A model generated the notes under the pieces. It was not told where the DNA came from and searched no databases. It saw only the letters and a program-made list of their open reading frames with translations. Position numbers and translations under genes: made by a program. 64,000 nucleotides of DNA, from NCBI RefSeq assembly GCF_036321535.1, contig NC_087459.1, forward strand, positions 21,266,001-21,330,000, given 5' to 3'. Positions 1 to 64,000 of this stretch are shown here, piece by piece. How positions within the stretch are numbered: position 1 is the stretch's first letter; every line of letters starts with the position of its first letter. The DNA is from Camelus dromedarius (lineage: Eukaryota).

Positions 1-1626
1 GAGTTGTAGAACTGTCCATCAGGAGGGTCCAGCTTCCGGCAATAAACACCATCTGGGAAGTAGCCTTCATTCACCCAAGTCTGCAGGAAGAGAGGGCAGA
101 GCTAGGGCAGGACTGACAGAGTGGAGAGAGGTAGAGAAGAGGCAAAATGGAGTAGAAAGGAGCTTACCTGCATCTGGGTGCTGGTGAAGGGCCCGTACAG
201 CTCAGCATCCCCCGTGTTCTCCCACTTATATTCCCACATCACATCCGCCAGACCATCTCCGGAAGACTCTGCTTCTAAAATAACAAGCAAAGCCACAGGG
301 GCCTCAAGTGGCCTGCCCCCTGCCCACAACACCCCTCCTTTGCCCTACAATCTTACCTCCTCTCTGGGTAGGGGTTGGGGTCTCCAGCTCGCCCTCTGCC
401 ACTTCTTCAGCAAACATGTCCAGAGAGGGTGGTGGTGTGGGGTCAGGAGGTCCCTGGGTCCGACACCCCAATCCCTTCAGCCGCATAGCCAACCGTTCCC
501 TTGTCTCTTGATATACTCCGAGGTTACCCTGGGCCACCATCTGGTCAGCCAACCCAGAGAGCCGGTCTAGGCGCTGAGGAGAACTGGGCCGCCCCAGCCC
601 CTTGCTGCCCCCTTTGCTTCCTCCTCGGGCCCCTAGACGCCTCAGTGCCCCAGCCACTGTCTCTCTTGGCAACAGCAGCTCCAGAAGGCCCTCCAGGAGG
701 GCTTGGGTGCTCAATGGTGTCTGGCCCAGACTGTCCTCCTCCTCTGAGTCTGATGGTGGGTGCTGATCAGGTGGCCGCTCCCTGATCTTTACCTGTAATG
801 CAAAAATAGGAGAGTTTTATTTCTGACAAACTGTCTCAGGTTCCAGGCCCAACAGCACTTGCCACCTCCAGGCCCAGCCATGCCAACCCCTGGACCTCAC
901 CCAGTCAATGTTGTCCAGCCAGCTGTCTCGGATCTGAGCATCCCGGTTCAGGAAATAGTTGCCATCAGCATCAAAGTGGCCTTCCTCCATCTCCTCCTGC
1001 AGGTTGAAGGGTGTGATCCGCACACCTCCCTCACTGGGGAGCGTGGCTGCTTCCTGACCTGCACCCAAAACACAGGAGTCCCATGCTAGGTGTGCAAAAG
1101 AGACAGGAGCCTCCAGTGCTCCACAACCACAGGAGCATCTATTTATTCCTCTAGTAGAAAGTCAATTCTTGGGTATAACTCACCTTCTACATCCTCTGAG
1201 GCCAGGATGTCATATTTGCTAGACCCTTCATCATCATCATCTTCCTCATCGCTGTCCAAAGAGTGTTTGCCTTTGAAGCGGCTCCCAGGACCCCCTGCCC
1301 CAGCCACAGGATCCACCAACTGTAAGCAGGAGCCAGAAGTCGAGAGAGATGTAGGTTACTGGCTATTAGCCCCAAATATCCTAGGTTCTAGACTCAAACT
1401 GAAAATCTTTCAAACCCATTTCTCACAGCGCATGGAAACGCTAGCCCCTTCCACCCTTTCTTTGTCCCTCCAGGTTTCTCTGCTAGCTTCTAGCTCCTAT
1501 TTTTCTCCCCTCACTCTTCCCCAGAACGCAGGAGTCTGGCCCCCTCACCTTCTTCTTGGGGACGCTGATTTCATCCTCATCATCCTCATCTCCCACGCCT
1601 TGGAAGGTCACTTTCCTCTTTGGCAT
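1..1626 (-). CDS. CD2BP2: CD2 cytoplasmic tail-binding protein 2 (U5-52K, GYF domain); 3' end truncated by window edge
   Basis: Coding exons (minus): 1626-1549 ([26 protein letters not shown]), 1319-1184, 1058-901 ([22 protein letters not shown]...DSWLDNIDW), 792-357, 274-168 ([26 protein letters not shown]), 80-<1 ([21 protein letters not shown] domain). All introns GT-AG with matching phases. A probable non-coding exon 1 ends at the donor at 2187/2186. Confidence 0.97.
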
Positions 1627-1849
1627 GACTGGATAGAGGGGCCTTCCCCAAGCTGAGCCGAGGGAAAGGGTGAAGATTAGGGGAACTTGGTGAGCACAAT
1701 ACTCACCGCGAGAGGGCTCCCTGCACAACAAATCTTTCACCTGATCGTTACTAGATCTAGTTAGGGACAGGAGGGAACACAGAATCAAGGGCCATAAGGG
1801 GAGCTGGCAGCCAGGAGGCACCAGTCTGGCATCCGGAAGAGTTGCAGTT

Positions 1850-2600
1850 GCGGGGACGGAGAGGCGAACGCGCGGAGGAGCTCCCCATGGGCACTCCCAC
1901 CCTGAACGAAAGATGGGTTCCTCCACGTGACCACCCCCATTCCCGGACCCCGCAGTCCTGGGAGCGAAGGTGCTCCGCGGGCTGACACCCGCTCCACCAC
2001 CCCCAGCTTCCTGGAAGTCTGTGGGGCCCTGGCAGGCCCAGGACCTGGCGCCCCGGCAGCCCCGCTCCTCCCTGCGCCGAACTCCAACTCCGCTGGGTGA
2101 CCCCCCCCAACTGTCTTGGGCTGTGTACAAATTCGAGAGGCGGCAGAGCCCCGGGGACTCCAGCAGTCCCACCGGCGCGCGCTCACCTAAGGATCCAGGG
2201 AAGGCGGGGGAAGAAAGGGAGAGAGGCTTTCGCCAGGGCTACATCCGGGGCACTCAGCCGCCATCACCCGGAAGAGAACTGCGGCAGGCTCCAGGGAAGG
2301 CCGGAAGTGGCTTCGCTTGGGTTAGAGCTAAGACTAACTGCGGGAACAAGCGGAAATACGCACTGAGTGGGGAAAGACACACCCACACCCACACCCCCCG
2401 CAGAAGTGACGTGAGCCGTGTGGGGCGACAATGGCGAGAAGACGGGACGTATTAACGCCTAGACCCTGATCGGACGAGGACGGCCGGAAGTGGTCTCGAT
2501 TCCCTCCTACAGCAGTAGAGGCTGAGGAGAAAGTGGGGGGCACTCTACTTAAAGGGGAGCCCAGGATCACGATGGAGAAGCAAAGTCCCAGCAGGGTCAG
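1850..2600. promoter_or_regulatory. CpG-island, probably bidirectional promoter of CD2BP2
   Basis: CpG-rich. ETS/GABPA CCGGAAGT motifs near 2302 and 2484, GTGACGT near 2406 and a YY1-like ATGGCG near 2431. Confidence 0.75.
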
Positions 2601-3288
2601 TGGGTTGCTGCCCTAGTTTCCCTTTCCCGGGCTGAGTCGCCTTTTCCCCAGGGCTGGCTCTGCACCCATCACCATCTCATTAGAAACCCTGCCTTCCCAC
2701 TGTAAGCGTCCAGTTGCCCGCTGTCTCCTAGTCTGAGGTGTGGCCTTGCTCTTGTCCCAGAGGGGATGCTCGGTTCTCCTGGTGGCTCTTGGGACACCTT
2801 CTGAACCCAGCTCCTTTTAGGACCCAGGGGAAGTCATTTACCCTACGCCTATTCCCTGCGTTAAGTTCCTGGTTTCTGAGGTGGTTAAGAGCCGTAACAG
2901 GAGAGGTGGCAGTGTGACCTGTGCCCAGTACCGAAGTCCCAGAAGTCCCTTTGCCTTCATCTCAGGTAGGCCTGGGAAAGGGCAGCAGTGAATACCCAGA
3001 CTCCCCCCTCCCCCCAAGCAGGACCCTAGCCAAGTGGCCCCTACCCAGGTTTTATAATCTGGCCCAAGGGGAAGAGCTGGGTTTGGGAGGTTAGGAGGGT
3101 TAGGTTCAGTGTTGTGCGGACAAGACCTCTACCTCTTGAGGATACTGAGTCTGAATCCCAGTAGGCCAAGGCTGTGCCCAGAAAGACCCAACTAAAGCCT
3201 GAGAAGGGCAGCATGGGGGGCCCCAGCATAACCGGATGGACCACCCCTCCTCTCTCTTGCCCCTAGTTTCCTCCCAGATTGGACTACT

Positions 3289-3887
3289 ATGAAGCAAAAT
3301 CCGTGCTGTTTCTTCTGTGGGTACAAAACACAGGATCCAGACCGGTAGGGCATCCTGCTAAAGGGGGCCTGAAATACCACCTACCAACACCACTGGTTCA
3401 TCCTCTGGGGAAACCTCTTTACCTGGAACACCAGGCAGACCACATGCCCCTGAGCCTCATCCTGTTAGAGAACTACCAAGTGGAGCCACACCTTGGGGCC
3501 ACAGAACCCCTATGCCTTTACCATCCTGACACCAGGGGTAGAAGGTGGGCAGGCCTACAAGCTGGCAGCAGAAAACCAGGAGCTGGAAGCCTGGCTGTGG
3601 GCACTGGCTAGGGCAAGCTGGAGGTGGCTGGCTGTGCTGCTACGCCCCCTGGAGGCCCAGTACCGGGAGCTGTACCAGGGAGCTGGCCAAGATCACCCCC
3701 AGAGGACTGTGACTTCCCAGCCACCTTCAGTCCCCTCTCCAGCTTCCAGGAGTTGCATGAGCACTTTGGGAAGGAGATCCAGGTGCTGCAGGCAGTGCAA
3801 AGAGGGCTCCAAGAGGCCAGTGACAATGGAGGCAGCAGATCCCAGGCAGAGGTGGAGCTCAATCATTACCTGTTGATAAGTGACTGA
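3289..3887 (+). pseudogene. Disabled Sesquipedalian/PHETA (FAM109)-like PH-domain gene
   Basis: Stitched translation: MKQNPCCFFCGYKTQDPDR*GILLKGA*NTTYQHHWFILWGNL/YLEHQADHMPLSLILLENYQVEPHLGATEP/YAFTILTPGVEGGQAYKLAAENQELEAWLWALARASWRWLAVLLRPLEAQYREL.../SSFQELHEHFGKEIQVL. This is colinear with recalled PHETA1 (MKLN...GFLYKKG...YHRRWFVLRGNMLFYFE...PVGVIILEG...FAF...YVLAAESQ...EGWVKALSRAS...LEQQ...FARLHECYGQEIRAL). Stops TAG 3346-3348 and TGA 3370-3372; frameshifts at about 3418, 3510 and 3700. Confidence 0.85.
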
Positions 3888-4931
3888 GAGATGGATCAAA
3901 GGCCAAAAGGTACCTACTGGCCAAGACCAGCTGACCGCTTCAACAGACACCCAGATCCTGGCTGGCTCTATCACTCCCTCCCTCCTAGTACTTACTCTAA
4001 CCCCCTTCATCAAATAACAAGGCAGGAGACGGACCCAGGTACAACAGCAGGTTCTTTTCCGGTTCCTCAAAGCGCTGTACGGGGTGGGGGCAGAGACAGA
4101 AGAAAATGTAAACACTGGGTTCCACCCCCTGGAGCTCAAGGGAAGACCCCTTACCCAGGTACGGGCTGGAGGGTTGGAAGGGAACAAGGTAAAAGGTGGG
4201 GGTTCTGGTGAGACAAAGCAGGGGAGGCCTGAGAATACAGAGAAAGGTAGATGAAGAGGAAGGAGAGCAAGGAGGGTGGTGGTGGGGAAGAGGGGGACAT
4301 TTCCTGTTCCAGTGCATGTCCCCTTAAATAAACTAGAGTGCAAGAACATTGTGGAGGGAGAACCAAAGGACAGAAGATAGAGTGAACACCCCCACCCTGG
4401 GCTGACCAGGTCTTCTGTACATAATTACAACACAGAGATGTCCAGAAGTAGAGCAAGAAGAGTCTTGGCCCCCAGCCAGGAAGTGGGGGAGATAGGCAAG
4501 ACTCAAGAAGGGAAAAAGGAACCCAGCTCCACTTCATGGGTAAGGGGAGTGACTGGAGTGTAAGAATCTGAAAACCGCTGACTCCCATCGCCAAGAGTCA
4601 CCCCTGTGGTGACAAAAGGCCAGTCAGGACAGCACCTGGGAAGGGACCCCAGAAGGAATTGGGGCAGAAGTGACAGAGACCCCAGCTGGGCTTAACTAGA
4701 GGTGAGGGGCTCCAGATTTGCTCACTGCTGCCCCAGGGAAATGCAGCTGCCCTGTGTACTCTGACTGTCCTGGCTGTGTAGGGATCAGCAGCTGGCAAGG
4801 AAATGGGGAATCAAGCCACTTTCCTCAGAAAGAGGGACACCTGCCAAGGGGGTTGGGAGCAACACCCCAGGCCAGGCCTGCTCTTGGCTGAGGGAAAAAG
4901 GGGGCCATGCAGTCCAGCCCCAGGGCAGAGG

Positions 4932-7900
4932 TCAGAAGTAAGCATCCTGCCGGGCCTCTGATGCTGACGACCTGTCCCCGCCGTCCTGGGGGGCAGGGGG
5001 CCCATCTGCTTTCCGACGCAGCGAGAGCTTCTTGCCTTGGGCCTTCTTCTCCTGCTTCTGCCGCTCCTTCTCCTGCTTCTGCTGCTCCTTCTCTTGCTTC
5101 TGCCGTTCCTTCTCCTGCTTCTCCCGCTCTTTCTCCTGTTTCTGCCGCTCCTTCTCACGTTCCTTTTCCTGTTTTTGCCGTTCTTTCTCCTGCCTGCGGG
5201 TCTCCTTGCTGGGAGCCAGTGGGGTGCTGTTGCCAGTAGGTGAAGGAAGAGATGGACGCAGTCCCTCAGCGGTGACCACAGGCCCTGGGGCAGGCCCAGC
5301 ACTGGCCCTGCGGGCAGGAGGGGGTGGGGAGGGGGCGCCTCCAGCGGCCCGGGAGCCTCGGCTCTTGAGGCCAGGGAGGCTAAGGAGGCTGGAGGAAGGG
5401 CCCAGGGGTGGCTGCTGCCGACGTCGCTCCTCATGGATTGCCCGGGAACCATGCAGTCTCCGTGAGGGCCGGTACTGCAGTTCGCCCCGGGTTTCCCGCC
5501 ACTTCTTGAGCTGGGCTGTGTTCTCTCGCTCAATCAGTGCTTCTGTCACTGGGAGGTTGGTCACCTAGACAGAGAAGAAACAGGTACTAAAATGAAAATG
5601 GGGATGGCGATGGGGATGGGCTGAAGCAGGTGTGAGGTATGCTAAGGCCAGCACCTACCTCATGCACCAGGAAGTCCTCCTGCATGCACTGTTGGGGCAG
5701 GTTGCGCAGCTGCTCCATGGTTTCATACATGCCTTGGCAGGAACGCAGCTTCTCCACTGAGCCCAGCGTGTGCCGCAGCAGCACCAGGGCCACCCGGAAG
5801 ATGATCTTGACACCTGCAGGGTCAAAAAGAAGACAGCCTGGGTGATCAGCCTGGGATCTCAGCCTGTCCCAATCAGGAGGTACACACAGACCCCATCCCT
5901 GTCTACAGCCAACCTTATGGGTGAGAAGACTGAGGACCCAAGAAGCAAAATAAACTGCCATGGGTTTCAGGTTCCTGGGAGGTAGAGCAAACTATGGGCT
6001 GGTGGCAAAGCCAACAAGACCAGGGCTCAGTTTCTCCAGCCCCCAGACTTCTTGTAGTGAAGTGTAGGCCCACCAAGTACCTTCTGTCAGCGGGCTACCC
6101 TCTCTCTGGCAGCCACCATGGAATCCCCAGCCCCCTCAAGGCCCAAATGGCTACAGAATCACCTTCACAGAAGAACATATCCCAGACACGCAGCACTGAA
6201 GCCCAGGGCAGGGTGCGGGCGAAGATGCACATGAACCATTCTGTCATGTAGAGCACAGGGTCAATGCGCTGCCGTCGCAGGTGCCGATGTGCCAGCGGGG
6301 AGGCCCGGCGCAACAGTGCAAAAAAGATTTCTCCATCCAGCTGAATGGCCTCCTGGAGGTGGGACGAGCCATCAGGTGAGGCCTGCTGTGGCCCCCCCTT
6401 GGGGTAGAACTAGTCTTGGGGTAGGGGATCCTCACCTCAGTGGGAGAGGTCCAGAGCAGAGGGACAGAGTGGCACAGGGTGAGGCAGGACAAGGACCACT
6501 CTGCAGCCTTAGGGAAAAGTCACAGCCCCAACTGCACCCAGCCTTCAGACACTTACCAGCCCTGCACTATAGTAACCGGGGAGGTACTTGTCACAGATCT
6601 GCACCAGGCACCAAAAGGCTTGCTGGGAAGGGCAGGAACAAGGAGAGAGGGATGGAGCCTGAGAAACAGGGAGCAGGAAGCTCCCCCATCACCACTGCAG
6701 GCCAAGATCCTCCCAGCCCCTCCCCAACCAGGACCAGCATCTGCTGACCTCAGCAGGCATGTGCATGAGCAGCACTGCAGCCACGGGGGCCTGGGCCTGG
6801 CAGTAGCCCTCATCCGGCCGGTAGATAGTGTAGGCCTTCAGGATTCGATACAGGTCCTGTTGCCTATGGATATTGAGAAAGACCATGAAGGCAATCACAG
6901 GAGTTGGGAGCTCTCTGCCCCAAATAAACCCACCCCCACCAACCACATCAAGAGCTGCCCTATGATTGTGTTCCAGATCAACCTCACACCTTGACCATCA
7001 CACCACACACCTCCATCCAGCTTCCTAATCCTGCCTATCAAGTTTAAGCCAAAGACTCAGACTATAATATAAGCTTTATTCCAGGCTCCAGACTTCCACC
7101 CTTGCCTGCACACCCACGTGCTCCCTACCCATTCCCCAGCACAGACTGTGCTCTCTCTCCATCTGCCACCATCCTATAAACCCTCAAGGTCACCTTCTTC
7201 AGGAAGCTTTCAACAGTGCAGCACCAGCCTGCCTCCAGCACTGTCTGAATGTTTTTACCACCCCAGAGCAGGAGCTCCCCCAGGGCATGGCCTGCCTTAT
7301 CTGTCTCACTGGATTTCATCAGTTCCCCCAGGGCAGGGCCCTGGTTTTTGGTGAATGCTTGGGAAACCAGCTATGCCTCAGACCTTTCTCTTGTCTCTGC
7401 ATCCAAAATAAACTGCCCTAGACCTCTTCCTCTTCCTTGAGGGTGCCCCACTGCTGTGCATGGGAATTCCATCCACTCAGCCCCACGTCAGAAAACAGAG
7501 AGCCTTCCATCACTCCCCACAGCTAATCAAGTGTTATCAACACCACATTCTGAATTTCATTCATCTCTATTCCCTATCTCCACCTCCCAGCCAGTGAGCA
7601 GCTCAGACCTTCATCTCTTACCCAGGAAAATGTAATAACATCCCAAATCCTCTCCCTGCCTCCAGTCACCCACTCATGACCACTGCTTACAATAGTGTTT
7701 CCCAAAATTGTCATTGAAGTGTGATCTTCATTTGTGGTATATCTGCATGCCACCCCTACTATTATCTACTTAATTTTTTTTCTCCAGTCTGCAATAGCAT
7801 CCTTGAAATGACAGGTTTGATAATACTAGTTATCTTACCTAATGCATATTAAAATAAACATGTAACTTCCCATGCTACATTCACCTACCAGATTGTCTCT

Positions 7901-10900
7901 GTGCCACCACCTTCTCCCCTGTTGCTGTGGGTGAACTATCTGTGATCCTGGCCAACCACAGCCTTTCCACTTGGGCACTGCATCCCATCTCCTAACCTAC
8001 ACAGGCCATCCCTCCAGCAACCTTCCCATCACTCGTGTATCATCAATTTTTCTCAATCTACTAGATCGTTCCTGTTGGCATACCAACATCTGTCATTTCC
8101 TCCAGCTTAAAAAACAAAACAAAACAAAAACCTCCCTTTATCCTATTTCCCCTCCAAATATCACACCATTTCTTTCCTACCTATTCAGTAAAAAAAAAAA
8201 AAAAAAAAAACCCAGAGTACAGACCTGCTATCTTCAATTTCTTTCCTTCCATTCTTCAATCAGGTTTTAACCCACTGCTCTACACAAAACTGCTTTTATC
8301 AATGTCACCAATGACCCTCACATTCCTAAATCTAGAGATCGATTTGCAGACTTGACTTTACTTGACCCATCAGCAACATTTCCTACAGCTGATCCTGAAA
8401 CCACTCTTGATTTTGCTTCTAGGAATCATACTCTCCTGGTTCTCCTCATACCTCACCAGCTTCTCCTGCTAGTCCTTCTCCTTTACTGGTTCTTTCTCAT
8501 CTTCCCCTTCTTGAAATGTTGGAGCTGCAGGGCTCAATCTTTGAACAGCTTCCTTTCATAGCTATACCTGCTGCCTTAATGACCTCATCCAGACCGATGG
8601 GGGAGATTTAGTCCCACGTAAAGGCTGACAACTTTAAATTTCCAAATTATTTCCAGTTTAAACCTCTAACCGAAATCCAAACTTATATAATACTGGACAT
8701 CCAGTTTACTTGGCATCTCCATCTGTATGTCCAAGAAGTATTTCAAACTTCACATTCCAAAAATGAGCTCCTGATACATCCTCAAATCTACTTTTCCCCC
8801 AGTTTTCCCCATCCATATCAGTATATTGCAACTCCATTCTTCTAGTTTTCTAAGAAAAATGTCGAAAAACATTAAGAGTCTTCCGTAACTACTCTCATAC
8901 ACACTCCATGTCTAATCCACTGGTAAATCCTTTAGGCTCTACCTTCAAAACATATCCAGACTCCAACCACTTCTCCCCATCACCCCACTGCTATCATCCT
9001 GGTCTGTCTGTCATCGTCTCTATCCTGGATTATGAAAACAGTCTCCTAAATGGTCTCTCTGCTTCTACCTTTGTCTCCTATGGTCTGTCCTCAGCACAGC
9101 AACCAGAACGATCCTTTTAAAACACAAGTCAGATCAAGTCACTTGTAACCCCATCTCTAGTCACATTCTCTATCCCCTTTTCTTGCTTTAAACTCTTCCT
9201 TAATATTTACCATCACTGTACATACAACATACTTTCCTTCTTTATCTTACCTACTGTCTATCACTACTAACTATAATAAGCCCCCTGAGGGCAGGAGTTT
9301 TTGTCTTTTGCTCACCACTATCATCTGTGACTAAAACAGGACCTGGCTGATAGCATGTGCTTGATAAATATCTGCTGAAAGGATGAACTTATTGATAAAA
9401 AAAAAAAGTCCATCCACATGCTCCCTCAAGCTGAGAACCACCTAAAAACATCTTGCACACAGCTATGGAGCAGTATATAGACTTCCTGAGGAAGCCTGGC
9501 ATACAGAACAAAACTCAAGGCTCTTGGCAGAACATTTAAGGGCCTTGGTGATCTGGCCCTAAACTGTTTTTCCAGCCTCAGCTCTACCCAACTCCACTGC
9601 CCAGACACAGCTTACATAACCCTTAAGCCAGGAAAAACCTGGCTCCCATCTACCCTTCCAAACCCAGCTCAAATGCAGCCTCTTCAATGAACCTGTGATG
9701 TGGCTCCCCATCCCCTCACCAGCACCTCCCCCTCATCACTCTGAGTCAGAGTCTCCCTCCTAGGACATTTCCTTCAATATGGCTTGACACACAATCCATT
9801 AAGGACCATTCCTGTGGAAGTCCTAGAAGGCTTTCAACCCAGCCCCTATATCTACCTGGAGCTCTCAACAAATGTTTGCTGACTGACTCAGTCAGGTCAC
9901 CTTACCCATGCCCGCCTCGAGCAGCAAACATCTCGTGGAAAGGGAACTGGCGGTGCAAGTCCTTCTCAATCACATCCAGCCACTTGGGGTCCCCAGGAGC
10001 CCGTTCCAGCTCCTGCAGAGGAACAGCAGCAATTATCTCCAATCTGGAGGAACTAATGACACCCTTCACACAGACAATGTCACAGGTCCCCACACCCTGG
10101 AGCTGTGCACACCTCAAACTTGCCCGGGTTCTGCTCCAGGAGTTCCTTGCTGTTGGACAGGTACTGCCAGGCTTTGGCTCTGAGAGAGGAGGGGATCCCC
10201 TTCCGGCAGCGCAGCTTCACCTACGCAGAGTCCATGCAGGGGAACAGCCTCAGTGGCGGGCACAGCCTCCAAGCTTTCCCCAGCAGTCCTCAGGCTCCCT
10301 GGGACACCCATCCCACATCCCATGGGCTTAACACCATTGGACCTGGCCTGGCCTTCTGTCTTTAGCTACTCTTCCCCCCAAGCCCAAGTACTACCTACCC
10401 CCAACATGGTCCAGAGAGCAGAAACTATCAGGTTCCTGGGCTTCTCCAGAGCACACAGGCCCTCCCTGCCCCCCCCACACACCCTCTGTGTCCGTTGCCC
10501 TGCCCACCACTCAGCCTTCTCAAACCTTCTGGAAACGCCGTGACAGCCACTTATCCCAGTTACTGAACATCTCCAGCCATTTGAGCTCCCGCTGCCGAGC
10601 CACATCCACAGGAATAGAGCTCTCTCTGAGGACATGAGGAGTATGGAAGGGGTCAGTAGTATAAAACCTGGCTTTCTAGGGGAACTGAGGCAAGCCAACT
10701 CCCCAAGTTCAAATGAGAGACCAGAACATAAAAGCATTTTGTGAGCTACCAATACCAAACAGCAGGATGTCTGGCCACTTGGCCATCCAAGGCCCTAATT
10801 CACCATACTGGAAGAAATTCCCTTTGGAAGGAATCTCTGAACAGAGATCGCGTTCTCATGTTGGATCTCTATACAGACACTGTGTTCAAATCCCACTTCT

Positions 10901-13900
10901 GACACATACAAGTTTGGGAAGAGAGTATGGAATATTTAAAAGCTACATTCTGCATTAGACCTGGATCCAAGTTCTAGCTTTACTACTTACTCACTGTGTG
11001 GTCTTGGGCTAGTCACTAAATTCCTCTAAGCCTCAATTTCCTCATTTGTAAGATGCAGAGAAAAACAATATCTACCTAAGAGATTATATGAAATAACACA
11101 AAGCAGGGACACAGTTAAGTGACAGCAATTATTATCCATAAAATAAAATAAAGAACAAATACACTTCCCTGTCTCCTTAGAAGCAACTGTGTGAGTTTCC
11201 TTCTACCAGACTCTAGAGAGCCTTTGGACCATCTGCAATTTCCTCTACCTCCTCCTCCCTGAAATCGCCCCAGATTAACAAACAAAGGAAGCTTTCCTTG
11301 CACTGTTCGCTCACTGTTCTGTCAGAGCTTCGCACTCAAGATACCCCCTCAGTCCTGAAACAGTTACTCGTGGGAGCCAGTACCAGGAAGTGAGTGGAGT
11401 GGAAGAAAGAGCTTGGGTGTCAGACAGACTTAAGCTCAAATCCCAGTTCTGTTCCTTAGAAGTTGGGGAGTCTTGGCAAGTGATAACCTAATTCTCTTTC
11501 CTCTCTGTAAAAAGGAATGCCACCACTTACATCACAAAGTTATGAGAGGACTATTGAGAAACTGCATATAAAGGACTGTTAAATGGGAGGTTTAATGTTA
11601 GTTTCTCTGGTCCTAGAAGCTCCTTAAACAGAAAGATCATTTCTCATTAATCTCTATCATAAGTCAATTTCAAACTCTACTAAAGGCCAGGAAGAGTAAG
11701 ATACCTTTCCCGCCCTTAAAAGGCCACAAGCTAGCAGGGAAGATAACTGCAGTATGGTGAGGGAAATGCAATGACAAGGATGCACAGAAAAGGCACTAAT
11801 TGGAGTACGGGCAATGGATATCAGGGAAAGCTTCCTGGAGGAAGGAACATCTGAGGTAAGCCATGAAGGAGAGTAGAACATACCAGGAAAAGACAGAGAG
11901 AAGGGCATTTCTGGCTGATGGTATAGCCTGAGTATGAAGGGAAAAAGACTTCAATCACTTCGACAGGATCACAGCACATGGTGAGAAGTGGAAAAGAAGA
12001 CCTGAGAGGCAGGCAGAGCCAGATAATAGGAGCCTGTGTTCAGGCTAAAGCACTTGGATTTTATCTGGTGGACAGTAGCCACTAAAAGGTTTTAAGGTAA
12101 CGTGTGCCACAGTCAGCCTTGCCTCAGAAGTAGATTCTGTCAGCATGTAAGATGGATTTTAAAGGACAAAATCACAAAACACAGAATCAGCACCCAGCAC
12201 AGTGCCTGGTACACAAGAGGGGCTCACTAAAATCCAATTCAATCCAAGTTCCTTAGGGCAGCATAGTATTAAGGAGAGTGCTGTTGGTCACAGAGATCCG
12301 AATTATTTGAGTGGGGCAATTCACTCAGTTGCTCTAATCCTGTTTCTTCACCTATTAATTTGACACAATAATGCATCCATCATGCATGGGAAAGCACCAG
12401 AGTCAAATTTCAGTTGCCCACCCCACACAGGACTGTGAATATTGGTGCTCAAAGATTTTACGAATTTCTTGTTGGATTATAAACCCTGCCTAGAATATCC
12501 TCCCACAGGGCTTCCCCCAACACCAGGCAGGCAGGTCCCCCTGATCCCAACACGCAGAGCCATGACTAAATCCTACTCATTCTTCAGATTCATCAGCTCA
12601 GTTGAATTCCCAGACTGGGCAAGATTCCTTCCCTAGGTGTTCACAAAACCCTGTGATGATCTCTAGGCTAAATGTAACATATTATATTGAAACCAACTGT
12701 TTAAGTATTTGTCTCTCCCTCTAGATGATGAGCACCTTGAAACAACCATTCTATCCTTAGTACCCAGCATAGGGCCTGGCACTGGGGGTCTCAGGTGATG
12801 CTGTTAAAGGGGTACAGGAACAATGGGCAGGATCCAAAGAGAGGGAAGGAAGAAGCCAGAAGCAATCACACCCCCACCTTAGGAGTGACTCAGGCCCCTG
12901 GAGGGAACTAGGAAAGAGTAAGCCGGGCTGAGGAGATGAGGAAATGGGGAAGAGGCCTCCCCCACCTCCTTTCCTTCAATGAAAACACAAGACTGCCTTT
13001 CTCTGTTTCACAGAGGGGCCTTGCCTTCAGAGTGTCCCCTCCATCCAGACATCCCCATCTCACCACCCTATCAGACCAAGGGTTATGGGGAAGAGAAGGT
13101 GCCTCCATCCCTCCACACTTTCCCCCTAAGGCACCAAAGATCTCCACCAGAACCCCTGTCCAGCCAGCCCTCCAGAATATCTGGCCTGTGGCTGGAGTTG
13201 CCCATTGAAGAGCTGGGACAACCTAAGATATCATCTCATTCAACTTTTCACCTCATAGAGGAGGAAAGTGAGGCAGGGAAATGAGGAAGACACTAAGTCA
13301 AGGGCACACAACACACCAAAAGCTTAAGCAAGGCTTAGGCTCAGATCCAGAACTCCAGACACCTGGTCTGAAACCCTAACACGCCAGTGCCAAAGAAACC
13401 TCAGGATGCTCTAGGCAAGACAGATTGCTAAGAAGCCCACTCCCACTAATCACCCCCTGGATCCTCAGAAGAGGATGGGCTGCCAGAGTATGGGCAAGAT
13501 GTATCATTTCCTCCTCCCCCAACCTCTGCTTCCCTGAAGCAGTCCTACTGGGTGCCCACTGGGTACTCACAGGCTGCCGGAATACTGGCTGCCCCCCAGG
13601 AAGCCATACTTGTCCGTCTTGCGCAGAGCCAGCCCANNNNNNNNNNNNNNNNNNNNNNNNNNNNNNNNNNNNNNNNNNNNNNNNNNNNNNNNNNNNNNNN
13701 NNNNNNNNNNNNNNNNNNNNNNNNNNNNNNNNNNNNNNNNNNNNNNNNNNNNNNNNNNNNNNNNNNNNNNNNNNNNNNNNNNNNNNNNNNNNNNNNNNNN
13801 GTTTTCAGCAGGCTCTGGAGCTGGGGTCACGGTCACGACAGCTACCAGAGCCTCACATGTCCCTGGAGGGCCTGTTCCAGGCCCTGAGGGGTCCTCTGGA

Positions 13901-14514
13901 GCCTGTCCTGTTGATGCTGATGTTGCTGCTGCAGCTCCATGTCCACTTGTCACCTGTCCTGCTGTCACTGCTGCAACCCGTGAAGTCACTCCTGAGGCCA
14001 CTGTGGTTCCCGACTTGGGGGCAAGCGGGGGTTTGGAGGTCAGGGCCCCAGGAGCCGTTCTGGAAGAGGTCCTGGTGGGGTTCCCGGTAAGGGTACCTGG
14101 TCCAGGCGCGGGTGAGATTCCGGCCTCCTCCGTCTTTGGAGAGTCTGCCCCTGGGGCCAGAGCCTTAGACATCTCGGCTCCTGCCACAGCCTGGGGCGCC
14201 AAGGGCTCTGGACCGGAGACCTGCACCTTCGGGGCTTCGGGTGAGGCCTCCAGAGTCAGCACCACCACCGTGCTGCCTGTGACCATCGGACCCGAGGCCA
14301 AGGCCGAGGCCTGGGTCGGACCCGGTACCCATGCGGGCTGCGCCTCCCCGGGGGCAACCAGAGTGACCGGGGCCGAAATGGCCGTGGTCACTGGCGGCCC
14401 CGGAGCCACCACCACGACGGACCCAGCCCGGGAGCTGCGGGGCGGCGGCGAAGGGGCCGCGGGGGCGCCATGACGGCGCGGCGGGGCCACCAGAGGCGCC
14501 GGGCCGGTCTCCAT
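4932..14514 (-). CDS. TBC1D10B: TBC1 domain family member 10B (Rab-GAP, EPI64B), about 805 aa
   Basis: Exons (minus): 14514-13571 ([16 protein letters not shown]..., contains an N-run), 10625-10526, 10220-10113, 10012-9906 ([19 protein letters not shown]), 6863-6749 ([17 protein letters not shown]), 6622-6557, 6352-6163, 5813-5659, 5564-4932 (ends QDAYF*). Total 2418 nt, phases consistent. Confidence 0.97.
5045..5195 (-). repeat. Coding charged heptad repeat (QEKERQK-like, 7 QEK units) in the TBC1D10B C-terminus
   Basis: Translation [52 protein letters not shown]; roughly 21-nt periodicity in the DNA. Confidence 0.9.
7990..9390 (+). mobile_element. L2 LINE remnant in a TBC1D10B intron (ends approximate)
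   Basis: Pyrimidine-rich L2-like body ending in an L2-type 3' terminus (ggacctggctgatagcatgtgcttgataaatatctgctgaaaggatgaa). Recognised by eye. Confidence 0.6.
10960..11100 (+). mobile_element. MIR SINE remnant
   Basis: MIR core-like sequence: ctgtgtggtcttgggctagtcactaaattcctctaagcctcaatttcctcatttgtaag. Confidence 0.6.
11690..12170 (-). mobile_element. L2 remnant (ends approximate)
   Basis: Purine-rich antisense L2 signature, e.g. cagggaaagcttcctggaggaagg. Confidence 0.5.
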
Positions 14515-15620
14515 GGCCGCGGGCCGCCCCTCACATCCCCCCGCCGGGGCGGCCGCAAGAGGCGCCGCCCCTCAGGCCGCTCCGCGCCGCCTGCCGAGAA
14601 AGGGGAGAGGGCGAAGGGCGCGGCCCGGCGCGCGCTGGGGTCAGGGGCGGCGCGCGGGCAGCTGCCAAGCGCGCGGAGGCGGGGCAGGGGTCCGGGGATG
14701 CCAGGCGTCGGGGTCTCCCTCTCGCTCTCTCACCCGTCTCGATCTCTCGCCGCCGCCCCCTCCCTCCCGCTTCGGGCGAGCAGCCGACCTCGCGCCTGCG
14801 CATACGCCCCGGTGCCGGCCAAGCGGCCAGCGTTTCGGCGTTCCACGCCTGCGCGCGGGCGGTCCCATCGCGCTCCTTTTTCCTCCCGCCTCGTCAGAGG
14901 GCTCAGACGAATAATAGGAGAGAGGGAACTGGGTTTCTACCAATCGTTGGAAGGGTGGGTGGGGTTGGAGGTGGGAAGGGGGTGGGTAATTTAGGAAGAG
15001 GAAATGGAGAAGGCGGAGGGCTCTAAAAGCCAATGAGAGGGCGCGTGAAGGCAGGAGGAGGTGGAACGAAGGAAGTAACTAATAGCAAAGCGGGAAGCTT
15101 AACCTCCTGGCCAATAAAGATGGCTGAATAGTGAATGACGGCGGAAGGAGGCGGGTGCTGTGCGAGGAGAGGCAGGGCTGGCTCATAGGAATAATTAAAA
15201 GAGAGCCAATGAAAAGGGAAGTAGGCGGAGGTCAAATTGACAGACAATAATGTCTATTTAGGCAATGACAGACAGTATCCGCTGTCAATAGGAGCTGAGG
15301 AATTGAGGAATTCTTTAGGTCTCCCAAGAAGGTCAGGAAGAAATGACAGCTGAGGGGGGCGGGGGACCAGGGCAAATTTGCGATTAATGTGCCTCAGTAG
15401 CCAATAAGCTCATTCTCTCACTTTAGCAACGGGAGGAAGATAGATAGCTGTATCAGCCAATGGCAGCATCCAAAGAGTAGGGGCGCTGCCAGCAGGCGGT
15501 GCCAGGTCAGGGATATCGGTGACAATCCGAGACAAGCGCGGGAGAGGGGTGACAGTTGGGGACAGGGCGGAGAGAGGGCGGGGGCCGGGAGTATTGGTGC
15601 ATTCCTTAGCCAATAAGAGC
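14180..15620 (-). promoter_or_regulatory. TBC1D10B CpG island and upstream CCAAT/TGACAG-rich promoter
   Basis: CpG island over exon 1. CCAAT at 14940, 15030, 15111, 15206, 15401, 15457 and 15610; ATTGG at 15593; TGACAG/CTGTCA at 15238, 15266, 15282, 15344 and 15550. Confidence 0.75.
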
Positions 15621-18173
15621 GCCGCGCTGCCCTGCCTGAGTCCTTTCTTGGTCCCCATTCTCCATTCAGCTCCCAAGCCCACCACAGATCCAGTGCCCTG
15701 ATAAAGTACTCTCGACCTCCACTCTGTCTCTAAGTCTTAGCCTGGTCCTCAACCAACCCCAGCACTCCAAGCCCAGGCGACTATAACCAGAGCCCTAAAA
15801 TCCTTTAAGCTACTCATCTCTCTGGGTCCGCCATCCCCGGCAGGAATCCCAAACCCCAAGTCCCTCTCTTCAGCCCCAACTATCTGAGCTCCTCCCCAGA
15901 ATCTGGGCTCCAATTCCTGGGACTTCGTCCTCTGAGTGGCCCACCTCCCCTATTCTACTGGGGTCCCAGACCACAAACCATGAATTCCCAATACCATGAA
16001 CTCCCATATCTGTGTTCTTATTCTTTAGGGGATCTAGGACCCGTCCCATCACCTACTTCCCTGTCATTGACACACCTCTCTGTGCTCTGCATTCTCTGCT
16101 AAAAAAACAAAAACAAAAAACAAACAAACAAAAACCAGACCCCAATCTCATCAGCCACCCTTCTCCAGAGGCTACCCTAGACCACAAACACAAAGCCCTG
16201 ACTTTACCAGCCCCTCCTGTCTCTGGTCCCCAGTCCCTGGAGCCCCAGGATTCAAGATTCAGCCTCAGGAGAGCTTCAATTTCCATACAAAGTCCACCAT
16301 CCTGAAATTTCAGTCAAGCCTAGCTCCCAGCTTCCCAATTTTTTGGTTTCTGAGTTCTTTGAGGCACTGCACTCCAAGCTCAGACTCAGATCCTGTGAAC
16401 TCCAGCGTCTGAGATATGTTGCTTCTGATCTCCTTCTCCTCAACTTCCCCACCTTCCATTTGGCTCCAGCTTCCTGAGCACTTCCCCCATTACCTTCTTT
16501 GGAGTTCTCCTCCCCTCCCAGAACCCAGCAATAAGTGGGCTCCTCCCTGGGCCTGGACCCCCATGGTAACCATATAAGGTTAGGCAGCTGTCAGCTAAGG
16601 CAGGGAGGGGCAGTTCAGGAGGCCAAGGGCAGCTGCTAAGTTTAGGGTGGCTCCTTCTCTCTTCTTAGAGACAACAGGTGCCTGGACCCCAGTGCCCAGA
16701 AAAGAACATGTCTTAGAGGCATTGGCATGAGGCTGGAGGAGGGGGAGGGAAGGAGGCAACTTCCTCAGGACATCAGGCCCTAGAGATAGCAGGAGGAGGA
16801 GGAGATGAATGTCCGTGCCAAACTTGGGCCTCCTGGGGCTTCCTCAGCCACTGTTTCCCCAGACCTCCACTGAATGGAATGGACTGGGACACTGAGGCCC
16901 AGATGGGTGGGAGAGGTTACCTCAAAGTCACACAATCAACCTAGCTGGTTCTTGCCCAGATTGGAGAGAGAAGCCATTGGCCCATCCCAGCCACCCAGGA
17001 GGAGGTGACCAATCAGTTTCCCTCTTGGTGTCTTTGACTCTCCCAAGAGTTCCAACTTTCACACTGGTATCCAAAAAAGTGATTATAGACTCTCACTAGA
17101 CCATGTCCTTCTCCTGTTTCAAACTTTTTCAAGGCTTCCAGGGCCTCAGCCTGGCACTGAAGACCCTCCTGTGTCTGACCCCCTGGTATCCTCTGCTCAA
17201 GCCCAACACAATTCTGGGGAGCTAAACACTCCTGATCTTTCACGATTCCAGGCCTTTGCCCATCGGTGCCCTCTGCTTAGCATGCCTGCTCCTCCACTTT
17301 CACCTGACTCACTTCTACTGGCCTCCGTAAATCCATTCCCATACTCCTGGATAGGGCTGCTATGCCCTCTACTTCTGTACTCCTGTCCAGCTGGTGTGTC
17401 ATTTCCGCGGCTAGACTGTAAGTACCACCAAGGCAGGGCCTGAATATTAATTATAATGATTATACTTCACTAACTGTTTTGAAATAGCGTTCACATCCAC
17501 AAGTTCGGGGGTGGGATGGGAATTATGTCCCCATTTTATAGAGGGGGAAACAAGGACCCAGGGAGTTGAAGCAAAAAGCCCAAGATCCCAGAGCAGGCTC
17601 TCTGCTCCAGGCTGTCTAGTCTCTTCATACCTAGTGACTCCATGCTCCAAATATATCCTTATAAAATCCCCCCTCTCCTTGAAGGGGATGTAGAAGAACT
17701 TTCTGATCCTTCAGCTTCCCCAGATGGATCCCTCCCACCTTTAAACTCTACCCCTACCCCTACATATACCTACACTCAACTATGAACTCCACAATGGGGT
17801 AGGGAGATTATATTTGCCAAAGTGCACCCACAAATCACAGCCCAGAGCCTGGCACACTAAATGCTCAATAAACTTACTGGGTTTTAATCTGGGCCCACCC
17901 CACTCATCTCTCTCCTAGTACTGCGCCTTAGCCTGGATCTTCTCTGAACTTTGGTACATTCCAGTCCCCTTCATGGAGAAAGAACATCCCTTCCTGCCCA
18001 AGTCCTAGTGAGACATGCATCCCAAGACCCACTCCCTCCTCCCTCCCTGAGCTCCAGCTGCTGCGGGCCCTCCAAGAAAGGAGAGGCCCTGAGCTGGGCT
18101 ATTTTGGTACCTGGGGTGGGCACCCACAGGGCTAAGGTTACCCTGGTATGTTAAGGGCTCCCTGGGGCAGGAC

Positions 18174-18180
18174 TATATAA
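18174..18180 (+). promoter_or_regulatory. TATA box of MYL11
   Basis: TATATAA about 85 nt upstream of the ATG at 18260. E-box CAGCTG near 18055 and an AT-rich CTATTTTGG near 18098. Confidence 0.75.
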
Positions 18181-18259
18181 CTCCAGAGGGACCGCCCCAG
18201 GCTGACTCTCTGCTCCTTTCCAGCCAGAGCCACTGCCTTGCCCCCAGGAGACCTAAAAC

Positions 18260-20352
18260 ATGGTGAGTGAGAATCCCCCAGCCCTTCCCAGATCCCTCAG
18301 ACCTCAGGGCAGCCTCAGCCTTTGGAAGAAAGTAGCTGGTTCCCAGTCAGCAAGAGAAAAAAAAGATGAATCTTCCTTTTCTTGGTATCACTAAGGGGAA
18401 TGTCCAGAATGATACCCTGAAGGACCAAACCAAGAGTAATCTGCCCAGACACTCCACCCACAGGAACCCAGTCCCTCTCAAAGCATGCATCATACCTTCC
18501 TGCACTCCATCTTCCTAAAACCCCCTGGGACCAGCCAGGCAGGGATTCTCACTCCCATTCTATAAATGAGAAAGTAGACGTTCAGACAAGGTGAATGAGT
18601 GGATCAGGGTCACACAGCAAGTCTGTGAGGAGGCAGGCTCAGGGCACTGAGACGGGGAGGTACGTTCCAATTGTTGGCTAGGATGGAAGGATGGAGACCT
18701 GAGGGCTATGGATAGGAATTTGGGATACAACTGAAGCAAGTCCCCTCAGCAAAGAGGTCCTAAGGAAGGGGAAGTCTAGAGCCAGAAGTTACTTTAGAAG
18801 AATGGACTCAAAGAACCCTGAATCTAATCCATTGCCTCCAGAGAGGAGTAGGGATTGGCCCATGAGCCCTTCTGCCCCACCTTAACCCCTCAGGCACCCA
18901 AGAAGGCCAGAAGAAGGGCAGCAGCAGAGGGCGGAAGCTCCAATGTCTTCTCCATGTTCGATCAGACTCAGATCCAGGAGTTCAAGGAGGTAAGTGTGGG
19001 AAGAAAGGAGAATGAAGGCTGATCAAAGGCACCCCCTGCTGCCCCTCCTCCCCCCCCCCCCAGAATGTGCACCTGTTCTGGGGGGAGGGGAAGAGTTTAG
19101 AATTCCTTTTTCCCCTCTCTGCTTGGAGTGTAAGAGTGTGGCTGGCTGGGGGCCCAGAATCTGATCTGCCTGGGGTAAGGATGCTGCAGCCTAGCCATAG
19201 GGATCCTAACCTCCCTACTCCTGCCCTCCACAGGCCTTCACGGTAATCGACCAGAACCGTGATGGCATTATTGACAAGGAAGACCTGCGGGACACCTTCG
19301 CAGCCATGGGTGAGCCTCCTACCCAACCAGCAACCAGTAAAGATTCAAGGCTGCAGAGTCATGGGAATTCAGCAGCCTCGTGTTCCAGCCCTGCTGGATC
19401 CACACTGGGCCTCAGTTTACCCATATGAAAAATGGGTGGGATGATGTGAATTCATGGGAAGCATCATCCTCTGGCCCCAAGACCCCACTCCAGCCCATGC
19501 TTCCCCCATCCTAATCCAGGGCGTCTGAATGTGAAGAATGAGGAGCTAGATGCCATGATGAAGGAAGCTAGCGGACCCATCAACTTCACTGTCTTCCTGA
19601 CCATGTTTGGGGAGAAACTCAAAGGTGAATGAAGTATCCCGGGTCCAAGCCCCCAGCTGTCTCTCCCTAGACCTTTCAGGCACTGACCCCTTAGCAACCC
19701 TTCAGCTTCATGTGCCCTCTGACCCCCAGGTGCTGACCCTGAGGATGTGATCACTGGAGCCTTCAAGGTCCTGGACCCTGAGGGGAAGGGCACCATCAAG
19801 AAGAAATTGTAAGTGACCCCCTCCAGCTGTTCTCACACAGAAAGCATCCTTAAATCCTACAAAGAGTTAGGCATTGCCAGGGATGAGGGAGAAATTAGGA
19901 CTGTGGAAGTGGGCAAGGATTAAATTTTCACAGCACATATAGGGAAGGGCAAAAGGAGGGAGGCCAGAGTGTTTGGGAGACCAATGAGGAATCCAGAGTG
20001 AGCCTGGTTTTCAAGGCGAGACTGGGAGTAGCAATAGGGATGAGATGGGAGGTAGTAGAAAGGCCTCACCAAGCCCAATCTCAACTCCCTGTATGTCGCC
20101 TCTCTCCAGCCTGGAGGAGTTGCTCACCACGCAGTGTGACCGCTTCTCCCAGGAAGAGGTGAGTGGGGGAGGGGCCCAAGAGAAGTCGAGGGATGGGGGA
20201 GGGTGGCCTAAGAACCGGTTGGAGATACCATGACACCTTTTCCCCAGATCAAGAACATGTGGCAGGCCTTCCCCCCTGACGTGGGCGGCAACGTAGATTA
20301 CAAGAACATCTGCTACGTCATCACGCATGGCGACGCCAAGGACCAGGAGTAG
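18260..20352 (+). CDS. MYL11: Myosin regulatory light chain, fast skeletal muscle (MYLPF), 170 aa
   Basis: Exons: 18260-18262 (ATG), 18894-18989 ([32 protein letters not shown]), 19234-19309 (EF-hand [13 protein letters not shown]), 19520-19624, 19730-19808, 20110-20158, 20248-20352 (...[10 protein letters not shown]). AATAAA at 20419-20424. Confidence 0.98.
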
Positions 20353-20946
20353 GGGGTTCTCTTAGGCCTCTGCTGGCCAACGCCTTCCTGCCAGTTCGAC
20401 TCCCCCACCCCGACTCCTAATAAATTGTACTGGTCTTGTTTCTTATCCGCGGCGCCTTCAGTGCATTTGTGCGAGCGGGACTCAGGTGGGAGGCTGGACT
20501 GAAACACTGGCTGGCTCTAAACGAGTACCCAGCAAATGAATGAATAAATAGTGGCCCAGAAGCCTGGGTGGAGCGGTTCCATCCGCTACGCCCGCCACTT
20601 ATTCCCGCTGGGAAAGAGAAGAGGTGCGAAGCCTCAAAGAAACTAAGTTTTTATTGATGTCTCAGCTTCAGTGAAGTGGAGCAGGGTTATGGGGAGTAGG
20701 GGCTGGAAGTGAAGCTCGGGCTCTTTAAGTGGACGGGGCGGGGCCAAGGCGGTGTCGGGGGCGGAGCCAAAGGCGGGGCTACAAACTCCAAGATTGGGAG
20801 AAATTGTTAGCCGGTGAATCCCTTGCAAGGGAGGGCTTTACAGTCCGGGGCTCCGGGATTAGGAGCCAGGCAGCCTGGGGCTCGGGGATCGGACAAGAGA
20901 CGAACTGAAGGCGGAGGTGAGGTAAAGTAGGGCCCCGGCGGGGGCC

Positions 20947-23900
20947 TCAGAGAGCGTCCGACTGCTCGCCTTGAGCATGGTTCTGCTGCATCTGGGCCTG
21001 CATCTTCTCCAGCATCTCCTGCATGCGGCGCAGCTGTACAGGGCAAGATTGCAGGCGGTGGGACCGGGCGAGGCCAGAGAGGGACTTCGAAGAGGGCTTG
21101 GGGCCCTGGTCGCGGGGGAAGCTAGGTGCTTGCTCACCTCTTCGTCTTTCTCGCGGATCAACTTCTCCGTCTCCGCCAGAGGCAGCATGGGCAGCGGGAT
21201 CTCTGTGGCGCTCTGGCGGGAGAGCTTACTACGGGGTGTGGGAAAGGGGCAGGAATCAATCAAGGGCTAGAGGCGCGGTTGTGGGTCACGGCCGCGAGGC
21301 AGAGCCTAGGCTTTGGCTGGGGTCCAGAAGGTGGACACATGTCCTTCGGGTTAGGGCCTTAAAGCCGTAAGCAAAGTGGGTGAGAAAAGATTCTAGGAGA
21401 GAGGTCTGGAAAGTGAAGGCTGGTAAGGGCGGGGCCTTGCAAGCACCTAGGAGTCAGCTCCCGCTCTCACCTCCGGCTGGCTCGATCACGCGCCCCGGGC
21501 CGGGCCAGGCTCTGTAGGCAGCGGGCACGGTAGCCCTCATAGAGCAGATCGTGCGTCACCTCCTTCAGGTCCTGCAGGTGTGTCTGTACCAGCATCCGTC
21601 GCAGGTTCAGGAAATCGCAGTGATGGGGGTTCTCCACTGGGGGGCGGACCGGCGAGCGTCAGGGAGCTTGTGGTCCAGCCTCATCAGCTGGGTCGGGTCG
21701 CCCCAAAGCCCTGCCGCCGCTGTAGCCGAGGGTCCGCAGTTTGCTGCCCAAGGACCCCTCTTTCGGCTCCTAGGATCCCTGGGACCAGAGCTTGCCCCAA
21801 CTTCACATGTTGGATGTGGCTGACTTGGAGACGGCCTGGGCTGCTTGCTGGCCTCAGAACACATGTCCCGGCTTACTCACCCTCCACGGTGCCCCAGGAG
21901 TAGCGTCGTCCCCTCACCGGTCGGGGCCCGTCATCCCTCACTACTTCACATGAACCGACGACTGCGAAAGGAATGCTTTCCTAGAGGGCAGTAGTCAGGG
22001 AATCATCCTTGGCCCCCCTTGGGCAGAAACTTCTTAGCTCCCACTTCCACATCTGCCTCCCCTGCTTCTCTGCCCCTTCCTCCTTTGCCTCTGCACCTTC
22101 ATCTCTGCATCCTGCCTCTTGAAGTCTTCATCTTCATCAGAGTCACAATCAGGGAACTGGTAGATGTTGATCTCCTCCTCCCTCAACTGGTCCCGGATCT
22201 TAAAAAAGACAGATGCAGAGATAGTGAGAAACACAGAGGCTGTAAGCCACAGAAATTACATGACCACAGAGAGTGAGATACAGATACAGATAGGGGTTGG
22301 TAGAGACAGAGGAAGACATGAAAGACACAGATGGTGAGATGGATATACAGGATGACTGAAAACAAAATCTCAAGACAATGAAAGGCAGAGACCTAGATGA
22401 TGCAAAACTGAGACAAACAGTTACCCTAACAGGGAAGACAGATGCCTGGGAAGTTTCTAAGAAGTGCAGACACCAAAAGACCAGGAGAGAAAAACATAAG
22501 CAGGCACATGGGAGAGGGCTCCAAAGACACTGGGGCTGGGAAGGTGGTCAGCACCCCGGGGCAGAGAGATAAAAGGGGGTCATCATGTCTATGTCCCTGC
22601 CCTCATACAGGCCTTAGCCAAGCATCCAGTCTAGGGATTCTATTCTGAGCCTCCAGAGACATGGCTCCCTTAGGCAGCTTATGTCCCACCTTTCTCAGAA
22701 ACCTCCCACAATCTAGCCTGACACATCAAGCTCCAAAAAGGCTACCCCAAGATCAAAGAAGTCAAAAGCTGAGTATGGGTTTGATCATGACTTCTGGCTT
22801 CATGTGGGGCCAAAGGTCAGAGGCCACCACACACACCTTCTGCTTGAGGGCCTGTGTTTCCTTAGGCATCAGGGCATCTGCTTTGCCAATGACCGGAATG
22901 ATGTTGACCTTCTCGTGCACCGCCCGGAGGAAGGCCACATCTAGAGGCCGGAGCCTGCACCCAGGGATTGGTCCCATCTCAGTCTCAGGTACAGAGATCC
23001 CCCCTCATCCCTCCCAAATGCCCCAACCCCCAGGGTGCCCTCCAGACCCCCGGCCAAAGGGTGAGATGAAATAGAGGCAGCAGTGGACACGGGTATCCTG
23101 AATGTTCTTCCGGTTCAGGCCACTCTCATCCCGAAGATACTGCTCAAATTGCTCCTCAATGAAGCGCACCACGGGCAGCCAGCTGGGGCGTGGAGAGAGA
23201 GCAGGCAGTCAGAGATCAGGGACCACAGGCAGGGAAGGGGGCAGGGGAGCCAGGACTGTGGGGGTGGGAAGTAGTTTCTTTGGCTCCAACCAAAGACATC
23301 AGAGGAAACTGGCAGGTGAGATGTCGGAAAGCAATGGGCACTTTGGGCCACAAGGCCACCAGAAATGGGCCCCACCTTTGGGATCAGGGTTGGGGCAGCC
23401 AGGGTAGACCAGCCCTGTATCTAACCCCTCAGTCCCCACAGAATAGCCACATTGGGAAGCTGAGCCCCATACCCTCCCCTACCCCTTACCAGTCTGAACA
23501 ATCCACTGAGTCCCCAAAGCCAGGTGTGTCCACCAAGGTCAGCTTCACTTTAATACCTCCCTCCTCAATTTCCACACCCTGACGCTCGATGGTCAGGGTT
23601 TGTGTCAAGCGGGCTATGAGGATGGGGAGACATCAGGGAGCTAGGTAGGGGTCTGAGGCAGGACTGATTTCCTTAGGCTCTCAGTTGCCCCCACACATTT
23701 TTCAGTGGAGGAGACTGGGTCTCAGAGAAAATCAGAGAGCTGCCTGAGTCCCCCAGAACATCATGGGAGACCCAGATGGGAAGGAAAAGAGTGCAGCCTG
23801 GGGACACAGGAGGGATCAGAGTGCCTGGAGAGTATGGGGTGGGGCTGTCTTACCACTGGCCTCTGGTACTTGCCGATCCTCATAGAGGTTGGTGAGAAAC

Positions 23901-24301
23901 AGGCTGTTGATGAGGGTGGATTTTCCCAGGCCTGACTCTCCTGAAGACAGGACAGAACCAACTGATCAGGTGAGAGGACAGCCAAGGTCTCTTGAGGACC
24001 CCTTGCCAGGCCCCTCTTCCAAACCCCCAGACCTGCCACCATGAGTGTGAAGTCAAACCCCTTCTTGACGGACTTGCGGTGCAGCTGATTGGGGAGGGCG
24101 GCGAAACCCACATACTCCTTGTCCTGTTGGGGGGGGGCGTGATATGAGGCTGCTGAGGGCTGAAGGCAGGGCCCCCAGTGCAACTTGATCTTGGGGTTAG
24201 GAGAAGTCAGCCTACTGTGGCTTGACCTGGGCCTGGCTTCCTTGGGGGGTTGGGCGCTGGAAGCATAGATGCCTGGATTCCTGGGCATAAAGACTCACCA
24301 T
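20947..24301 (-). CDS. SEPTIN1: Septin-1, 367 aa
   Basis: Exons (minus): 24301-24299 (ATG), 24123-24033 ([30 protein letters not shown]), 23940-23854 (P-loop GESGLGKST), 23613-23490 (DTPGFG), 23182-23048, 22954-22837 (GKAD), 22198-22097, 21980-21881, 21636-21471, 21228-21138, 21033-20947. Minus-strand AATAAA at 20655-20650. Confidence 0.97.
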
Positions 24302-25025
24302 GGCCCCGATAGCTGTCGCTGCACCTGCTGTCTCTCTCCACTTCCTCTGGTGGGCAGGAAGCTGAGAGCAGCAAACAAGGGGGCGGGCAATGTAGGAACC
24401 TGAGATGCTCGAACTGGCCCAGAGAGGTGGGAAGAGCCAAGACTAAGAATACCTGGGGTCCTCACTTCCTGGATCCCTTTGCCTATCACCCCTTTAGAAA
24501 GCTTCAACCCCTCTATTCTCTGTATTCCTTTGTTCCAAGCCCGAGTGTAGCCCCATCACCCTGGTGGGAGGGAGGGTATCGGCAGAGAGGAAGGAAGCGG
24601 GTTGGTCTCTCTAGCAAGTGAGATGGAGGCTTTGACAGGGATGGTTTTTAAAAAAAAAAAAAAAGTTTCAAGTGTCTGAGTAGACCAAAAGCCATAACAA
24701 GAATGGAGTGTGGGTGGGAGGGGCTGTCAATTTTCCTCACCAGCTCATGCATTGGATTCTTTAAAGGACTTCAGGTCTTTGGATACCACCACCAGAGAGA
24801 ACTTTCTTCAGGATCCTGGCCAAGGTACTCCCCTGCTCGAAACCCTTCAGAGGCTTCCCGGTGACCTCTGAACAAGTCTGAGTTCTGATCTGGCAGCCTT
24901 CCCCATCTGACCTCATAACCCCATCCTGCACTCACACTTAGTGAGTGCCACATCCTTGGCTCTGCTCACATTGAGCTTTTCCTTCTTCTGCACCAGGTGA
25001 ATTCCTCTTCATCCTTCAAAGATTT

Positions 25026-25042
25026 TTTTTTTTTTTTTGCAT

Positions 25043-25085
<43 letters not shown>

Positions 25086-25140
25086 TATTGAGGTATAGTC
25101 AGTTTACAGTGTAGTGTCAATTTCTGGTGTACAGCACAAT
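25026..25140 (-). mobile_element. Very short 5'-truncated L1 3' end with a (TTTA)n tail and target-site duplication
   Basis: T-run plus about 11 TTTA units, then tatattgaggtatagtcagtttacagtgtagtgtcaatttctggtgtacagc. Flanked by atccttcaa(a/g)gattt at 25011-25025 and 25141-25155. Confidence 0.65.
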
Positions 25141-25859
25141 ATCCTTCAAGGATTTGATTCAAAGGGCTCTTCTTCCTCTTCTATGAAATCTTACCCACCC
25201 ACCCGAGGCAGAGTCATTTTTCCATCCTCTGGACCCCTGGCACCTTTCACAGGCCCTTCCAATGCCCACGTTTGCTTACCAGACTGTGGCTGTCTCTTCT
25301 ACTCCCAGCTGAGCTTTCTGAGGGAAGTGACCATGTCTTCCTAATTTCTGTATCCCCAGTGTCTTGCACAGCACCTGACACAAAGAAGGTGCCAGTAAAT
25401 AATGTACTAGATGAATGAATGCGTGTAAAAATGAGTGAGTGAAGTTAGTCAGGGACAAAGCTGGGAGGCTGCAGAACACATAAAAGAAGGTTTGCTTTGG
25501 AGTCAGAAAGAATTTTCTAAACCACAGCTCTACCGCTTAGTATGTGACCCTGGGCAAGTCATTTGACCTCTCTGAACTCCATTTTCTTCATAGTAAGATG
25601 AAATGCACACATTTCCACTCACTCATCAGGACTCAGAGTGGTTTTGGATGATGTGTGCTTTGGAGTCAATCAGATACATATACCCTGTACCCTGTATACA
25701 TACCTAAGCTTTAGCATTTATTAACTAAGTGACCTCTCTGAGCCTTTAAAGATAGTCTTCTTACTATGGTCTTGCTTGATCTGGATCCCGCCTACTGCTC
25801 CAACCCCATTTCCTTTCTCCACTCCTCCTGGTTCTATTTATTATTTCCCTTTTGGCCCA

Positions 25860-26230
25860 TTATTGACTAAATTGTGNNNNNNNNNNNNNNNNNNNNNNNN
25901 NNNNNNNNNNNNNNNNNNNNNNNNNNNNNNNNNNNNNNNNNNNNNNNNNNNNNNNNNNNNNNNNNNNNNNNNNNNNNNNNNNNNNNNNNNNNNNNNNNNN
26001 NNNNNNNCCTTATAACAAGAGACATCGGCAATCTGTCTCTGTACATGTGAGCACACAGTGAGAAGGCAGCGGTCTGCACCCCGAGGAAAGAGGCCTCACN
26101 NNNNNNNNNNNNNNNNNNNNNNNNNNNNNNNNNNNNNNNNNNNNNNNNNNNNNNNNNNNNNNNNNNNNNNNNNNNNNNNNNNNNNNNNNNNNNNNNNNNN
26201 NNNNNNNNNNNNNNNNNNNNNNNNNNNCTC
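25860..26230 (+). mobile_element. ERVL-MaLR (MLT1/MST-like) LTR fragment, partly hidden by N
   Basis: The visible core cttataacaagagac...catgtgagcacacagtgagaaggcagcggtctgc...gaggcctcac resembles a MaLR LTR. Confidence 0.55.
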
Positions 26231-27279
26231 ATGGCTCACTCCTTTCCCCTCCTCACTTTAAGGCAACCACTCTAATGTGCTTAATGTGTAATTTTTAAAT
26301 TTGCATATATTTTGAAAAATGCATAGTATACAGTACATGTTTACACAAATGGTAATATATATAGAGATGAATATATATTTCTGTTAACTTTTCATTCAGC
26401 ACTATTTTTAAAGACCCATGCATGTTGCCATCCATTTACCTTATCTTTACTTCAACCTCATTTCTAGTACTGCCACCTTCATGTAACCCTGGGAAAATCA
26501 CCTCTCTGGGCCTTACTTTCCTCATCTATCAAATGGAATTGGAAGCTCCTCCCATACTGAATTCACAAAATCTGTGCAAGTTTCATATGATAATACACAT
26601 ATAGTGATTAAGAGCTCTGTGATCCTATTAACTGTGTGAATTTGGGCATCTTACTTTAACCTCTTGTGACTTAGTTTCTTTATCTGTTAAATGGTAGCAT
26701 TAATAATTTTACCTTACAGGGTCATGATGAGGATTATATGCCTGACACACATGCCTTCATACCTGGCGTAGGAGATGAGCTCACATAGACTGCTAGTTAT
26801 TGCTATAACATGAGCTGAGGGGTGTGACTGTGCCACCGGCTCCAACTCAGTGACTGCTCTTCTGGATTAGCTGCTGAGAATCCAGACACAGTGAATCAGT
26901 CACAGTTGTTGCCCTCTGGGGAGACAGAGACAGCCACAAGTAAGTGTGACACACAGCACTGGTGCTAAAAATACAGTGTAATAAGGAGATAAACAGAGTT
27001 CTTTGAAAGGCCAAGGGAGGGATAATTATACCCTTCCCCACTGCACCACAACCCTTCCTCCTGCATTTCTCATCAGGCTGAGCAGCCCTACCGACTTAGT
27101 TAAAACTCTGAACACCCACCTCCCTTGCTCTCCGCAAGTATATCCAATCAGTTTCCAATTCCTTCCTATCAATGAGAAAAATTGGTCCCTTCCTCTCTAC
27201 ACTCTTCACCCTTTTGCCCTTGCACTGGGTTCAGGCTCTAATCAGCTCTTCCCTAAATTATTCAACAACCTTTAAGAAA

Positions 27280-28100
27280 ATAACATGTACACACCTGTCA
27301 GAATGACTATCATCAAAAAGACCANNNNNNNNNNNNNNNNNNNNNNNNNNNNNNNNNNNNNNNNNNNNNNNNNNNNNNNNNNNNNNNNNNNNNNNNNNNN
27401 NNNNNNNNNNNNNNNNNNNNNNNNNNNNNNNNNNNNNNNNNNNNNNNNNNNNNNNNNNNNNNNNNNNNNNNNNNNNNNNNNNNNNNNNNNNNNNAAAATG
27501 AAAACACTAATTTGAAAAGATGCATGCACCCCAANNNNNNNNNNNNNNNNNNNNNNNNNNNNNNNNNNNNNNNNNNNNNNNNNNNNNNNNNNNNNNNNNN
27601 NNNNNNNNNNNNNNNNNNNNNNNNNNNNNNNNNNNNNNNNNNNNNNNNNNNNNNNNNNNNNNNNNNNNNNNNNNNNNNNNNNNNNNNNNNNNNNNNNNNN
27701 NNNNNNNNNNNNNNNNNNNNNNNNNNNNNNNNNNNNNTTAGCGAAATAAGTCAGAGAGAGAAAGACAAACATTGTATATTACCACTTATGTGTGGAATCT
27801 AAAAAATAAAACTAGTGAATATAACAAAAAAGAAACATACTCACAGATACAGAGAACAAACTAGTGGTTACCAGTGGGCAAGGGAAGGGGGAGGCGTAAG
27901 ACGGGTAGGGGATTAGGAGATACAAACTACCAGGTATAAAATAAATAAACTGCAAGGATATATTGTACACCACAGGAAATATAGCCAATATTTTATAACT
28001 ATAAATGGAGCATAATTTTAAAACTTGTGAATCACTATTTGTACACCTGAAACTTACATAATATTGTAAATCAATTATATCTCAATAAAAAATGAAAAAA
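27280..28100 (+). mobile_element. L1 3' end (ORF2 C-terminus and 3'UTR), partly hidden by N
   Basis: acacctgtcagaatgactatcatcaaaaagac...gcgaaataagtcagagagagaaagacaaa...tatgtgtggaatctaaaa...ctcaataaaaaatgaaaaaa. Confidence 0.8.
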
Positions 28101-31100
28101 ACAGGCATATCATTTATTTGCTGTATAACCAACACATAGTCTCATAGAAAAATTAGCAAATGCAAGTGGTTAGAAAAATTTACCTCTCATATTAGTACCA
28201 TGATATAACCTCATTTTGATTTTGTATTCTTCTAAATTTTCTCATATGCCCATACATATGAATAATTATAGTCACAAAACTAGGATCATACTGGAACTTT
28301 AGAAACCTGTTTTTATTCTGTACACCTTTCTATGATCATGAATACACATCTGCATTAACATTTTTAGAGCTGCTTAGTATTTGGGTTGATACCAGTTCTT
28401 CCCTGTGATAAACAGTGCTGAGCTGGGATGAATACGTTTGTGGTGCTATCATTATGCACTTGTCCAACCATTTCCTTGGGCCTCATCTCTATACAGGGAA
28501 TTACTGAATCAAAGGAAGTCACATATTTAAAGCATATGTGCATATTAACAAATACCCTGCAGAATGGGTTCTCGGCTGGTCTTTGGTTTAAGTGTAGGGA
28601 TGACATGAATTAGTAGTAACACAGTATTCCATTTACATGCTTATTAACCCCAACAAATTATGCCCAATTATTCATGTGATAAGGTTTGGGGCCTGTTTAG
28701 AGAAAGGAAGATTCTTGAGTTTCCAGTGGGACAGTGTACGGTGGACAGCAGTTTTCCCATTTAATAATCATCTGGATTAGTTATTTTTCATCTCACCATC
28801 ATATCTTCATAGCTACCTATGCCCTACCAGGCAGTCCTGGGGGGGGCTTCTATATGTTTAGAACTGAGTTCAGGTTCAGACCTAGTAACTCCAGGATTCA
28901 TCTCAAGAGCTAGCTCTACAAGTGAGTATGGCATGTGGGCTGGCCAGTCTTTGGGGGGTTTCCTACAAGAGGGACTGGCTCTTTGCCATTTGGTGCCCTC
29001 TTACCTCTGTTTCCCAGCACTTGTGCCTGGTACACGCTGGACCCATCAGGAAATGTCTGTGGAACAAATGATTAACTTACCATCCTATCTTTAGCTTCCA
29101 CTACTTTGCTATTATGTAAACTCATGACACATTGAAACAGAACTATTCTGTTTTTTCCTCTTTGAGGATAGGTCATAACCATCTTTGGATTCCAAGCTTC
29201 CAGCACACAGCAGGTTTTCCTTGAGTGCATGGGCCACTGTTTATTTCATTCCCTGTCTAGAGTTCTTCATTCAAGGCCCACTTCAGCCAGACTTTGCTGA
29301 AATCTTAGCTGTTCTGAAACAATCAGCTCAAAAATGCCACCTTCTTCCTTGCTTACTTCAGCCCAAAGAGTAATTTCTGCTATTTTTTACTAAGTGCTTT
29401 ACACATATTATCCTCAACCATTCAAATTAGGTATTATCATTTCAGGAAACAGAAGTAACTTCCCTAAGGTTAAACAGTAGCAAATGACAAGGCCAGGAAT
29501 CAAACTCTGCATGAATGACCTTAAAAAGTGTCCACAGCCACTAAACTCTCCAGGTCTCTCTCTTTCTGCACTACATTCCTATCAAATCTTTCTTCATTAG
29601 GTCAGTATAGAATCTGTCACAACATCTGCCCACCTCCTACCCGGCCGAGAGCTCCCTGAGGGGTTTCTTTGTATTTCTAGGTCTTAGACAGTGTCTAAAT
29701 TATTGGTTGGTGATTCATAAGTATGTGTTGATTCATTTGTGGTCCCTGTTTATCAGTGTCTAACATTCATGCATACCAGGTACCTAGAACCATCTAGACT
29801 CATTCCCACAAATTAGGCTTCTTCCTGCTCTCCCACACTATCTTGAATCAGTACATGTAACTCTCTAATGCCCTAACAGTTCTTATTTGTCATGATTTGT
29901 GTACTAGCCCTTTAAACTGGTAGCATCCCAAGGACAACTCTTACATGTGTTTCACCTCTGTATCAAACTCTTGGCATAACACTGAGGCGCTAATAAATGT
30001 GAATTAATACGCAAATCTTTTTACACTTCTCCATCATTAGATGGGCATCAGACACTTCCAGGCACCCCACCTGCTCCCCAAAGGCAAGCTTGCCCAGAGT
30101 ACAGATACTGGGGAATCATGCCCCTGGGACCACTACAACACAGCCCTAGCCAGGGGCCCACCAAGCTGGGAAACAGGGTTTCATGTTTTAGCCTCTTCCT
30201 GGGCTTTGCCTTTGTAGGGCTGTCGACCTGTCCCTAGTCTCCTCAGGGCTTCTTTCTTTGTGTCTCTTTGTCTCTGCCTGTTTCAGTCTTTATTCCACTG
30301 CCTCTGGGCCTGTTTCTCTCCAGGTTCCCTGCCTTTCCTTGCAGTTCCTCCAACTCTGTTTCAGTCACTTTATATCTCTTATCTGTTTCCGCATCTCTTT
30401 GTTTCTGGCAGCCAATCTTCTGCTCCTGTATTTTTGATCGGCTGCAGTCTCACTGTCTCTCCGCTTTTGCAGCCTCTCTCACCCTGGGCTCTTAAAATAC
30501 GACTTTGTGAGGCTCGGGGCCCAGGTCTAATTCCATCAGGCTGCCTCTCCACAGCACGCTGGTGTCTGCCACTAGCTTCTGTTCCTGCCTTGGTCTCCCC
30601 CAGCTTAGCCCCCACCCGCAGCCCCCGGCCTCTCCGACCAGCCCCGCTTTGTTTCCTGTGTCTCGGCGCCCCGCCCCTGCCCCGTCTGGGGTCTCCGCCG
30701 CCCTCTGCCGCCCTTTGTCTGCCTTGGTCTTTCCCCCACCCCTTTCTCTGGGTCCGTCTTTGGATCTCTTTGTCTCTCCGGGCTGGGGTGGTTGGCGCTG
30801 TCGGCCAGCTCCGGGGGTCGGCGCGGGTGGCCCGACACAGCGACAATTAGGAAGCTCTTCGGCCCTCCTCGCTCAGCTCCAACCCAGGAGGCACACGGTT
30901 AAAACCACCGAGTTCGGGCATCTGTCCTCGGCTCAGAGTAACCCTCTCCACGGCACGCGGCGCCCGCCGGACACCGAGCTCCGGAGGACGCAGGCGGCCG
31001 CCACAGGCGTGCAGCTCCTCCAAGGTCCTAGAGCGGCTCGGTGCCGCCCGGCGCTTCCGCTTCCCGTCCCCGCCCCCGGCGGCAGCCCCCGGGACGCCTG

Positions 31101-31440
31101 GGTCCGAGCCCCCTCCCCGTTTGGCGCCGATCCCGCATACTCGAGCCGCCGGCGGCTCGGACACCGGGGCCCCGCCGAGGAGCTCCGGAGGGCGCCAGGG
31201 TGGCGGCGGCGGCGGCGGTTGGAGGGGAAGGAGGCGGCTGAGTGCCGGAAGGAGCAGCAGGTGCAGGGGTGGTGGGCGGCACGGGCGGGGGTCACCGGGA
31301 GCCGCGCCCGCACCTCGGATCTGGACGCTGCCCGGTGCCCCGCACCGGCCGGCAGAGGGCAGCGGCAGGGCGCCGCCGTCCGCACATGGCTGTGTGACCG
31401 TAGAATTGTCTGTCTCCTTGCTCAGAGCGGCGTACCGGCG

Positions 31441-34459
<3,019 letters not shown>

Positions 34460-35449
34460 TGGGGTCTAGGGAGGGTGGAGGCCCAGGAGACCAAAAGGAG
34501 GGTATCTGCTGCTTAAGCAGAGAAGAAAGGGCCTGGGAGGTGGTGGGAGGGAGAAGGAGGGGAAGAAACGGGAGAAAGGAGTGAATAGATAGAGACAGAG
34601 ATTGGAGACAATGACCTTGAAGCTCAGGAAATTGTCCTGGCTGGGCTCAGTCAGGACCTTGCCAGTGTGGTCTATGCCCCCAGATTTAGAACACTGCCTA
34701 CTATACAGAAGACACTCAATAAGTATTTGTTGAATGAATAAACTGGCCTTAGCCTGAGGGCCATTAACTCCTTAAAGAATTCCTGCTGCCTCTTAACCTA
34801 TTAATTGATTCCTCCCAACCTTGCCCCTGGAAGACCAGCACCCTGAACCAGGATTTGTTAGACCTGTTGAGCTGCAACAATGAGAGTTACGAGGTTTGTG
34901 GTGACAGAGCGAGGCAGGGCCATCTTGAGCTCTGAAGCAGGCAGTACCCAGCCTCAGGCCACTAGACACAGTCTTAGGCAGGAAGGGCCACTTGGACAGA
35001 CACCAGACCTATCTGCGCTGGAGAAGCCCAACCCATCCTGACATCTGGACACTGGCAGAATAGAGCAGAGACAGCAGAAGGACATCCACTCTGGATGCTA
35101 AGCCCAGGTCCTCCTGGCAGGCATCAGTAGAGACACACTGGCTTGGAGGGCAGTACTTGAGTGAGGAGAGGCCAGGGAAGCACCAAGACCCTACAGTCAC
35201 ATCTCTGTGTCTCCTTGCCAATAAACTGCTTTTTGTCTGAGGTTTGGACTCGTATGTTTATGGTGAGGGGTGAAAAATGTACCCAAGGGTCACCACAGGC
35301 AAAACCTACAAGCCATGTGTAAACTTGACCTCTGAGCCCGTCAAATAAAGAAGTTGGCTCCTCATAGCTGCTTTCTAGCTCTGATAACTGGTTAAAAAAC
35401 GGCAACCAGGTCTGTCAGCTGATGCCCTAGACCTGAATTCTGCCTGCCC

Positions 35450-36130
35450 ACAGGCGCCACCTACACCACAGCATCAGGCGCGACCCTTAAAAGGAAAAAC
35501 ACAACGGCACGGGGTAAGAGGGGAGGGAGAGAGAGTGTGTGTGTCGGGGGGGGGGGCGGGATTCCTTGAGCGCTGTTGCTACGGCGACAGGTGGGGGGGA
35601 AATGTGGCGGGCCTGTCTGATGCTCTGCCTTCTGGGAACCCCACCACCCTGCGACCCTTTTTTATTTGTCAAGAAGCAGGTCATTTAGCTGCAGAGCCCA
35701 AAAGGAGGGCAAAGGGGAAGGCCTCTTTATCCCCTGGAAAAGGCAACGTATTTCCCAGCCACCCATGCATCATTAGGTGCAGGACTCCAATTCCTAGCTT
35801 TTTCCGAGGAGGGCGCCAATAGGGAGGAAGAAGGAACTGACCTGATTGGCTAGGGACAAAAAAAAAGACTAGGGCGGTTCACCCACCTAAGAAACGAAGT
35901 CTATGACTGCCCTGCAACTTCGCCGCCTAGGCGTCTCAGCTAATTTGCGTGCAGGAATGAGCCTGGGTAGAACCTCTCGCGAGATCTTAACCATCGCCCG
36001 GGCTTCCCTAGAAACCAATGAAAGCTTGCTGCTGCACGGCTCCTCCCAGTCCTTCCACCCCTGCCAAGTTGTCACATACGCTCCGTAACCCAAGAATTTT
36101 GAGTTCTGTTCTGGGGTTCTTCGCGGCTTC
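35450..36130. promoter_or_regulatory. Orphan promoter-like CpG-rich element
   Basis: X-box-like GTTGCTACGGCGAC 35575-35588; CCAAT 35816 and 36015; ATTGG 35845; palindrome TCTCGCGAGA 35975-35984; CTCF-like core near 35452-35467. Confidence 0.55.
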
Positions 36131-37439
36131 CGTCCTTCAGTGCACACACACCCATAGATCTGAATGGAGGCCTCTTGGGGCTTTAGGAAGATAATGCTGG
36201 TTTCTGTGTCTCCCCTCCCTACCAGGTTGGCCTCCAAGCTAGTCTGCAATGAACTCTGTAAAATTGTATCTGACCATGTCACTCCCCTAATTAAAAACCC
36301 TGCTGTATCTCTGCATGTCCTCTAATAAAACTTACCTCCTAAGCTGGCATTCAAGGCCTTCCACTATGTGATTTCAGCCCTGGGCTTCTTAAATGTTCTG
36401 TTTACTTAACTTGGAATGCTGCCGACCCCGCCCTTGTTAACCTAACCAAACACCTCAAGCATTATTTCCTCCCGGAAGCCTTCCCTAAACCTCCCCACTG
36501 GACCCCCTTCATCTGAGCACTTAACATACCGAGAGCGTCTTTAGGATAGAGACTCAACAGCATTACTTACTGTGTTCTGGGTAGTGAGCATAGAAGGATG
36601 AGTAAGACGAAGTTTCTGCCATCAGTTTCCAAGCAGAAGATAGACAATGAACAACTATTTTCAAGTGTAAAGACTATGCAGAAAGCATGCATGCATGCAG
36701 GAGAGAATCCTCTGACCCTACATGGTCCAGTGCCTCTCCAAAGAAGTGGTAATTATGACATAAAGACTGATTTGGATTAAGCTAAGAAAGGAGGAGGTGG
36801 GAGATGGGATGGGGGGGTGGCGTGTTCTAGGCAGAATAAAGAGTGCGCACCAAGTCCTTGAGGATTCAAGAACTTAAGTAAACTTCTAGTGAGGCTGAAG
36901 ACACACGGTGAAATGCAGAGTAGTGAAGAGTAAGATAAAGACTTTCCCAAATTCAACTTTCTACTTCCCAGTCCTAAAACGGGCCTGGCACACAATAGGC
37001 CTCACTAAATACTTTTTGTTTCCTTGGATGTGCTCTTCACAAGAGTTCACGGTTCTACAAGCTGCTCTTTGTCCATCTGGAAGACTCCTACTTATCTTTG
37101 AAGGTCCTTTACATTTATCTCTTCGGTGAGGCCTGCACCCAATATCTACTCCCTTCCACCCCGCTATTCTCCTGCCACAACACCTACTGTTTCCTTTTCA
37201 TATGGATGTGACATACAAATATATATATATATATTTTTAATCACAATCTTCTTTACTAGACTGTGAGATTCTCAAAAACAGGAACTAGTTCTGATTTCAG
37301 AGAGATACTCGTACCTATTCCCCCTGCAAGCATCTGTTCCAAAGTCCTCCCACAGTAGGAGGACCTTCCAGTAGGGACTTTCACTGCTCTCAGCTGAGTC
37401 TCCTCACTGAGTCTCTGAATCAGGGGAAGCAGGCCTTGC

Positions 37440-37925
37440 CTTTTGCTATGGTTCCAGCCACAACCTGGCATCTGCCTGCCTCTCCTCCAATTCCCACACT
37501 ACATTTCCCCTCGATAACTCACTTGGCTCCAGCCACACAAGTCTTTCTATTCTTCGAACATGCCAAGCTTAATCTCACCTTAAAGTCTCTGTAGTTCTGT
37601 CTAGAACATTCTCCTCCATATTTTCAAATGGCTAACACTTTCTCATCATTCAAGTTTCATGTCACATATTGTTTCCTAAGAGATGCTGTCCCTGCCCACA
37701 TTAAAGAAGCCCCCAACCACTCCCTATTGCATCATCTGGCCCTATTTCTTTCTTACACCTATTATTATCTGAAATTATCTTGTTTACCTGTTGACATTTT
37801 TTACACCCTGAGAAATGCCATAGTAGCCAAGATTTTTGTCTGTTTTGTTCACTGCATCTTCAATATTTAGAATGGTACCAGGCACATAGTTGGGCTCAAT
37901 AAATACCTGATGAAGAATGAACACA
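37440..37925 (+). mobile_element. L2 3' end remnant
   Basis: Terminus ggcacatagttgggctcaataaatacctgatgaagaatgaa. Confidence 0.6.
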
Positions 37926-38799
37926 ATCAAAGTGATTTTGGGGATCTTGAGTGTATCACACTCACTTACCCCCTGTTCCCAGCTCTGCGGAAGAGCAGAA
38001 GTTTGACCAGAAATAATCTCAACATCCAAATCGTGCCCTGGGCTCTGCAGACTGAGGCTCAGGCTTTGGGTCTTGGCTCCGCTACCAATTTGCTCATGTA
38101 ACCTCATTTCTGAGAGATAATTTGGTGCAAGAGCATGAGCTTTGGAATTTGCTACATACAAGCTATGTGACTTTGAGCAAACTACTTCAAGTTCTCTAAG
38201 CTTTTAGTTCCCTTATTTGTCAAAGAAAGATAATATTGATCCCCACAGGGCTGTTGTAAAGAGACAATTACGGATTGTAAGCACTTACTGAGTATTCTTT
38301 TTTCTTTCATCACGTCGTAATCTTGGTTGCCCCATTCATAAAATGGGAGACTTAGATATCTTTTTCAAGAGAAGTGAGAAAATACAGAACTTTATATGAA
38401 ATATCCCAATTTTTCAATGTTGAAATCAAAATTAGTAAAAGACCTTTTTTTTTTCTTCTTGAAGTTAGTTTTTATAAGTAAAAATACCCTGAGGGCCAAA
38501 CAAGATACTTCCGTGGACTGGATTTGGTCCGTGGGTTATAATTTTACACCTACACCTACTGTGTAGTTTAGGCAAATCAATTTACTCCCCTGAACGTCAA
38601 TCAGTTCATCTGTGAAATACATTCACATTTATGCGGATCAAGAGATCAGGTGTGTAAAACGCTTAGCATAACGCTTAGCATAGGAGGCTATACACAATAC
38701 ATGCCAGCGGTAGCTTGGATGGCTGTTGATATGGTAAGTAGGTATTCAAAGAGCAAGGTATCCCAGAGACCAGGAGACCGGGAAGACGACGCCGGGAAA

Positions 38800-39400
38800 G
38801 GAGAAAAGATGTGAGAAGAGGCAAAAAGAGCGAAGGGAAGAGGTGAGGAGGCAACAGGGTCCGCCCTCCAGGCGGGGCGCCAGCGAGAGGCCCAGGCTGG
38901 GGCGTGAGCGCACGTGGCCTATTTCGGGCGGAGCGGACACGCTTGGCCGCAGCGGAGACCTTCGAGCCGTCCACAGGAGACGAGGCCTGAAGGTAGGTCA
39001 CAACCGGGCTATAAGAACCTTGAACGCCCACTGGGGCAGCCCAGGGCCCTCGGGAGTCGGGGAACAGCGGAAGCCTTTGGGTCTGGTCTCGCCACACTCC
39101 CGGGCCGGTTAGGGCCGGACGCCTGGGTCCTCTAAGACCCTCCCCTCGGGGGCGGGGTTAGGTGTTCGGACCAATGACCGATCGTCACCGAGGCCCCGCC
39201 CCGCCCCGCCCCCAGACTCGCGGCCTCGGAGAGTGCCCAACCGCCCGGCGCCCTGGCCTGGGGCAGCGCGAGCGCGGAACCTGCGGCTGGTGAGTGCGCA
39301 CTCCACCAGGGTCTCCGCCCCGATCCCGCCTCCAGCCCGTGCCCTGGAGCTCCGGGCCGCCCGACCAGGCTCCGGGGAGTGACTCAGCGCGGGGAGGGTG
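38800..39400 (+). promoter_or_regulatory. ZNF771 CpG-island promoter and non-coding exon 1
   Basis: Tandem GC boxes (ccccgccccgccccgccccc near 39194) and a donor CTG|GTGAGT at 39289/39290. Confidence 0.7.
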
Positions 39401-39658
39401 GCGACTCATTGGGGCTGGAGATTCGAACTGTTTCAGGGCCTTGAATGCCGGGATGAGTGGGGTGAACGAGTGACTTCCAAGCTGGTCCCGGGGCAAGGAT
39501 GGGGCCTAGGGCCGGGCTGGGATAGCGGTAAGAGGATCAGACCCAGAGACCTGGTCTAGTTGGGAGAAGGAGAAGCCACGGCTGCACCGCCTTGTGTGGG
39601 CCAGGGCCATGGTGGGGGGCGGGTCTTCTGACCCGGCTCCTTGCCCCAGGACACCAAG

Positions 39659-42600
39659 ATGCCGGGCGAACAGCAGACAGAGGAGGAGGAGGAGGAAGAG
39701 ATGCAAGAGGAGATGGTGCTGCTGGTGAAGGGTGAGGAGGATGAGGGTGAGGAGAAGTATGAAGTAGTGAAACTCAAGATCCCTATGGACAACAAGGAGG
39801 TACGTGTCCCGCGTCCTGGGGTCCCATTGCCCCTAACCTGGGGCAGGTCCAGCCTCTCCCTCAGACAGAAGCCATGGATGCCCCTACTTTCCCCGACTCT
39901 CAGACCTAGTATCTCAGGGTTGGCCACCCATCCTTCTGTCCCACTGCCCATGCTGCCATCATACAGATGTCACGCCTATTGTGCCAGGCTCTGTGCTGGG
40001 TGCTGGAGAGTAAACGCTATCCTCAGTTCCCCATGGAGCTTGATGTCTAATGGGGTTAGACTAACAAGTAATCACACAGCTTTCAATCCTGTGTGATGGG
40101 TGCAGGGGGGTGTGGAAACCCAGAGATGGGAACTTACTGCAGACTTAGGGCTGTGAGGGAGGTCAGATGAGGTAACAGCAACAGTTAACAACTGACTCTT
40201 GGTAGTATTTACATATGCGTCAGACACTATTCTAAGCAGTATTTGTTCCACTTTACAGGTAAGGAAACTGAGGCCCAGTAAACTGGACAGTTTGGTGACT
40301 AGCCCAAAGGTTTCAAAGTTAGTGAAGGGATGGCTTATTTGAGACCAGGGATAGTCTGAGCGCTGAAGGGGGTGGCTATTCCAGACAGGAGGAATGGCCC
40401 TTCCTGTGGCTCAGGGGAGTGAGTGGGGCACCGGAAGAAATGGGGGCAGGTGGTTCAGTCATGCTGTGGCATGAATGAGAGTAGGGTGGTTGGCAGGCCA
40501 GGTAGGGCATTTCGGTTTTATCCCGAGGGTGCTGAAGGTTTTGAGAGGAGTTTTAAGGAGATCAAAATATAAGTTAGATTTCCCCATTCGAGACCTAAGT
40601 GCCACTGGGTATATTTTCTACTTCCCCGAACCCTACAGGACTCCCACACCCAGTCGCAGCAGCCCTGAGGCCACCTGGAGGGCTCCTCCTGGGCCAGGTT
40701 TCTGGGCTCAGACTCCCTGATTTCTTCCTGCACAGGGGCCAGTTCCCAGGAAAAGAAAGTTCTGCTGCCCCCTAGTGGGTGTGGTGGGCCCTGGGGGAGG
40801 GGGCTGGCTGCCGTGGCCTCCTATTTCAGTCAAAATAACTACTTAGTTCTGTTTTTCTCAGGCCTCTTTGGCCCATCATCCTAGCTCAGCCTGCCTCTTC
40901 TGGCCCTGTGGATCCCCTGATCTCCAGTTCTGGTCTGTAAGTTAAGAACTCAGACCTCAGAGCTTAGGGTGGACTTTCAACTCCATCAGTTACCAGCTGT
41001 GTGAACTTAGGCAAGCTTAACCTCTTTGTGCCTCAGTTTTCTTGTTTGTAAAAGGGAACTCATAACTGCATCTACTTTTTGGGGCTGGGAGGATTAAAAG
41101 AGTTAGTACATGTGAAGAGTTAGAACTGTGTCTGACACATAATAAACACTAAATAAGTATTTGCTGCTATTATTATGCCTTCTATTCTAAAACTTAGGAC
41201 CTTGGGCTGGGTCATCCTTCTGAAGATTTTTGAACTCATTTTATCAAAGCCTTTCTAGGCTGAATCCTGGGGCTGGGAGTGAACAGGGAAACCAACATGG
41301 AGGCCTAGACAGAAGATTGAGGGCAAATAACCCAAGGCAGTGGGAATGACTTTGACATGGTCCTTGAAAACTTAGTGGGAATTGGGCAAATGGGGAAGGA
41401 GGAAGGGCATTCCAGGATGAGGAAACAGCAAAAGCAAATGCTCAGAGAAGATAAGGCCAAAGAAGTAGGCAGGGCCAGAGAGTGAAAGGATTGAAAGACA
41501 GCAAAGGAATTTGGACAGACTCTGTTAGGTTACGCGGTGCCATCAGAAGTCTCAAATCAGAGAGACATGATCAGATTTTCTATTTAGAAGACTCATTTGC
41601 TGCTATGGGGAGACCAGGGGTAAAGCTGTAGCCTGCTCTAAGGTAGTGGCAGCAGGCTAGAGAAGATGGAAAGAAGGGGATTAATGGGAACCATGATTGG
41701 ACTGGCTGGAGCTAGTGAGCATGGCTAGTCATGAAAGGGCTGTAGGGCTAGACTCTAAATGGTATCACATAGCTGTTAAAATCATTGGTTCAAATCCTAA
41801 CCAGCTTTGCCTTGACCTGCTTTCTTATCTATAAAATGAGATAATGAAAGTAAGATCCTTGAAATCCAGTCTAAGTATCACATGGGTGACTGGATTTGGA
41901 GGAGGGGGCTGGGAGTGAGAGTTACACACACACACATCCCCTGAAGATGTGCCCACAGGGTAGCTCAACAACTTGCTGTGTGGTCTCCCTGAGTCTTGGT
42001 TTCTATGAAATAGTGATCTTGAAAGCTCCTAGTGTTGGCATTCTGTGGCTCTTAGCTGTCACCCAGTCCCATGGCTGCTCATATCCAGAACAGGCCTTAA
42101 TTATGCTGTACCCAGGGGTCAGAGTATTCGCTCACTGCCTATCAAAATCCCAGCTATCTTTAATGAATTTCTCATTTGCATAAAGATTTTCTCAGAGGGC
42201 TCTATGTACATCCAGTTCTGTCTCTCCCTGCTTAAAACTGAACCTTTGAGTGGTTTTCTGTTTCCCTCAGCTCCCACGCCTGGCATTCAAAGCTCTTCAC
42301 CATCTGACCTCATGTCCTGGCTTCATCTCTCATCACTCAGCACCCATCCCATGCCCCCAGCTTCAAACACACCTGACCTTTCTCACCTCTAAGACTGCCC
42401 ACAGGGTCTTTCAGCCTTCTCAGCCTAATACCCTCTTCGAGTTCCCACCTGCTTTCTCCAGGAGTAGCTTGTCTCTCTTCTAGATGAGGTTTATTCATTT
42501 TTNNNNNNNNNNNNNNNNNNNNNNNNNNNNNNNNNNNNNNNNNNNNNNNNNNNNNNNNNNNNNNNNNNNNNNNNNNNNNNNNNNNNNNNNNNNNNNNNNN

Positions 42601-45600
42601 NNNNNNNNNNNNNNNNNNNNNNNNNNNNNNNNNNNNNNNNNNNNNNNNNNNCAGAGGAGGAGATCGTATTTTATATTTTGTACCCAAGAGAAAGGAGATT
42701 CTGGCAGCTATAAGAGTCCAGGGGAGGGAGACAAGCTGTGTAGGTGACCTCAAACTTGTCAGTGAGCTAGAACTGCATCATGGCTGAGAGAAGAGGTGTT
42801 TTGGACAATGAGAGAATTTCCGTTCAAACCCTGGCTGTGCTGACTGATTAACTGTAGGGCCTTGGTAGTCACTTCTAAGTCTTATATCCTTATTTTAAAA
42901 TGAAGCTAATGATACCTAACCCAAAGAGTTGTGAGAATTTAAAAAAAGGACATAGGTGAAAAGCACTTAGCATCATTCCTGGCACACAGTGTGCAATAAA
43001 TGGGAGTGTTATTATTATTAGAAAAGTAATGGCTGAGGAGGAAACTGCGATGTTTGCCCTGGTTTAAAAAAAAAAAAAAACTAAAGCAGAAAGACAAAAC
43101 CACTAACTTTAAATACCTGGATTATCATATTACTGTACTGCATTGTATCCCCATGGTACCCTCTTGTTACAGTGCAAATACCCTTTATTCTCATTTTCAA
43201 ATCTAACAGCAGTAGAATTTAAGTCTGGTATTTGCTGAGCTTCAGTCACATATATATGGCTCACCTGTTGTGCTCTTTCATTCACTGCTCTTCTTCAGAT
43301 AGATTCACATTGTTTTGTTAAATAAATTTACCTTCATCTGAATAACAATATTGATGAAATTCTTGGTTTTGTGATCCATTGTTCTCCTAATACCTGTGAA
43401 AATAATGATTATAGTAAGATAAATGTTTGCCTACATAACCCTTAGAATCCTTTTGCATTCTGTTAAGTGCATACCTCAAGTCGGGAAATTTCTGTCTCAC
43501 CTAGCCTAGCCTTCCTTGGTTCACTGAGGCAGGGGAAGGGAGGAACTTGCCTGGGGTCTTAATGAGCTAGACTCAGCCCCTCTTACCAAGATTCTTCCTT
43601 GCAGAAGGAAGTGGCGCCCCTCCTGGAGCTGGAGATACCAAGGGTACTTGTGTGAAGAATCTCTTTTTCCCCAAGTCAGTGAACACAGCATGAGGAAGTT
43701 CTCAGGCTGGTCAACTCAAAATAAACCCAATAGATGTCAAAACCAGGGCAAGACTGAAAGTGTGACCTTGAATTCAGACTGTGCCAACTCTGCTGTGGGG
43801 AGTTTCTCGATTTAAAGTATCAAGTTATATTTTAACCTTGAATCCCTCCTGGAGAGCGCCAGGCACCTGGAGTCCAGCCTCTGTCATATCTTGGCAAGCA
43901 AGTGCCGGGAAGCAATGTAGCCGACTGCTAAGGGTGAGAATGTTAAAGTGGGTCCTGACTCCGACTGGCTAAGTGAATTTAATCTCTCTGAGCTCAGTTT
44001 TCTCAATTACCAAAAGATAACACCTGATTCAAAGGGGTGGCAGGAAGATTTAATACAATAATGTACATAAAACAGCATTGTCAAAGCTTTACAGTGTAAT
44101 GCTGTTATCACCATTAGCATTATGTACACTGTGTAAATCAGAGTTCCCTTGACTGGTCACTCATTTTCCAAACTGCCTAGTTTTCAAATTTCTGAGTTGG
44201 TTACCAGAAAGCTGCTGTCTTTTTACAATGGATCTTGAAGGCCCATCCTTGCAACTTTAGAAAGAAAAGTTCTTACCACTCCCTAGTTGTCCCTTACTCT
44301 GTCTTAACTTGTTCTCTTGTCTATAAGAGAACAGTGATAATTACTCAGTGGAGATGGAATATGAGGAGAAAGAAGCTAACACTGTCTTGTCCTTAATATG
44401 TGCCCGGTTTTTCACTTGGTCACTAGTCAATATATACCTGATTGCGATTGCTTGGCCCACGTTAGACTCAGCAACTCTAGGATGAGCCTTCTCTTTACTA
44501 AGAAGGAAGCAATGTGCCCTCAATATTCCACTTCACTCTACTGTTAGTACAAACCGTTTTCCCTTCATCTGCTTCTTACAAAGCATTTCTTCTTCTGATT
44601 TTATCTCTAGAGGCCCAGACCTTATGAAACTGGCACATTTTCATATTTTTTCATTTCACGCCTCAGATTAATATTTAGGTTTTACCCTTGCTGCCTTTTT
44701 CACAGCTTTAAAAAATGATAGGTGCTTGCTCTTGAGCCTGGACTTGATCCTGGCCTGGCTTCTAAGACACCATGCTCTCCTGGCTCTCTTACCTCACTGG
44801 CTGCTTCTGCTCAGTCTCCTTGGCTGGCTGCTCCTCATCTTGCTGCCCCAAGTTCTCTCTGCCTATTCCTTGAGTAATCTCATCCAGTCTCATGACTTTA
44901 AAAACCATCTACAGGCTGATGTCTTCCCAGTTAACATCTCCAGCCTGGGCCTCTCTTCTGAGCTCCAGATGTGGTGAGGAAAATTGGAGATAAGATCAGA
45001 AACAGATCAAACCTGGTCCTCCCACCATCCTCATCTCTGTAGACAGCAACTCCACCTTTGCAGTTGCTAATAAGCTCAAAAAATTTGGAGTCATTTCAAC
45101 CCCTTTTTCTTTACATCTCTTAATCTATTATCAAATTTGTGGCTTCAAACTGCAAAATATATCCAGAAGCAGACCACCTTCAGTTTCCACCTATGTCACC
45201 TGGGTCCGAGCCACCATCTTCTCTTGACTGCAGTATAGTAGCCTCCTCACTGGGTTCCTACCCTCTCCCGTCCTTCATTCTGTGGAACTTTTAAAAATAT
45301 GAGTCTGATCTGTTTGTGTCCTTGCTCAAAACCATCTAACATCTCTTCTAATGGTTCCTCATCTCATTCACATTCAAGGCCCTATGCTGAAATATCCCCC
45401 CACCCCAGGACCACTCACCCTCCTGCATTCTGCCCTAGGCACTTCTTGTTATTCCTGGAACAGAAAAACTCCTGCCTCAGGGCCTTGCTGTTCCCGCAGT
45501 AGCTTGCTCTTTTACCTCCTTTAGGTCTTTGCTCTTGTGACACCAGTAAGGTTTCTTAACAACCCTATTTAAATTTGCAGCATCCTCCCAATACAAGCAC

Positions 45601-46728
45601 TCCTGTCCATTCTCACTGAAAGCTGGAATTTTTTTTTTAATTTAATGCTGAATCCCCAATGTCTAGAACAGAGTCTGGCACATTGTACGCGCTCAATAAA
45701 TACTGTATTAATAAAGAACAGCTAGAATGACACTAAGCATTGTGATGTGCGTTAATGGATAATCTCATTTAACGCGCACAACCGTCCTAAGAGGCAGGCA
45801 CCGTGGCATTTCCTACTTTACAAACGGGGACGGAGAGGTTGCAGCTTGCGGAGCCCCACGTTTCTGGCTCCCAGGCCTCTCGGTCAGGGCTGACCTGTCG
45901 CCCCTCTCCCCGCAGGTCCCGAGCGAGGCGCCAGCGCCGTCGGCCGACCCGGCGCGCCCACACGCGTGCCCGGACTGCGGCCGCGCCTTTGCGCGCCGCT
46001 CAACGCTGGCCAAGCACGCACGCACGCACACGGGCGAGCGGCCCTTCGCGTGCACCGAGTGCGGCCGGCGCTTCTCGCAGAAGTCGGCGCTGACCAAACA
46101 CGGCCGCACGCACACAGGCGAGCGGCCCTACGAGTGCCCGGAGNNNNNNNNNNNNNNNNNNNNNNNNNNNNNNNNNNNNNNNNNNNNNNNNNNNNNNNNN
46201 NNNNNNNNNNNNNNNNNNNNNNNNNNNNNNNNNNNNNNNNNNNNNNNNNNNNNNNNNNNNNNNNNNNNNNNNNNNNNNNNNNNNNNNNNNNNNNNNNNNN
46301 NNNNNNNNNNNNNNNNNNNNNNNNNNNNNNNNNNNNNNNNNNNNNNNNNNNNNNNNNNNNNNNNNNNNNNNNNNNNNNNNNNNNNNNNTGCTGACTGCGG
46401 CACGCGCTTCGCGCAGAGCTCGGCGCTAGCCAAGCACCGGCGCGTGCACACAGGCGAGAAGCCGCACCGCTGCGCCGTGTGCGGCCGCCGCTTCGGCCAC
46501 CGCTCCAACCTGGCGGAGCATGCGCGCACGCACACGGGCGAGCGCCCCTACCCGTGCGCCGAGTGCGGCCGCCGCTTCCGGCTCAGCTCGCACTTCATCC
46601 GCCACCGTCGCGCGCACATGCGGCGCCGTCTGTATATCTGCGCGGGCTGCGGCCGGGACTTCAAGCTTCCCCCTGGCGCTACAGCCGCCACTGCCACTGA
46701 ACGCTGCCCAGATTGTGAGGGCAACTGA
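39659..46728 (+). CDS. ZNF771: Zinc finger protein 771, 317 aa
   Basis: Exons 39659-39799 ([47 protein letters not shown]) and 45916-46728 ([25 protein letters not shown]... tandem C2H2 fingers, N-run, ...ERCPDCEGN*). AATAAA at 46959-46964. Confidence 0.95.
44740..45720 (+). mobile_element. L2 remnant in the ZNF771 intron
   Basis: L2-like body ending in tctagaacagagtctggcacattgtacgcgctcaataaata. Confidence 0.6.
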
Positions 46729-47199
46729 GCCGCCGTTCTTGTCGCCGCGGGGTCTGGTTGGGGAGGGACATACTGGGACCCAGGCCTGGGATGCGTTAGC
46801 GTGGACGACTCCTCCTCATCCCGCCACCCGGGACTGGGATCGGGTGGGATGGCAGTCTTGGCTGCCCTGGAACTGGGAGACAGAGAGAATCCCCCGCCGA
46901 GGTTCCTGGAAACCGTGCCCACCTCCCCCTCATTCCATCCCCTCCGTCCGTGTTAGTGAATAAAATATTATATCCTCACCCTACCCGTGCCTGTGAATGA
47001 GGTGAGTGGGGACAGGAGGAAAGTTGAAGGTTTCTTCAGGCTTAGGTTAACTGTCGTGGAGCCAACTAGGGCTATAAGCCCCAAAGGGTTTCTGGAACTG
47101 CGTTTCTGCGTGTGGTGGAGTCATCCCGCACTTGGCCCTTGGCTATGTCCTCAAAACCTCAGATCTGGAAGGGTCCATAAGTTTAGCATATGCGTGATC

Positions 47200-48200
47200 A
47201 ACAAGCACTGTATTCTGCAGAGCTTTGGCGAGCGGCATGAACATCACAGAATTCAGTCTAGTGAAGAAGTAGTCTTCATAGCACTAGAGAAGCTCTTCTC
47301 AGAGGTGATATTTAAGCTGGTCTTAAGAGCATTTTGGGGTTGGGGAAATATGGAGAGCCCCTGAAACTGCATGCCAGACTTGTTAGAGCTTGCAGATGTC
47401 CCCTGGGGTGGAATGTAGGGACAGAAAGCAAGGAGGTTGGCAGGAGAGACCACTAGGGAACTTGGAAGCCAGTTGAAGGTTCCAAGGCCGCAAAGAAGCC
47501 TTGAGAGATTAGAGGGGAGGGGTGGATCTGGCATATTTTTAAGGAGCTAGAATTCAAAGGAGTTAAAGTGGCTGTGGGGATAAGGGAATGGAGGAATGGG
47601 GCTGACTTCATTTCTTAGCTTGGGGGACTGCAGGTAGTGTCCCTGAGATGGCACAGGATGAGGAGCAGGACAGGACTTGAAGTGGCAGCAATTGTTACAC
47701 CCTTATCTGGACATGTTGAGTGAGATTAAATGTGGAGGGGTCAGGGAGGTGATGGGAAATAGCAGCTTGGGGATATTAGGTCTGGAGGGCATGGCACCAC
47801 GTTCAGAAGGGGGTCCTTGAGAACTTGAGTCTGTGAAAGAACAGCCAGCGGTAGAAAGAAAACCAGAAGTGTCTGGGAAATCTAGAGGAAAGTGTTTCAC
47901 GGAGGAAAACAGCTCAGTCAACTGATGCTCTGGTGTCCACTGTGTGTGTATGAATTCGGAGAAAGTGGTGTAGACAGTTTTAGTGGAGGGGTTGGGGTGA
48001 AAGCCAGCTTTGAGTGGATTAGGGTATAAATGGGATAACGAGTAAGCAGAATGGATCAGTGTAGACGACCCTTTTCAAGAAGTTTGGGCATGAAAAGCAT
48101 GAGGGAAGGAGCTGGAGTTCTGCTGGTTTTGTTTGTCAATAGGGAAGAGGCTCACGTGCTGGTGGGAAGGGCTAATGGAAAGAAAGTGATTATATAGAAA
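47200..48200 (-). mobile_element. L2 remnant (ends approximate)
   Basis: Purine-rich antisense L2 signature, e.g. gtagacgacccttttcaagaagtttgggcatgaaa. Confidence 0.5.
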
Positions 48201-48936
48201 GGAGATGAGATAATTGATCAAGGAGACAGGATTAAATAAGAGATCAATAAGATAAGGCTCCTCCTATCACTGGTAGGGAGAGGAAAGGAGGGTTTGGGAA
48301 CATAAAGCTAAAGCAGTTCCAATCTGATGGATCTTTTTTTACCTGGGAAATAAGAGAGGTCACTGGTTAAGAGAGAGTGAGGTCATTAATAAGAGGAATG
48401 AGGCCAGTAACAGGGAAGTGCTTCATTTTACTGATGTGGAAACAGGCTCAGAGGGGAAGCAAAAGTAGTTTAATGGTCTTCCCTGCGTTACCCTACCCTG
48501 TGAAGGAGGCAGGCCATGGGTATCTCAGTAAAGGAGATACGTCTGAGGTCACACAACACTTTTCTTTAGGTGTAGAAGTGGAACAAGAAATTGACCTTGG
48601 GAGGGCAGGAGAGGGGGCAAGGGGCTCAAGCCCCGGAGAGAGGAAGCCCTGTTCTGCTCCAGACCAGGTGGACCTGATCTTGATTTGTGCTGGGAGCCAA
48701 GGGAGAGGGACAGAGGGGTCTCACAGGGCTGGGGTCTTGATGGACAAGGCTGGGGCCTGCCCTAACTGTTGATATTTCCTGCTCTGGCCTCCTGAAAGTT
48801 TTGAGTTGAAAAGCAAACATAAGAACAACTGCACACTTAGGAAATACCTAGTATGTGCCAGGCACTGGCCTAAGCACTCTACTTACAGTAACTCGCTTAA
48901 ATCTGACAGCCCTATCAAGTAGATACCACTCTTTCC

Positions 48937-49128
48937 TTTTCTTTTTTGTTTTTGTTTGAGTAAAGGTAGATTTATTCAGAGAGATACATACTCCATGGAT
49001 AGAGTGCAGGCTGTTACAGAAGGCAAGAGAGAGGCCACGAGGTGTGGGGGTAGGGTGTCTAGTTTAAAGTAAAAGTAGTTACACACTCCATAGACAAGAG
49101 TGCGATCCCTCTCAGAAGGGAGAGCGGC
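48937..49128 (-). mobile_element. Poly(A)-tailed ERV LTR-like fragment inserted in a MIR
   Basis: Minus strand reads ...CACTCTATCCATGGAGTATGTATCTCTCTGAATAAATCTACCTTTACTCAAAC followed by an A-rich tail. Imperfect TSD ccactctttcc (48926-48936) / ccattcttttc (49129-49139). Confidence 0.55.
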
Positions 49129-49645
49129 CCATTCTTTTCATTTTAAATGAGGAAACAGAGACACAGAAAGATGAAGTAATATAATGAACATGAACCACTA
49201 TCAAAGATGGCTCCAGAATCTGGGCTCTTAACCAGCACTACATATGGTCTCCAATCTTGTTTAGAGAAAGGGAAGAGACTTGCATGAGATCAGACAGGGA
49301 CCTTACTGGAAATCAGGTCTCTCTGCTCTGCAGGAGGGAGTTACAACAGAGAATCGTGGGAGCTGGCCTCCCTCAGAGGCCTCCCTGCTGTCCCTCCACA
49401 GCCTGTGCTGAGACAGAGACTCCCCGGCTGCTCCAGGAAGAATCCAGAAGTTGCTAACCAAAACTTGTACTGAGAAAGAAAATAATCAGGAGGTTATCTT
49501 CTGGAAGTTCTTGGGCCTCAGACCTCAAGAAGTGTAGCCCCCAAGCCCATGGTCTGCTAGGAAAGGTCTAGAATGAAGTTCCATGGCCAGGGCACCCTCT
49601 GCTCCTCAGATGCCGTGCTGAGTCAGAGGTTCTGTGCCTACGTCT

Positions 49646-52434
49646 CTAGGTTGGGGCCTGACCTGCGGACTCACAGGCAAGGTCTGCAGGCCTCACAGCC
49701 TGGTCTTCAGAGGTGGCCTCGTGGGGCAAGTCTGTATACTTGCGGGCGGAGCCGCGGGACAGATGTGCTGGGTAGCGTCGCCGGTTGGTGTCCATCTTGG
49801 AGAGCACTGCTTGGGGCAGGTCTACATGGCAGCGGGCTGCTAATGCTACCAGGTAGATGAGGACATCACTAAGCTCCTCTTGAAGGGCTGCTCGTTCCCT
49901 GGGGGACCAGGCTTGGGGGCCAGGCTCCTCATCGGGCTTCCACTGACTGGGGAGAGAACACATAGGCGCACATGCATAGATGGTAGCCAGGACAATGGGT
50001 CCACCTCTCTTAGGTGCACCCTAGTCCTTGCAGCAGTAAACTCCCACCTCCTGGGAAATTCCTCCAAGTACAACTCAACTCATCTGGGCTCTGACTCTTC
50101 ACGGGCCCCAACAGATGACTCACCCAGACCTCTGTGTTCCCAACCTGAGCCAAGTAGCCATGAGAACATACCACTTACTGCGACCCAGTTCTGCTCCCCA
50201 CCCCCTGCCGGAGCCCTAGACTAAACCTCAGACCCGGACCTCTGAGGAAGCCTTCTAACATCCTCATGCCTCTTGCCCTGTGCCATCTTTTAAAAGCACA
50301 AATTACATTTTGTCCCTTCGCTGCTTAAAACTCCCTCAACTGTGCTTGGAATAAAATCCAAACTCCTACCATGCCCTCTAGGTCCTACAAGAATTGACTC
50401 CTGCCTCTTCCAATGTCATTGTCCACCAATCTCCCTTTGACTCCCCACCTAAAGCCACTCTGGCCCTTTCTGTCTTGCAGAGAGGCCAAACTGTCACAGG
50501 GCCTTTGCACTTACTGTTACCTCTGCCTTGAATGCTCTTCCCCCCATCCTTCCCGTGGCTGGCTGCTACTCAGGTCTCAGCTCAGATGTCACGTCCCCAG
50601 AAAAGCCTTCTCCCTCTGTTATTTTCTTTCTCATCACCTTGTGTTATTTTCCACATAGAATTTGTCACCAGTCCATATCTTTTAAAATTGGTTTGATTAT
50701 TTATTGTCAGTTCCCTTGCACTGTGATGTAGGAACTGTGTCTGTCTTGTTCAAGGCCGTATCTCGATCCTAGAAGACCTAGCACACACATGATGCTCCCG
50801 AATCTGTAATGAACGGATGGCTTGCCCTCACAGACATTTGTGCCCTCATTTCTCCACCCAACAGTGACTGCCCAGCTTAGGCCTCACCACCTTTTGCCTG
50901 ATGTACACCAGCCTCCTCACTGGTCTCCCCTGGCTCAATGCTCTTGGTGATCCAATCCACCCTGAAGACATAGTGATATTTCTACCACTCAAATCTGGTT
51001 AGGTCTTCAGTCTAAACTCTATTACTTCCCAATCCTGATTCTGTGTTCCAACCTACTGCTCTCCTCCACAGCTACAGCAGATATATATTGAGTGCCCATT
51101 GTGTGCCAGGCACTTCGGATGGACCAGAGAACAAAACATACACAATCCTTGCCCTTCCTCGAAAAACTTACACTGAAGGAATCTTAAATTCTCCCTTAAT
51201 TTAACTTGCCCCTTCCTACCTCACTACCTTTGCAAATGTAGTTCCCCCTGTCTGAAATGCCATAGGCAGGTCTTCTACAGAATCCTTTCCAACCCAGAGG
51301 CAGAGGTAAAGGAAGGTTCCAACACCTCTCCTTAGACCTGGATCTGCCTTGCTGTTTTCACAATTTTCCCAGGAGCCTGGGCAGCCCTAGCGGGCAGGGA
51401 CCCATTAGCCATCTCTGTATCCCCAGCAACCAGACACAGAACTTGATAGTGAGGAGGGGAAATTGCATCCATGGATATTTGATGGTCAAATAAATCCTCC
51501 CCAACAGACAGACTCTTCCAGGAAGTCTTTCATCTACTCACAAAAGCTCCGCCAGCTCCCCTACTTCCCCCACCAAGGCCAGGAGGAGGTTCCGAGGCTG
51601 ATGGAACTGGTCCCAGTCTCGTTCAGCAGCAAACTCAGCATGGAGGCGGCGGCTAGAAGAGGAGGAAAAGGGTGGAAGTCCAGGTCCCAAGGTTAGGGGG
51701 TAGGGCAGAAGATGCAGAACCCAGGCAGGTACCTCAGTGATATGTAATGGGGACATGGGTAGCAGAGAGGATTCTGCAACTAATTCCTTGGATGGCCTAA
51801 GCAAGTCAGTTGTCTTTAGGGGACTTGGTTTCCTTATCTATAAAATGGGTGCGCCCTTACACAGACCCTAAACTATCGAAATCTAGCAATACCTTCTTTT
51901 CCGTTATTCCACCTCCTGCTGGGGCTTCTGCAGTTTCCTCCACCTAGAATATCCCTATCTCTGCATATCTAAAGCGTATTGATTTTACAGAATGCAGAAC
52001 CAAGACACTTCCCCTAAGAAGCCCTCCTTGATTTCCTCCAGCAGTAAATGTCTCCCACCTCTTAGCACTACATTTGCCCCCATCCTTCGTCTCGTTCCTG
52101 GAGGGCAGAGGCAAGGCAGAAGCAGCATTGGACTCCGGTATTCCCCCGCCTCAGGTGTGCACTGTTAATCCCATTTTGCAGATGAGGAGGTTAGAAGCCT
52201 TGCCCGAGGTCAGGGAGCAGAGCTGAGACCCCAGCACAGCTGCTAGCTTTCTTCCCGACCACGTGGAAGGACCCTCCCCAGTAGGAGGGAGAAAGGGGGC
52301 GATCTCCCCAGCCCAGACGGGGCAAGGACGGCTTACATGTCCTCCAGCGTGGGCTCAGAACTGAAGCTGAAGGGGCCGGCGGAAGCAGTGCCCTCTCCCT
52401 CCGTGTCCCCACGCCTCTCCCCACAAGCTGACAT
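49646..52434 (-). CDS. DCTPP1: dCTP pyrophosphatase 1 (MazG-like), 169 aa
   Basis: Exons (minus): 52434-52337 (MSACGERRGDTEGEGTASAGPFSFSSEPTLED), 51652-51542 (RRLHAEFAAERDWDQFHQPRNLLLALVGEVGELAEL), 49946-49646 (QWKPDEEPG...LQEELSDVLIYLVALAARC...*). Phases 2/2 are consistent. Confidence 0.97.
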
Positions 52435-52489
52435 GCTGCCCACCACACAGCAGTCGGGACTGTCTGGGAGAACCTGGGTCCAAGCTCAG

Positions 52490-52860
52490 AGCCCCCGCCT
52501 CCGGAGCCCCTGACCAATCACAAGCATTCACGATTGCTTCATGGGGGCGGAGCCGAAGGAAAGACCAATTATTTACGTGGAGTTTACTACAGCCTGCCCC
52601 TTACCGGGCCTGGACCAACCTAAGAGAACTTCAGGCCTGCGTTCCTAGGCTCTGGCCCCTGAATTCTTGAGTCTGGACCGAGCGTCTTAAAGGTATATGT
52701 ACCAGATTCTAGCAGGGGAAGAGACAAAAGGGCAGGCAGTGGGCGAAAGAGCGCAGGCGCATCACTTCCCTTTTGGACGCCAGATGGCGCCAAAGCAAAA
52801 TGACTGGGCGGGGAGCCCCGCGGGGAGCCCCGTGGAGAACCCCAGAAACGAAGCGTTTAA
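52490..52860. promoter_or_regulatory. DCTPP1 promoter
   Basis: CCAAT at 52514 and 52565, GC box near 52544, NRF1-like agcgcaggcgca near 52750 and YY1-like agatggcg near 52782. Confidence 0.65.
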
Positions 52861-53289
52861 ACAAGAAAGGGGAATTTACTAAGAGGATAGAGGAATGTCT
52901 CTAGAATACAGCTGGGCCTTAGGAATGACCTAGAACTAAAGTAGCTGTTTCAAGCACTTTACATACTTAATCCTCACACAACTCATTCAGTCCTCACAAC
53001 AACCCTCTGAGGTAATCATCATCCTCACTTTACAGATAAGGAAACTGAGAGATGGAGTAATCTAACTCAATAGCTAGTAAAGTGGTAGCCAGGTTTCAAA
53101 TTCAGGCAGTTTGGCTTCAGAGTCTGTGTTAATCCCTATGTTGTCTCAAATGGTGATAAAGTACTATGAAAAAGATTTTTCAATCTACAATATTTAAATA
53201 CTATGAAAAGTGGGGGCAGCTTTAGACTACATGATCCAGAGAAGATGGGGTAAGTAAGCACTGCTGGTTACCTACTCAACTGCCCTTTC

Positions 53290-53700
53290 CCCTCCTCTAT
53301 TCTTGGCAGAACCATGATGCTGTTCTAGGGTCCACTTTCCTCTACTTGATTGATCATGTGACCCCCATTATCCTGGCCATTGATCAGTTTTATCCGTGAA
53401 CATGTGGCCCAGTTCTTGACAATAAGAAGTTAGAAGAAATCTGTTGGAGACTTCTTGGAAAGTTTCTTAGTTCTTTTTTTCAAAAAGTCACAGGATGTTT
53501 CTGCCTTTAGATGTTGGTATGTGAGGATCAGATTGTGATGAGAGCTAGCCCACAAGCTGAGACTGGTAGACAGCAAGATAGAAAGGACCTATCCATTATT
53601 TTTACAAGTTCCAGAGGTGCCCTGATTTAGGACTCTGATTATGTAAAATAATAAATCCCTTTATTGGTCATACGATTTTTAGTTAGTTTTCTGTTACTTG
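53290..53700. mobile_element. MLT1-type LTR remnant
   Basis: gatcatgtgacccc...catgtggcccagttcttgacaataagaagttagaagaaatctgttggagacttcttggaaag resembles MLT1. Confidence 0.45.
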
Positions 53701-53744
53701 TCTTTGAGCAAGTGACATTTTTTTCTTTTGTTTTCTTTTTTTAA

Positions 53745-54130
53745 TTTCTGAATTTATTTTATAATATCATATTTTTTAAAGTGACGCATACTTGAGGTAC
53801 AATATTATATGTTACAGGTATACAATAAAATAATTCACAATTTTTAAAGGTTATACTCCATTTGTAGTTATAAAATATTGGCTATATTCTGCATGTTGTA
53901 AAATACATCCTTGTAGCTTTTTTTTTTTTTAGCTTTATGTTTTATTTATTATTTAATTATTTTATTTTGGTTGGGGAAGGTAACTAGGTTTATTTGTTTT
54001 TAGAGGAGTTACTGGGGATTGAACCCAAGACCTCATGCATGCTAAGCAAGCACTCTACCACTTGAGCTATACTCTCACCCTCCTTGTAGCTTATTTTATA
54101 CCTGATAGTTTGTACCTCCTAATCCTCCAC
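53745..54130 (-). mobile_element. L1 3' end remnant interrupted by a SINE
   Basis: aaaggttatactccatttgtagttataaaatattggctatattc...atacatccttgtagc[SINE]ttattttatacctgatagtttgtacctc. Confidence 0.75.
53920..54080 (-). mobile_element. tRNA-Ala-derived SINE (camelid-type) with a 12-bp TSD
   Basis: ggggattgaacccaagacctcatgcatgctaagcaagcactctaccacttgagctata. TSD tccttgtagctt at 53908-53919 and 54081-54092. Confidence 0.85.
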
Positions 54131-54189
54131 TTTCATAGCAAGTGACATTTAAGCTAAGCAAAAATCAAGGGGAACAGAATTCTAGGTAG

Positions 54190-55500
54190 AGAGAACACCA
54201 ATGCTTAAAGCAGGAAAGGCTTGGCATGTTCTAAAGACAAAAATAATTCCAGTGTGGCAGGAATATAGTGAAGATGGGGGAGAATGGTGGGATATGGTGT
54301 TGGAGAAGTTAAAAGAGATGAGATCAGATCAATCAACCATGGATTTTATTTTATATTTTACTTTATTTTTTTATTCTAAGTATTATGGAAACGCTTTGGA
54401 GGATTTTAGGCAGGGGAGCCATGTGATTGTATTTTGTATGTTTGAGCCCTCTGGCTGCTGTGTTAGGAATGAATCGTTGGAGGGCAAGAGTAGAAGCAGG
54501 GAGATGAGTTACGGCTGTTGTCCAGGAAAGAGATGCTGGTGACTTGGGCCAGGCTGATGGTGGGTGAAGATGGAGAGAAGTGGATGCCTATTTTGGAGAC
54601 AGACCTATAAGCTCTGTTGGTTTTTAATGAGTGAAATGGGAGAAAGGGTAGAATCAAGCATGGCTTATAGGTTTTCAGTGTTGAGCAATTTGGTGAATGG
54701 ATGGTGACTCATACTAGGATGAGGAAGATGAGGTGCAAAATTGAACACATGTAGCATTAGAACTGTGTTTTAGGACAGAGGAAGTTGAAGGTGCATATCA
54801 AGTTGGCAGAAGGATTTATGAGCCTAAGGTTTAGAGAAGAGATAAGGGCTAGAGAATCAGTTTTGGTAGTCTCAGTCATTTAAACAGTACTTAGAGTGTG
54901 GGTATAGCTCAGTGGTAGAGTGCATGCTTAGCATGCACGAGGTCCTGGGTTCAATCCCTAGGACCTCCATTAAAAAATAAAATAAATAAACAGCATTTAA
55001 TGTCAAGGAATTGGAGAAGAATAACTTATACAAGAATCTAGGTAGACAAGACCAAGATTTGGGGCACTCCAACATTTAGCAGTTAAGCAGAAGAGAAAGG
55101 TGAGGTACGAGGAAAATTGGCAGAGTGTGATGTTATGGAGGCTAAGAGAGGAAAGTGGTCCAGAATGAGTGCTGCTGATGCTGCTGAGCTGCTGTGTAAA
55201 ATGAAGTGCAGAATTTGCTACTGGATTAGGCAACATGGAAGTTGGAGATGGGAGATAAGAGGGAGTCCTGGGTAATTCCTCGGTTTCTGGCTTGAGTAAA
55301 TGGATGAATAGTTTTGCCATTCACTGAAATGAGGACACAAAAAACCTGGCAGTTGGGGTAGGAAGAAAGATAATGAATTCAGTTTGGGACACATTGAGCC
55401 CATGATGGCTCTAGAACAACTAGATGATTTCCAGCTGGCAGGTGGACATACAGGTCTGAAGTTCACAGCATTGAGCTGCCTTATGGATCTGGGTACTGAA
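54190..55500 (-). mobile_element. L2 remnant interrupted by a SINE (ends approximate)
   Basis: Antisense L2 signatures, e.g. ggaggattttaggcaggggagccatgtgatt and ggcactccaacatttag. Confidence 0.55.
54894..54990 (+). mobile_element. tRNA-Ala(AGC)-derived SINE (camelid-type)
   Basis: A 72-nt tRNA-like head at 54898-54969 (GTGGGTATAGCTCAGTGGTAGAGTGCATGCTTAGCATGCACGAGGTCCTGGGTTCAATCCCTAGGACCTCCA) followed by an A-rich tail. Confidence 0.85.
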
Positions 55501-56404
55501 AGTTTCAGAAGCCAAGTACCACCCCTAGCTCCTTCCTTGATGTTTGCCAAGCTTCTTCAGGCAAGAACACAAACTCTCACTGGAATATAAAACACCACTT
55601 GAAGAGCAGCTTCTCAGGAGTTCTCTGCATCTCTGATTTTCGAAGAGTCAGGTTTCCAGGTCTTGTAGAGTTCACAGGTCAGATGGTCCTTGGAAACTGA
55701 CAGGAAGGAGGAGATACTCTTTCTCGGACTGCCCCTGCCCACCCCAACTAGGAGGTTCCCTGGCTGAGCTGTAAAGCTCTTGCAAAGCATCCTGCAGGAA
55801 CATCCAAGTTCTTAGCTCCACAGCGTCATGCCCTGAAAACCAACCAAACCCAGCTCCAGCCCAGCACAGAGCATGGAGTTGGTGGTAGGGGTGCGTGGGA
55901 GGCCTTCATGAAGGAGAAGGAACAGACATGAACTTATGATTGGCCCCATCATGTGGATTTCTTATCCCAGGCTCTTCCTGAACCCTCACCCCACATCCTG
56001 TTAGTTTCCTTTGTTCTCCTCAGATACATCTTGGCAGCCAGATTTCTCTGCTTTAGTCAGGGCCTCAGTATACTTGGTCTTGTTTTTTGGTCCACATTTG
56101 TGGTTAGCCCTTTATAAATAGGTCTATTCCCCAGAGTCTGGACTGTACTCTTTTCAAACCAAAGATGTTTATCCAGTACACGCTAATGAATGTTTAATGA
56201 TAGAATGGATGGGCTGGGACAGGCAAACATGAATATGCACACACGCCCTTCTGCTGCTCAAAAGAGTTTGGCCATCTTCCCCACTAGACTGAAGCAGGTG
56301 CAGCTGGTTCCAGTAAGGCTCTTCTCTTTGGGAAACCCTGGAGTGGAAGAGGCAGCAGAAGCTGGAGAACAAAGTAGCAGAGGCCCATAAGGTGGGCAGA
56401 TGGC

Positions 56405-56459
56405 TGGGACCTCATGCATGCTAAGCATGCGCTCTACCACTGAGCTATATCCACCCCCC
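56405..56459 (-). mobile_element. Partial tRNA-Ala-derived SINE
   Basis: ggacctcatgcatgctaagcatgcgctctaccactgagctatatccacccccc. Confidence 0.8.
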
Positions 56460-57879
56460 ATAATTTGGTTTTATATAGCACTTCATCCACTAGAGCGCTC
56501 ATGGTACTTACCAGTTCTTACCTTAATTTTGGGGTGATTGGTGTCCCTGTTCTAGATCTCCCCCTAGAAGCAGCATCAGGCTTTTGTTTTCCCAGGGCCT
56601 GGTACTTGAGTCGATCTAATAAATACTACTTTATAGGAGCATGTCTCATGGGATTCTCTCCATGACTTGCCTGCCATAGGTGGGCATGGCTGTACCTATT
56701 TTACAGATGAGGAAACTGAGACCCAGAGAGGTCAGGAGACTTGTCTGACCTCACCAGAACTCCCCAATGCTCCTCAGCAAGTGAAAGGAGTCTTCCCCCG
56801 CAACAAGGGAGTAGAGGATGCAGCTTTACATGAGCTTCGATGTGTGCTGAGGTCACCTTGTCACTCTCTTTCCTTCTGCCCTCTGTCCTTTCTCTTCCTC
56901 TACCTTCAATTTGCTCTTTTTCTCTTTTTCCTTTGGCTCCCTTCCCTTTTCTTCCTCTTTCTTTTCCTCCATCATCTTTCTTACCTCTCTTTGGACCTGT
57001 GATTCTGTTCTGACTTCCACCTGGGGTCTGTCACCCCCACTACCTGCTACCTCCATTTTGCTGCCCAGCCCCTCCACAAGGAATAGTTGAATGCCTACCT
57101 TGCTCTCAACCCCTAATCCTTTCTTGGGTAACTAAGAGGACCCAGGCCAGGGAAGCATCCAGTCATTTTCCTGCCCTTTCCTACTGCCCATCCCAAGCTA
57201 GAAAATAAACGAGTTAGAGAACTGTGTAAGTGGACAACTAGGACCAAGGGCCAGATTTCTTCTCCAAAGCCTTGTCCTGAGAGATTGTTGGTACCAACTT
57301 CCACCACTAGGAGACACCAAGAGCAAGGAAAGTGTGAAAACAGGGGGTGCTAGGGTCCCCAGTGTGTACCTCACTCATTCATTCATTGATTCGTTGATTC
57401 AATATATTCTGAGCACTGACTGTGAACCAGACACTGTTCCACGTGCTTCGGATACAGAGTATTCTCTGCCATCTTGGAGCTTATATAGTAGCAGAAAGGG
57501 ACAATTGTGCAGTGAACTAATAAATCCTCAAGACAGTTTCAGATCAGGATAAAAGCTATGAAGCCAGTAAGTACTACGATGAGTTGGAGAGTAGTCAGGT
57601 GTTGACTGAGGTCAGAGAGGGCTTTTATGGAGCGGTTTTATTTAAGCTGCGCTTGGACTGGGAGTGAGCGAGCTAGGCAGAAGGTTCCAGACAGAGTACA
57701 AAGGATCTGGATGTGTTTGAAGGCCTGTGGGAAGGCAAATGGGCTACAGTTTATTGAGAGAGGAATTGAGTATCATGAGATGGAGCAGGGGTTTTATGCA
57801 AAGTTTTATGAGAGCTTTGAGCTCTGAGCAGGGAAAAAGCCAACTGAATTTATTTATTATTATTTGTTGTTGTTAGATG

Positions 57880-59300
57880 AAATTTTATTTTTCAAGGTTT
57901 TATTTTTGGCTGGAGCTTACAACTACTTCTTTTTTTTTTATTTGCTAACTTTCTATGTAACTATCACTAATCCTTTTTACATCTTCCATGAATCTTCAAA
58001 TACAATTTTCACACAATTAAATATATCAATACTCTTATCAGTTTCATTTTTTCTCTTCCTGGAAGACTTCCAGGCTCCTGTTCCGGCATGGGCTGGTTGT
58101 TCTCTATGCCTGCTGGACAGATATTGCCTTGAGACCTCCCTTCACCTCTCCCCTGTGCTGGGTTGGGTTTCCTGGACCTCCTGTTTTTCTCTTTCTCAAT
58201 TTGTTCCCTTGTTTTGCTGGAGCACATCTCCCAGTAGTTTCCTGAGAAAGAGTGAATGGGATGAAACCACTTCGCTACTTGGCATGTCTAAAAATATCCT
58301 TATACTACTTGTTTGGAAAATGTGGCCAGATATAGAATTACACATAGAAAATCATTTACCCTCAGAATTTTGAAAACATTGCCTGTCTTTTAGCTTCAGA
58401 CTCACTGTTGAGAACCTGATACCATTCTTATCACCAAACCTCTGTAGGTGATCTGCCCCTCCCCGCAGAAGACTTCAGAGAGCATAGCTATCAGAAGCGT
58501 GGACTCTGGACTCTGGACTCAGACTGTCTGGAAGTCTGCCAGTGCAACCTTGGACAAATTTCTCAATCTCCCTGCACCTCAGCTTCCTCGTTTGCAAAAT
58601 GGGGTTTTGAAAGTTTAAAGGAGTCAATACGTATAAAAGCACTTATATGTCAGTGCCTGGCAAAGAGTATGTACTATTAAACTGTTTGCTGTTATTATTA
58701 TTAGGGTCTCTTTGTCCCTGGCATTTTAAAACTTAACAATGAGTGTAGGTCTTTTTCCATTCACTATGCAGAAATTCAAAAAGCATGTGACAGACACAAC
58801 TTTAAAATTTTAGAAATCTTTCTTGTATTATTCTTTGCTAGTTTTCTTTCTTCCATCTGCTTTATTACCTCTTTCTGGAACTCCTCTCAGATGTTGAACC
58901 TCCTAACTCACCTCTGATTTTCCTGTTTTTCTTCTATTGTGCATCTTTTTGTTGTTGTTGTCCTTTCTGATAAATTTCTCAACTTTACTTTCTAAGTCTT
59001 CTACTGAATTTTAAAATTTTAGCTACATTTTTATATTTTAAGTACTTGGCTCTTATTATCTTTTTATAGATACTTTGTCTTCATTTCTGCTTTTTTCCCT
59101 TCTGCTTCCTGTATTATCTCTTTCTTGAGTTTTTTGTTTGCTTTGACTTCAGGTTGGAGGCTTGCCTCAAATGGTGATCCTTGACTGCTCATATTTTAAA
59201 ATGAGGCATTAAAAAGAATGTGTTTGAGTGAAGCTTTTCAACTGGGAGGCTCCCTAAATGTTTATATTTATAGGTCTTTTTCCTGGGCAGGTTTATTTTC
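57880..59300 (-). mobile_element. Old L1 (L1M-type) remnant, ends approximate
   Basis: T-rich antisense L1-like sequence, e.g. gatatagaattacacatagaaaatcatttaccctcagaattttgaaaacattg, interrupted by a MIR near 58500-58700. Confidence 0.45.
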
Positions 59301-59949
59301 TCCAGAGGAATATTCTCCAGTCTTCTATCTGCACCAGCCAGGGGCAGTATAAGCTTCCTGGGCAATGTTTCTAATAGTTAAGCTGAGGAAGGGAGCTGGG
59401 GCAATCTCATTATTCAGTCCTTACTCTTTGGTTTTTGATCACGCTCCCAGTACTCTCTCTGCCTGGTATCCTTGACTTGACAGTATTTTTTAAATCCACA
59501 TTTTCCAAAAAATAAATCACCTTTTTCCTACAAAGGTGAGAAGTCATCTGGCTGTGTGAAGGAGAGGTGTGAGAACTTCAAAGATCTAATTACTCTGTGC
59601 ATAAACTTTTAACCAGTATCTGTTTTTATCCTCACCTTTTGACCCCACCTTCCTTAGTATACCGGGAGCATATCTCCTTGCTTCCTGTTAGTATTCCCCG
59701 ACTCTGAAGGCATTTATACTTTGGCCTCCTCTGTTCTGCTCTTCCACCCACTTTCCATCTTCCAAGAATAGTTGACTTTTTTTTTTTCTCTATTTCCTCT
59801 CCTACCCTTTAGTTCTTGGGGTTTACTCCTGTCTTGAGTCCTTTGCTGTCAACTCTAAATGAATCAGCTGGTTTATTTTATGACTGTAAAAAGATTCAGA
59901 ATTCCAAGGATCCAAACATTAGCCAGAAAAATTTTTCAACAAAATTCTC

Positions 59950-59975
59950 TTTATTTCACTAGAAATCACTTTATT
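59950..59975 (-). terminator. Tandem poly(A) signals of SEPHS2
   Basis: TTTATT on the plus strand at 59950-59955 and 59970-59975, just downstream of the SECIS. Confidence 0.75.
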
Positions 59976-60037
59976 GATTAAATCACCAGGAATTTTCAGC
60001 ACAAGATTTAACATCTTAATGTCCACCAAGGCCTAGG

Positions 60038-60104
60038 CTCTGGGGCTTGCTCTGCCTCTCCCGGTCCTTAAAGGGGTTTAGAGGGAGAGACATCATTAAC
60101 AGAG
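60038..60104 (-). promoter_or_regulatory. SECIS element (selenocysteine insertion sequence) in the SEPHS2 3'UTR
   Basis: Minus strand CUCUGUUA-AUGAU-GUCUCUCCC-UCU-AAA-CCCCUUUAAGGACC-GGGAGAGGC-AGAG-CAAGCCCCAGAG: AUGA/GA core, 9-bp helix II, apical AAA, and helix I CUCUG/CAGAG. Confidence 0.9.
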
Positions 60105-60678
60105 ACCAAGTAAGGTGGCTGAGGTCCTCCTTTCCCAATCATTGGACAAGCTGCTCAATTCTTGTCCAGAGCAGGAAAGAGCCAGTATTTCAGAGAAATC
60201 TAATAAACAATTTGACATTGCATTTTACTATCTCTTTTAACAGTTTAGATTTATCAACAATATTGGTCCAAACTTATTTGCTTCTGATCTAAATGTTTTT
60301 CATTTTGTAATTTACTTCTGCTATGTATGTAATTTTAATAATCTCACTCCCTGTGCAGAAATCAATCAACCCTGTGCCAAGAGAAATCTCTCAAACCTGA
60401 GTAGCCTAATCTTGCTCTTGGAAAGAGTAAATAAAGGTTTTTCTGCTCTTCTTCTACTCAAGAAATTAACAAACCTACCCCTCAGAAGTTCAAAATAAAT
60501 GTTACTTTTGGCCTTGGAATGTGCAGCTTTTGATGGGCCAATTCAAGTCACCTAGAAAGAGCAACTGGAACTACTATGCAGGCAGCCTTTGGAAATTTCT
60601 TCCTAAAATCAACTTTTGAGAATCATCCATGATTGTGTACAAAGGCTGTCTGGTCCAAACCACTTCTGCTATTCCATC

Positions 60679-62037
60679 TCATGAGCTAGGCTCAGAGGAG
60701 GCACTGGAATTCTCAGGAACAAGAGCAGTAGCAGTGGCTCCACGAGGTAGGACCTCAATGACTCGAGGCTTGTCAATGATCCGGGCGGTCCGGTTCCCCT
60801 TTTCCACAATGCCGACAATCCATGCTTGGTGACCCTCTCCATACTTCGAAGATTTGATTTCAGAACAAAAGCGAGCTGCTTGTTCTCTTGGCAGACAAAT
60901 CAGTAATCCCCCTGAAGTTTCTGCTGAGGTTCCTTGAAGGAGCCCAAAGCGCCCACTGGCTTTGCTGATGGCAGCCATCTTAGCAATAATTGGCAGATTA
61001 TGAATGACAAAGGACACCTCATTTCTTTGTTGTTTTGCAAGGTTCTGAGAGTGTCCTAGAATGCCAAAGCCTGTGATATCGGTGGCTGCATGGGCATTAA
61101 ACGTGTGCATTAATCCAGCAGCAGTTCTGTTGAGGGTAGCCATATTGAACATGGCTTCCTGATAGGCCAGCTCTACCTCTTCTCTGGAGACCACCATCTT
61201 TATTTTATTCCATCTCTCGGGATTATCCAGCCATTGGTGGGCATTAACAGCAACTTGGGTTCCTAAGGGTTTGGTTAACACCAGCACATCCCCAACAACG
61301 GCACTGTCAGGCATTATGAATTCATTTGGCTGACATACCACAGTGGCAACTCCACCGACGATAATCCAAGGGTTTACTACCGTCTGCCCACCAGTCACTG
61401 CAGTCCCTCCTTCCTCTGCAGCGTCCCGAAAGCCTTTGATCATGAGTGGTGTTATCTTTTCTCGCTCCTCCTCAGTCATACTCTGGCTGACGCTGAGTAG
61501 CATCAACATGTTGTCACATTCGGTAATGCCCATGGCATAGAGGTCACTCAGCACGTTGGCACAAGCTATGCGCCCCATCATGTAGGGATCTTCCACCAAG
61601 GGGTAAAAGAAGTCCGTGGTCTGCACCAGGGAGAGGCCCCCGTGTCTCAGGGGTATGACACAGGAATCCAACCCAATGCCGAGGGTTGGAAGGGCTGGGC
61701 TGGGTTCCGCCCTAACCGGCAGGCCGGCTTCCTGGGCCGCCTCTTCTGGGCCTCCGACCAGGGTCCGGCCCAGCGGGGGCCGCACGTCTGGCCGCGTCAG
61801 TCCCGCCAGGAGTTTGAGCAGCGTCTCCTGGGGGACCTTGCAGCCTCAGCCCTTCATGCCAGAGAAGCCGGTCAGCCGCCAGCTAGGGCTTAGGCCCAAC
61901 GCCTGGGGCTCGAAGGGCCGGTAGCTCGAGAAGCCACGGCCTAGAGACAAACCCGCCGCGCCCGAGGAGCCTTCCCCCGCCGCCACCGCTGCCGCCATCG
62001 CCTCTCCGCCGGCGCCCGTTGCTGCGGCTTCCGCCAT
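60679..62037 (-). CDS. SEPHS2: Selenophosphate synthetase 2, selenoprotein, 452 aa with Sec at codon 64; intronless CDS
   Basis: ATG at 62037 ([14 protein letters not shown]...[11 protein letters not shown]), in-frame TGA at 61848-61846, then GCKVPQE in the same frame, continuing into ORF 60679..61785 ([41 protein letters not shown]). Confidence 0.98.
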
Positions 62038-62223
62038 CACGCCTGCCCTGCAGGGAGGGAAAGGAGGAGCGAGTAGAGGAGATCCTTTTTACTTTCTACT
62101 CCAGTTAATAAGGAGTAAGTCAGACGTTACCGCAGAGATTTTCCCCGGCACAACTCTCGCGGAAGGACTACTGCCTCCCCACGCGCTCCTGGCGGTCCTG
62201 AAGGAGGAGCGGCTGGCCTCTCC

Positions 62224-62290
62224 TATTTATACCCATGGTGATTGACAGCTGTGCCATCCAATGAGGACTTTGTCACCGAGGGGCGGGCTT
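62224..62290 (-). promoter_or_regulatory. SEPHS2 core promoter (TATA, CCAAT, GC box)
   Basis: TATAAATA on the minus strand at 62231-62224, CCAAT near 62258 and GGGCGG near 62281. Confidence 0.65.
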
Positions 62291-62624
62291 CCTGCCGTCT
62301 AAAAGATGTATTACAAATCAACCACCAGCTTCCGAAATTGGTCTCGGCAAGTTTACAGAACAAGCGATTTTGTTCATTCCCCTTGATGCAATTTAAATGA
62401 ACTCTTGGGAGAACCTGGCGAAACTCTGTTCCCCTCGAGGCAGTTGACCAAATCCAGCATTTTCTAAGACAAGGGAAGATCGGTCATTCGGCAAACCTCA
62501 AGCAAGTCAGAACTGTCCAAGGGTCACTTGAGAGCGCACATGATCAATACAGGGTAGGAAATAGTCAAGGGGAAAAAAATTAGAAAAAAATGATGAGAAA
62601 TTGTAAGTTACTAACATTATGTAA

Positions 62625-63010
62625 GCAAACTGCTGCATCCATTCTAAGTGAAGTAAACCAGAAAGAAAAATACCATATGATATTGCTCATATGTGGAATC
62701 TAAAAAAAAAAAACAAAAACAAACAAAGCATAAATACAAAACAGAAACAGACTCATGACAATAAATACAAACTTGTGGTTACCAAGGGTGCGGAGGGTGG
62801 GAAGGGATAGACGGGATTTCAGAATTGTAGAATAGATAAACAAGATTATACTGTATAGCACAGGGAAATATACACAAGATCTTGTGGTAGCTCACAGAGA
62901 AAAAAATGTGACGATGAATATATATATATGTTCATGTATAACTGAAAAATTGTGCTCTACACTGGAATTTGACACAACATTGTAAAATGATTATAACTCA
63001 ATAAAAAATG
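62625..63010 (+). mobile_element. L1 3' end
   Basis: attctaagtgaagtaaaccagaaagaaaaataccatatgatattgctcatatgtggaatctaaaa...ataactcaataaaaaatg. Confidence 0.75.
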
Positions 63011-64000
63011 TTATATTGTTGTTTAAAAAAATAATGAAATGTTAACATGGACTTGAAAGAATTTTAGGACTCTTAAGTCCAGACACCTGCATGGGTTCTC
63101 ATGCTGCTTCCACCAACTGCCTGTGTGAGTCACTTTCCCTCTCCCGGAATCAGCTGACTCATCTGGACAAAAAGTAAGCTTACCTAAGTTTCTTTTATTC
63201 TAAAGTTTCTATATATCTTTAAGTTAACGTATGTGAGAGTCTGTGATGTATTCATGAAGGGTAGTTTGCCAATATCCTTTAAAATTATAACGGCATGCAT
63301 TACCTTTGACCCAGAAGTTCCAATTGTAGAACTTTATCCTGCAGATGCACTGGCCTGTTTGAGTAGGAAATGGTAGTTAGTTATTGCTGTGCTTTTTGTA
63401 ATATCAACATACTGGAAACAACTTAAGTGTTTATCAATTATGATGAAAATAAATTATGATACATTTACATTACAGGCCACAAAATAACTGTAAAAAAGAA
63501 TAAGAAAACATTGATGTGATTATATTGATAACAGTTATAGTTCTAATAGGCACAATTCTAAATGCTTTACATATATTAACTAACTTAATTCTCATAAAGA
63601 CCTTATAAATTAAGATTCTCATGAGATATTCAGATAAGGAATATAAGGCACAGAGAGATTAAATGACCTGTTCAAATTCACAGCCAATTTGGAGTGGAGC
63701 TGGATGTGAATCCAGACAATCTGCTCCAAAGACCACCAGATTATACTTCCGATGATGTTTGTTAAGAGAAACAAAGACGCTTCAGAACAGTAATGTATAG
63801 AACACTATTACTTGTTTTAAAAAAAAGTAGGAAAGTATATACAGAAGCATAGCTCTGGAAGAGTGATCACCAGAAACTGGATATTTTGATTGCTTCTGGG
63901 GAGGGAATGAGATGATAAGGGAACAGGAGATTTTTTCCATTATATTGTGTTTTTCTTGTTTTAACATTTGGAACTTAAAAAAATTCTTTTAAAATTTAAA

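What the first reader, a model, noticed from the sequence alone, without database searches (positions are those of the whole stretch)
3289..3887. Hidden, disabled third Sesquipedalian/PHETA (FAM109)-like gene between CD2BP2 and TBC1D10B
Seen in sequence: stitching four frame segments from ATG 3289 gives MK.N...PD..G.L.K...Y..WFIL.GNL.YLE...PLSLILLE...YAF...YKLAAENQ.LEAW..AL.RAS...L...LE.QY...FQELHEHFGKEI. No single ORF-track entry shows it. Lesions are TAG 3346, TGA 3370 and frameshifts at about 3418, 3510 and 3700. Established: PHETA1/2 (Ses1/2, IPIP27A/B) have a PH domain, a coiled coil and a C-terminal F&H motif, bind OCRL/INPP5B, and carry the CDS in one exon; to my knowledge neither maps to this syntenic block. 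Inference: it is too divergent to be a recent retrocopy, so it may be an ancient third paralog that is still intact in other vertebrates and lost (unitary pseudogene) here.
Basis: partly seen in the sequence, partly recalled or inferred. Interest (0 to 1): 0.88.

Follow-up and report, generated by a model that had tools for sequence, protein, structure and literature searches.

The report
Dead third PHETA gene beside CD2BP2
Between CD2BP2 and TBC1D10B lies the broken remnant of a third PHETA/Sesquipedalian endocytic-adaptor gene; it is still intact in many other mammals, reptiles and fish, the papers I could search do not describe it, and it proves to be the true counterpart of zebrafish "pheta2".

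Summary
Window 3289-3887 (+) is a decayed single-exon PHETA-like coding sequence with a PH domain, a helical segment and an F&H motif. Aligned to the intact hippopotamus ortholog, it carries two premature stops (TAG 3346, TGA 3370). It also carries five frame-changing indels (-7 after 3295, -2 after 3307, -4 after 3417, +1 at 3507, -7 after 3692) and three in-frame deletions.

The same gene is intact (about 190-215 aa) in ruminants, hippo, carnivores, moles, shrew, several rodents, tree shrew, armadillo, marsupials, monotremes, turtles and Anolis. It lay between a GYF gene and a RabGAP-TBC gene in all seven tetrapod loci fetched. Intact copies show purifying selection (pairwise dN/dS 0.17-0.39); changes specific to the window lineage look neutral (15 nonsynonymous: 5 synonymous, pN/pS 0.96).

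In a tree the remnant sits with hippo and cattle inside this clade, apart from PHETA1. It is not a retrocopy. Published zebrafish pheta2 primers match the cyprinid gene lying between cd2bp2 and mylpf, so zebrafish "pheta2" is this gene's ortholog.

Other broken copies occur in bonobo, colobines, lemur, a bat and whales. A raw-read check could not be run. No PHETA2 sequence was available for the tree.

The parts
3289..3887 (+). Decayed single-exon coding sequence of the third PHETA/Sesquipedalian paralog (unitary pseudogene); ancestral ATG at 3289, ancestral stop at 3885-3887
   Evidence: Translations; phmmer E 9e-22; 89.5% nucleotide identity to the intact hippo CDS; tree placement
3343..3611 (+). 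Remnant of the PH domain (hippo residues about 22-112). Holds both premature stops, the -4/+1 frameshift pair, and losses of conserved residues: R38H, R39H, G61S, C68Y, R93Q, K28 and L48 deleted
   Evidence: Pfam PH on the orthologs; invariant-column check
3296..3307 (+). Short out-of-frame stretch between a 7-bp deletion (after 3295) and a 2-bp deletion (after 3307); net loss of 3 codons
3346..3348 (+). Premature stop TAG (GAG, Glu, in intact orthologs)
3370..3372 (+). Premature stop TGA (AGA/CGA, Arg, in intact orthologs)
3417..3418 (+). Site of a 4-bp deletion (frameshift) in a CT-rich run that is prone to slippage
   Evidence: independent 3-bp and 6-bp deletions at the same site in two other species' pseudogenes
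3507..3507 (+). 1-bp insertion (an extra C) that returns the reading to the ATG frame
3692..3693 (+). Site of a 7-bp deletion; this frameshift is never compensated, so the C-terminal third is out of frame with the ATG
3744..3779 (+). Letter-perfect coding remnant of the F&H (OCRL/INPP5B-binding) motif, FQELHEHFGKEI, now out of frame
   Evidence: F, H and EI are required for OCRL1 binding in IPIP27A/B (PMC3046058)
2960..2970 (+). Splice-donor-like motif CTCAG|GTAGG, invariant in six species; probable end of a 5' non-coding exon of this gene. A matching acceptor-like CCCCTAG ends at 3266
   Evidence: Alignment A3. Inference only, with no RNA evidence
2400..2960 (.). Conserved region between the CD2BP2 5' end and the pseudogene (about 80% mean column identity with musk deer, hippo and hyena); a candidate shared bidirectional promoter
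   Evidence: Alignment A4; inference
1..2450 (-). CD2BP2 (GYF-domain gene), the upstream head-to-head neighbour; start codon at about 1626
   Evidence: ORFs; collinear with the hippo locus that carries a PF02213 GYF gene
4932..14514 (-). TBC1D10B coding range, the tail-to-tail neighbour; its 3'UTR runs from 4931 toward the pseudogene and its end was not determined
   Evidence: ORFs; RabGAP-TBC neighbour in all orthologous tetrapod loci

Best explanation
Window 3289-3887 is a unitary pseudogene: the orthologous, in-place remnant of a third member of the PHETA/Sesquipedalian (FAM109, IPIP27) family, called 'PHETA3' here for convenience. In species that keep it, the gene encodes a protein of about 190-215 aa from one coding exon. 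That protein has an N-terminal PH domain, a helical (coiled-coil-like) segment and a C-terminal F&H motif. It is therefore predicted to act like PHETA1/2, as an adaptor that brings the 5-phosphatases OCRL and INPP5B to endocytic membranes. The gene is old: it is present beside cd2bp2 and/or mylpf in teleosts, and between CD2BP2 and TBC1D10B in Anolis, platypus and placentals. In this genome's lineage it was inactivated by stops and frameshifts and has since drifted neutrally. The genome is a cetartiodactyl by my tree and a camelid according to unchecked earlier scan notes. No ATG-started ORF remains that could make the PH domain or the F&H peptide. What is shown: homology, synteny, the lesions, selection on intact copies, neutral drift here, and orthology to zebrafish pheta2. 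What is inferred: OCRL binding by the intact protein, the ohnolog origin, and how the locus is still transcribed.
For: Homology: phmmer E 9e-22 for one 68-aa piece, and 89 relatives of the cattle protein. Synteny: GYF(-)/PH(+)/RabGAP-TBC(-) in seven tetrapod loci, with an 8.3-kb collinear alignment to hippo. Fish: Chanos has zf/PH/mylpf, and its EF-hand gene matches the window's MYLPF exons at 18888-20364; Garra has GYF(-)/PH/EF-hand. Lesions: 2 stops, 5 frame-changing indels and 3 in-frame deletions relative to hippo. Selection: intact-intact dN/dS is 0.17-0.39. Lineage-specific pN/pS is 0.96 in the window against 0.17-0.27 in musk deer, hyena, mole and beaver. One invariant residue is replaced and one deleted, and five nearly invariant residues are lost. 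Tree: the window groups with hippo and cattle at 98/91, mammalian PHETA3 at 100/99, and PHETA1 separately at 100/99. Divergence: PHETA3 against PHETA1 is only 43% identical over 149 aa. Function: Pfam PH at E 1e-14 to 1e-18; the AF2 model shows a PH fold plus helices 117-137 and 161-187, and its top matches are Ses1/Ses2; F161, L164 and H165 are invariant. Reality of the sequence: 20 DNA or unclassified runs from 14 samples hold 0.99-1.00 of the 31-mers.
Against: No raw-read pile-up was obtained, so each lesion rests on assemblies and k-mer shares. The counts behind pN/pS are small (20 changes). The pseudogene is more similar to hippo (89.5%) than the 8-kb regional average (84.7%), and RNA-derived contigs cover 95-98% of 2900-4300 in 14 runs. 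Some non-coding constraint or use therefore cannot be excluded. Only this 64-kb window was visible, so an intact second copy elsewhere in the genome is not excluded. PHETA2 is missing from the tree.
Confidence: 0.9

Rival explanations
1. It is a processed retrocopy of PHETA1 or PHETA2 that landed by chance between CD2BP2 and TBC1D10B and then decayed.
For: PHETA genes carry their CDS in one exon, so a retrocopy would look similar. No PHETA2 sequence was in the tree (one search returned none).
Against: Intact orthologs occupy the same slot from Anolis and platypus to placentals, and beside cd2bp2 and/or mylpf in teleosts. Identity to PHETA1 is only 43%, and 25-26% to Ses2 by structure alignment. 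PHETA1 forms a separate clade at 100/99. The flanks align across species without a poly-A tail or target-site duplication.
Confidence: 0.01
2. The gene is intact in the animal, and the stops and frameshifts are assembly or sequencing errors.
For: GC-rich DNA with short repeats is prone to indel errors. The raw-read check could not be run.
Against: There are ten separate indels plus two stops. Twenty DNA or unclassified runs from 14 samples and 10 studies, including one labelled as a second organism, hold 0.99-1.00 of the sampled 31-mers. Conserved residues are also replaced, and pN/pS is about 1, which errors would not produce.
Confidence: 0.02
3. The coding function is dead, but the locus survives as a transcribed non-coding element. 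It could be a transcript driven by the CD2BP2 bidirectional promoter, or part of, or antisense to, the TBC1D10B 3' end. That use would keep the sequence better conserved than neutral DNA.
For: RNA-derived contigs of 14 runs hold 0.95-0.98 of the words of 2900-4300. The remnant is 89.5% identical to hippo against 84.7% for the surrounding 8 kb. A donor-like motif at 2960-2970 and the upstream promoter region are conserved.
Against: Strand and transcript ends are unknown. No Rfam family matches 1-8000. No canonical minus-strand poly-A signal lies in 2400-4950, and the TATAAA at 3051 is window-specific. Substitutions within the former codons look neutral. The high identity may simply reflect slow rates in the camel and hippo lineages (synonymous change 0.06 and 0.04 per site against 0.15 in musk deer).
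Confidence: 0.25
4. A shortened protein is still made, for example an F&H peptide from the 3' ORFs, and acts as an OCRL-binding micro-protein.
For: The F&H motif coding letters at 3744-3779 are perfectly preserved. ORFs of 87 and 127 aa cover the 3' part.
Against: The frame-3 ORF that contains the motif (3624-3887) starts with GTG and has no ATG. The 127-aa ORF reads the motif region in the wrong frame.
Confidence: 0.02

Closest known systems
PHETA1 (Sesquipedalian-1, FAM109A, IPIP27A)
   Same: Same architecture: N-terminal PH domain, helical segment, and C-terminal F&H motif with F, H and EI; the CDS is in one exon. It is the best structural match of the hippo PHETA3 model (Ses1 of mouse, rat and human at E 1e-13 to 2e-14).
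   Different: Only 43% identical over 149 aa. It forms a separate clade (100/99). It sits at another locus, next to SH2B3, ATXN2 and CUX2 (PMC7272357). PHETA3 proteins lack the PPPxPPRR PACSIN2-binding motif seen in the PHETA1 sequences. Placental PHETA3 is also shorter, at about 200-215 aa.
PHETA2 (Sesquipedalian-2, FAM109B, IPIP27B)
   Same: Same family and architecture; second-best structural matches (cattle, mouse and human Ses2 at E 5e-13 to 3e-12). Cattle have both Ses2 and PHETA3.
   Different: 25-26% identity in the structure alignment. The human locus lies beside NAGA, SMDT1 and NDUFA6 (PMC7272357), not CD2BP2/TBC1D10B. It could not be placed in the tree.
Zebrafish pheta2 (zgc:153733)
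   Same: It is an ortholog of the gene whose remnant lies in the window. The published pheta2 RT-PCR primers (PMC7272357) match the Garra rufa gene P0212 with 0 and 1 mismatches at its start and stop. That gene lies between cd2bp2 (GYF) and mylpf. Teleost genes group with the PHETA3-type clade rather than with PHETA1 (93/88).
   Different: The fish protein is longer (about 280 aa). It keeps a KRSPKLW motif and a C-terminal LIDL(G) motif that placental PHETA3 has lost; platypus and Anolis still end in LLDFG and LIDFG. It is functional in fish: its knockout gives craniofacial defects, and double pheta1/2 mutants also show renal endocytosis and cilia defects (PMC7272357).
Unitary pseudogenes reported elsewhere in this genome by this scan (PARP3, ECI1)
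   Same: Single-copy ancestral genes disabled in place, with intact orthologs elsewhere.
   Different: A different gene family. In this case the loss recurs in several mammalian orders and the parent gene is itself undescribed.

Membership tests
PHETA/Sesquipedalian (FAM109/IPIP27) family | N-terminal PH domain | tested here: met
   Intact orthologs hit PF00169 at E 1e-14 to 1e-18, and the AF2 model has a 7-strand plus helix PH fold matching solved PH domains. The window's short pieces alone give no Pfam hit, but they align residue by residue to the orthologs' PH domain.
PHETA/Sesquipedalian (FAM109/IPIP27) family | Helical or coiled-coil segment after the PH domain | tested here: met
   The AF2 model of hippo PHETA3 has helix 117-137, continuous with the PH C-terminal helix. 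The segment LLRPLEAQYREL is retained in the window. This is a prediction only; dimerisation was not tested.
PHETA/Sesquipedalian (FAM109/IPIP27) family | C-terminal F&H motif (F, H and EI needed for OCRL1 binding; PMC3046058) | tested here: met
   F161, L164 and H165 are invariant and G169 nearly invariant in 36 clade members. The window keeps FQELHEHFGKEI at 3744-3779, but out of frame.
PHETA/Sesquipedalian (FAM109/IPIP27) family | Physical binding to OCRL/INPP5B | not testable with these tools
   Needs pull-down or ITC with an intact PHETA3 protein, for example the cattle one.
PHETA1 orthologs specifically | PPPxPPRR PACSIN2-binding motif and position next to SH2B3/ATXN2 | tested here: not met
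   The motif is present in the PHETA1 sequences and absent from the PHETA3 sequences. The locus here is CD2BP2/TBC1D10B.
Unitary pseudogene | Orthologous position to an intact gene in other species | tested here: met
Unitary pseudogene | Disabling mutations | tested here: met
   2 stops and 5 frame-changing indels.
Unitary pseudogene | Relaxed (neutral) evolution after inactivation | tested here: met
   pN/pS is 0.96 (15 N: 5 S) on the window lineage against 0.17-0.27 in four intact lineages. The counts are small.
Unitary pseudogene | No intact copy elsewhere in the genome | not testable with these tools
   Only the 64-kb window of this genome can be read.
Unitary pseudogene | Lesions confirmed in raw reads | tested here: inconclusive
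Only k-mer shares of 0.99-1.00 in 20 DNA or unclassified runs are available.
Processed retrocopy | Lineage-restricted insertion with no syntenic orthologs, nested inside the parent gene's clade | tested here: not met
   Syntenic orthologs extend to reptiles, monotremes and fish, and the clade is separate from PHETA1.

The most novel reading that the evidence does not exclude
Vertebrates have three, not two, PHETA/Ses adaptor lineages. The third ('PHETA3', between CD2BP2 and TBC1D10B) would be an ancient ohnolog of PHETA1; the 16p11.2-type block carries ATXN2L and SH2B1 just as the PHETA1 block carries ATXN2 and SH2B3. It is a working, selected gene in most vertebrates, including cattle, sheep, a canid (golden jackal), marsupials and fish. 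It has been lost repeatedly and independently in camelids, whales, a bat, lemur, colobines and apes, and possibly in murid rodents. Zebrafish 'pheta2' is its ortholog, so the published zebrafish pheta1/2 double knockout models PHETA1 plus PHETA3, not human PHETA1 plus PHETA2.
Probability: 0.65. Interest if true: 0.65.

Novelty: new member of a known kind. Interest (0 to 1): 0.55.

Why it matters
The OCRL field works with the statement that vertebrates have two PHETA/IPIP27 proteins (PMC3046058). The zebrafish model paper found that pheta2 had no synteny with either human gene and left this unexplained (PMC7272357). This locus explains it. There is a third family member, conserved in position from fish to mammals and under purifying selection. 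It is overlooked probably because the best-studied lineages lack an intact copy: bonobo has only a truncated ORF, and no murid protein appeared among the hits. Three consequences follow. Zebrafish pheta2 phenotypes (craniofacial on its own; renal endocytosis and cilia in double mutants with pheta1) belong to a gene with no intact protein found in bonobo and probably none in other apes. Farm and companion animals may have an extra OCRL adaptor that could buffer OCRL-pathway defects. The repeated losses offer a natural experiment on redundancy among F&H adaptors. For this genome alone, the feature is an ordinary dead gene.

Tried and rejected
Pfam on the separate window pieces gave nothing; the pieces are too short, so this is not evidence against homology.

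Three homolog searches never returned a PHETA2 protein. A cattle PHETA3 query found PHETA3 and fish or invertebrate relatives. A fish, shark and invertebrate profile listed only teleosts. A shark query returned PHETA1 but not PHETA2. The tree therefore lacks PHETA2 and teleost pheta1.

I looked for the TBC1D10B poly-A site to test for antisense overlap. There is no canonical minus-strand signal in 2400-4950, and the TATAAA at 3051 is not conserved, so this is unresolved. Rfam found nothing in 1-8000.

I tested whether two unnamed Logan pseudogene contigs (L011, L012) were close relatives sharing the window's lesions. They are only 81-82% identical and come from other lineages. Their similar indels sit at the same slippage-prone repeats, so they are parallel events and not shared ancestry.

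Literature searches for PHETA3, FAM109C, IPIP27C and 'sesquipedalian-1-like' showed no occurrences in the 20 papers listed. tblastn across frameshifts gave misleading identities, so I replaced it with codon-register alignment.

Full report
**What is in the window**

An ATG at 3289 is followed by MK..., then TAG at 3346 and TGA at 3370. The text ...WFILWGNL follows. The reading switches to frame 3 for YLEHQADHMPLSLILLEN..., back to frame 1 for YAFTILTPG...YKLAAENQELEAW...LEAQYREL, and to frame 3 again for SFQELHEHFGKEI..., ending at TGA 3885-3887. No listed ORF spans these segments.

CD2BP2 exons lie on the minus strand below about 2450, and TBC1D10B lies on the minus strand from 14514 (start) to 4932 (stop).

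**Is it more than chance, and what is it?**

The 68-aa piece 3499-3702 was scored against 1.8 billion representative proteins. Its best hit was a 214-aa protein at E 9e-22 and 78% identity. That cluster holds intact 201-218-aa proteins of cattle, sheep, goat, deer, musk deer and buffalo, named 'sesquipedalian-1-like' by RefSeq.

A search with the cattle protein found intact relatives carrying Pfam PH in many groups:
- hippo, hyena, sea lions, golden jackal, moles and shrew;
- beaver, squirrel, marmot, kangaroo rat, tree shrew and armadillo;
- four marsupials, both monotremes and turtles.
Anolis relatives had already turned up in the first scan.

Direct scans give PF00169 at E 1e-14 to 1e-18. 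An AlphaFold model of the hippo protein (mean pLDDT 75) shows a PH fold followed by long helices. Its best Swiss-Prot structural matches are Sesquipedalian-1 (29-33% identity) and then Sesquipedalian-2 (25-26%). Solved PH domains match the N-terminal half.

**Synteny**

The arrangement GYF gene (-) / PH gene (+) / RabGAP-TBC gene (-) was found in all seven tetrapod loci fetched:
- musk deer, Anolis and platypus;
- hippo, hyena, beaver and mole.

In hippo, hyena, beaver, mole, platypus and Anolis the locus translates exactly to the query from a single exon. The hippo locus aligns to window 1-8120 as one collinear 8.3-kb match at 84.7% identity. The window element is therefore the positional ortholog of an intact gene.

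**Lesions**

Against the hippo CDS (89.5% identity) the window has the following.

| Position | Change | Effect |
|---|---|---|
| after 3295 | 7-bp deletion | frameshift |
| after 3307 | 2-bp deletion | with the previous one, net -9 |
| 3346 | TAG, from GAG | premature stop |
| after 3360 | 3-bp deletion | in frame |
| 3370 | TGA, from an Arg codon | premature stop |
| after 3417 | 4-bp deletion | frameshift |
| 3507 | 1-bp insertion | restores the frame |
| after 3577 | 3-bp deletion | in frame |
| after 3692 | 7-bp deletion | frameshift, never compensated |
| after 3853 | 6-bp deletion | in frame |

The stop codon is at the ancestral place. The alignment to musk deer gives the same picture.

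Of 18 columns invariant across 36 clade members, one is replaced (R93Q) and one deleted (L48). Five nearly invariant residues are also lost: K28, R38H, R39H, G61S and C68Y.

**Selection**

Pairwise Nei-Gojobori dN/dS among seven intact orthologs is 0.17-0.39, so the gene is constrained where it is intact. The window against hippo gives 0.57.

I assigned changes to single lineages by requiring at least four of the five other placentals to agree. The window lineage then has 15 nonsynonymous and 5 synonymous changes (pN/pS 0.96). The comparison values are 0.17 in musk deer, 0.20 in hyena, 0.27 in mole and 0.22 in beaver. Hippo gives 0.53, from only 8 changes. The numbers are small, but they fit neutral drift over most of the lineage-specific branch, which points to an old loss.

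**Phylogeny**

The tree has 57 rows and was built with LG+C20.
- The window read-through, with gaps at the breaks, groups with hippo and cattle (98/91), inside placental PHETA3 (97/89) and mammalian PHETA3 (100/99).
- Reptile, frog, salamander and shark genes join this clade (95/91).
- The two teleost groups (100/99) and lamprey join next (93/88).
- PHETA1 of mammals, lizards and lungfish is a separate clade (100/99).

Hippo PHETA3 against rhinoceros PHETA1 is 43% identical over 149 aa. A 9-bp gap shared only by the window, hippo and musk deer agrees with a cetartiodactyl host. Earlier notes of this scan call the genome a dromedary or camelid. I did not verify that beyond this placement.

**Fish, and the zebrafish link**

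In Chanos one copy lies between a zinc-finger gene and an EF-hand gene. The exons of that EF-hand gene match the window's MYLPF exons (18888-20364) at 68-88% amino-acid identity. The other Chanos copy is also followed by an EF-hand gene. In the cyprinid Garra the gene lies between a GYF gene and a 169-aa EF-hand gene.

Ates et al. 2020 (PMC7272357) reported that zebrafish pheta2 (chr3) 'lacked obvious synteny' with human PHETA1 or PHETA2 and is the more divergent gene. Their pheta2 RT-PCR primers match the Garra gene at its codons 9-17 with 0 mismatches and at its stop with 1 mismatch. Zebrafish pheta2 is therefore an ortholog of the CD2BP2-adjacent gene, the gene that is dead in this window.

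Noakes et al. 2011 state that vertebrates have two versions (PMC3046058). In the full-text search, none of the 20 listed papers contained PHETA3, FAM109C, IPIP27C or 'sesquipedalian-1-like'.

**How it works where intact (inference)**

The F, H and EI residues that IPIP27A/B need for OCRL1 binding are conserved throughout the clade. The intact protein is therefore most likely a PH-domain endocytic adaptor for OCRL/INPP5B. It lacks PHETA1's PPPxPPRR motif. Fish, sharks, salamanders, Anolis and platypus keep a C-terminal L(I/L)D(L/F)G tail that placentals have changed.

**Recurrent loss**

Truncated or frameshifted predictions occur in several other lineages:
- bonobo (a 175-aa 'uncharacterized' ORF lacking the N-terminal half of the PH domain);
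- colobine monkeys (125-158 aa) and lemur;
- a pipistrelle bat and two baleen whales.

Two unnamed Logan contigs carry further independent pseudogenes. They have parallel indels at the same slippage-prone runs.

**Open points**

Twenty DNA or unclassified runs from 14 samples hold 0.99-1.00 of the 31-mers of 2900-4300.
- Fourteen RNA-type runs hold 0.95-0.98 of the same words, so the region is transcribed, but strand and structure are unknown.
- A donor-like CTCAG|GTAGG at 2960-2970 is invariant in six species, and an acceptor-like site ends at 3266. Together they suggest a 5' non-coding exon next to the conserved CD2BP2 promoter region.
- The TBC1D10B 3' end could not be placed.
- PHETA2 is absent from the tree.

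**Verdict**

The feature itself is an ordinary unitary pseudogene. Its parent gene is a third PHETA family member, auto-annotated but undescribed in the papers I could search. Its orthology to zebrafish pheta2 is new and useful to the OCRL/Lowe-syndrome field.

Noticed in passing
window 2960-2970 and 3260-3266: A splice-donor-like CTCAG|GTAGG is invariant in the window, hippo, musk deer, hyena, beaver and mole. It is followed about 300 nt later by a pyrimidine tract and an AG just upstream of the ATG. This is probably a 5' non-coding exon and intron of the PHETA3 gene, still recognisable in the pseudogene.
   Followed up: partly
window 2400-2960: The region between CD2BP2 and the pseudogene is about 80% conserved with three other mammals. 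It contains TGACGTGA (CRE-like) and CCGGAAGTG (ETS-like) motifs, suggesting a bidirectional promoter shared by CD2BP2 and PHETA3, which might keep the dead gene transcribed.
   Followed up: partly
L001:10001-10003 (musk deer) vs window about 2432: The musk deer 'isoform X1' starts at an ATG immediately followed by a GT donor (ATG|GTGAG). The window, hippo and hyena have ATG|GCGAG there, so that upstream start looks specific to musk deer, or is an annotation artefact.
   Followed up: no
window 18888-20364 (+): MYLPF exons, 68-88% identical at the amino-acid level to the milkfish EF-hand gene next to fish pheta. C2H2 zinc-finger arrays at 32.9-34.4 kb and 45.9-46.7 kb match the zinc-finger gene next to it in fish, so block synteny is preserved.
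   Followed up: partly
window about 13650-13830: A run of N inside the first coding exon of TBC1D10B (seen as X in ORFs 13567-14514).
   Followed up: no
P0184 (Salmo trutta): A teleost PHETA3-type PH protein is named 'myosin regulatory light chain 2, skeletal muscle isoform X1' in RefSeq. This looks like an annotation spill-over from the adjacent mylpf gene.
   Followed up: no
C-termini of P0212, P0086, P0085, P0234, P0094, P0031 and the platypus protein (L004): A C-terminal L(I/L)D(L/F)G motif, reminiscent of a clathrin box, is shared by fish, shark, salamander, Anolis and platypus PHETA3-type proteins and by arthropod Ses. It is replaced by CLLSD in placentals, and PHETA1 lacks it. The clathrin-box resemblance is from memory and was not tested.
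   Followed up: no
L011 and L012 (Logan contigs) vs window 3307, 3417, 3577: Independent pseudogenes in two unidentified mammals carry deletions at the same three short-repeat sites as the window (2 bp, 3-6 bp and 3 bp). These are parallel slippage hot spots that could be mistaken for shared lesions.
   Followed up: yes
window 25042-25083 (-): A tandem (AATA)n microsatellite produces a run of overlapping AATAAA matches.
   Followed up: no
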